The notes under the pieces were generated by a model. That model saw only the letters and a program-made list of their open reading frames with translations. It did not search any database and was not told the origin of the DNA. Shown one piece after another: positions 1 through 32,093 of a stretch of 32,093 bases of DNA (positions are counted from its first letter, which is position 1; each line of letters opens with the position of its first letter). Source of the stretch: a virus. The stretch lies in the IMG/VR virus record IMGVR_UViG_3300045988_175223; one strand, written 5' to 3'. The translations under genes were made by a program, and so were the position numbers.

Positions 1-456
1 GGCGGCAATCTCGACCTCAGAGGCACGGCGATAACCTCTCTGCCCGATAATCTTACCGTAGGCGGCTGGCTCGACCTCGAAGGCACGGCGATAACCTCTC
101 TGCCCGATAATCTTACCGTAGGCGGCCGGCTCGACCTCGAAGGCACGGCGATAACCTCTCTGCCCGATAACCTTACCGTAGGCGGCTCGCTCTACCTCGA
201 AGGCACGGCGATAACCTCTCTGCCCGATAATCTTACCGTAGGCGGCTCGCTCTCCCTCAGAGGCACGGCGATAACCTCTCTGCCCGATAACCTTACCGTA
301 GGCGGCAATCTCGACCTCAGAGGCACGGCGATAACCTCTCTGCCCGATAATCTTACCGTAGGCGGCTGGCTCGACCTCGAAGGCACGGCGATAACCTCTC
401 TGCCCGATAACCTTACCGTAGGCGGCTCGCTCTACCTCGAAGGCACGGCGATAACC
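1..456 (+). repeat. Tandem 60-bp coding repeat, 7.6 copies; units start at 1, 61, 121, 181, 241, 301, 361 and 421 (partial). Two more copies at 31984-32093 are the same array wrapped around the record ends.
   Basis: Direct reading: units identical at 54-57 of 60 nt. Differences are confined to codons 3, 5 and 7 of each 20-codon unit plus one synonymous aat/aac. Confidence 0.95.
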
Positions 457-924
457 GCAAAGGAAAGACGGAAAGTGTGCATCCTCAGACCTAATGATTG
501 TGTTGAAGGCAAATATATTTTTGCAGACGGCATCCTTACGCATATTTGCGGTAAGCCTCATAAACGCGGAAAATACACCTATTACAACGGTAAAATCAAA
601 GGTCGAAATGTGATTTTTGACGGCGAAAATTATGCGCACTGCAAAGATTTCAAAAGCGGAGTTATCGATTTGCAATACAAGGCAGCAAAAGATCGCGGCG
701 CAGAACAGTACAAAAAACTCAATCTCGACAGCGTAGTGACTTACGATGAGGCCGTCATTATGTATCGCGTTATCACCGGCGCATGTTCGGCCGGTACGGA
801 GCAGTTTTTAAGCAATCTGCGCGAACGAAAAGAAAAATACACCATTGCAGAGGCAATACGGCTTACTGACGGCCAGTACGGCAGCGCAGCATTCAAACGC
901 TTCTTTACGGCGAAGGAGGAGTAG
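1..924 (+). CDS. C-terminal part of a wrap-around gene (31915 -> 924): LRR-like 20-residue repeat protein (GGxLxLxGTAITSLPDNLTV x ~8) plus a ~165-aa C-terminal domain of unknown function. It is partial at the window start only because of the permutation.
   Basis: Frame 1 is open from nt 1 through TAG at 922-924; the track ORF 475..924 is its tail. The repeat matches the LRR core L4xL6xxN/T9xI11xxL14P15. Confidence 0.7.
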   Translation, partial: GGNLDLRGTAITSLPDNLTVGGWLDLEGTAITSLPDNLTVGGRLDLEGTAITSLPDNLTVGGSLYLEGTAITSLPDNLTVGGSLSLRGTAITSLPDNLTVGGNLDLRGTAITSLPDNLTVGGWLDLEGTAITSLPDNLTVGGSLYLEGTAITAKERRKVCILRPNDCVEGKYIFADGILTHICGKPHKRGKYTYYNGKIKGRNVIFDGENYAHCKDFKSGVIDLQYKAAKDRGAEQYKKLNLDSVVTYDEAVIMYRVITGACSAGTEQFLSNLRERKEKYTIAEAIRLTDGQYGSAAFKRFFTAKEE

Positions 925-926
925 TT

Positions 927-1142
927 ATGACACTATACGAAACAGTCGAACGCAATATCCGCGGCAGAATGGCGCAGCTGAAGCTGACCGGCAAGGACAT
1001 CTTTCGCCGGTGCGGATACAGCACTGCGCAAGGGTTTAATGTCCGGCTGCGCAACCCGAAAAGCATTACAATTAACGATTTAAGCTGCATCGCAAAAGTT
1101 CTAAATACAACGCCGGAAGCATTGCCGGAAAGGAGTAAATGA
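927..1142 (+). CDS. XRE-family helix-turn-helix transcriptional regulator (Cro/CI-like), 71 aa
   Basis: Small ORF with an HTH signature (GKDIFRRCGYSTAQGFNVRL...INDLSCIAKVLNTTPEAL); GGAGGA RBS; coupled to the upstream gene stop. Confidence 0.6.
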   Translation: MTLYETVERNIRGRMAQLKLTGKDIFRRCGYSTAQGFNVRLRNPKSITINDLSCIAKVLNTTPEALPERSK

Positions 1143-1143
1143 C

Positions 1144-1332
1144 ATGGAAAATACTTGGCTGTTTTGGACAATTATATGCGGAATAATCGTGTGGGCAGGA
1201 ACTGTTTGCACCTTTTACTATCTCGGCGTGCACGAGGGGCGCTTGCAGGAGCGTGAAGAGCGGCAAATGCAGCGCCGAGCCTTGCACTTACAGACTATAA
1301 GTGAAAAGAACGGAAGGAGAACATGGAGATGA
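1144..1332 (+). CDS. Small membrane protein (one predicted TM helix), 62 aa
   Basis: Hydrophobic N-terminus WLFWTIICGIIVWAGTVCTFYYL; AAAGGAG RBS; ATGA-type overlap with the upstream stop. Confidence 0.45.
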   Translation: MENTWLFWTIICGIIVWAGTVCTFYYLGVHEGRLQEREERQMQRRALHLQTISEKNGRRTWR

Positions 1333-1661
1333 GTTATTACATATGCGCCTGCGGCGCACGGTTCGCAGCCCCGAAAACCGTACATATCGGCGGTGAACGG
1401 CTTGAACCTGATTATGAAGTTTGCCCACGGTGCGGGCAGGACGAATATGACGAATACGAGGACTGCACCCGGTGCGGACAACCTGTTCCGACCGACACAA
1501 CGCTACTGACCGCGGACGAATATCTTTGCCCGGACTGTTCGGCGCAGCTTATAAAAAACGCACGCGGGGTGCTGCGCCACGCCTTTTCAATGGAGGACAT
1601 CGAACACCTGAACAAGATACTTTTACAAGCGCAGGATGACGGAGATGACATTATCATTTGA
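1323..1661 (+). CDS. Hypothetical protein with four CxxC pairs (double zinc ribbon), 112 aa
   Basis: CACG...CPRCG...CTRCG...CPDC spacing; AAGGAGA RBS. Confidence 0.5.
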   Translation: MEMSYYICACGARFAAPKTVHIGGERLEPDYEVCPRCGQDEYDEYEDCTRCGQPVPTDTTLLTADEYLCPDCSAQLIKNARGVLRHAFSMEDIEHLNKILLQAQDDGDDIII

Positions 1662-1669
1662 AAAAAATA

Positions 1670-1694
1670 CCCTGCCGCAGAACAAACGGCAGGG
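1670..1694. terminator. 8-bp GC stem-loop (CCCTGCCG/CGGCAGGG). The T-tract lies only on the minus-strand side; probable insulator or weak terminator after the zinc-ribbon gene.
   Basis: Perfect inverted repeat read directly; A7 on the + side gives a U-tract for minus-strand RNA. Confidence 0.3.
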
Positions 1695-1729
1695 CGTATG
1701 GAGAAAGGAGATAAATGTAAAGGACAAGT

Positions 1730-1906
1730 ATGAGAAACAACCTTCACGAACCCATTATAACACAACCCCGCAGTTTAACGCAAATCTTATTCGCCTTACG
1801 AATGCGGGCGGCTCAGAATCGCGTTCGGGAGCACGAACAGACATACGAACTCATTAAAAATCATATTAAGGAGGCCAAAGAAAATGGCAGGAATCAACAC
1901 AGGTGA
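1730..1906 (+). CDS. Possible 58-aa small ORF (MRNNLHEPIITQPRSLTQILFALRMRAAQNRVREHEQTYELIKNHIKEAKENGRNQHR), below the track cutoff
   Basis: Protein-like composition. Overlaps the strong-RBS start of the next gene by 23 nt; its own RBS is weak. Confidence 0.2.
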   Translation: MRNNLHEPIITQPRSLTQILFALRMRAAQNRVREHEQTYELIKNHIKEAKENGRNQHR

Positions 1907-2495
1907 CAAATTGATCCGCCTTAACGGCAAAGAGCGGTTGGGGCAGAACAGGGAATCAGAATACCTGGGCGCAGAGGATATCGACCCCGGCACAGAACCG
2001 ATACTGACGATTGAGGGCATATGGAACGGCTCAGTGACCCTTCAACGGGGCAAGGAAAATAAAGATGTGATTTCCTTTGTTGAAAACACTGTTCCGGGCA
2101 TTAAGAATGTGCGCCCCCTGATAATCAACGCCACGAACCGACAGACCCTGCGCAAAATATACAAAAGTGTAGACGCTGACACCTTGCAGGGCAAGAAAAT
2201 CCAGCTCTACATAGACCCCAGAGTTCGTGACCCCGAAACGGGCGGTCTGCGTGACGGCATACGAATCAGGAACGCAATCCCCAAGGCGGAGGTTATCAAG
2301 TGCGAAGTGTGCGGCAAGGTCATTCAGCCGTCAAATGGAATGACGGCGCAGCAGATAGCCGCATATTCGGACAGAAAGGTGGGTAAAAAGGCTTGTTTGG
2401 CTTGCGGTAAGCAATTGTCCGAGGAAAAGGCAAAAACGGCACAGACGGCTCCTGAAAGCCCTGTGGAGGGTACTGTAAATGAATCTGACAGCTGA
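1884..2495 (+). CDS. Hypothetical recombination-module protein with a C-terminal CxxC...CxxC zinc ribbon, 203 aa
   Basis: Strong TAAGGAGG RBS; lies immediately upstream of the Cas4-like nuclease and SSB. No family recognised. Confidence 0.5.
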   Translation: MAGINTGDKLIRLNGKERLGQNRESEYLGAEDIDPGTEPILTIEGIWNGSVTLQRGKENKDVISFVENTVPGIKNVRPLIINATNRQTLRKIYKSVDADTLQGKKIQLYIDPRVRDPETGGLRDGIRIRNAIPKAEVIKCEVCGKVIQPSNGMTAQQIAAYSDRKVGKKACLACGKQLSEEKAKTAQTAPESPVEGTVNESDS

Positions 2496-3240
2496 TAATT
2501 ATTATTCCGCAGAAGCGAACGAAGAATTTTGGTCGGCTTCGCTGGTGAAGAATATGTTGTGCTGCCCCGCCGCGGCATTGGCCGAACTGAGGGGCGAGTG
2601 GCACCGTGCGCCGAGTATTTCCCTGCTTGTAGGGAGTTATGTGGACGCATACTTTGAAGGCACTCTTGCCGATTTCAAAGCCGAGCACCCCGAAATACTT
2701 AAGAAAGACGGTACGCCGAAAGCGGAATATCTCAAAGCGAATCAGATGATAGCTCGCGCAGAGCAAGACCCCGTATTCATGGAGTATATGCAGGGCGAAA
2801 AACAGGTCATTCTGACCGGGTACATCGAAGGTTATCCGTTCAAGGCCAAACTGGATGTATACCTTCCCGGTCAAAGAATCGTTGATCTGAAAACGGCAAA
2901 AGACCTTGAACCCCTATACGATACGGAGCGCGGGAGGCTGCACCCTGCCGAATACTGGCGGTGGGACTTGCAAATGGCAATCTATTATGCGCTGGAAGGT
3001 CACGGCCTTGAAACAGACCTTGCAATTATCACCAAACAAGACCCACCGGCACTGAAACTGATAAATATTGAGGATTACCGCAGGGAAGCTCAGCTTAAAT
3101 ACCTTGCGGAGGTGCTGCCGGAACTGGACGCTATGAAGCAGGGCATTATCCCTGCACGAAGATGTGAGCGCTGCGCATATTGTCGGGCAACGGAACAAAT
3201 GACAGCGCCCGTCCCGCTCGGCGAATACGATATAATTTAG
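2479..3240 (+). CDS. PD-(D/E)XK nuclease of the Cas4 / RecB-exonuclease type with a putative 4-Cys Fe-S cluster, 253 aa
   Basis: IVDLKT (D-x-K) motif, upstream PG/E motifs, one N-terminal Cys and a C-terminal CERCAYC cluster, as in Cas4/DUF83. GTGGAGGG RBS. Confidence 0.65.
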   Translation: MNLTADNYYSAEANEEFWSASLVKNMLCCPAAALAELRGEWHRAPSISLLVGSYVDAYFEGTLADFKAEHPEILKKDGTPKAEYLKANQMIARAEQDPVFMEYMQGEKQVILTGYIEGYPFKAKLDVYLPGQRIVDLKTAKDLEPLYDTERGRLHPAEYWRWDLQMAIYYALEGHGLETDLAIITKQDPPALKLINIEDYRREAQLKYLAEVLPELDAMKQGIIPARRCERCAYCRATEQMTAPVPLGEYDII

Positions 3241-3249
3241 GAGGACGAT

Positions 3250-3426
3250 ATGACTATTCGGGAAACAAAAGACCGCCTTGCTGGAATACAATCGCATATC
3301 AAATCAATGATTGCGGACGAAAGCGAAGAATACGAACTTATCCCGCAATGGCGGCAGGATGTACAAGCCCTTGAAACGGCAATTGCAATATTAAACAAAG
3401 TAAGGACGGTGGACGAAAATGAATAA
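3250..3426 (+). CDS. Small hypothetical protein, 58 aa (MTIRETKDRLAGIQSHIKSM...), not in the track
   Basis: TAGGAGGA RBS 4 nt upstream; no in-frame stops; 8-nt overlap with the ssb start. Confidence 0.45.
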   Translation: MTIRETKDRLAGIQSHIKSMIADESEEYELIPQWRQDVQALETAIAILNKVRTVDENE

Positions 3427-3805
3427 GATCATCATAACAGGCAGGCTGACCCATGACCCCGAGCTCAAAACCACGGCAACCGGCACGGAAGTGTGCAATT
3501 TCAGCGTTGCGGTGGACAGACGATACAAAAAAGGCGAAGAAAAGCAGTGTGATTTCTTTAACTGTACGGCGTGGAGCAAAAGCGCAGCCTTCATCAGCCA
3601 GTATTTTCGCAAAGGGGACGGCATAGTGCTGGAAGGCCGTATGGAGAGCCGCAAGTATCAGGACAAAGACGGCAATAACCGTATGGCATGGGACTTGATG
3701 GTGGATAATATCGAGTTCCCGATAGGTAAAGGGCAAAGCACTGGCAGCACCGATTATACGGCGGGAGCGGAGCCGGTTGCACCCGAGGAAGATTTGCCGT
3801 TCTGA
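3419..3805 (+). CDS. ssb: Single-stranded DNA-binding protein (OB fold) with an acidic DLPF C-terminal tail
   Basis: N-terminus MNKIIITGRLTHDPELKTTATGTEVCNFSVAV is a typical SSB OB fold; C-terminal EEDLPF is the conserved partner-binding tip. Confidence 0.9.
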   Translation: MNKIIITGRLTHDPELKTTATGTEVCNFSVAVDRRYKKGEEKQCDFFNCTAWSKSAAFISQYFRKGDGIVLEGRMESRKYQDKDGNNRMAWDLMVDNIEFPIGKGQSTGSTDYTAGAEPVAPEEDLPF

Positions 3806-3818
3806 TGGGAGGTAAAGT

Positions 3819-4280
3819 ATGGTCATACAGGTGGATACCCGCGAAAAGGCGCGTGCTATTACCGGAATTCTTCGCCACTTCGAAAAAGAAAATATCCGCG
3901 TGCTTTCGTCAAAACTGCCGGTCGGCGATTATATGTCGTTGGATAATGCCCGTTTGGTGATTGACCGCAAGCAAAATCTTTCGGAACTGTGCGGAAATGT
4001 CTGCCAGCAGCACGCGCGATTCAAACGGGAACTGCAAACAGCGCAGGATTGCGAAATAAAACTGGTTATTCTGTGTGAACACGGCGGGCAGATAAAATCC
4101 CTTGAGGATGTGCGAAAATGGAAAAACCCACGCAGCGCGATATCACCCCTTGCTATGTCCGGCGAACGGCTCTATGCCGTCCTGCTGACTATGGGTAAAC
4201 GGTACAATGTAGACTATGTTTTTTGCGATAAACGGTGCACGGGTAAAGAGATTGTGAGGATTTTGCAGAATGGGCGATAA
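3819..4280 (+). CDS. ERCC4 (XPF/Mus81/Hef)-type nuclease domain protein, 153 aa
   Basis: VDTRE ... LPVGDY ... IDRKQNLSEL matches the ERCC4 signature (VDxRE, GDY, ERKxxxDL); GGGAGGT RBS. Confidence 0.6.
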   Translation: MVIQVDTREKARAITGILRHFEKENIRVLSSKLPVGDYMSLDNARLVIDRKQNLSELCGNVCQQHARFKRELQTAQDCEIKLVILCEHGGQIKSLEDVRKWKNPRSAISPLAMSGERLYAVLLTMGKRYNVDYVFCDKRCTGKEIVRILQNGR

Positions 4281-4752
4281 CAGTATTAACGGCTTTTCGG
4301 AAGACGAACTGCGCGATATCGTTGCACATAACACGCTGGCCGAAGCTGCAAAAAAAATAGGAATATCGCAATACGAAATATCCAAACTGCGCGTCCGTTT
4401 CGGTGTGGCCAGTCTTGGCAGGGGGAGCGGTTATCCCGTATCTACATTGTGTTGGCACTGTAAAAACTCTACTAACGGTATTGTATGCCCTTGGGTGCGA
4501 GATTATTCGCCCGTGCCTGGGTGGACAGCCGAATCGACGCTTGTTAAGTGCCGCGGCGGTGATAATAACGAGCCATATTTTTACTCAAGCATGTGCGTAA
4601 CTAAGTGTCCGCTTTTTTGCGAGGACGAAAGAGACCCCGCCCGCCGAATAAGGGCAGCAAACGCATTCGGAAGCGATATTGCCGGATTAAGATTGACACG
4701 CGAAGAACGAATAAGACGAGGAGAGGAAGATACTGATTATGAAAACCATTAA
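4270..4752 (+). CDS. Hypothetical protein: N-terminal HTH-like segment plus a Cys-rich domain, 160 aa
   Basis: TLAEAAKKIGISQYEISKL HTH-like stretch; nine Cys in CWHCKN...CPW...CRGG...CVTKCPLFC. Confidence 0.45.
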   Translation: MGDNSINGFSEDELRDIVAHNTLAEAAKKIGISQYEISKLRVRFGVASLGRGSGYPVSTLCWHCKNSTNGIVCPWVRDYSPVPGWTAESTLVKCRGGDNNEPYFYSSMCVTKCPLFCEDERDPARRIRAANAFGSDIAGLRLTREERIRRGEEDTDYENH

Positions 4753-4960
4753 AGCCTATCGCATACTGACCGGGAAAAGTGCGGATTCGCCGCGCACGGT
4801 GGTGTTTGCCACGGACAAAGCGCAGGCTAAGCTATCTGCCACGCTGACTGATGCCGGACGCTATTGCGATTGCAACGACATCTATGCCGAGCGAGCCCCG
4901 GAACTGGACAAGTACTACGACAAGAGCAGAGGGTTTGAGCTGAAGGAGGAGACGCGGTGA
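4739..4960 (+). CDS. Hypothetical protein, 73 aa
   Basis: Coupled ORF; stop overlaps the following GTG. Confidence 0.4.
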   Translation: MKTIKAYRILTGKSADSPRTVVFATDKAQAKLSATLTDAGRYCDCNDIYAERAPELDKYYDKSRGFELKEETR

Positions 4961-5103
4961 AAATCGGGCTGGTGGATGTAGATGGACACAATTTCCCCAA
5001 CCTCGCCCTGATGCGGATATCTGCATATCACAAAAAACAAGGTGATGATGTCGAGTGGTGGATGGCGAGATTTGCGCAGGAGATGAATACGCCTATTACT
5101 TAG
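4957..5103 (+). CDS. 48-aa ORF (MKIGLVDVDGHNFPNLALMRISAYHKKQGDDVEWW...) that looks like the N-terminal fragment of a larger protein; possible gene remnant or frameshift.
   Basis: GTG at 4957, 6 nt after AAGGAGGA. Stops at TAG 5101-5103 while another frame (5055..5435) opens at 5049. Confidence 0.3.
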   Translation: MKIGLVDVDGHNFPNLALMRISAYHKKQGDDVEWWMARFAQEMNTPIT

Positions 5104-5435
5104 GATCATTCGGAACAGTACGCCTCGGCGAGTATGCGCTGTATGATGAGTGTGTGATTGAAGACCGAGAGGAATTTAAGGAGAGATACTACGATCGCAA
5201 CGATGATGTGCTGTGTGAAGAATTTCATTACCGGCCTCTAATAAACGAATATTCGCTTAGAAACGGTGAGTATACGCGGGCAGAGTTTGAGGAAAACGAG
5301 CAGAACGAAAAAAGGCTTAACGAACATCTCTCGGGACTGGCAGAAAGAGCTTTCAAAAAGGCCATCATTGTATACATCGGCATGCCGGACGATATTGAGG
5401 AATTCAAGGAGGATCAGGAGGAAGCGAAAGAATGA
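5055..5435 (+). CDS. Acidic hypothetical protein, 126 aa (E/D/Y-rich)
   Basis: Track ORF; GTG start; frame opens at 5049 just before the end of the 4957 ORF. Confidence 0.4.
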   Translation: MVDGEICAGDEYAYYLGSFGTVRLGEYALYDECVIEDREEFKERYYDRNDDVLCEEFHYRPLINEYSLRNGEYTRAEFEENEQNEKRLNEHLSGLAERAFKKAIIVYIGMPDDIEEFKEDQEEAKE

Positions 5436-5752
5436 CAGTGGGTGATATGGATGATATGCGAGATACGCTGATTAAGCTATTCGCAAACAGACCCTGCGAA
5501 AAAATGACACCGTGGAGCTTTGCTAATTATCTTCTCGCAAATGGCGTAATCGTTACACCCTGCTTTGCTATGATAGAACAGTTTATAAAAGACGGTAAAT
5601 TCGACACAGGGCACACAGCGCACAACGGCAGAATCGCGGTTGTGTACATCGATAAATCAAAATGGAGCTGCCCGCTTATCGATATCACGGAGCAATTTTA
5701 CAATACGAGCAAAGCGGTAGAAAGAATAGAAGCATTAAATGAGAACCGATGA
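5432..5752 (+). CDS. Hypothetical protein, 106 aa
   Basis: Coupled to the upstream stop; protein-like composition. Confidence 0.45.
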   Translation: MTVGDMDDMRDTLIKLFANRPCEKMTPWSFANYLLANGVIVTPCFAMIEQFIKDGKFDTGHTAHNGRIAVVYIDKSKWSCPLIDITEQFYNTSKAVERIEALNENR

Positions 5753-5868
5753 AAATGAAGACAATAACAACAACGATTAAGTGGCGCAATGCAGCGGAGG
5801 AGCTGCCGGATCAAGGTAGACTACTGGTGCTATCTGGACGAGGTAGAGAGCAGCATACTTGCAGCTGA
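5749..5868 (+). CDS. 39-aa ORF with a DUF551-like N-terminal motif (IKWRNAAEELPDQGRLLVL); likely a truncated remnant
   Basis: ATGA overlap with the upstream stop; W..v.d.LP.dG..vLv pattern typical of DUF551; terminates early. Confidence 0.25.
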   Translation: MKMKTITTTIKWRNAAEELPDQGRLLVLSGRGREQHTCS

Positions 5869-5935
5869 GAACGGCAAATAATACAAGGCAATACACTGAA
5901 ACAGATATAGAAAAATTATGGGAGGAAGAAACAGA

Positions 5936-6217
5936 ATGATACACGCATTAAAAACACTGCCGGAATACTTCGAGGCGGTACGGAAGGGCGATAAAACCTT
6001 TGAGCTGCGCAAGAATGACCGCGATTTTAAGGTAGGAGACTATCTTGCTTTGAATGAATGGGACGGCGAAAAATACACCGGGCGGTCGCAACTGGTAAAA
6101 GTCACATACATGCTTGATCCGAATGACATAATGACTTGCGCGGGCGGGTTCGTAATACTGGGATTAAACTATTTCACAATAAATGCAGATAATATATCGG
6201 AGGTTGACAATGAATAA
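5936..6217 (+). CDS. ASCH-like / DUF3850 domain protein (PUA-like fold), 93 aa
   Basis: HALKTLPEYFEAVRKGDKTFELRKNDRDFKVGDYLALNEW matches the DUF3850 consensus; GGGAGGA RBS 9 nt upstream of ATG 5936 (track start 5918 lacks an RBS). Confidence 0.65.
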   Translation: MIHALKTLPEYFEAVRKGDKTFELRKNDRDFKVGDYLALNEWDGEKYTGRSQLVKVTYMLDPNDIMTCAGGFVILGLNYFTINADNISEVDNE

Positions 6218-6422
6218 GAACGAATCGGCTTCTGCGCCACTGTTGCTCATAACTGCTTGTCTGCTCACTGTTGCATTTGTTGTTTTGCGTCTTACAAATG
6301 TGATAGATTGGGCGTGGTACTGGGTACTTTCGCCGTTATGGATTTATGCTGTAATTTTCGTTCTTGTAGCCTTCCTTTCGGCGTGGCTGATTGTGCATCT
6401 GGGCAGAAAGAAGGACAAATGA
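6210..6422 (+). CDS. Small membrane protein with two predicted TM helices, 70 aa
   Basis: ATG 6210 after CGGAGG; hydrophobic segments LLLITACLLTVAFVVL and LWIYAVIFVLVAFLSAWLIV. Confidence 0.5.
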   Translation: MNKNESASAPLLLITACLLTVAFVVLRLTNVIDWAWYWVLSPLWIYAVIFVLVAFLSAWLIVHLGRKKDK

Positions 6423-6964
6423 TTGACGCGGCAGACGCTATCCGGCAGGCCGTGACGGTGCCGGAGGTGTTGGACAGATACGGGCTGATCGGGACGGGGC
6501 GGCGCAGCAAGAACCGCTGCCCCTGCCCTATCCACGGCGGTACGAGCCCGAACTTCGCATATACGGATACGGTTTATCACTGTTTCGTCTGCGGTGCGCA
6601 CGGAGATGTTATCAGTCTGACGATGGCACTGTTCAACATCAATTTCAAGCAAGCCCTGATGAGGCTGAACACGGATTTTCGGCTCGGCCTGCCCCTTTCC
6701 GGGCGAGTGGACAAGCGTGCAATGGCCGAACTTGCTGAACGCAGGCGCATAGATGCCACCGTGCGGCGCATAAAGCAAGCAAGAACGGATTTTTCCTATG
6801 AACGCTACCTTGATATCGGCCTTGAACTGATAAGGGCTGAAAACGCCGTTAAAAACCTTGTGTGGCTGAACATCAAAAGCGCAGACGATATCCCGGACGA
6901 GATTTGTAAAGCGATTCACGCGCTGCCCTATCTGCGGTATCAGATTGACAACATGGATTATTAA
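6419..6964 (+). CDS. CHC2 zinc-finger protein (DnaG-primase-type zinc-binding domain), 181 aa
   Basis: CPCPIHGGTSPNF...YHCFVCGAHGDVI is the CHC2 primase zinc-finger signature; ATG overlaps the upstream stop. Confidence 0.65.
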   Translation: MIDAADAIRQAVTVPEVLDRYGLIGTGRRSKNRCPCPIHGGTSPNFAYTDTVYHCFVCGAHGDVISLTMALFNINFKQALMRLNTDFRLGLPLSGRVDKRAMAELAERRRIDATVRRIKQARTDFSYERYLDIGLELIRAENAVKNLVWLNIKSADDIPDEICKAIHALPYLRYQIDNMDY

Positions 6965-6990
6965 AAATATTAGGAAAGGAATTGTGAATA

Positions 6991-8847
6991 ATGGAACAAA
7001 GTGTTAATTCGCGCGACCTGATAAACAGCTGGGGTCGTTCCGATTTCCTTGAAAGCACTGCGCCGTATGAATATTTATACAGTTTTATCAACGACAAATT
7101 CGCACTGACGCAGACTAAGGAACGGCTCCGGGCGCGGGCGCGTGAAATAGGCGTGACCAGTTTTGTGAAGATGTGGAATGAGTATCTTCGCGCTGTTCAG
7201 CCCGCCGCAATGCAGCCGGAACGGAACATGACCCAATTCACAGGACAGCCGGTTGAGCTGGACTGCGGCAATTATTCCTGCACCGATGACGGCGTTTCGC
7301 TCATAGACAGAAACGGCTTTACGGTTCAGGTATGCTCCCACCCGCTCACACTGGAAAAACGCTTCGTGAATGTGGAGACCGGCGAAGTGCGGTTCTCCCT
7401 GGCGTTTTGCAGAGGCTCAATTTGGCGTTCTTTGGTGGTGGAAAGAGAAATACTCATGTCCCGACAGAAAATCGTTTCTTTGGCACGATACGGGCTCGGA
7501 GTGACCAGCGAAAACTCAAACCTTATAGTGCCCTATCTTTCCGACCTTGAAGCGCTGAATTTTGAACGCATTCCGCAACAGAACAGCACAGGACGGCTCG
7601 GCTGGATTCCCAAAATCGGATTTTCGCCGTATAGTGACAACCTTGTTTTTGACGGGAACGCCAATTTCAGGAATGCCTTTGAGTGCGTTCGGCAGGAGGG
7701 AGACTTTAAGATATGGCTGAACTGCGCTAAAAAGGCGTGGAACTATAAGAAAACCAATGCACTGCTGCTGGCAGCTTCGTTTTCGTCCGTAATGGTCAAT
7801 ATTTGCCACTCGCTCCCGTTTATCGTGCATATCTGGGGCGGCACCGGCGCGGGAAAATCCGTCCTTCTTATGCTGTGCGCTTCGGTGTGGGCATATCCGG
7901 GCATGGGCGACTATGTGGTGTCTTTCAATTCGACTAAGGTTGCCCGTGAAATGCTGGCCGGTTTCTGCAATTCACTGCCGCTGATTATGGATGAGTTCCA
8001 AGTGGAAAGCGCAGACAGCCGGGCAAGCTTTGACCGCGATGTTTACATGCTGACAGAGGGTGTCGGGCGCGGACGAGGCGCAAAATCAGGCGGCATTCAA
8101 GCAAATCAGACATGGAAAAACTGCATTATAACCAACGGAGAGGCCCCGATTTCTAACGGACGATCTGCCGGTGGTGCCGTGAACCGAATAATCGAGATTC
8201 CATGCGGTGATGAGGCGCTTTTTACCGACTTCAAGGAGACGGTGGCGATTATATCGGCAAACTTCGGCCACGCAGGGCGCAGATTGGTTGAGGTTTTGAC
8301 CGAAGAAGACAGTGAAGATATGGTTAGGGCACTGCATGAGGACTATTCGCGGCAGCTGAGGTTGCGCGGGATTACATCGAAACAGGCTGATGCAGCAGGC
8401 ATTATTTTGACTGCCGGACAGATCGTTGCGGATACCCTGTTCGCGCCCGGAGAGGTTGAGCCGATCACCGTTGACGATATTTTCCCGTACCTGACCGGCG
8501 CGGACGAAATAGACCAGAACGAGCGGTGCTATGACTGGCTGAACGACTGGATCGCAGCTAATCCGGCACGGTTCAGACCGTCCGAATTCAGCAACGGTGA
8601 AGTGTGGGGCATGACGGACGAAGCGGGTTATACCTACATAAACCGCTCAATTTTGGAAAAAGTTCTCACGGAAAACGGCTTTAATCTGGATTCGTTCGCG
8701 GCATGGGCTGTAAGACATGGGCTGATAAAAACACAAACATCTCGCCCAAAATATCCATATATTACAAAAAGATTGAACGGCACGCAGCAGCTTATGCGCT
8801 GTTTGGCACTCAATTGTAGCGAGAGTGCCCGAATCTTTAACAAGTGA
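6991..8847 (+). CDS. DUF927-type replicative NTPase/helicase (P4-alpha/SaPI Rep-like), 618 aa
   Basis: Walker A GGTGAGKS and Walker B LIMDEF; domain order N-terminal region plus P-loop NTPase, following a CHC2 primase-like gene. Confidence 0.7.
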   Translation: MEQSVNSRDLINSWGRSDFLESTAPYEYLYSFINDKFALTQTKERLRARAREIGVTSFVKMWNEYLRAVQPAAMQPERNMTQFTGQPVELDCGNYSCTDDGVSLIDRNGFTVQVCSHPLTLEKRFVNVETGEVRFSLAFCRGSIWRSLVVEREILMSRQKIVSLARYGLGVTSENSNLIVPYLSDLEALNFERIPQQNSTGRLGWIPKIGFSPYSDNLVFDGNANFRNAFECVRQEGDFKIWLNCAKKAWNYKKTNALLLAASFSSVMVNICHSLPFIVHIWGGTGAGKSVLLMLCASVWAYPGMGDYVVSFNSTKVAREMLAGFCNSLPLIMDEFQVESADSRASFDRDVYMLTEGVGRGRGAKSGGIQANQTWKNCIITNGEAPISNGRSAGGAVNRIIEIPCGDEALFTDFKETVAIISANFGHAGRRLVEVLTEEDSEDMVRALHEDYSRQLRLRGITSKQADAAGIILTAGQIVADTLFAPGEVEPITVDDIFPYLTGADEIDQNERCYDWLNDWIAANPARFRPSEFSNGEVWGMTDEAGYTYINRSILEKVLTENGFNLDSFAAWAVRHGLIKTQTSRPKYPYITKRLNGTQQLMRCLALNCSESARIFNK

Positions 8848-8989
8848 TAAAAACGGTGAAAACGCCCTATTCAATGCGGTTTTGGGGATTTTACATGCAG
8901 AATCAATGTTCCCAGTTTCCATTGTTTTCGCGAAAAAATATACCCTATATAGGAAATAAAAAATTGCAAGGGGATTTATATATAAGGGT

Positions 8990-9120
8990 ATTATTTTAAT
9001 GGTTACATTGGTAACATAATAAGAGATATATCCAAAACCGCCTTGTGGTGGGCATTTTCGAGGTTTCCACTTTTCGAGGGCGATTGAAACAATAGGTTAC
9101 ATGTGGTTACATTACATATT
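8990..9120. promoter_or_regulatory. Non-coding region with GGTTACAT motifs (9001-9008, 9095-9102, 9105-9112 direct; 9010-9017 inverted) and AT-rich flanks. Candidate operator, iteron or origin and promoter for the packaging operon.
   Basis: Repeats read directly; located between the helicase stop and the terS-like start. Confidence 0.4.
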
Positions 9121-9156
9121 TTACCAATTCAAGACGGCTAAAAGGAGGCTGAACAT

Positions 9157-10047
9157 ATGGCAATAGACAAAACAGAACAGGGCAGACAGGCTGAACCGAA
9201 CAGGCAGACCGAACAGGTTAAACAGGGCGGCAAGGCGAAAATAGAACAGACGGGGCAGAAAAAGAAAGCTGCACCGGCTACGAAGAAGAAGAAGCGGACA
9301 GGGCAGAGTGCGCCCAAGTTTGATACGGACGGCACACCGCTGCTGAACAAGGACGGCACACCGAACAGGCGGGGCAAGCGCGAAGAAACATGCAAGACAC
9401 AAAAGGTGGAGGTAGTTGAGGCGGAAGAGATCACCCCGCAGACCATATCCGAAGCGCGATTGCAAGCCGCAATTGACAGGACGGTCAAGCGCATCGAGGG
9501 CAAGCACCGCAAAAACGCAAAGACAAACTGCTGCGTGGAGGACAAGGTTGATGCCTCCCGAGATGAAATACGCCGGATTATCCTGAACAGTCTGCACTGG
9601 TGGCGAATGGAAACCCCCACCTCTGACGAACAGGTTGCTGAACGGCTGAACGAATTTTTTGCACACTGTACCGAAACAGGAGAATTGCCCACGATGGAGA
9701 AGCTTTATTTGGCTCTGGGCGTGGACACTTCAACCGGCTCGCAGTGGTTGCATGGGCAGGGATGTAGCCCTGAGCGCACCGCTTTGGTACAAAAGGCACG
9801 CCAAGTTATGGCCGCTTTGGACGCTGAATTTGTATCTACCGGGAAGATTCCGCAGGTAACTTATATTTTCCGTTCGAAGAACTATTACGGCATGTCGAAC
9901 AAGCAGGAGACGGTTATTACGGTGGCGAACCCGCTCGGTGCTGAATTGAGCGAAGCCGACCTTGCGGCTCGGATAGCTGCTGATGTTGTGGACGCTCCCG
10001 CACTGCCCGGAATCGATGAGGCGTTGGCAGAAAATAACAGCGACTAA
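9157..10047 (+). CDS. Putative terminase small subunit-like DNA-binding protein with a K/Q-rich N-terminus and a central HTH ending in W, 296 aa
   Basis: ELPTMEKLYLALGVDTSTGSQW resembles the TerS/Nu1-type HTH; AAAGGAGG RBS; first gene of the packaging region; followed by a repeat array. Confidence 0.35.
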   Translation: MAIDKTEQGRQAEPNRQTEQVKQGGKAKIEQTGQKKKAAPATKKKKRTGQSAPKFDTDGTPLLNKDGTPNRRGKREETCKTQKVEVVEAEEITPQTISEARLQAAIDRTVKRIEGKHRKNAKTNCCVEDKVDASRDEIRRIILNSLHWWRMETPTSDEQVAERLNEFFAHCTETGELPTMEKLYLALGVDTSTGSQWLHGQGCSPERTALVQKARQVMAALDAEFVSTGKIPQVTYIFRSKNYYGMSNKQETVITVANPLGAELSEADLAARIAADVVDAPALPGIDEALAENNSD

Positions 10048-10228
10048 CGACTATCAAGCGACTATCCCGAACGACTATTTCGGGGCTGCCAGCGACTATT
10101 GAGCGACTATTAAGCGACTATCGGGCAAAAATCAAGCGACTGTTAGCGACTATTAAGCGACTATCAGCCGCTTTTTTCTCCGAGCGACTATCGCAAGCGA
10201 CTATCGCAAGCGACTACCGAGCGACTAT
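10040..10228. repeat. Array of about 14 direct copies of (A)GCGACTAT with 2-20 nt spacers, starting inside the last codons of the terS-like gene. Candidate pac site or TerS-binding site, or iterons.
   Basis: Read directly: ...cgactaacgactatcaagcgactatcccgaacgactatt...gagcgactatcgcaagcgactatcgcaagcgactaccgagcgactatcgc. Confidence 0.85.
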
Positions 10229-10549
10229 CGCGGACGGTTCGGGCAAGGCAGGCAGGGCGGGACGGCAGCACCCCCCGAACCCGAACGGGGGCGCAGCCGG
10301 GCAAGGGTGCCGCCTCAACCCGACGCCGCCTGGAATCGAGGCGGAAAACACACCAAAACCGCCGCGCACAGAGAACGCAAGCCCACAAAATCAACATAAA
10401 GGGTAAAATAAAGCCTGCCGCAGCCTTTTTATGCCGTGAGCGGGTAAATGTTCGGGTGCAAAATAAAAACGCCGCAGAACGGCTAAAAAAGCCTTTTGCG
10501 GCGGCGGGCAAAAATAAAAGGTGCAGGCCGTCACCGGCTGCACCGTGCA

Positions 10550-10585
10550 GAACGAAAAAGAAAGGACGCAGCCCGAAGGCCGCGC
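10550..10585 (-). terminator. Intrinsic terminator for the tiny-peptide unit (minus-strand RNA GCGGCC-UUCG-GGCUGC then GUCCUUUCUUUUUCG)
   Basis: 6-bp stem including one G-U pair, UUCG tetraloop and U-rich tail, read on the reverse complement. Confidence 0.5.
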
Positions 10586-10589
10586 CCCT

Positions 10590-10664
10590 CTACCATTTAA
10601 GGCATTTCAAAATTATCATAATAGGCGTAATCGCGATCAGGAATATTATCCATAACAGCATCAT
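10590..10664 (-). CDS. 24-aa hydrophobic peptide MMLLWIIFLIAITPIMIILKCLKW (type-I-toxin-like or small membrane peptide)
   Basis: ATG 10 nt after AAGGAG; lies directly downstream of a perfect consensus promoter and upstream of a terminator. Confidence 0.35.
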   Translation of the reverse strand: MMLLWIIFLIAITPIMIILKCLKW

Positions 10665-10671
10665 AAAAAAA

Positions 10672-11003
10672 TCACTCCTTTGCGTTATTATACTTGCCCG
10701 CGGCGGCTTTGTCAATAGGCGCTTTCTGTGCAAGGATAAAGGCGGCCAAAGTTTCCGCAGCTCGCAGCATTTCCGGGCATTTTACCCGATCGGCAATTTT
10801 TTGCAAAAATTCCGGCGTTAAGCTCCGCACGGCTTCGGCGCGGGTGCCGTAATAGTCGCCGCTTACGGCGTGCGGCGGTCGAAACGCAGGGAGACGGGCG
10901 AACCGTCCGGAGCTTCGAAAAGTTCGCCCCAGCCGGTTTTTTGCTGATATTCGATGCGCCGTTTTGCGGTCAGTGTTGCAATGTAAAAATTTGTCTTGAA
11001 CAT
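10672..11003 (-). pseudogene. Minus-strand gene split by a frameshift. The start MFKTNFYIATLTAKRR...RFDRRTP stops at TAA 10863-10865; the -1 frame continues protein-like (VSGDYYGTRAEAVRSLTPEFLQKIADRVKCPEMLRAAETLAAFILAQKAPIDKAAAGKYNNAKE) to TGA 10672-10674.
   Basis: AAGGAGG RBS 7 nt before ATG 11003; both frames verified base by base. The combined product would be about 108 aa. Confidence 0.4.
10687..10715 (-). promoter_or_regulatory. Consensus sigma-70-type promoter on the minus strand: TTGACA-17-TATAAT
   Basis: Reverse complement of 10687-10715 = TTGACAaagccgccgcgggcaagTATAAT. Confidence 0.55.
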
Positions 11004-11015
11004 GGTTAAACCTCC

Positions 11016-11240
11016 TTAAAATACCCTGAAAAGATTGGTGCAGCGGCCTATTATCACGTATAATTGCCCGGTTTCGTCGTCTCGCAATAGTCCGCCATTT
11101 ATGCCGTATATGCCGGCGCTATACCCTATTTTAGCCAGCCTGCGCAGCGTGTCCATATATTCGCCGGGCTTGTTGGTGTAGTCCTCGGCCACACCGAGCC
11201 GGACAAGCTGCCGCAATTGTGCTTGCGTGTACTTTTTCAT
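11016..11240 (-). CDS. Hypothetical protein, 74 aa
   Basis: AAGGAGG RBS; ATGA overlap with the upstream gene; protein-like. Confidence 0.5.
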   Translation of the reverse strand: MKKYTQAQLRQLVRLGVAEDYTNKPGEYMDTLRRLAKIGYSAGIYGINGGLLRDDETGQLYVIIGRCTNLFRVF

Positions 11241-11830
11241 GCTTCCGCCTCCTTTGTGGCCGCGACAAACGCCCGGAAAACCCGCTCCCCGGCCTGATAC
11301 AGTGCCCGCGCTTGCACATCAAGCCACAGTTCTCGGATGTTCGGTCTGCGCTCACCGTTGCGGGTGCGTTTGAGCTCGGACGGGCAGCAAAGGCGCTCCG
11401 CTATATCGCCGTCATAGATAAGCGCCGATCCGCCCCAGCTGTATTCCTCCCAGTTTGCCGCACCGTTTAGCATCTTTTCGCGTAGTGCGCGGGGCTTCAG
11501 CAGCTCGGCAGCGTCCGCGGAAAGGTATCCACCCTCCGCAAGTTCTTTCAGGCCGTCCAGCAGTTCCAGGGCGTAAGCTGTAACGCCTTTATCCCATGCG
11601 CTGCGGTCTTTGCGGGCTTCGATAAGCTCGGCGGCCTTCTGCAATGCCGCGCAGGTGGTGCTTTCCGGTTCGGGATCAGCAACAACCGGCACGAAACGGT
11701 TTCCATATACCACTTCATCGCCGGGCTTTATTTCCGTATTGCTTACGGTTTTGCAGCCGCGCGGGCTGTTGTCCTTTTTGCTCCAAGTGCTGCAAGTCAT
11801 GATTTCGCTCATTGTGATAGATTCTTTCAT
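11237..11830 (-). CDS. Hypothetical protein, 198 aa, no histidines; start at MKESITMSEIM
   Basis: AAGGAGA RBS 5 nt upstream of ATG (reverse complement of 11828-11830); the track start at 11878 lacks an RBS. Confidence 0.5.
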   Translation of the reverse strand: MKESITMSEIMTCSTWSKKDNSPRGCKTVSNTEIKPGDEVVYGNRFVPVVADPEPESTTCAALQKAAELIEARKDRSAWDKGVTAYALELLDGLKELAEGGYLSADAAELLKPRALREKMLNGAANWEEYSWGGSALIYDGDIAERLCCPSELKRTRNGERRPNIRELWLDVQARALYQAGERVFRAFVAATKEAEA

Positions 11831-11920
11831 TTTCTCAAATTCTCCTTGATTTTCTCCGGCTGTTAGGCTATAATACAAGGGCTGCCGGGCGTCCTTGTGC
11901 TTGGTTGGTGTTTTGGTGAT

Positions 11921-11955
11921 GCCCTGCCCGGTTGACGCGGTGCAGGGCGTTTTTT
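11921..11955 (+). terminator. Rho-independent terminator oriented on the + strand: GCCCTGC(CCG)...(CGG)TGCAGGGC then GTTTTTTA
   Basis: 7-bp stem extended by 3 bp, followed by T6. The stop codon of the minus-strand gene 11954-12214 abuts it. Confidence 0.55.
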
Positions 11956-12214
11956 ATGCCGTTTCGGCGGCGCAGCGCTGCATCCAGTCCAGCTCCTGCG
12001 CTATCGCGTCCGCTATTTCCTGCATAGTCATGTGGCGGCTTGTGTTTTTGATCGTGGTAATATCGCGGTCGTTGTATTCCGTCCAGCTATTCCCGCCAAG
12101 GCTGCAATGATAATCTGTCAATACCTCACCGGTGCGCGTATTATAGCTGATCTGGATATAACAGCCTCTTCCATAGTTTCTCGTGTCCCCCGATGCGCTT
12201 TTCAGTCCGCGCAT
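11954..12214 (-). CDS. Hypothetical protein, 86 aa as written. A better start, ATG 12245 with GTGAGGA RBS, is in the +1 frame and separated by an A7 run at 12236-12242.
   Basis: Removing one A of the A7 run joins MKKVNKHGLK to MRGLKSASGD... in frame. Protein-like sequence with CYIQISYNTRTGEVLTDYHCSLGG. Confidence 0.5.
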   Translation of the reverse strand: MRGLKSASGDTRNYGRGCYIQISYNTRTGEVLTDYHCSLGGNSWTEYNDRDITTIKNTSRHMTMQEIADAIAQELDWMQRCAAETA

Positions 12215-12528
12215 CTTTAATCCGTGCTTGTTTACTTTTTTTCATATTGTCCTCACTTTCTCCCCGGTGCTGCCGGGGCGCTTTATTATTTACGATTACA
12301 TTATAATTGATTTATCGTAATTGTCAAGGGGAAAATCAAGATTTATCGTAATTTTTTTATATTTTTATGTTTCGGGGGCAATTGTGCGGGATTATAGGGC
12401 GCTGCCCAGCCACCCGGTGACGGCCTGCGCCGCGCCCCCTGTGGGGGATAGCCGGAAGCCCTGCGGGGCGGAGTAATCCCCCCACCCACCGAAAAAAATA
12501 AAAAAAACAAAAAAATACGAAAAACAAC

Positions 12529-12557
12529 TTGACAGATTAACCGTAATTTGATACAAT
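12529..12557 (+). promoter_or_regulatory. Near-consensus promoter TTGACA-17-TACAAT driving the serine recombinase gene
   Basis: ttgaca (12529-12534), 17-nt spacer, tacaat (12552-12557); AAAGGAGGAG RBS at 12571-12580. Confidence 0.55.
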
Positions 12558-12588
12558 CAGTGCGTGAAGTAAAGGAGGAGAGCAAACA

Positions 12589-13350
12589 ATGAAAAATGTA
12601 ATTGCTTATATCCGTGTCAGCACCGATGGTCAGGTGGGAGAAGATAAATACGGCTTGGAAGTGCAGAAGCGGCAAATTGAAGAGTATTGCCGTAAAAATG
12701 AGATGAACATCATAGAATGGTACGCAGACGAAGGAGAAAGCGGCGCGAAACAGCGCCCGGGATTCGATAAAATCGTCTATGGCGATATCAAGAATCCTCC
12801 TGTCGAAGCGGTCGTTGTAGCGAAAACAGATCGTGTCGCAAGGGACATTGAAGTGTATTTCTTCTACAAAATGCTTTTGCGCAAAAAGGAAATAGAACTC
12901 ATCTCCATAACGGAAGATTTCGGTCAATTCGGAGTTTTCTCAAATGTATTGGAAGCCTTTACAATACTGGTTGCGAAGATGGAACGAGAGAATATTAACA
13001 AAAGAACGAGCGCGGGCAGAGCCGTAAAATCGGCTAAAGGTCAGTACAGCGGAGGTCGCACCCCGTTTGGTTATAAAGCGGAAAATCATCAGCTGGTGAT
13101 TGTTCCGAATGAGGCTGATATTGTAAAAACGATATTCAGAATGAAGGACGGCGAGGGCATGACCTATCAGGCAATTGTAGAGTTCCTGAACAGTCAGGGC
13201 AAAAAAAACCGCAGCGGAAATGCATTTTCGATAAGTACCGTTCAGACGATTTACGAAAACAAGAAAACCTATGAGGGTTGGTACAAGTACAGTGGGTCTG
13301 AATGGGTCAAAGGCGCACACGAAGCTATCTTGACGGAGTGTCCCGCATGA
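12589..13350 (+). CDS. Serine recombinase (resolvase catalytic domain plus part of the large-serine-recombinase 'recombinase' domain), 253 aa. It appears truncated before the zinc-ribbon and coiled-coil domains.
   Basis: AYIRVSTDGQ catalytic-serine motif at residues 6-15; GGRTPFGYK recombinase-domain motif; ends at ...HEAILTECPA where large serine recombinases continue. Confidence 0.7.
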   Translation: MKNVIAYIRVSTDGQVGEDKYGLEVQKRQIEEYCRKNEMNIIEWYADEGESGAKQRPGFDKIVYGDIKNPPVEAVVVAKTDRVARDIEVYFFYKMLLRKKEIELISITEDFGQFGVFSNVLEAFTILVAKMERENINKRTSAGRAVKSAKGQYSGGRTPFGYKAENHQLVIVPNEADIVKTIFRMKDGEGMTYQAIVEFLNSQGKKNRSGNAFSISTVQTIYENKKTYEGWYKYSGSEWVKGAHEAILTECPA

Positions 13351-13718
13351 CCCTCCGCTCCTACACGCCGTCAGACGCAGCGCAGCTCGGAGCCTTTGAA
13401 TACTGGACAAACGCGCTGAGCCACTGCGGCACAGCCCTGACAGCACCGAACACGATATTCCTGCTGTGCCTGAACGGAACCGAACCGATCGGGATTATCT
13501 GCGGCGAGAACACGGCACTGTACGGAAATATCCTGTACGCAGCCGAAGTGCTCAAGCCGTATCGGAACCGTGGTGTAATGCGGAAAATGTTCAGCGCATA
13601 CCTGAACCGAGCTGCCGGGAGCGTAACCGTGTTTCACAACGCTGAACTTGACGGCATGTACCGTTCTCTCGGCTTTGAAGTGGGCGAAAACACACATGTC
13701 AGCCTGTATGTGAAGTGA
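13347..13718 (+). CDS. GNAT-family N-acetyltransferase, 123 aa
   Basis: Acetyl-CoA motif A RNRGVMRKMF (R-x-x-G-x-G/A); start overlaps the recombinase stop (ATGA). Confidence 0.6.
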   Translation: MTLRSYTPSDAAQLGAFEYWTNALSHCGTALTAPNTIFLLCLNGTEPIGIICGENTALYGNILYAAEVLKPYRNRGVMRKMFSAYLNRAAGSVTVFHNAELDGMYRSLGFEVGENTHVSLYVK

Positions 13719-13770
13719 GTGACCGCCCTGAAAGTCAATTTTATACAACATAGCAAATAAATAACATTTC

Positions 13771-13797
13771 GTGCCAAGTGCCATAGTGCCAAGTGCC
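13771..13797 (+). promoter_or_regulatory. Two direct copies of GTGCCAAGTGCC (13771-13782 and 13786-13797) 30 nt upstream of terL; candidate late-gene control element
   Basis: The same motif pair recurs at 15710-15735 upstream of the portal gene and nowhere else in the window. Confidence 0.45.
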
Positions 13798-13826
13798 TCT
13801 TTATCAAACGATAAGGGGGCATTTTT

Positions 13827-15473
13827 ATGTCAATTGATATCCTGAAGATGACCGAAGCAGCCAGCATGCGCAATCTCCGTGACCCGAGTGCGCTGTCTGA
13901 CTATTTTGAGGCGGTGCGGCTGCTGTGGGATGTTGACCGCGCTGAAGCGAAAAGGCACAATGCTAACATCAAGAACAAAGCTGCGGTGTATGCGCGGGAC
14001 ATGAACTCCCGGAGCATGCTTGAAATGTACCGGCGCAGCCTGTTATTTGCCGCAAAGTACGATTTTGACAGCTTTATGCTGTATATGGAATGGAAGCGCA
14101 ACCCGGATAAACGGTTTTATCAGCCTCGCCGAAATGTTCTGCGCCCGGTTGTGCAGGCGTTTCAGGATGTAAATGACGGCAAAATTGACCTTTTGACCGT
14201 ATCACAGCCGAAACGAACGGGAAAAAGCACGCTGGGCGAATGGTTCGGCCTGTTTCGGTCGGGACAATCCCCTCTCGGCTCGTCAATCTTCTGCGGCGCA
14301 GGCAATGACCTTGTGAAATCGTTTTACACGGGCATACTTGATGTGCTTACGAAGCCGGATGAATACACTTTTTACGAAATTTTCCCCCAAGCCACCCTTG
14401 AAGCTACGAATGCGGACGAAAAAACAATCCATTTGCTGACCCGAAAGCGCTTTGCAACCGTCACTTGCCGAAGTATTGACGGCGCACTGACCGGTTCGAC
14501 CGAAGCGACCCCGGACGGAATGTTATATCTGGACGATTTAGTGTCGGACGATGTGGAGGCAAACAACCGAAACCGCCTTGACACCCTCTGGGACAAGGTG
14601 CGCGGTGATTTGTTGGGCAGACGGCTTGAAGGCTGCCCCATCGTAGCGCAAGGGACAAGATATTCCCTTTATGACCCTATCGGAAGATTGCAGGATATAG
14701 CGCCCACGATGGGCTGGCGGACAAAGATATTAGCAATACCGGCACTTGACCCGAAGACGGATGAAAGCAATTTTTCCATTGTCCTGAACGGAAAACCCAT
14801 GTTCACAACGGATTATTACCGCAAGGAGCGGGAACTTGTAAGCCCGGTACAGTGGGCAAGCCAGTTTCAGCAGGAGCCGTATGAAACACGGGGGCTGCTC
14901 TTTCCTGCTGACCGGCTGAATCGGTATATGTCACTTCCGGCAGATATTGACCCGGACGGAATAATTGCCGCTTGCGACACAGCAGAGGGCGGCGGGGACA
15001 GTGTTATGCTGCCCATTGCCTATCTGTACGGTGACGATGTGTATATTGTGGACTGCGTGTTCAGCAATGATGTGCCCGAAGTGACCAAAAAAGAGTGCGC
15101 CGAAGTGCTTATGAAACACAAGGTGGCAAATGTCACCTTTGAATCAAACAGCGCAGGCGCGTATTATGCCCGTGATGTGGAAAAAATCATTCGGGAGCGC
15201 GGCGGAAAGACCGGGATAAAGACAAAAAGGTCAATATCAAACAAGAAAACCAGGATTGAAGTGGCTTCGGATAACATTTTGAAAAATTTTTATTTCCTTG
15301 ACCCGTCCCTTTATACCCCGAACAGCGAGTATGGGCAGATGATGAAGGAGCTGACAACCTATGTCCGAAGCGGCAAGGTTGCCCATGATGACGCGCCGGA
15401 CGGCCTATCCATGCTCGAAAACGAAATACGGAATATGTGCAACACCGTTGAGGTAAAGCGCAGATACTTTTGA
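13827..15473 (+). CDS. terL: Terminase large subunit (ATPase plus RNaseH-like nuclease)
   Basis: Walker A VSQPKRTGKST; nuclease-domain acidic residues (CDTAEGGGDS, AHDDAPDG); 548 aa; precedes the portal gene. Confidence 0.9.
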   Translation: MSIDILKMTEAASMRNLRDPSALSDYFEAVRLLWDVDRAEAKRHNANIKNKAAVYARDMNSRSMLEMYRRSLLFAAKYDFDSFMLYMEWKRNPDKRFYQPRRNVLRPVVQAFQDVNDGKIDLLTVSQPKRTGKSTLGEWFGLFRSGQSPLGSSIFCGAGNDLVKSFYTGILDVLTKPDEYTFYEIFPQATLEATNADEKTIHLLTRKRFATVTCRSIDGALTGSTEATPDGMLYLDDLVSDDVEANNRNRLDTLWDKVRGDLLGRRLEGCPIVAQGTRYSLYDPIGRLQDIAPTMGWRTKILAIPALDPKTDESNFSIVLNGKPMFTTDYYRKERELVSPVQWASQFQQEPYETRGLLFPADRLNRYMSLPADIDPDGIIAACDTAEGGGDSVMLPIAYLYGDDVYIVDCVFSNDVPEVTKKECAEVLMKHKVANVTFESNSAGAYYARDVEKIIRERGGKTGIKTKRSISNKKTRIEVASDNILKNFYFLDPSLYTPNSEYGQMMKELTTYVRSGKVAHDDAPDGLSMLENEIRNMCNTVEVKRRYF

Positions 15474-15474
15474 T

Positions 15475-15503
15475 TTGCGATAAATGCGTCCGTAGTGTAT
15501 AAT
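15475..15503 (+). promoter_or_regulatory. Promoter-like element TTGCGA-17-TATAAT with an extended-10 TG, immediately after the terL stop
   Basis: ttgcga (15475-15480); TG at 15496-15497; tataat at 15498-15503. Confidence 0.4.
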
Positions 15504-15548
15504 TATGCACATGAAATGTATATTTATGCAAAGGGGCGTGTTTGAGGC

Positions 15549-15710
15549 GTGGAACAGAGCGATAAAGACAGAATACCTATCTACTGCCCGGATTGTGCGA
15601 AGGCGAAACTGCCCCCCCGGCTGCTTATGTATGTTGCGCCGGATGCGCACGGAACGATTTACCCCTATTGCAAGGGGTGCAAAGCGAATAAAAAGATAAT
15701 ACTCAAATAG
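15549..15710 (+). CDS. Com-like zinc-ribbon protein (CPDC...x22...CKGC), 53 aa, GTG start, in a different frame from the 64-aa track ORF
   Basis: IPIYCPDCAKAKLPPRLLMYVAPDAHGTIYPYCKGCKANKKIILK has the 4-Cys architecture and spacing of Mu Com-type translational regulators. Weak RBS. Confidence 0.35.
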   Translation: MEQSDKDRIPIYCPDCAKAKLPPRLLMYVAPDAHGTIYPYCKGCKANKKIILK

Positions 15711-15735
15711 TGCCAAGTGCAAATTGCCAAGTGCC
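15710..15735 (+). promoter_or_regulatory. Second pair of (G)TGCCAAGTGC(C) direct repeats (15710-15720 and 15725-15735) 47 nt upstream of the portal gene
   Basis: Read directly; same motif as upstream of terL. Confidence 0.45.
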
Positions 15736-15781
15736 GATGAACCTATAAGGTTTGTCGGCATTTTTTGTTTTGGAGGCGGCT

Positions 15782-17290
15782 ATGAGCGAGAACACCACGA
15801 ACACGAACAGCACGGAAACCCCCGATCTGTTCGGCAGACGGCGCATATATACCACGGTTGACGAGATAACGGCGGACAATCTTGTCCAGCTGCTCAACGA
15901 ACTGCTCTCAGTCCACATTGAGAACATGTACGCGGAGGAATATCTGTACTGGTACAGACGGGGTTTACAACCCATTCTTGAGCGCGTCAAGGAAGTGCGC
16001 CCGGAGATAAACAACAAAGTTGTGGAAAATCACGCCTCCGAAATAGTCGCTTTCAAGAACGGCTATTTCCTCACACAGCCTGCCTTTTATGTGTCACGCC
16101 GTGACGATACGAAGGTCACAGAAAAAGTAAACAAACTCAATGAGTATTTGTACCTAAGCGGCAAACAAGACGCAGATAACGCCATTGTGGACTGGTTTCA
16201 CACTGTGGGTATAGGTGTGTGTTATGTAGAGCCGTCAAACGATAATCAGCAGCCTTTTCGGGCTTATGCGCTTGACCCGCGCAGCGCGTTTGTAGTGTAC
16301 AGCCGCAGACCGGGCGGTGCGCCGGTAATGGGCGTGAATGTCGTGCTCACAGGTGAAAAGGGCGAAAACAACACCGCGCAGGCGATCTTTGATGTTTTCA
16401 CCCGTGACCGTGTGTTCCGTGTGCTCGGCGGCATAACCGGGCGCATTGTCACCGGCACACCGATAAACGGCACGGCAATCAGCGTTATTTCCGAAGAGGT
16501 CAACACTCTGGGCGAGATACCGATTATCGAGTATCAGTACGAAAACAACCGCATGAGCGCGTTTGAAAGTGTTATTCCCCTGCTGGATGAAATAAACAAA
16601 ATTCAGTCGAACCGTGTGGACGGCATAGAGCAGTTTATTCAGAGCCTTATGGTGTTTTATAACTGCCAGCTCGGCACGGACGAAAACGGAAAGCCAATTG
16701 ACGCAAATTATATCCGTCAAAACGGCATGTTGTTTCTCCGTTCGACCGGGCAGGACAAAGCCGACCTGAAAATCCTATCCGAACAGCTTAACCAGACCGA
16801 AGTACAGGTGCTGATTGACTACCTGTACGAACGCGCCCTGAGCATTTGCGGCATGCCCACAAATACAAAGGGCGGCACTTCGACAAGCGACACCGGGCAA
16901 GCCGTCCTATACCGTGACGGCTGGTATCAGGCCGATACCTTCGCCCGGAATACGGCAGATCTGTTCAAGGCGGCAAATAGGCGCTTTGACCGCATAATCA
17001 CCCGCATTTTGAAGGCAAAAGGGCTGCTGGATATCAATATTTCCGATTTTGAAATTCAATTCACCCGAAACGAAACCGCAAACATCCTTGTGAAAACGCA
17101 GGCCGCTATGAACATGCGCGAACTGGGCTTTTCCCCGGAGATCGCCTTCCAGCGCTCGGGCGTTTCCAATGACCCCGTGGCCGATGTTGCAAACAGCAAA
17201 CAGTACATCGAAGCGAAATGGGGCAAGACGGACAACACGGAGATTATAGACGAAACCGTGACCGAAGATAATACCGCAAACACACCGTAA
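15782..17290 (+). CDS. Portal protein (SPP1 gp6-like)
   Basis: 503 aa directly after terL; GGAGG RBS before ATG 15782 (the track start 15752 is upstream, without an RBS); acidic C-terminus; conserved portal core segments. Confidence 0.8.
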   Translation: MSENTTNTNSTETPDLFGRRRIYTTVDEITADNLVQLLNELLSVHIENMYAEEYLYWYRRGLQPILERVKEVRPEINNKVVENHASEIVAFKNGYFLTQPAFYVSRRDDTKVTEKVNKLNEYLYLSGKQDADNAIVDWFHTVGIGVCYVEPSNDNQQPFRAYALDPRSAFVVYSRRPGGAPVMGVNVVLTGEKGENNTAQAIFDVFTRDRVFRVLGGITGRIVTGTPINGTAISVISEEVNTLGEIPIIEYQYENNRMSAFESVIPLLDEINKIQSNRVDGIEQFIQSLMVFYNCQLGTDENGKPIDANYIRQNGMLFLRSTGQDKADLKILSEQLNQTEVQVLIDYLYERALSICGMPTNTKGGTSTSDTGQAVLYRDGWYQADTFARNTADLFKAANRRFDRIITRILKAKGLLDINISDFEIQFTRNETANILVKTQAAMNMRELGFSPEIAFQRSGVSNDPVADVANSKQYIEAKWGKTDNTEIIDETVTEDNTANTP

Positions 17291-17386
17291 ATATCGGCAC
17301 AAGCCGTTATGAGCGGCAGGGAAGCCGCTATACAAATATCGCCAACGGTGAAGGAACACCGAAAAAAATGCAAAGGAGCGTGGACG

Positions 17387-17914
17387 ATGGATACCACCAA
17401 AATTGAGGGGTACGAAACGATGACCCCGGAACAGAAAATTGCCGCACTTGAACAGTACGAACCGCCAAAAGAGACAAAACCCGCAACAGATGAGCTGGAA
17501 CGGCTCAAAGCTGCGCTTACGAAGTCAAATTCGGAGGCGGCAGAGTACAAAAGACAGCTCAGAGCAAAGCAGAGTGATGATGAAGCCCGTCAAGCTTCCG
17601 AACAGGAAGAAAAAGAGCGCATTTTGCAGGAGTTGGAAGAGTTTCGCAAAAAAGACGCAATATCCGGCCACAAGTCGGCATATATGGCACTCGGTTATGA
17701 CGAACAGACAGCCGCAGAGAACGCACAAGCCCTGTTTGACGGCGATTTCAAGACGGTATTCACCAACCACAAAAAGCACATCGAACAAATCAAAAAAGAA
17801 GCTGAAGCCGCATTCATAAGCCGACAGCCGGGGCTTACTGCGGGCAATACCGTAACGGCCAAAGATATGGAAAAGGCCAAGGATGACGAACTGCGGAGAT
17901 ACTTCGGGCTCTAA
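17387..17914 (+). CDS. Scaffolding protein (coiled-coil, E/K/Q-rich), about 176 aa
   Basis: Position between portal and major capsid; low-complexity helical composition; AAAGGAG RBS before ATG 17387. Confidence 0.6.
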   Translation: MDTTKIEGYETMTPEQKIAALEQYEPPKETKPATDELERLKAALTKSNSEAAEYKRQLRAKQSDDEARQASEQEEKERILQELEEFRKKDAISGHKSAYMALGYDEQTAAENAQALFDGDFKTVFTNHKKHIEQIKKEAEAAFISRQPGLTAGNTVTAKDMEKAKDDELRRYFGL

Positions 17915-17930
17915 GAAAGGAAAATGAAAA

Positions 17931-18830
17931 ATGGCAAACACTATTGCACTTGCGCAGCGATATCTCCCGCTGCTTGATGAAGTTTACAAGAGAGAAAGTC
18001 TGACCGCCCGCTTTGACGCTACCAGTGACAGAGTGCGGTTTATCGGCGCGAAAACCGTTCAGATTTACAAGACATCAATGGATGGCCTTGCGAATTACGG
18101 ACGAAATACCGGGTTCGTGAAGGGCAGCGTCAACGGTTCTTGGGAGACGATGGAACTCGGCAAGGACAGAGGCACTTCGTTCTCCGTTGATGTTATGGAC
18201 AACGAGGAAACCCTTGGAATGGCGTTCGGAACCCTTGCCGGTGAGTTTATCCGCACTCAGGTCGTTCCCGAACTTGACGCATACCGTTTCGCCAGCATGG
18301 CGGGCTTTAGCGGCATTCTGTCCGGCACCCCAGCTGACATCACCGTAGGCACAACCAATGTGCTGAACATGATTGATGATGCCGAGAAGCAGATGGGTGA
18401 CGCAGAGGTGCCCCGCGAGGGTCGTATCTGTTTCGTGTCCGAGCTTGCTTATCAGGCAATCAAGGGCAATGTCACCCGCTATCTTGCCAACGAAAACGGC
18501 GTAAACCGTAATGTAGAGACCTACAACGACATGGAGATCGTCCGTGTTCCCGCCTCCCGTTTCAACACCGGCATTACGCTCAATGACGGCACGACCGCAT
18601 TCGGCTACTCCATCCCTAAGAGCACTTCCTACCCCATTAACTTCCTGATTGTACATCCTTCCGCACTGGTGCAGATCACCAAGCACCTTGTGCCGCGCAT
18701 CTTCTCGCCGGAGGTCAACCAGGAAGCTGACGCATGGAAGTTTGACTATCGTATTTACCACGACATTTTCGCCTATGCGAACAAGACGAAGGGTATCTAC
18801 CTTAGCCGGGCAGCCACCGCGAACAGCTAA
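17931..18830 (+). CDS. Major capsid protein (SPP1 gp13-like, HK97 fold), 299 aa
   Basis: Follows the scaffold; size and composition typical; no prohead protease, consistent with an SPP1-like head module. Confidence 0.7.
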   Translation: MANTIALAQRYLPLLDEVYKRESLTARFDATSDRVRFIGAKTVQIYKTSMDGLANYGRNTGFVKGSVNGSWETMELGKDRGTSFSVDVMDNEETLGMAFGTLAGEFIRTQVVPELDAYRFASMAGFSGILSGTPADITVGTTNVLNMIDDAEKQMGDAEVPREGRICFVSELAYQAIKGNVTRYLANENGVNRNVETYNDMEIVRVPASRFNTGITLNDGTTAFGYSIPKSTSYPINFLIVHPSALVQITKHLVPRIFSPEVNQEADAWKFDYRIYHDIFAYANKTKGIYLSRAATANS

Positions 18831-18841
18831 CGGGTGAGAAT

Positions 18842-18961
18842 ATGGCTTGTGAATTTATTGGATTAAGGGTTGAGCCGGAAAAACCGGTTCAGCCCGAAAA
18901 ACCGAAACCCGAACCGAAACCCGAAAAGCCGAAGCCGCAGGGCAAAACACAGAAGAAGTGA
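18842..18961 (+). CDS. Possible 39-aa Pro/Lys/Glu-rich peptide (PEKPKPEPKPEKPKP)
   Basis: ATG 4 nt after GGTGAG; low-complexity; below the track cutoff. Confidence 0.25.
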   Translation: MACEFIGLRVEPEKPVQPEKPKPEPKPEKPKPQGKTQKK

Positions 18962-18970
18962 GGTATCGCT

Positions 18971-19297
18971 ATGACGGAGGCCGAGAAGCTATCTCTTTGT
19001 AAAAAACTTATAAACGATGTCAATGTGACGGATGAACAGATACTGTCTTACCTCCTCATAGCGTCTCAAAGAATCCTTGTTCGCCTGTATCCTTTCGGGG
19101 TAAAGAACGAAGCAACGGTTCCGGCAGAGTACGAAACAACGCAATGTGAATTGGCGGTTCGGATGATTGCCCGGCGCGGCGGTGAGGGCGAAATAGCTCA
19201 TAACGAGAACGGCATAAACCGTTCTTACGGCACCGTAAACGATGAGGACATTCTGAACCGTATTACTCCGTTCGTAAAGGTGGGCGCGAATGTTTAA
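18971..19297 (+). CDS. Head-tail connector (gp6-like / Phage_connect_1), 108 aa
   Basis: LINDVNVTDEQILSYLLIASQRIL N-terminal pattern typical of gp6-like connectors; GTGAGGT RBS. Confidence 0.55.
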   Translation: MTEAEKLSLCKKLINDVNVTDEQILSYLLIASQRILVRLYPFGVKNEATVPAEYETTQCELAVRMIARRGGEGEIAHNENGINRSYGTVNDEDILNRITPFVKVGANV

Positions 19298-19652
19298 CTT
19301 GGCACGCAACAGCTCTACGGTTATCTATAAGCAGTATCAGGGGCGAACCGAAATAATTGACGCAAACGGCAATAAAACCGGCAGCTGGGCACCGCAATAC
19401 GGCGATTTTCAGACGGCGCAGATGTTTGTTTCGCCGAATAAAGGCGAAGCGGAAAGCGAAATGTTCGGCTCGGTCGAACCGTATGACCGTGTAATGATAA
19501 CCGCCGATATTAACTGCCCCATAGACGAAGAAAGCGTGCTGTGGCTGGATGGTGCCTCTACGGATAAGCCCTATAACTTTATCGTGACCAAGCGGGCACC
19601 GTGGCGAAACAGCATAGCCTACGCAATTAAGAAGGTGCAGGTCAGTGATTAA
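19290..19652 (+). CDS. Head-closure / head-tail adaptor protein, 120 aa
   Basis: Gene order in the connector module; coupled overlaps. Confidence 0.4.
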   Translation: MFNLARNSSTVIYKQYQGRTEIIDANGNKTGSWAPQYGDFQTAQMFVSPNKGEAESEMFGSVEPYDRVMITADINCPIDEESVLWLDGASTDKPYNFIVTKRAPWRNSIAYAIKKVQVSD

Positions 19653-20139
19653 AACAATTCGCATGACCCTTTCCGACAGTTCCATTGCGGACGCAATAAA
19701 GCAAATTGAGGCATACACCCAATGGGTGGTAAAAAAAACGGAGCTGCTTACCCAAAAACTTGCCGATATCGGCATGCAGGACGCACAAGTGACCTTCGCC
19801 GGGGCGCAGTATGACGGCGATAACGATGTTTCCGTGACGGTTCGGCGCATACCCAAAGGATATGCGATTTTAGCCGAAGGACAGGCGGTTTGCTTTATCG
19901 AGTTCGGCGCAGGCGTGTATTACAACGGTGACGAGCCGTATCCAGTCAAGCGCCCGAGCGGAATATCCAAAATCGGCGAATACGGACAGGGGCGCGGAAA
20001 ACGCCGCGCATGGGGTTTTTATGACGAGGGCGGACAAGTAGTCGTAACACGAGGAAATCCGGCTGCTATGCCTATGTACGGGGCGCAGCGCACCATGTAT
20101 GAGGCTATTGCCCGCATTGCGAAAGAGGTGTTCGGATGA
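19645..20139 (+). CDS. HK97 gp10-like tail-component protein, 164 aa
   Basis: CFIEFGAGVYY motif characteristic of the HK97 gp10 family; position. Confidence 0.45.
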   Translation: MIKTIRMTLSDSSIADAIKQIEAYTQWVVKKTELLTQKLADIGMQDAQVTFAGAQYDGDNDVSVTVRRIPKGYAILAEGQAVCFIEFGAGVYYNGDEPYPVKRPSGISKIGEYGQGRGKRRAWGFYDEGGQVVVTRGNPAAMPMYGAQRTMYEAIARIAKEVFG

Positions 20140-20537
20140 TTGATGTTGAAGCTGCCGTTTTTAATCGTGTGGCAGAAAAATTTGATATTGCCTATCCGAA
20201 CGGAACGCGCGTCAGCGAACCGATTGATGCACCCGCTTCCTTCCCATGCATGTCCCTTGTCGAAGCCGATAATGCCACCTATACCGGCTCGCTGGATGCC
20301 GAAATGATGGAACACGATGCGTGGCTTATGTACGAATTGAATGTGTACAGCAATCTTGCGTCTGGGGCGAAGCAGCAATGCAAAGAGATTATCGCCCTTG
20401 TAGACGATGAATTGCTTGCAATGGGTTTTACCCGTACATTTTGCCACCAAACAAAGAATGCAGACACAAAGATATACCGCATGACAGCACGATACCGTGC
20501 CATTATAAGCGAAGAATTAAGAATTTACAGAAAATAA
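20136..20537 (+). CDS. Tail terminator / tail completion protein, 133 aa
   Basis: Position immediately before the major tail protein; coupled. Confidence 0.4.
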   Translation: MIDVEAAVFNRVAEKFDIAYPNGTRVSEPIDAPASFPCMSLVEADNATYTGSLDAEMMEHDAWLMYELNVYSNLASGAKQQCKEIIALVDDELLAMGFTRTFCHQTKNADTKIYRMTARYRAIISEELRIYRK

Positions 20538-20551
20538 CAGGAGGTTTTACT

Positions 20552-21025
20552 ATGGCTATTGACCTTAGCACTGCGGGCGTTACCGTACAGTACGCGGCGG
20601 AAACTACTGCCGGTACGAAACCCACAACCGGCTACACTAAAATTCCCGGAATCAAGGCAATTCCCGACCTTAACCCCGAGCCTTCCGGGCTGGATACCAC
20701 CACTCTTGAAGCCGAAGAGTGGAAGACCTACATTCAGGGGCTCAAAGACCCGGGCGGGGCAATTCAGTTCACCGCCAATAACACCGAAGAGTTTCAGACG
20801 GCGTGGGCAACGCTTGTCGAGGCGTACAATACTGCGATGGCTGCTGACAAAGAAGTTTGGTTCGCCGTGGTCATTCCCGGTCTGACCAAGAGCTTCTATT
20901 TCAGCGGCAAGCCGTCCGACCTCGGACTGAGCGCGATTGAGGTTGACGCTGTTCTTGAAATCCAGCCCTACATTACCCCGCATCAGATAGGCGGGTGGAG
21001 CGCAAAGCCCACAATGGGCGGCTGA
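20552..21025 (+). CDS. Major tail (tube) protein, 157 aa
   Basis: ACAGGAGG RBS 6 nt before ATG 20552 (the track ORF starts earlier with no RBS); followed by the gpG/gpGT chaperone pair and TMP. Confidence 0.7.
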   Translation: MAIDLSTAGVTVQYAAETTAGTKPTTGYTKIPGIKAIPDLNPEPSGLDTTTLEAEEWKTYIQGLKDPGGAIQFTANNTEEFQTAWATLVEAYNTAMAADKEVWFAVVIPGLTKSFYFSGKPSDLGLSAIEVDAVLEIQPYITPHQIGGWSAKPTMGG

Positions 21026-21048
21026 TAAATAAACGGAGGTAGCATCTT

Positions 21049-21396
21049 ATGAAAAACACAGACATCAAACCTATGGTTATCACCGATAACGAAACCGGCG
21101 AAACCTATACCCTTGAATTTTCCCGTGACAGCGTCCGCTTTGCCGAGCAGCGCGGATTCTGCATCGAAGAGCTGACAAGATACCCCGAAACGAATATTCC
21201 GGCTCTGTTCTTCTATGCTTTTCGTAAAAATCATGCAAACATCCCCCTTTCAAAAGCGGAAAAGCTGTTCGACAGGCTGGGCGGTCTGACCACCGAAGAA
21301 CTCGCAAGGCTGGTTGACCTTTACCATCTGCCTTCCGAGGCTCTGTTTGCGGACGAAGACACAAGAAAAAACGGGAGAATGGCTGTGGTGCTCTGA
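21049..21396 (+). CDS. Tail assembly chaperone (gpG-like), 115 aa
   Basis: Position between the major tail protein and TMP; contains the slippery site near its 3' end. Confidence 0.75.
   Translation: MKNTDIKPMVITDNETGETYTLEFSRDSVRFAEQRGFCIEELTRYPETNIPALFFYAFRKNHANIPLSKAEKLFDRLGGLTTEELARLVDLYHLPSEALFADEDTRKNGRMAVVL
21366..21372 (+). other. -1 programmed ribosomal frameshift heptamer A AAA AAC in the gpG frame
   Basis: Codons aga|aaa|aac at 21364-21372 in frame 1; the -1 frame (frame 0) is open from 21318 to 21800. Confidence 0.7.
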
Positions 21397-21800
21397 TACC
21401 GCAGCCCGGTGCGGCGAAAACCGCAACGCAATTATTTTACGAGGTGCTACCTTACTACCTCTCTCTCGGAATGTCTGCCGTCCAGTTTTGGGAAGATGAT
21501 CCGAGACTGGCGGCGGCGTACCGGGAAGCAAACCGATATAACGCCGAACGGCGCAACCAAGAGATGTGGTGGCAGGGTATGTACATACACGCAGCGGTCA
21601 GTATTGCTATCCGCAACGCTTTCCGCAAGCAAGGCGCACCGGCAGAGAATTATCCGCTGGAACCCCTCCGCATAACGCCGTTGACCGAAGAAGAAAAGGC
21701 GCAAAAAGCGGAAGAGGAGCGCAAAAAGGTTATTAAGTGGCTGAACGGGTTGATGAAATCCGACAAAGCCACAAACAAAGGAGGCGCACCCAATGAATGA
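21372..21800 (+). CDS. gpT-like extension translated by -1 frameshifting from gpG (gpGT fusion, total about 250 aa)
   Basis: Frame-0 ORF has no RBS of its own; the track ORF 21444..21800 (GTG start) is its internal part. Conserved G/GT arrangement upstream of TMP. Confidence 0.65.
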   Translation, partial: RENGCGALIPQPGAAKTATQLFYEVLPYYLSLGMSAVQFWEDDPRLAAAYREANRYNAERRNQEMWWQGMYIHAAVSIAIRNAFRKQGAPAENYPLEPLRITPLTEEEKAQKAEEERKKVIKWLNGLMKSDKATNKGGAPNE

Positions 21801-24800
21801 AAACAATATTGATATAGGCGGTCTCCAATTACAGGTAACGGCAGAAACAAAGGCTGCCGTTTCTGCGCTCGGCAAACTTAAAAAGAAAATAGAATCTCTT
21901 GAGAGTGCCACAAAGGCAGGAGCAGGGCTTGCCGAATTGGCTAAACGGGTAAACGAGTTCAGCACTGCGCTGCACTCTATCGATGGTTCGAAAGCGCAGG
22001 AAATAAAAGATATTTCTCAAGCGCTGAAAGAAGCTTCAAAATCCGGCAAGGAAGCGAAAAAGGAAACATCCTCCTTTGCACAGGCGTGGAAAGCGCTTAA
22101 AGTTGGCGCAATAACGGCAGGATTCAATAAATTGTGGCGTGTAGGGCGGGCGGCATTTCAGGAAAGCAGCGCCTATGTGGAGAATCTGAATCTGTTCTAT
22201 GTGACTATGGGCAAATCGGCAAAATCAGCCCTTGAATATGCACAGAAGGTCAATAAGGCGCTGGGTATCGATGTTTCGGACTGGATACGGAATCTGGGCA
22301 CTTTCCGGCAAATCGGAGCCGGTTTCGGCGTTATCGACTCAAAAGCCGAGCTGATGGCACAGAACCTTACGCAGATAGGCTATGATATCTCTTCATTCTT
22401 CAATATCGGCATAACCGAAGCAATGAATAAGGTGCGTTCCGGCTTTACCGGCGAGCTTGAACCGCTGCGCAATCTCGGTTACGCGCTGGACGCAGCCACC
22501 CTGCAACAGGTAGCCTATGCGCACGGTGTAAAACAATCGTATAACACCATGACGCAGGCACAAAAGTCGCAGCTGCGTTACATTGCTATCCTTGAACAGT
22601 CAAAGAATGTTATGGGTGATATGGCGCGAACCGTCACTTCGCCGGAAAACGCCGTCCGCATACTGAATCAGCAGATCACGCAGCTCAAGCGTGAATTGGG
22701 TATGGGACTGCTGCCTATCCTGCAAAAGATTATCCCCTATTTAAGCGCGGGAGTACAGTTGCTCACCGAATGGCTTTCGGCTCTTATCGGCTATGAAATG
22801 CCTGATTTTGACTATTCCAAGCTAAATAATACGGCCACGATAGCGGACGATGTGCAGACCTCTCTTGACGGGGCTACAAAGGCCGCAAAGGAGCTCAATG
22901 CGGCGCTCGGAATTGATGAGCTGAATGTTATATCCCCCAATACGGGTAGTGGTTCAGGAACGGGCGATAACGGCTTGGGCTATGACCTGAATATTGACCT
23001 GCCGAGTTATGATTTCCTTGCGGGGCTCTCCGATCAGACTAACAGCATAAAGGAACAAATGCGTGCTTTCTTTGAAGAATGGGGCGGCCTTATCAAAACT
23101 ACCGGCATTGCGATTGTGACTTATCTCATAGGTAAAAAGGCTCTTACCGGTTGGGGCAATCTGAAACAGCTGCTCGGCGCAACAGGCACATCATTCAAAA
23201 CGCTGTATAAGACCTCGTGGTCAGCTGCTACCGGGTCACAAAAGCTGTCAAAGGCGCTGTTCGGCGCAACCGGCGTTATTGCCGGTATGGGGTTTGCCTA
23301 TTCGGGGGCAAAAGACCTGTCCAAAGCCCTATCCTCCAATGACGGCACCTCCCTTACGGGCAGCATAGTTTCCCTTGTGGGCGGTGTGGCTGCGGGTGCT
23401 CTCGGCGGCGCTGCTATCGGCGGCCTCATAGGAGCCCTTGTGGGCGGTTTGCTGGCGCTTGCTTCTGCCGGTATAGGCGCAGCTAAGGCACAGGACGAAT
23501 TGCGCCGTAAAATGCTCACAGAAAGCATTTTTAACGGCGTAGGCAAGTCTATAAATGAACTCACGGACGATTATAAGCGCAACACCAAGGCGATTGATGA
23601 TTATCTCGAAACGAACAGCAAGCTCAACGATGAACTGAACACACAGCGCACGGCCTTTGACGAAGCAGCGGCCAAAGTGGAGAACTACATGACCGCATGG
23701 AGCGAAACCGGCAAACTGGATTCCACTCAGTTTGACGATATGACAAACTCCATTAAGAATATGGTTAAGGCAGCGCAGGGGCTTGCGGATGTCAATTTCA
23801 ACAAGATTTTCGCCTCCCTGAACGGGGCGATCAAGGGCTATCTGACCGGGGACGCACTGAGAGCAATACAATCAACCCGTACAGAGCTGGCGCAGCTGCA
23901 AGCACAGGTCGGGCAAAAGGTTTCAAGCTTGGGCAGCAGCATAGACAATACTCTTTCCCTCTTAAGCAAAGAAAAAGACCCCGGCAAGCGCGGGCTGCTC
24001 AAAACGCTGCTCACACAGCAAATTAACCAGCTTTCACAGGTTCGCAACGCCGAACAGACAGCAAGAGATAATGCCGCTGCCGAAAAGGCTAAAAAAGGCG
24101 TTCTGTCCAGTATTTCGCTGGGCAGCTCACTGTCGGATTTTGACACTCAATTCGGCAATCTGCAAAACACTTATAACAGCCAAAAGAGCGGCATCCAGTC
24201 GGCATACGAAGAAGCACTGCTGTCCGTTGATATCCTGCGCGGTCAGGCAAAGGCACTGGGCATAAATCTGACCGATAAGGAAATACAGGCGTTTAAGGAC
24301 AGCATAACGAAGTCGTACAGCAGCCAGTTGAAGGCGGCGGACGGGGAAAGGAACAGGGTAAAGAGGCAGCTGTTAGATGCGGTACAGCAAGCGGCAATAA
24401 GCAGCGTAAATGAAAAAATAGTACAAGATATCGCGTCATCATGGGCGCTTAGTAAATCCACCCCTGATTCGGAGCGTGAAATAGCTTGGAAAATGTGGGA
24501 ATCGCCGAAGGCATCTATCGGAGCGATGAAGTCAAAACTGCTTGAAATCACATTTTTCAGGAAACACATGGACGCGTTCAAACTTTCCGATGGCCGCACT
24601 CTTGCCGATATCTATGAAAAGATTAACCGCTACGCCACAGGCGGATTCCCGACAACCGGGCAGCTGTTCATAGCCAACGAAGCTGGCCCGGAATTGGTGG
24701 GCAGCATGGGCAATAAGACAACGGTTGCCAATAATCAGCAGATTGTAGCCGGTATTGCACGGGGCGTGGCAGACGCAAACGCCGAGCAGAACGAACTGCT

Positions 24801-24939
24801 GCGCCGTCAGAATGAATTGCTTGTCGCTATCCTGCAAAAGGAAGGCAATGTAACGCTGGACGGGCGGGAGCTTTTAAGGACAACGGAACGCGCCGCATAT
24901 AATCGCGGCGTACAGTTTGCGGAAGGAGGCTTGTACTGA
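21793..24939 (+). CDS. Tail tape measure protein, 1048 aa
   Basis: Length, coiled-coil and glycine-rich segments; position after gpG/gpGT. Confidence 0.9.
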   Translation: MNENNIDIGGLQLQVTAETKAAVSALGKLKKKIESLESATKAGAGLAELAKRVNEFSTALHSIDGSKAQEIKDISQALKEASKSGKEAKKETSSFAQAWKALKVGAITAGFNKLWRVGRAAFQESSAYVENLNLFYVTMGKSAKSALEYAQKVNKALGIDVSDWIRNLGTFRQIGAGFGVIDSKAELMAQNLTQIGYDISSFFNIGITEAMNKVRSGFTGELEPLRNLGYALDAATLQQVAYAHGVKQSYNTMTQAQKSQLRYIAILEQSKNVMGDMARTVTSPENAVRILNQQITQLKRELGMGLLPILQKIIPYLSAGVQLLTEWLSALIGYEMPDFDYSKLNNTATIADDVQTSLDGATKAAKELNAALGIDELNVISPNTGSGSGTGDNGLGYDLNIDLPSYDFLAGLSDQTNSIKEQMRAFFEEWGGLIKTTGIAIVTYLIGKKALTGWGNLKQLLGATGTSFKTLYKTSWSAATGSQKLSKALFGATGVIAGMGFAYSGAKDLSKALSSNDGTSLTGSIVSLVGGVAAGALGGAAIGGLIGALVGGLLALASAGIGAAKAQDELRRKMLTESIFNGVGKSINELTDDYKRNTKAIDDYLETNSKLNDELNTQRTAFDEAAAKVENYMTAWSETGKLDSTQFDDMTNSIKNMVKAAQGLADVNFNKIFASLNGAIKGYLTGDALRAIQSTRTELAQLQAQVGQKVSSLGSSIDNTLSLLSKEKDPGKRGLLKTLLTQQINQLSQVRNAEQTARDNAAAEKAKKGVLSSISLGSSLSDFDTQFGNLQNTYNSQKSGIQSAYEEALLSVDILRGQAKALGINLTDKEIQAFKDSITKSYSSQLKAADGERNRVKRQLLDAVQQAAISSVNEKIVQDIASSWALSKSTPDSEREIAWKMWESPKASIGAMKSKLLEITFFRKHMDAFKLSDGRTLADIYEKINRYATGGFPTTGQLFIANEAGPELVGSMGNKTTVANNQQIVAGIARGVADANAEQNELLRRQNELLVAILQKEGNVTLDGRELLRTTERAAYNRGVQFAEGGLY

Positions 24940-25334
24940 TGGTCGCACTTGTGACAATAATTGACAAGAACGGCACGGAACACCCCCTTCCGTACCCGTC
25001 CTATTACGATATGACCACGGCGGCAGTGGTGGACAGCGCACGAAATGTATCCGGCTATGTTCGGGGCATGGTTATTCGGGACAACATAGCCAAGGGAGCC
25101 TTGAAATGGCGGTATCTCACCGCCGCGCAGTGGTCGGAAATTTTGAAGCTGTTCACGGCGGCATACGGCGGCAATTTCTATAACAAAGTGCGTTTTTTCG
25201 ACCAAGTGGCGGGCGATTTCGTGACCCGCGACATGTACATTTCGGACAGGACAGCGGGCGGCTGGAAGGTTGACGCAAATACCGGCTATGTGACCGGCTG
25301 GACGGACTGCGCACTCAGTCTTGTGGAGGTGTGA
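24939..25334 (+). CDS. Distal tail protein (small), 131 aa
   Basis: GGAAGGAGG RBS; ATGA overlap with the TMP stop. Confidence 0.4.
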   Translation: MVALVTIIDKNGTEHPLPYPSYYDMTTAAVVDSARNVSGYVRGMVIRDNIAKGALKWRYLTAAQWSEILKLFTAAYGGNFYNKVRFFDQVAGDFVTRDMYISDRTAGGWKVDANTGYVTGWTDCALSLVEV

Positions 25335-25335
25335 T

Positions 25336-26859
25336 ATGGCAGTAGAAACTTACGGGAATTGGGCGGCAAACTGGCAATCCGATGTTATTCCTGCGCTGCA
25401 CTGTCAGACCTCTCTTTTCTTTGTGGACTGGGCAATAAGCGAACGCAGTGGCTCAATGACGATTGATGACAAGTATCTGCGCCGGGTCGAATTGCGGCAA
25501 ACCTTTTCGGAAATGTGTTACGAATTGCCGCGAAACGAAGTCATATTGACATACGATAATTCGGACGGATACTTTGACGAATCGCCGTTTGCGGACGATA
25601 CCTTTGGTGAAGGCGGTATTGAGTGCCGGTTCTACTTCAACGATACGGATAAAATGCACCCGATGTGCTTTTACAACCCGGTTATCAATCGAAGCGGCAC
25701 AACGGCCACAATAACAGCTACAACAGAGGTTATGAGCGGTACGGACAATATCCATTTCACCATAGATGAAGCGGGGCTGGGAAGCGGTATCGGCATGCGC
25801 TGGAATTCGGCGAATATCGGTGAATTATTGGAATATACGAATAAAATAGGAGCAACCGCAATAACGGATCAGACGCACGATCAGCAAACTATCTCCGGCG
25901 CACTGCTCTCCTACGGCAGACCGGACGAAGCATTGCAACGCATTATCTTTGCCAATAATATGGAGCTGCTGTCGAATCGGAGCGGAGATCAGCTTTTTGA
26001 CGAGGCTTTTGTTGTCCGCGACACCAAGGTTTACGAAGGCGTTGTGCCTTCCGTAATGCTCACCGACCGTGACATGATGGAACAGCCGGAGTATACGAAA
26101 GGCAAGAAATACTCCTATATCGCAACGAACTATTCAAAGTATAGTCCCTACGATTTTGCGGCAGATGGTTATCTTAAAGAGGAAGTAACAAAAACCTATA
26201 ATTACAGTTTCGCAGGAGCAACAGTTGTGAGCGATCCATTGGGCCCGGAACAAGCCCCCGGGGTTGTGAGGGTATATCGAATATGGATTCCGTTCGCAGA
26301 TGCCGACAGTACGCCTGAATACGCCTTTGCGCATATCAATCCCGAAGATGTTCAGTGCAATATCGATAAATATGTTACTGTACGCGGCGAAGCGGGAACC
26401 GGCCTTTCTTCTCCTTATGGCGTTTATCTATGGTGTGCCGCCGGCGAAGAAGACCCGTCTACGATAACCGGCACATTCGTTGTTACATTTTACGGCAAAG
26501 TTCAGGCGCAGCAGCTCACTGATATGTGGAGTGTAAATACAGACGAATTGTCAACGATAGGCGGCATTACCTTCAATAACAAATTCGGCATGCCGAGCAA
26601 GACAGAGCTCAACGCGCTTGTGACGAACAACGATACAATCAGTTTCACGGCACTGTGCGATATTTCCCTTGAAGCGGGCGATTTCGTGATTATCCGCACT
26701 TCCTGGCTATCCTATGTTTGCCGCCTGCTGGATGTGCGAATTAAGTATGACGGTGGTGTGCGCCTTTACGTAAAAGCCCGTGTTGTGAAACCGTTCGCGC
26801 CCGTGGCGCTCTGGGCAGGAGATGACCTGTATTTGACCGATAAAGCTACAAACGCATAA
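25336..26859 (+). CDS. Tail-tip / baseplate protein (Tal-like), 507 aa
   Basis: GGAGGTG RBS before ATG 25336; position after TMP and the distal tail protein. Confidence 0.5.
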   Translation: MAVETYGNWAANWQSDVIPALHCQTSLFFVDWAISERSGSMTIDDKYLRRVELRQTFSEMCYELPRNEVILTYDNSDGYFDESPFADDTFGEGGIECRFYFNDTDKMHPMCFYNPVINRSGTTATITATTEVMSGTDNIHFTIDEAGLGSGIGMRWNSANIGELLEYTNKIGATAITDQTHDQQTISGALLSYGRPDEALQRIIFANNMELLSNRSGDQLFDEAFVVRDTKVYEGVVPSVMLTDRDMMEQPEYTKGKKYSYIATNYSKYSPYDFAADGYLKEEVTKTYNYSFAGATVVSDPLGPEQAPGVVRVYRIWIPFADADSTPEYAFAHINPEDVQCNIDKYVTVRGEAGTGLSSPYGVYLWCAAGEEDPSTITGTFVVTFYGKVQAQQLTDMWSVNTDELSTIGGITFNNKFGMPSKTELNALVTNNDTISFTALCDISLEAGDFVIIRTSWLSYVCRLLDVRIKYDGGVRLYVKARVVKPFAPVALWAGDDLYLTDKATNA

Positions 26860-26871
26860 GGAGGGTATGTT

Positions 26872-27570
26872 ATGGCATATCAAGCTAAAACATGGAAAAA
26901 CAGAGCCGGGACAGGCTTGAACAAGTACAAGGACAGCGTTTCGGGTGATACTTTGGAACTTATAAATACGCCGGACAGCGTAACGGAAGCAGGGGACGCA
27001 TTTTCGGCGGCGAACATGAACGATCTGGAAAGCCGCATTGCGAACGGATTCGCGGATGCTACCCCAGATATGACACAGTTGCTTCTTAACGACAACGCGG
27101 GCAACACCCTTGACATGCAGGCGGACGGCTCCACCGTAATTGATACAACGAAAACACACCCGGCAGAAGTGGGCTCAACATTAGGCGTTAAAATGGCGCT
27201 TACAAACTTAGCAACGGACGGAATAATGGGGCGTGAGCGCGGCATTACCTTTTCAATGCAGCGCAGGCTCAGCGGCGCGGATCAGACCTATATCGGCTAT
27301 CTGCTTACAACAGGCATGCTGGAAATCCGCTACGGCACCACAGGCAAGCTGGATAATTCGGGAACGGGTGTGAAAACCGCCTTCTCCCCCGCTATGAGCA
27401 ATGCGCCGCAAATCGTCCTTTTAACGCCGAAAACAGGTGTTGCCGGTGTGGCTGCTCCGAAGGTGGTAAGCATGGACAAAACGGGATTTTATGCCACGCT
27501 GGGCGGCTCAACGGGAACAGATACGCAGTGCTATTACCTTGCAATCCGTTTTAACTACTGGCCGAACTGA
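26872..27570 (+). CDS. Tail fiber / receptor-binding-like protein, 232 aa
   Basis: TAAGGAGGG RBS; last structural gene before the lysis cassette; Gly/Thr-rich. Confidence 0.4.
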   Translation: MAYQAKTWKNRAGTGLNKYKDSVSGDTLELINTPDSVTEAGDAFSAANMNDLESRIANGFADATPDMTQLLLNDNAGNTLDMQADGSTVIDTTKTHPAEVGSTLGVKMALTNLATDGIMGRERGITFSMQRRLSGADQTYIGYLLTTGMLEIRYGTTGKLDNSGTGVKTAFSPAMSNAPQIVLLTPKTGVAGVAAPKVVSMDKTGFYATLGGSTGTDTQCYYLAIRFNYWPN

Positions 27571-27582
27571 AGGGGGAGTATT

Positions 27583-27822
27583 ATGAACACGGACATAATA
27601 ACCGCCCTTATAGCCCTTTTGGGAACGGCTTTGGGCACTTTCGGAGGTATTCTTACAAGCAACAAGCTCATAAACTACCGTCTTAAGCAATTGGAGGATG
27701 AGGTGCGGCAGCACAACAATTTTGCCCGCCGTATGCCGGTGGTGGAGGAGCAGATAAAGGTTATCAATCACCGGATAGAAGACCTGGAGCATCTTGAGCA
27801 TCAGGAGCACGAACATAAATAA
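27583..27822 (+). CDS. Small membrane protein with an N-terminal TM helix, a coiled coil and a His-rich tail (holin-associated or XhlA-like), 79 aa
   Basis: ITALIALLGTALGTFGGILTS TM helix; located in the lysis cassette. Confidence 0.4.
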   Translation: MNTDIITALIALLGTALGTFGGILTSNKLINYRLKQLEDEVRQHNNFARRMPVVEEQIKVINHRIEDLEHLEHQEHEHK

Positions 27823-27847
27823 TAAACACAATTCAGGAGGTTTTGAT

Positions 27848-28174
27848 ATGGAATTTTCAGACTTTGTAGCAGTACCGGCAATAGTGGTGCTGGTGTATCT
27901 TGCGGCCTATTTCATAAAGCTTATTCCGGGCGAGACCGTCAATCGGATGCTGCCCGCACTGTGCGGGGTTTTGGGGCTTATACTGGGCATTGTGTGCTAT
28001 TTCACGCTGCCCGGGTTTATCCCTGCCGAAAACTGGCTGACGGCTGCGGCGGTGGGCATTGTATCCGGCTTTGCGGCAACCGGTGTGAACCAGATATACA
28101 AGCAGGCAAGCAAAGGCAAGGCGGCGGAAATAAAAGAAGATGACGAGCCGCAGGACGGTGAAGGCAATGCTTGA
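27848..28174 (+). CDS. Holin-like protein, 108 aa, 2-3 predicted TM helices
   Basis: AGGAGG RBS 7 nt before ATG 27848; hydrophobic helices; charged C-terminus; 8-nt overlap with the endolysin. Confidence 0.55.
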   Translation: MEFSDFVAVPAIVVLVYLAAYFIKLIPGETVNRMLPALCGVLGLILGIVCYFTLPGFIPAENWLTAAAVGIVSGFAATGVNQIYKQASKGKAAEIKEDDEPQDGEGNA

Positions 28175-29054
28175 GGAATTTATAGCCTATCTTGAGGACG
28201 AGATAGCACGCGGCAGCATTTATGTTTTGGGGGCGCAGGGACAGCGTGCGCCCTTTTCCGAGGCGTGGCTCAAAGAGCGCGAGCACGGAGACGAAACCAA
28301 CATAAACAGGGACAAGGCACTGCTGGAAAAGCGGGTAAAGGATGGATACAAGCTTACCGACATAGGAGCGTTTGACTGCTCCGGGCTGGGTATGTACTGG
28401 CTGCAAAATGTGAAAAAGCTGTACCCCGGCGATCTCAACGCCAACGGCATGAAGGGCAAGTGCGCAAAAATAGCGCGGGACAAGGTGCGCCGCGGGGACT
28501 GGGTATTCGTGGTGAACGGCGGCGGGCGGGCAACGCATATAGGCTTTGCGCTGGATTCCGACACGGCAATAGAATGCCGGGGGCGGGATTACGGCGTGGT
28601 GAAAACCAGCGTTTCCCTGCGCCCGTGGAACTGGTTCGGGCGGCCTGAGCTGTTCCGCTACGAAATAGAGGGCTACACCGTCACTCGCGAGCTTAAAAAG
28701 GGCGATAAGGGCGAGGATGTGAAGGCGCTTCAGCACCAGCTTATCCTGCACGGCTTTGCCATGCCGAAATACGGCGCGGACGGCTCTTTCGGGGGCGAGA
28801 CGCACAAGAGCGTATGTGCGCTGCAAAAGAGCCTTAAACGCCCCGAAACGGGCATTGCGGGCAAGGCGGAGATTGAAGCGCTGCACCTTGTGTGGAAGCA
28901 GGAGGAGCAGCCCGGCACCGATTATGAGGCTCTGTACACGCAGACCAAGCGCAAGCTTGAGCGCACCGAAGCCGAGCTTGTGAAACTGCAAGTCGCGTAT
29001 GATGAAGTCATGAGCGCGGTCGAACAGGCAAGACGGATTCTGAACGATGTATAA
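28167..29054 (+). CDS. Endolysin: NlpC/P60 cysteine peptidase domain plus a PG_binding_1 peptidoglycan-binding domain
   Basis: Catalytic Cys in AFDCSGLGMYW and His in RATHIGFA; C-terminal LKKGDKGEDVKALQHQLILHGF...DGSFGGETHKSVCALQK is a PG_binding_1 repeat. ATG 28167 is used rather than the track start 28140. Confidence 0.75.
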   Translation: MLEEFIAYLEDEIARGSIYVLGAQGQRAPFSEAWLKEREHGDETNINRDKALLEKRVKDGYKLTDIGAFDCSGLGMYWLQNVKKLYPGDLNANGMKGKCAKIARDKVRRGDWVFVVNGGGRATHIGFALDSDTAIECRGRDYGVVKTSVSLRPWNWFGRPELFRYEIEGYTVTRELKKGDKGEDVKALQHQLILHGFAMPKYGADGSFGGETHKSVCALQKSLKRPETGIAGKAEIEALHLVWKQEEQPGTDYEALYTQTKRKLERTEAELVKLQVAYDEVMSAVEQARRILNDV

Positions 29055-29097
29055 TTATGCATTTTCAGTTGGTTAGTAAGAATACCCACCTGACAAG

Positions 29098-29130
29098 AAA
29101 AGGAGCGGCATAAACCGCTCCTATCTTTTG
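29098..29130 (+). terminator. Terminator after the lysis cassette: AGGAGCGG-cataaa-CCGCTCCT then ATCTTTTG
   Basis: 8-bp stem read directly; T-rich tail. Confidence 0.55.
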
Positions 29131-29443
29131 TGACACACCCTCTGCATTACATCCCCATGCACAGCAGCCGGAAGGTTTCACGGCCTTTCGGCGTTACAAG
29201 GGTCTGCACGCCGCTCCACTCGGTTTTGGGACTGTACTGTTCCTTTATTTCGAATAAGCCCGTGTTCTTGCCCTCATACGGCAGCAATTTGCCCTTTTTA
29301 TCACGGTAAATGTATTTCTGCTCCACCAGCCAGTTTACGAACCGTTTCGGGGCTATTCCGAGTTCCTTTGCCGTTTCGCGGAAGTTGGTTAAAAGGTTGC
29401 GGTCAACCAGTTCGTCAAAGTACTGTGCGCGGGGGAGCAGTAT

Positions 29444-29812
29444 CTAATTCTGCACCGTCAGCTCCGAATTGGCGCAGCTTAATTCATTTATGCTGGCATC
29501 GCGCTCCGCAAGGGTCTGCTTTGCCACCAGCAGCGCCTTTGCCATCAGCTCCTCCGGCGAAAGCGTTTCCTGTCCGGCTATGTACCCGCCTGTTTTGCGG
29601 ATACTGGGAAGCACTTCGGAAGTTACCCACCGTTTGAATTGCTTTGCGGTTGATAACTTACTGGACATAACAAGGGAATAAAGGCCGGATTCATTGATGA
29701 GCGCAATCGGTGTCCCGTGTACGGTGAACGATTCGTTCACCGTTCTGTCCTCTTGGTCAACATGATCCCTTATTGCTTTTTGTGGATTTCGGAAATAAAA
29801 AAATACCCGCAC
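29444..29812 (-). pseudogene. Bro-N-domain (antirepressor-like) remnant lacking its N-terminal third
   Basis: NESGLYSLVMSSKLSTAKQFKRWVTSEVLPSIRKTGGY is the conserved Bro-N C-terminal half; the expected N-terminal F.F..IR..DGEPWF segment is absent; GTG start sits inside a terminator hairpin. Confidence 0.55.
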
Positions 29813-29822
29813 AAAGGCGGGT
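29797..29822 (-). terminator. Minus-strand terminator ACCCGC-cuuugu-GCGGGU then A-U7
   Basis: Reverse complement of aaaaaaatacccgcacaaaggcgggt; overlaps the Bro-N remnant start codon. Confidence 0.45.
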
Positions 29823-30231
29823 ATGATGCAGCCGGAGCCAGATGAAGTGTACCAGTTATAGTCCCCAATAACTCACACTACTTTTTGCTTTTGGCAATTT
29901 TCTTTTAATCCAACACCTTCCGAAGGAAGGGACAATTCCGCAATAGGCGGGAATAACAGCATTGCTTTTCACTTTTTTCAATCCAACACCCTCCGAAGAG
30001 GGGACAGGCTCCGGCTGCGAATATATTATATCATGGCAATTTGCGGATTTCAAGTGTTTTTTTGCGGAATTTGAAGAAAATCGTTTAACCTGCGGGTAAC
30101 TTGCGTTAAAATGCAGTTCAAAACCTCAAAATATGGCTTTGATTTGCGATAAAGCACAATATGTAGTATGCTTAATGCATAATGTAATGAATTATCTGCA
30201 TATATCGTTGCGAAAAAGGAGGCAGAAAGGC

Positions 30232-31017
30232 GTGCAATCGGATTTTACGATAATAACGCACAAATTCCCGCAGAACCGCGACCTTACAATTATCCCTATC
30301 GCCGATGTACATCTGGGCGCAGCGGAACACTTGGCTGCCGAATGGATAAAATTAGTGGAATATGTTCGTGACACGCCCGATGTGTATGTAACGCTCGGCG
30401 GCGATCTGATAAACAACGCCACACGCAGCAGTATATCTAATATTTTTGATGAAACAATGCGTCCCCGCGAACAGAAGAAGCGCATGGCAGAGCTGCTCAC
30501 CCCTATTCGGAACAGGATTCTATGCGCCGTTTCGGGCAATCACGAACGCAGAAGCGGCAAAGACGCAGACGATGACGGCGTATATGATATAATGTGCAAA
30601 CTCGACCTTGAAGACCTATACCGAGAAAATATGGCCTTCGTGAAGCTGCAAATAGGCAATCCGAACAATAACGGCCAAACCAACCCGACATATATACTGG
30701 CCGTCACGCACGGTGCGGGCGGCGGTGCATTGCCGGGTGGCATTATAAACCGCAACGAACGGTTCGGATACGCGCTGGACGGTGTGGATGCGCTCATTGT
30801 AGGACATTCTCACAAGCCGATGATGAGTCAGCCTGCAAAGCTGCATGTTGACCCGCACAATAACCGGGTGTCCGTTCGTCCGTTCAAGGTAGTTGTCGGC
30901 TCCGCCTTCCTCGGATACGGCGGGTACGCAGCACAAAAAATGCTCCTGCCCACTTCGCACAGCATACAGACCTTGAAACTTTACGGCAAAAGGAAACATA
31001 TGGAGGTATCGATGTGA
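30232..31017 (+). CDS. Calcineurin-like metallophosphoesterase (Ser/Thr phosphatase fold), 261 aa
   Basis: Motifs IADVHLG (DxH), LGGDLIN (GD), VSGNHE (GNHE), VGHSH (GHxH); AAAGGAGG 9 nt before GTG 30232 (track start 30133 has no RBS). Confidence 0.7.
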   Translation: MQSDFTIITHKFPQNRDLTIIPIADVHLGAAEHLAAEWIKLVEYVRDTPDVYVTLGGDLINNATRSSISNIFDETMRPREQKKRMAELLTPIRNRILCAVSGNHERRSGKDADDDGVYDIMCKLDLEDLYRENMAFVKLQIGNPNNNGQTNPTYILAVTHGAGGGALPGGIINRNERFGYALDGVDALIVGHSHKPMMSQPAKLHVDPHNNRVSVRPFKVVVGSAFLGYGGYAAQKMLLPTSHSIQTLKLYGKRKHMEVSM

Positions 31018-31265
31018 AAAAGATAGGATTTCAGAAACAGGCTGAACCCGAACAGGGCAACGATGCCGTGAATCATCCTGCGCACTACACTGACGGCGGC
31101 ATTGAAACGATTGATTTTATTGAGGCAAAACGGCTTCCGTATCATCTGGGCAATGCCGTGAAGTACATTTCGCGGGCAGGAAAGAAAGACCCGGACAAGA
31201 CAATTCAAGACCTCGAAAAAGCGATCTGGTACATTGACCGGTACATAGATTTACTAAAAAAATAA
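31014..31265 (+). CDS. DUF3310 family phage protein, 83 aa
   Basis: VNHPAHYTDGGIETIDFIEAK...GNAVKYISRAGKK...DLEKAIWYIDRYI matches the DUF3310 consensus; GGAGG RBS; GTG start overlapping the upstream stop. Confidence 0.65.
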   Translation: MKKIGFQKQAEPEQGNDAVNHPAHYTDGGIETIDFIEAKRLPYHLGNAVKYISRAGKKDPDKTIQDLEKAIWYIDRYIDLLKK

Positions 31266-31283
31266 TCCTTCCGAAAGAGAATA

Positions 31284-31313
31284 AGAGACCGCCGCCCGGT
31301 GGTCTCTTTTTTA
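31284..31313 (+). terminator. Rho-independent terminator AGAGACC...GGTCTCT then T7
   Basis: Read directly; follows the DUF3310 stop. Confidence 0.6.
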
Positions 31314-31459
31314 CCCCGATTTCGTGTTGCATTTCGTGTTGCATTTACCCGAAAAATTCTGATAATTTGTCACTCCATATTCCGTGACCCGTTCAAGAAA
31401 TACTGTCATTCGCCCTCATATGCGTAGGAAAAAATTTTTATAAAAATTCTATTTACCTC

Positions 31460-31488
31460 TTGACATATTCTATCAATAGAAATATAAT
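31460..31488 (+). promoter_or_regulatory. Perfect consensus promoter TTGACA-17-TATAAT upstream of a roughly 140-nt structured leader and the 31639 / LRR-like / XRE gene set
   Basis: ttgaca (31460-31465), 17-nt spacer, tataat (31483-31488). Confidence 0.55.
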
Positions 31489-31638
31489 TACTACCGTAGG
31501 GAAAAACATTGTTGTTCTGACGGCAAGAACGGAAAAACTGTGGCCGTGATATCAAATTGCTGACATCAATGATTATACCACGGCCAAAAGGAAAAAGCAA
31601 GAACAATATTGTTGCCTACGGAAAGCGAGGTGAAAACA

Positions 31639-31902
31639 GTGATTGACAAGATGGTGAAGCGCCTGACGCCGGAGGAACGCCGTGCAAAGGCAAGTTACAT
31701 CCGCGAAACTAAAGCGATGGGGCTTAAGTTTACGGCAATTTTGGATGTGCTTGCCGATGAGGATGTGCATACAAATGCAAGCGATCTTTCGGGCTATCTG
31801 GGCGGCTATAAAACCGGGCCGAAGCAAGATTATGTGCTTACCCGCGCGGAGCAGATATGCAGAGACTATCGCAAAAACTTCATGAGCAAATTTTCACTGT
31901 AA
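31639..31902 (+). CDS. Hypothetical protein, 87 aa from GTG 31639 (or 83 aa from ATG 31651)
   Basis: AGCGAGGTG RBS 7 nt before GTG; first gene behind the consensus promoter and ahead of the LRR-like gene. Confidence 0.45.
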   Translation: MIDKMVKRLTPEERRAKASYIRETKAMGLKFTAILDVLADEDVHTNASDLSGYLGGYKTGPKQDYVLTRAEQICRDYRKNFMSKFSL

Positions 31903-31914
31903 AAGGAGGCAGCA

Positions 31915-32093
31915 ATGAGCAATATGGACAAACTAAACCCCAACCCCACCCTCAAAGAACTTAACAAAATGATGAAAGCGAACGGCGGCAATCTCGACCT
32001 CAGAGGCACGGCGATAACCTCTCTGCCCGATAATCTTACCGTAGGCGGCTGGCTCGACCTCGAAGGCACGGCGATAACCTCTCTGCCCGATAA
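31915..32093 (+). CDS. N-terminal part of the same LRR-like repeat gene (MSNMDKLNPNPTLKELNKMMKAN then repeats); continues at nt 1.
   Basis: ATG at 31915, 7 nt after AAAGGAGG. Reading frame is continuous with frame 1 at nt 1 when the 110-nt terminal overlap is collapsed. Confidence 0.7.
   Translation, partial: MSNMDKLNPNPTLKELNKMMKANGGNLDLRGTAITSLPDNLTVGGWLDLEGTAITSLPD

What the first reader, a model, noticed from the sequence alone, without database searches (positions are those of the whole stretch)
1..924. LRR-like repeat protein whose only variation falls on the predicted ligand-binding face
The gene runs 31915 -> 924 across the record ends and encodes about 8 tandem 20-residue units, G-G-x3-L-x5-L-x7-G-T-A-I-T-S-L-P-D-N-L-T-V. 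Within a unit this fits the LRR core L4-x-L6-x-x-N/T9-x-I11-x-x-L14-P15. Across the eight units, 17 of 20 codons are nucleotide-identical, including synonymous sites; the only exception is one aat/aac. Codons 3, 5 and 7 differ, often at 2-3 nt each: (aat,gac,aga), (tgg,gac,gaa), (cgg,gac,gaa), (tcg,tac,gaa), (tcg,tcc,aga), (aat,gac,aga), (tgg,gac,gaa), (tcg,tac,gaa). In an LRR solenoid, positions 3, 5 and 7 are the solvent-exposed residues of the concave beta-face that contact ligands. Whole-codon changes beside perfectly homogenised flanks suggest diversifying selection plus gene conversion or cassette exchange. Copy-number or phase-variable binding specificity is another possibility. The gene sits behind a perfect sigma-70 promoter and its own terminator, like a moron or host-interaction factor. 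Its roughly 165-aa C-terminal domain (CILRPNDCVEGKYIF...YGSAAFKRFFTAKEE) has no motif I recognise.
Basis: partly seen in the sequence, partly recalled or inferred. Interest (0 to 1): 0.8.

Follow-up and report, generated by a model that had tools for sequence, protein, structure and literature searches.

The report
Phage early protein with hypervariable LRR binder
A phage early gene encodes near-identical leucine-rich repeats that differ only at residues on the predicted binding face, fused to a widespread tail domain of unknown fold; this looks like a fast-evolving viral binder, but short reads cannot fix its repeat number.

Summary
The sequence observation holds. Seven full 60-nt units and one partial unit differ at 7 of 9 nt in codons 3/5/7 and at 1 of 51 nt elsewhere (Fisher p=7e-7). 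The copy number is not determined. The last 110 nt of the contig equal both 1-110 and 301-410, and six of eight sister assemblies also break or carry N-gaps inside this array.

AlphaFold (pLDDT 90.6) with Foldseek and phmmer place the repeats in the bacterial 20-residue LRR class (Vibrio FlrP, IpaH, SspH1, YopM, SlrP).

The same pattern recurs in at least ten independent arrays. Units are 92-99% identical within an array and 63-86% identical between arrays. Nonsynonymous variants pile up at positions 3/5/7/8/10 (54 nonsynonymous to 7 synonymous, against 15 to 28 elsewhere; p=1e-8). This is concerted evolution plus diversifying selection, as in fungal NLR "high internal conservation" repeats and TALE repeats.

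The gene is not a moron. It is the second gene of the early operon and has no terminator of its own. Its function is inferred only: a cytoplasmic binder-effector aimed at polymorphic host targets.

The parts
31460..31488 (+). Early-operon promoter, TTGACA-17-TATAAT. It serves ORF97 and the genes downstream of it, including the LRR gene.
   Evidence: 12/12 consensus match. No other promoter-like site lies between it and the LRR gene.
31609..31902 (+). ORF97, the first gene of the operon, function unknown. Its stop codon lies 12 nt before the LRR gene's start.
   Evidence: ORF list. No PHROG or Pfam hit. Homologous 86-aa ORFs occupy the same place in sister phages.
31915..31983 (+). 5' end of the LRR gene: a 23-aa N-terminal segment (MSNMDKLNPNPTLKELNKMMKAN) with no hydrophobic signal-peptide-like stretch.
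   Evidence: Sequence and translation. Shine-Dalgarno AAGGAGG at 31903-31909.
31984..32093 (+). Terminal redundancy of the contig. It is identical to 1-110 (units 1-2) and also to 301-410 (units 6-7). This is an assembly overlap, not extra sequence.
   Evidence: Exact-match search. The repeat finder family D2.
1..456 (+). LRR array: seven full 60-nt units (1-420) and a partial eighth (421-456). The unit is GGxLxLxGTAITSLPDNLTV. Variable codons 3/5/7 lie at unit offsets 7-9, 13-15 and 19-21.
   Evidence: AF2 shows two short strands per unit at pLDDT above 90. Foldseek and phmmer match LRR structures.
457..924 (+). Conserved C-terminal domain (AKERRK...TAKEE, about 155 aa) and stop codon. It has a six-stranded beta part followed by a helical part, with no known fold or family.
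927..1142 (+). Next gene of the operon: a 71-aa HTH protein whose start lies 3 nt after the LRR gene's stop.
   Evidence: PHROG 4583 'transcriptional repressor', E=1.3e-5. Conserved in sister phages.

Best explanation
The gene encodes a cytoplasmic, early-expressed phage 'binder-effector' protein.

Shown:
1. The N-terminal part is a bacterial-type 20-residue LRR solenoid.
2. Its repeat DNA is kept almost identical within an array by intra-array recombination (concerted evolution).
3. The alternating residues of the LxL strand, positions 3/5/7 here and also 8 and 10 in relatives, carry an excess of amino-acid-changing variants.
4. Array length and content differ between sister phages whose flanking genes are 89-97% identical.
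5. The array is fused to a conserved C-terminal domain of about 150 aa. That domain also exists alone and behind many other hypervariable short-repeat scaffolds.
6. The gene sits in the early operon beside the lysis-lysogeny switch and upstream of the recombination and replication genes.

Inferred:
- The variable face binds polymorphic host proteins, or proteins of rival mobile elements. Defence components are the most likely targets.
- The constant C-terminal domain supplies the common action, either modifying the target or docking it to a conserved host machine.
- New specificities arise by point mutation at the exposed codons. Unequal crossover or gene conversion then reshuffles, duplicates and deletes units.
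For: - Fold: full-length AF2 model with pLDDT 90.6 and pTM 0.81. Foldseek top hits are FlrP 8z5u_0 (E=8e-7, 35% identity), then IpaH1.4, IpaH7.8, IpaH9.8, SspH1 and YopM LRR domains. phmmer gives FlrP 1.9e-26 and SlrP 4.9e-9.
- Hot positions: within-protein entropy peaks at 3, 5, 7, 8 and 10 over 833 units.
- Window array: 7/9 variable nt in codons 3/5/7 against 1/51 elsewhere.
- Concerted evolution: identity over the 45 non-hot nt is 0.92-0.99 within arrays and 0.63-0.86 between unrelated arrays. Each array uses its own synonymous codons; TCT at position 13 occurs in all window units and in none of the sister units.
- Selection: 54 nonsynonymous to 7 synonymous variants at hot codons, against 15 to 28 elsewhere, in 11 homogenised arrays (p=1.3e-8).
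- Reshuffling: all four combinations of D/non-D at codon 5 with R/E at codon 7 occur in the window.
- Turnover: sister phages share 89-97% nt identity in the CTD and 94-96% downstream, yet have different arrays.
- CTD breadth and modularity.
- Early-operon position in unrelated phages.
- Cytoplasmic location: no hydrophobic N-terminal stretch is evident by eye in the window protein or the homologues read.
- Hot-site composition is S, D, G, N, Y, R, Q, P, W, with 463 distinct 3-5-7-8 combinations among 1,044 units. This looks like a protein-binding surface.
Against: - No target, activity or phenotype is known.
- The CTD has no recognisable catalytic fold and no hit to PADLOC-DB, which holds defence-system proteins rather than anti-defence ones.
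- No neighbouring gene is conserved outside the sister group, so guilt by association gives nothing.
- The excess of nonsynonymous variants was counted on short-read assemblies, where the order and number of units are unreliable.
- The count compares variants, not a tree-based dN/dS, so relaxed constraint at exposed sites contributes to it.
- Non-homogenised arrays also exist in the family (L026, L030, L045, L052), so rapid turnover is not universal.
Confidence: 0.6

Rival explanations
1. It is a prophage-borne defence (abortive-infection) sensor-effector. The LRR face would recognise proteins of incoming rival phages and the C-terminal domain would act as a toxin, working like an NLR but without the NTPase.
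For: Nearly identical repeats with hypervariable contact sites are the hallmark of fungal NLR sensor domains (PMC12222747, PMC2873952). The gene lies next to the integrase and repressor module in sister and unrelated prophages. The sensor-plus-constant-domain architecture fits.
Against: The gene is transcribed with the lytic early operon, pointing away from the repressor. It is retained in the window phage, which lacks the tyrosine integrase and repressor module found at this position in sisters, although a serine-recombinase ORF lies elsewhere in the window. No PADLOC model matches. There is no NTPase or known toxin domain.
Confidence: 0.2
2. The pattern is an assembly artefact. Collapsed or chimeric repeats from mixed strains would create apparent variation at codons 3/5/7 and a false circular join.
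For: The contig begins and ends inside the array, and the 110-nt overlap has two exact placements. Three sister scaffolds have 100-N gaps inside the array and two more contigs end in it. 29 of 78 family ORFs in species-representative genomes run into a contig end and 5 contain N gaps. Illumina assemblies of comparable fungal repeats are unreliable (PMC12222747).
Against: Each 15-nt variable block is flanked by identical sequence and fits inside a single k-mer or read, so the unit types are real even if their order is not. The same site-specific pattern appears in at least ten independent assemblies from different hosts, and in one genome record titled as a strain rather than a MAG (L060). Mis-assembly cannot create an excess of nonsynonymous changes at exactly the strand positions. 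What remains truly uncertain is copy number and unit order; I put about 0.5 on '8 units in this order' being wrong.
Confidence: 0.04
3. It is a TALE-, PPR- or PUF-like modular reader. Each unit would read one element of a periodic ligand (nucleic acid, glycan or extended peptide) through a small residue code at positions 3/5/7.
For: The DNA-level architecture matches TALE repeats, with near-identical units and repeat-variable residues (own knowledge). Aromatic and H-bonding residues (W, Y, N, D, S, R, E) dominate the hot sites. Some relatives carry an N-terminal HTH (P0145, P0148).
Against: There are 463 distinct 3-5-7-8 combinations among 1,044 units and only modest mutual information between positions. 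That is not a small discrete code. The CTD is also fused to unrelated 8-, 9- and 18-residue repeat scaffolds with different geometry. To my knowledge no LRR is known to read nucleic acid one unit per base.
Confidence: 0.05
4. The variable codons are written by a dedicated mutator, such as a diversity-generating retroelement or another templated cassette system.
For: Whole-codon differences of 2-3 nt (AAT/TCG, AGA/GAA) sit next to perfectly identical flanks.
Against: The window holds no second copy of the unit that could serve as a template repeat. No reverse transcriptase was found among the ORFs scanned. Many differences in other arrays are single-nt steps, such as TCG/TGG and GAT/TAT/AAT. 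As I recall, TALE and fungal NLR repeats show the same pattern with no known dedicated mutator.
Confidence: 0.02
5. It is a virion or surface protein: a receptor-binding adhesin, or a secreted lysogenic-conversion factor acting on the animal host.
For: Many bacterial LRR proteins are secreted or surface-bound. FlrP, for example, has a Sec signal (bioRxiv 10.64898/2025.12.04.692373).
Against: There is no evident signal peptide or anchor. The gene lies among early, recombination and replication genes, about 13 kb from the terminase gene that opens the structural module. It is not an independently transcribed moron.
Confidence: 0.03

Closest known systems
Fungal NLR 'high internal conservation' repeats (Podospora HET-D/HET-E/HET-R WD40; also ANK and TPR types)
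   Same: The repeats are nearly identical at the DNA level and maintained by concerted evolution. A few hypervariable positions under diversifying selection lie on the interaction surface. Repeat number is unstable, recombination between repeats makes new unit variants, and Illumina assemblies are unreliable (PMC2873952, PMC12222747). All of the sequence-level features were reproduced here.
   Different: The repeat fold is LRR rather than WD40, ANK or TPR. There is no NACHT or NB-ARC NTPase. The carrier is a phage early gene, not a cellular immune receptor. The constant partner is an uncharacterised C-terminal domain.
Xanthomonas TAL effector repeats (repeat-variable diresidue)
   Same: Near-identical tandem repeats, including at synonymous sites, with variation limited to specific codons that set ligand specificity (own knowledge).
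   Different: TALE units are 34-aa helical repeats that read DNA with a small code. Here the units are 20-aa beta-solenoid repeats with hundreds of residue combinations and an unknown ligand.
IpaH / SspH / SlrP (LRR plus NEL E3 ligase) and YopM type III effectors
   Same: They belong to the same 20-residue bacterial LRR class by fold and sequence. In IpaH, SspH and SlrP the N-terminal LRR picks the substrate and a constant C-terminal domain acts on it.
Vibrio FlrP (PDB 8z5u chain 0), LRR protein of the polar flagellar motor
   Same: It is the closest solved structure, with the same GG-x-L-x-L...LP..L.V unit. phmmer E=1.9e-26, 35% identity, TM 0.69 normalised to FlrP length.
   Different: FlrP is a Sec-exported periplasmic structural protein with no C-terminal domain (bioRxiv 10.64898/2025.12.04.692373). 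Its repeats are diverged from one another.
Poxvirus ankyrin-repeat/PRANC (F-box-like) proteins; lamprey variable lymphocyte receptors
   Same: The logic is shared. Poxvirus proteins pair a variable repeat binder with a small conserved C-terminal docking domain in a virus. VLRs diversify the LRR concave face as a repertoire (own knowledge).
   Different: There is no sequence or fold relationship for the CTD. VLR diversity is somatic and cassette-templated, whereas here it is germline and between genomes.

Membership tests
Leucine-rich repeat superfamily, bacterial 20-residue class | Tandem 20-29-aa units with the core LxxLxLxx(N/T/C)x(L/I) | tested here: met
   The unit is GGxLxLxGTAITSLPDNLTV, with L4, L6, T9, I11, L14 and P15.
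Leucine-rich repeat superfamily, bacterial 20-residue class | Curved solenoid with one short strand per unit forming a parallel sheet (prediction only) | tested here: met
   AF2 pLDDT 90.6 with strands at unit positions 4-5 and 19-20. Foldseek probability 1.00 to IpaH, SspH1 and YopM LRR domains. I could not inspect coordinates to confirm which face carries residues 3/5/7.
Leucine-rich repeat superfamily, bacterial 20-residue class | Significant sequence similarity to solved LRR proteins or curated LRR profiles | tested here: inconclusive
   phmmer gives FlrP 1.9e-26 and SlrP 4.9e-9. The window protein is far below Pfam cut-offs, however (LRR_14 scores 10.5 bits against a cut-off of 40). Some homologues have LRR_1, LRR_4 or LRR_14 on record among their precomputed Pfam hits, marked faint for the two I looked up.
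IpaH/SspH/SlrP NEL E3-ligase effectors | C-terminal NEL domain with a catalytic Cys | tested here: not met
High-internal-conservation (HIC) repeat arrays | Very high nucleotide identity between units of one gene | tested here: met
   Mean pairwise identity is 92.7% overall and 98.7% outside the hot codons.
High-internal-conservation (HIC) repeat arrays | Units more alike within a gene than between orthologous or paralogous genes (concerted evolution) | tested here: met
   0.92-0.99 within arrays against 0.63-0.86 between unrelated arrays over 45 non-hot nt.
High-internal-conservation (HIC) repeat arrays | A few hypervariable sites with excess nonsynonymous change on the binding surface | tested here: met
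   54 nonsynonymous to 7 synonymous against 15 to 28, p=1.3e-8. These are variant counts on short-read assemblies, not a tree-based test.
High-internal-conservation (HIC) repeat arrays | Experimentally observed repeat instability | not testable with these tools
   The only evidence is indirect: different unit numbers in sister phages.
NLR / STAND immune receptors | Central NACHT or NB-ARC NTPase domain | tested here: not met
   No such Pfam, NCBIfam or PADLOC hit. The protein is only 330 aa.
Diversity-generating retroelement target | Template repeat plus reverse transcriptase nearby, with adenine-specific changes | tested here: not met
   No second copy of the unit in the window. No reverse transcriptase among the scanned ORFs. 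Not every small ORF was scanned.
Phage moron | Own promoter and terminator, transcribed independently of the phage operons | tested here: not met
   The promoter lies upstream of ORF97. There is no terminator, and the next ATG is 3 nt after the stop.
TALE-like modular code readers | A small discrete set of repeat-variable residue combinations | tested here: not met
   463 distinct 3-5-7-8 words among 1,044 units.

The most novel reading that the evidence does not exclude
The window shows one member of a large class of phage and mobile-element early proteins that I found undescribed in the literature I could search. In this class a conserved C-terminal domain of about 150 aa, with a new fold, is coupled to interchangeable hypervariable solenoid-repeat binders: several LRR types, 18-aa and 20-aa non-LRR units, 8-aa Cys-rich units and 9-aa units. 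These arrays would evolve by the same rules as fungal NLR sensors, giving viruses a rapidly re-programmable repertoire of intracellular binders. The constant domain would neutralise bound host defence proteins or hand them to a conserved host machine. That would be a prokaryotic-virus counterpart of poxvirus ANK-PRANC adaptors or IpaH effectors.
Probability: 0.3. Interest if true: 0.85.

Novelty: new variant of a known kind. Interest (0 to 1): 0.66.

Why it matters
Three points would matter if the inferred function holds.

1. It would extend "highly conserved repeats with hypervariable contact sites" from eukaryotic immune receptors and TAL effectors to the virus side of the bacterial arms race. 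It would also show that phages keep evolvable, antibody-like binders in their early operons.

2. It flags a widespread protein domain, in about 1,300 clusters at 50% identity and across several bacterial phyla, that has no Pfam, PHROG, NCBIfam or PDB counterpart. Its fusion partners suggest a general "constant module".

3. There is a practical warning. In 29 of 78 family loci in species-representative genomes the reading frame runs upstream into a contig end, and 5 more carry N gaps. Six of eight assemblies in the sister-phage group (the window included) break inside the array. Short-read catalogues therefore under-report and mis-describe the family. "Circular" phage contigs closed through such an array have an undetermined repeat number.

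The naturally diversified 20-residue LRR scaffold could also interest binder engineers.

Tried and rejected
- **Family libraries.** Pfam, PHROGs and NCBIfam on the full protein, and PADLOC on residues 24-330 (window 1-921), gave nothing significant and nothing at all in the CTD.
- **CTD profile against PDB sequences.** Only chance-level hits, E of 0.26 or worse.
- **Foldseek against BFVD.** It returned only unannotated or mis-named members of the same family, labelled 'E3 ubiquitin-protein ligase' and 'Lamprin'.
- **AFDB.** The afdb50 library was not available.
- **DGR idea.** Dropped: no template copy and no reverse transcriptase.
- **TALE-like code.** Dropped as the main reading after counting residue words.
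- **Conserved partner gene.** The window's early-operon proteins were searched against ORFs of 88 loci. Only sister phages share the immediate neighbours.
- **More copies of this exact phage.** IMG/VR with the CTD protein gave one distant relative. Two window-specific exact patterns found nothing, one in JGI metagenomes and one in IMG/VR. A 35-mer conserved in sisters found two more contigs, both ending inside the array, and nothing in IMG/VR.
- **INPHARED phage records.** Only Tetrasphaera phage TJE1 orf51 (listed under two accessions) and Dulem virus 31, all annotated as hypothetical.
- **Literature.** I found no description of this phage family. The library lacks most subscription journals, so this is weak evidence of absence.
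- **Rfam on the operon leader.** No family.
Full report
**1. What is in the sequence**

The window is a phage genome.
- It carries a RecE-like exonuclease, SSB, an ERCC4 nuclease and a primase-helicase.
- It also carries a terminase, an SPP1-type portal and an endolysin.

An ORF starts at ATG 31915, preceded by AAGGAGG at 31903-31909, and runs to the end of the record. The last 110 nt (31984-32093) are identical to 1-110. Collapsing that overlap keeps the frame and gives a 993-nt gene of 330 aa, ending at TAG 922-924.

Positions 1-456 hold seven full 60-nt units and a twelve-codon partial eighth. TRF reports period 60, 7.4 copies and score 754. The unit is GGxLxLxGTAITSLPDNLTV.

Outside codons 3, 5 and 7 the only difference is AAT/AAC in codon 17. 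Seven of the nine nucleotides in codons 3/5/7 are variable, against one of 51 elsewhere (Fisher p=7.2e-7).

**2. What the assembly can and cannot say**

The 110-nt tail also matches 301-410 exactly. The contig stops one base before the AAT/AAC site that would tell the two placements apart. In graph terms, the two-unit block NDR-WDE has two predecessors and two successors:
- Predecessors: the N-terminal segment and the SSR unit.
- Successors: T leading to RDE, and C leading to SYE and the C-terminal domain.

A 3-unit gene plus a variant, or 8+5n units, cannot be excluded.

This weakness is general:
- Three sister scaffolds carry 100-N gaps inside the array (L004-L006).
- Two further sister contigs end inside it (L096, L097).
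- Of 78 family ORFs found in species-representative genomes, 29 run into a contig end and 5 contain N gaps.

The unit types themselves are trustworthy, because each 15-nt variable block fits within a single read or k-mer. Their number and order are not.

**3. Fold**

An AlphaFold2 model was built for residues 24-330, using 32 homologues. It has pLDDT 90.6 and pTM 0.81, with two short strands per unit at positions 4-5 and 19-20 and no helices in the repeat part.

Foldseek against the PDB gives these matches:
- First, chain 0 of 8z5u (E=8e-7, 35% identity).
- Then the LRR domains of IpaH1.4, IpaH7.8, IpaH9.8, SspH1 and YopM, at probability 1.00.

phmmer against PDB sequences gives 8z5u_0 at 1.9e-26 and SlrP at 4.9e-9. 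Chain 8z5u_0 is FlrP, a Sec-exported LRR protein of the Vibrio polar flagellar motor, described as a beta-solenoid LRR core (bioRxiv 10.64898/2025.12.04.692373).

The repeats therefore belong to the 20-residue bacterial LRR class.

L4 and L6 are invariant core residues. Residues 3, 5 and 7 must therefore point the other way from the same strand, which in LRRs is the concave face. This rests on established LRR geometry, because I could not inspect the coordinates.

**4. The family and its constant domain**

The full protein finds 1,495 proteins at E of 1e-3 or better. Of the 120 best hits listed:
- Most are 260-460 aa.
- The few records that carry a source name are Clostridia or Ruminococcus MAGs and one Caudoviricetes record.
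- They have 1-10 units, mostly 4-10.

The C-terminal 155 aa are well conserved, with 26 invariant columns in 14 diverse sequences.
- They model confidently at pLDDT 86, as a six-stranded beta part followed by a helical part.
- BFVD returns only unannotated relatives.

A profile of this domain finds 1,305 representative clusters at 50% identity, 820 of them at E of 1e-10 or better. The domain is at the C-terminus in nearly all of the 150 best hits listed.

The N-terminal partners are strikingly varied:
- the LRR unit seen here
- other 20-aa units (GGSLYLSGLTSIPEGFNPTV, GGWLDCSNNQLTELTINQPI, GGSVYVREGATFQADQLTTI)
- 18-aa units
- 8-aa Cys-rich units
- 9-aa units
- a BspA-type LRR

The domain also exists alone, as orf51 of Tetrasphaera phage TJE1. 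Besides Clostridia, hosts include Bacteroidales, Dysgonomonas, Tannerella, Desulfovibrio and Alphaproteobacteria.

**5. How the array evolves**

Across 833 units from 120 homologues, within-protein entropy peaks at positions 3, 5, 7, 8 and 10. Positions 1, 2, 4, 6, 9, 11, 14, 15, 18 and 20 are nearly fixed.

At the DNA level the window is not a one-off. Arrays in L011, L021, L043, L046, L056, L060, L063, L073, L075 and L085 come from different hosts and assemblies. They also have almost identical units, with most differences at those codons.

Each array uses its own synonymous codons. Identity over the 45 non-hot nucleotides is 0.92-0.99 within arrays and 0.63-0.86 between unrelated arrays, although the encoded peptide is nearly the same. 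That is concerted evolution.

In the window, all units share TCT at position 13. None of the sister units does; they have GCG or TCG there.

In eleven homogenised arrays the hot codons carry 54 amino-acid-changing and 7 silent variants. The other fifteen codons carry 15 and 28 (Fisher p=1.3e-8).

In the window, D or non-D at codon 5 occurs with both R (AGA) and E (GAA) at codon 7. AGA and GAA differ by two nucleotides, so reshuffling between units is more likely than recurrent mutation (read).

Sister phages are 89-97% identical in the C-terminal domain and 94-96% identical in the next 2.3 kb. Even so, they have different unit numbers and hot-site residues.

Some family members have old, diverged arrays (L026, L030, L045, L052), so homogenisation is frequent but not universal.

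Hot-site residues are mostly S, D, G, N, Y, R, Q, P and W, with 463 distinct 3-5-7-8 combinations among 1,044 units. This looks like a protein-binding surface rather than a small recognition code.

No second copy of the unit exists in the window, and no reverse transcriptase was found. A diversity-generating retroelement is therefore excluded.

**6. Genomic setting**

The perfect promoter at 31460-31488 precedes a 120-nt leader and ORF97, not the LRR gene. The LRR gene starts 12 nt after ORF97 ends. A 71-aa HTH gene starts 3 nt after the LRR gene's stop, and no terminator-like site follows. The gene is therefore an internal member of the early operon, not a moron.

In sister phages the same operon diverges from a tyrosine integrase and HTH repressors. 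Other family members show a comparable layout:
- In two unrelated prophages, family members lie one to two small genes downstream of the integrase-side module, an HTH repressor in one and a serine integrase in the other. They sit upstream of the replication or recombination genes.
- TJE1 orf51 is the first gene of the rightward operon, just before ERF and an exonuclease.
- One member lies among small ORFs upstream of PcfK and PcfJ, which suggests a conjugative element.

No neighbouring gene is conserved beyond the sister group. The N-terminus has no evident hydrophobic segment, so the protein is probably cytoplasmic.

**7. Most likely mechanism**

The shown parts are the LRR fold, the site-restricted variation, concerted evolution, array turnover, the modular constant domain and the early-operon position.

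The inferred part is function. My reading is this:
- The variable concave face binds polymorphic host proteins, or proteins of rival elements. Defence components are the most plausible targets.
- The constant C-terminal domain provides a common action or docking function.
- Point mutations at exposed codons create new specificities. Unequal crossover and gene conversion between the near-identical units then reshuffle them.

I give the whole statement 0.6. The structural and evolutionary half is close to 0.9. The counter-defence or host-takeover function is about 0.4.

The main rival is a prophage-borne defence sensor-effector (0.2).
- For it: this repeat style is typical of immune sensors.
- Against it: the gene is transcribed in the lytic direction, has no PADLOC match, and is kept in a phage that lacks the tyrosine integrase and repressor module at this locus.

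The other rivals are a pure assembly artefact (0.04), a TALE-like modular reader (0.05), a dedicated mutator (0.02) and a virion or secreted protein (0.03).

**8. Comparison with what is known**

The closest described phenomenon is the "high internal conservation" repeat domain of fungal NLRs, such as Podospora HET-D and HET-E. Those repeats show:
- unusually high identity maintained by concerted evolution
- hypervariable sites under diversifying selection
- unstable repeat numbers
- new unit variants made by rearrangement
- failure of Illumina assemblies

These features are described in PMC2873952 and PMC12222747. All the sequence-level criteria are met here, but the fold, the domain partner and the carrier differ.

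TAL effector repeats show the same DNA-level design (own knowledge). IpaH, SspH and SlrP effectors share the LRR class and the binder-plus-constant-domain logic, but the C-terminal domain here is not a NEL domain.

My literature searches found no description of this phage family. The library is incomplete, so this is weak evidence.

**9. Verdict**

- The core interpretation is supported. The "moron" part is not.
- I rate it a new variant of a known kind: HIC-type hypervariable repeats, now in a phage early gene with an uncharacterised constant domain.
- Interest is 0.66. The evolutionary pattern and the breadth of the domain family are solid and testable. The function is unknown.

Noticed in passing
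window 31489-31608: The 120-nt leader between the consensus promoter and ORF97 folds into one long, imperfect hairpin (MFE -40.1 kcal/mol, z=-3.4 against shuffles). No Rfam family matches. It could be a regulatory leader of the early operon.
   Followed up: partly
window 31265-31609, compared with L002-L006: Sister phages carry a tyrosine integrase and one or two HTH repressors between the DUF3310-like gene and the early operon. The window has only a 343-nt gap there. ORF97 and the N-terminal segment are only about 62% identical to sisters, whereas the CTD and downstream genes are 89-97% identical. A mosaic junction therefore lies at or near the repeat array.
   Followed up: partly
window 12589-13718 (with minus-strand ORFs 11237-11878 and 12343-12927): A 253-aa serine recombinase ORF (Resolvase plus Recombinase domains) is followed by an overlapping 138-aa ORF. 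This may be a split large serine integrase. It sits with two unannotated minus-strand ORFs between the small-terminase-like gene and the large terminase, and looks like an inserted module.
   Followed up: no
window 10091-10231: Two adjacent short tandem arrays lie in an intergenic gap after the small-terminase-like gene: AGCGACTATTA x6.8 and AGCGACTATCGCA x3.9. They could be protein-binding iterons or a packaging site.
   Followed up: no
L033 and L045 (Ruminococcus sp. LCP21S3_E8 contig00008, 54-70 kb): One genome carries two family genes about 8 kb apart, each with 18 LRR units. One array is partly homogenised in a three-unit super-repeat. The other is fully diverged.
   Followed up: partly
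P0145, P0148; L008 3392-4390 (Dulem virus 31): Some relatives have a Cro/CI-type HTH fused in front of the repeats. Dulem virus 31 is a 35.8-kb record classified as a microvirus. It carries the CTD behind twelve or so 9-aa units (AQLASSGDY) that vary at D/Y/S positions.
   Followed up: no
L005 1577-1867 and L006 1826-2116: Two sister phages have an extra 96-aa ORF inserted between the ORF97 homologue and the LRR gene. This is further evidence of gene flux at the locus.
   Followed up: no
L094 (420-kb contig): A family member lies in a run of small same-strand ORFs upstream of PcfK and PcfJ homologues. This suggests the family also rides on conjugative elements.
   Followed up: no
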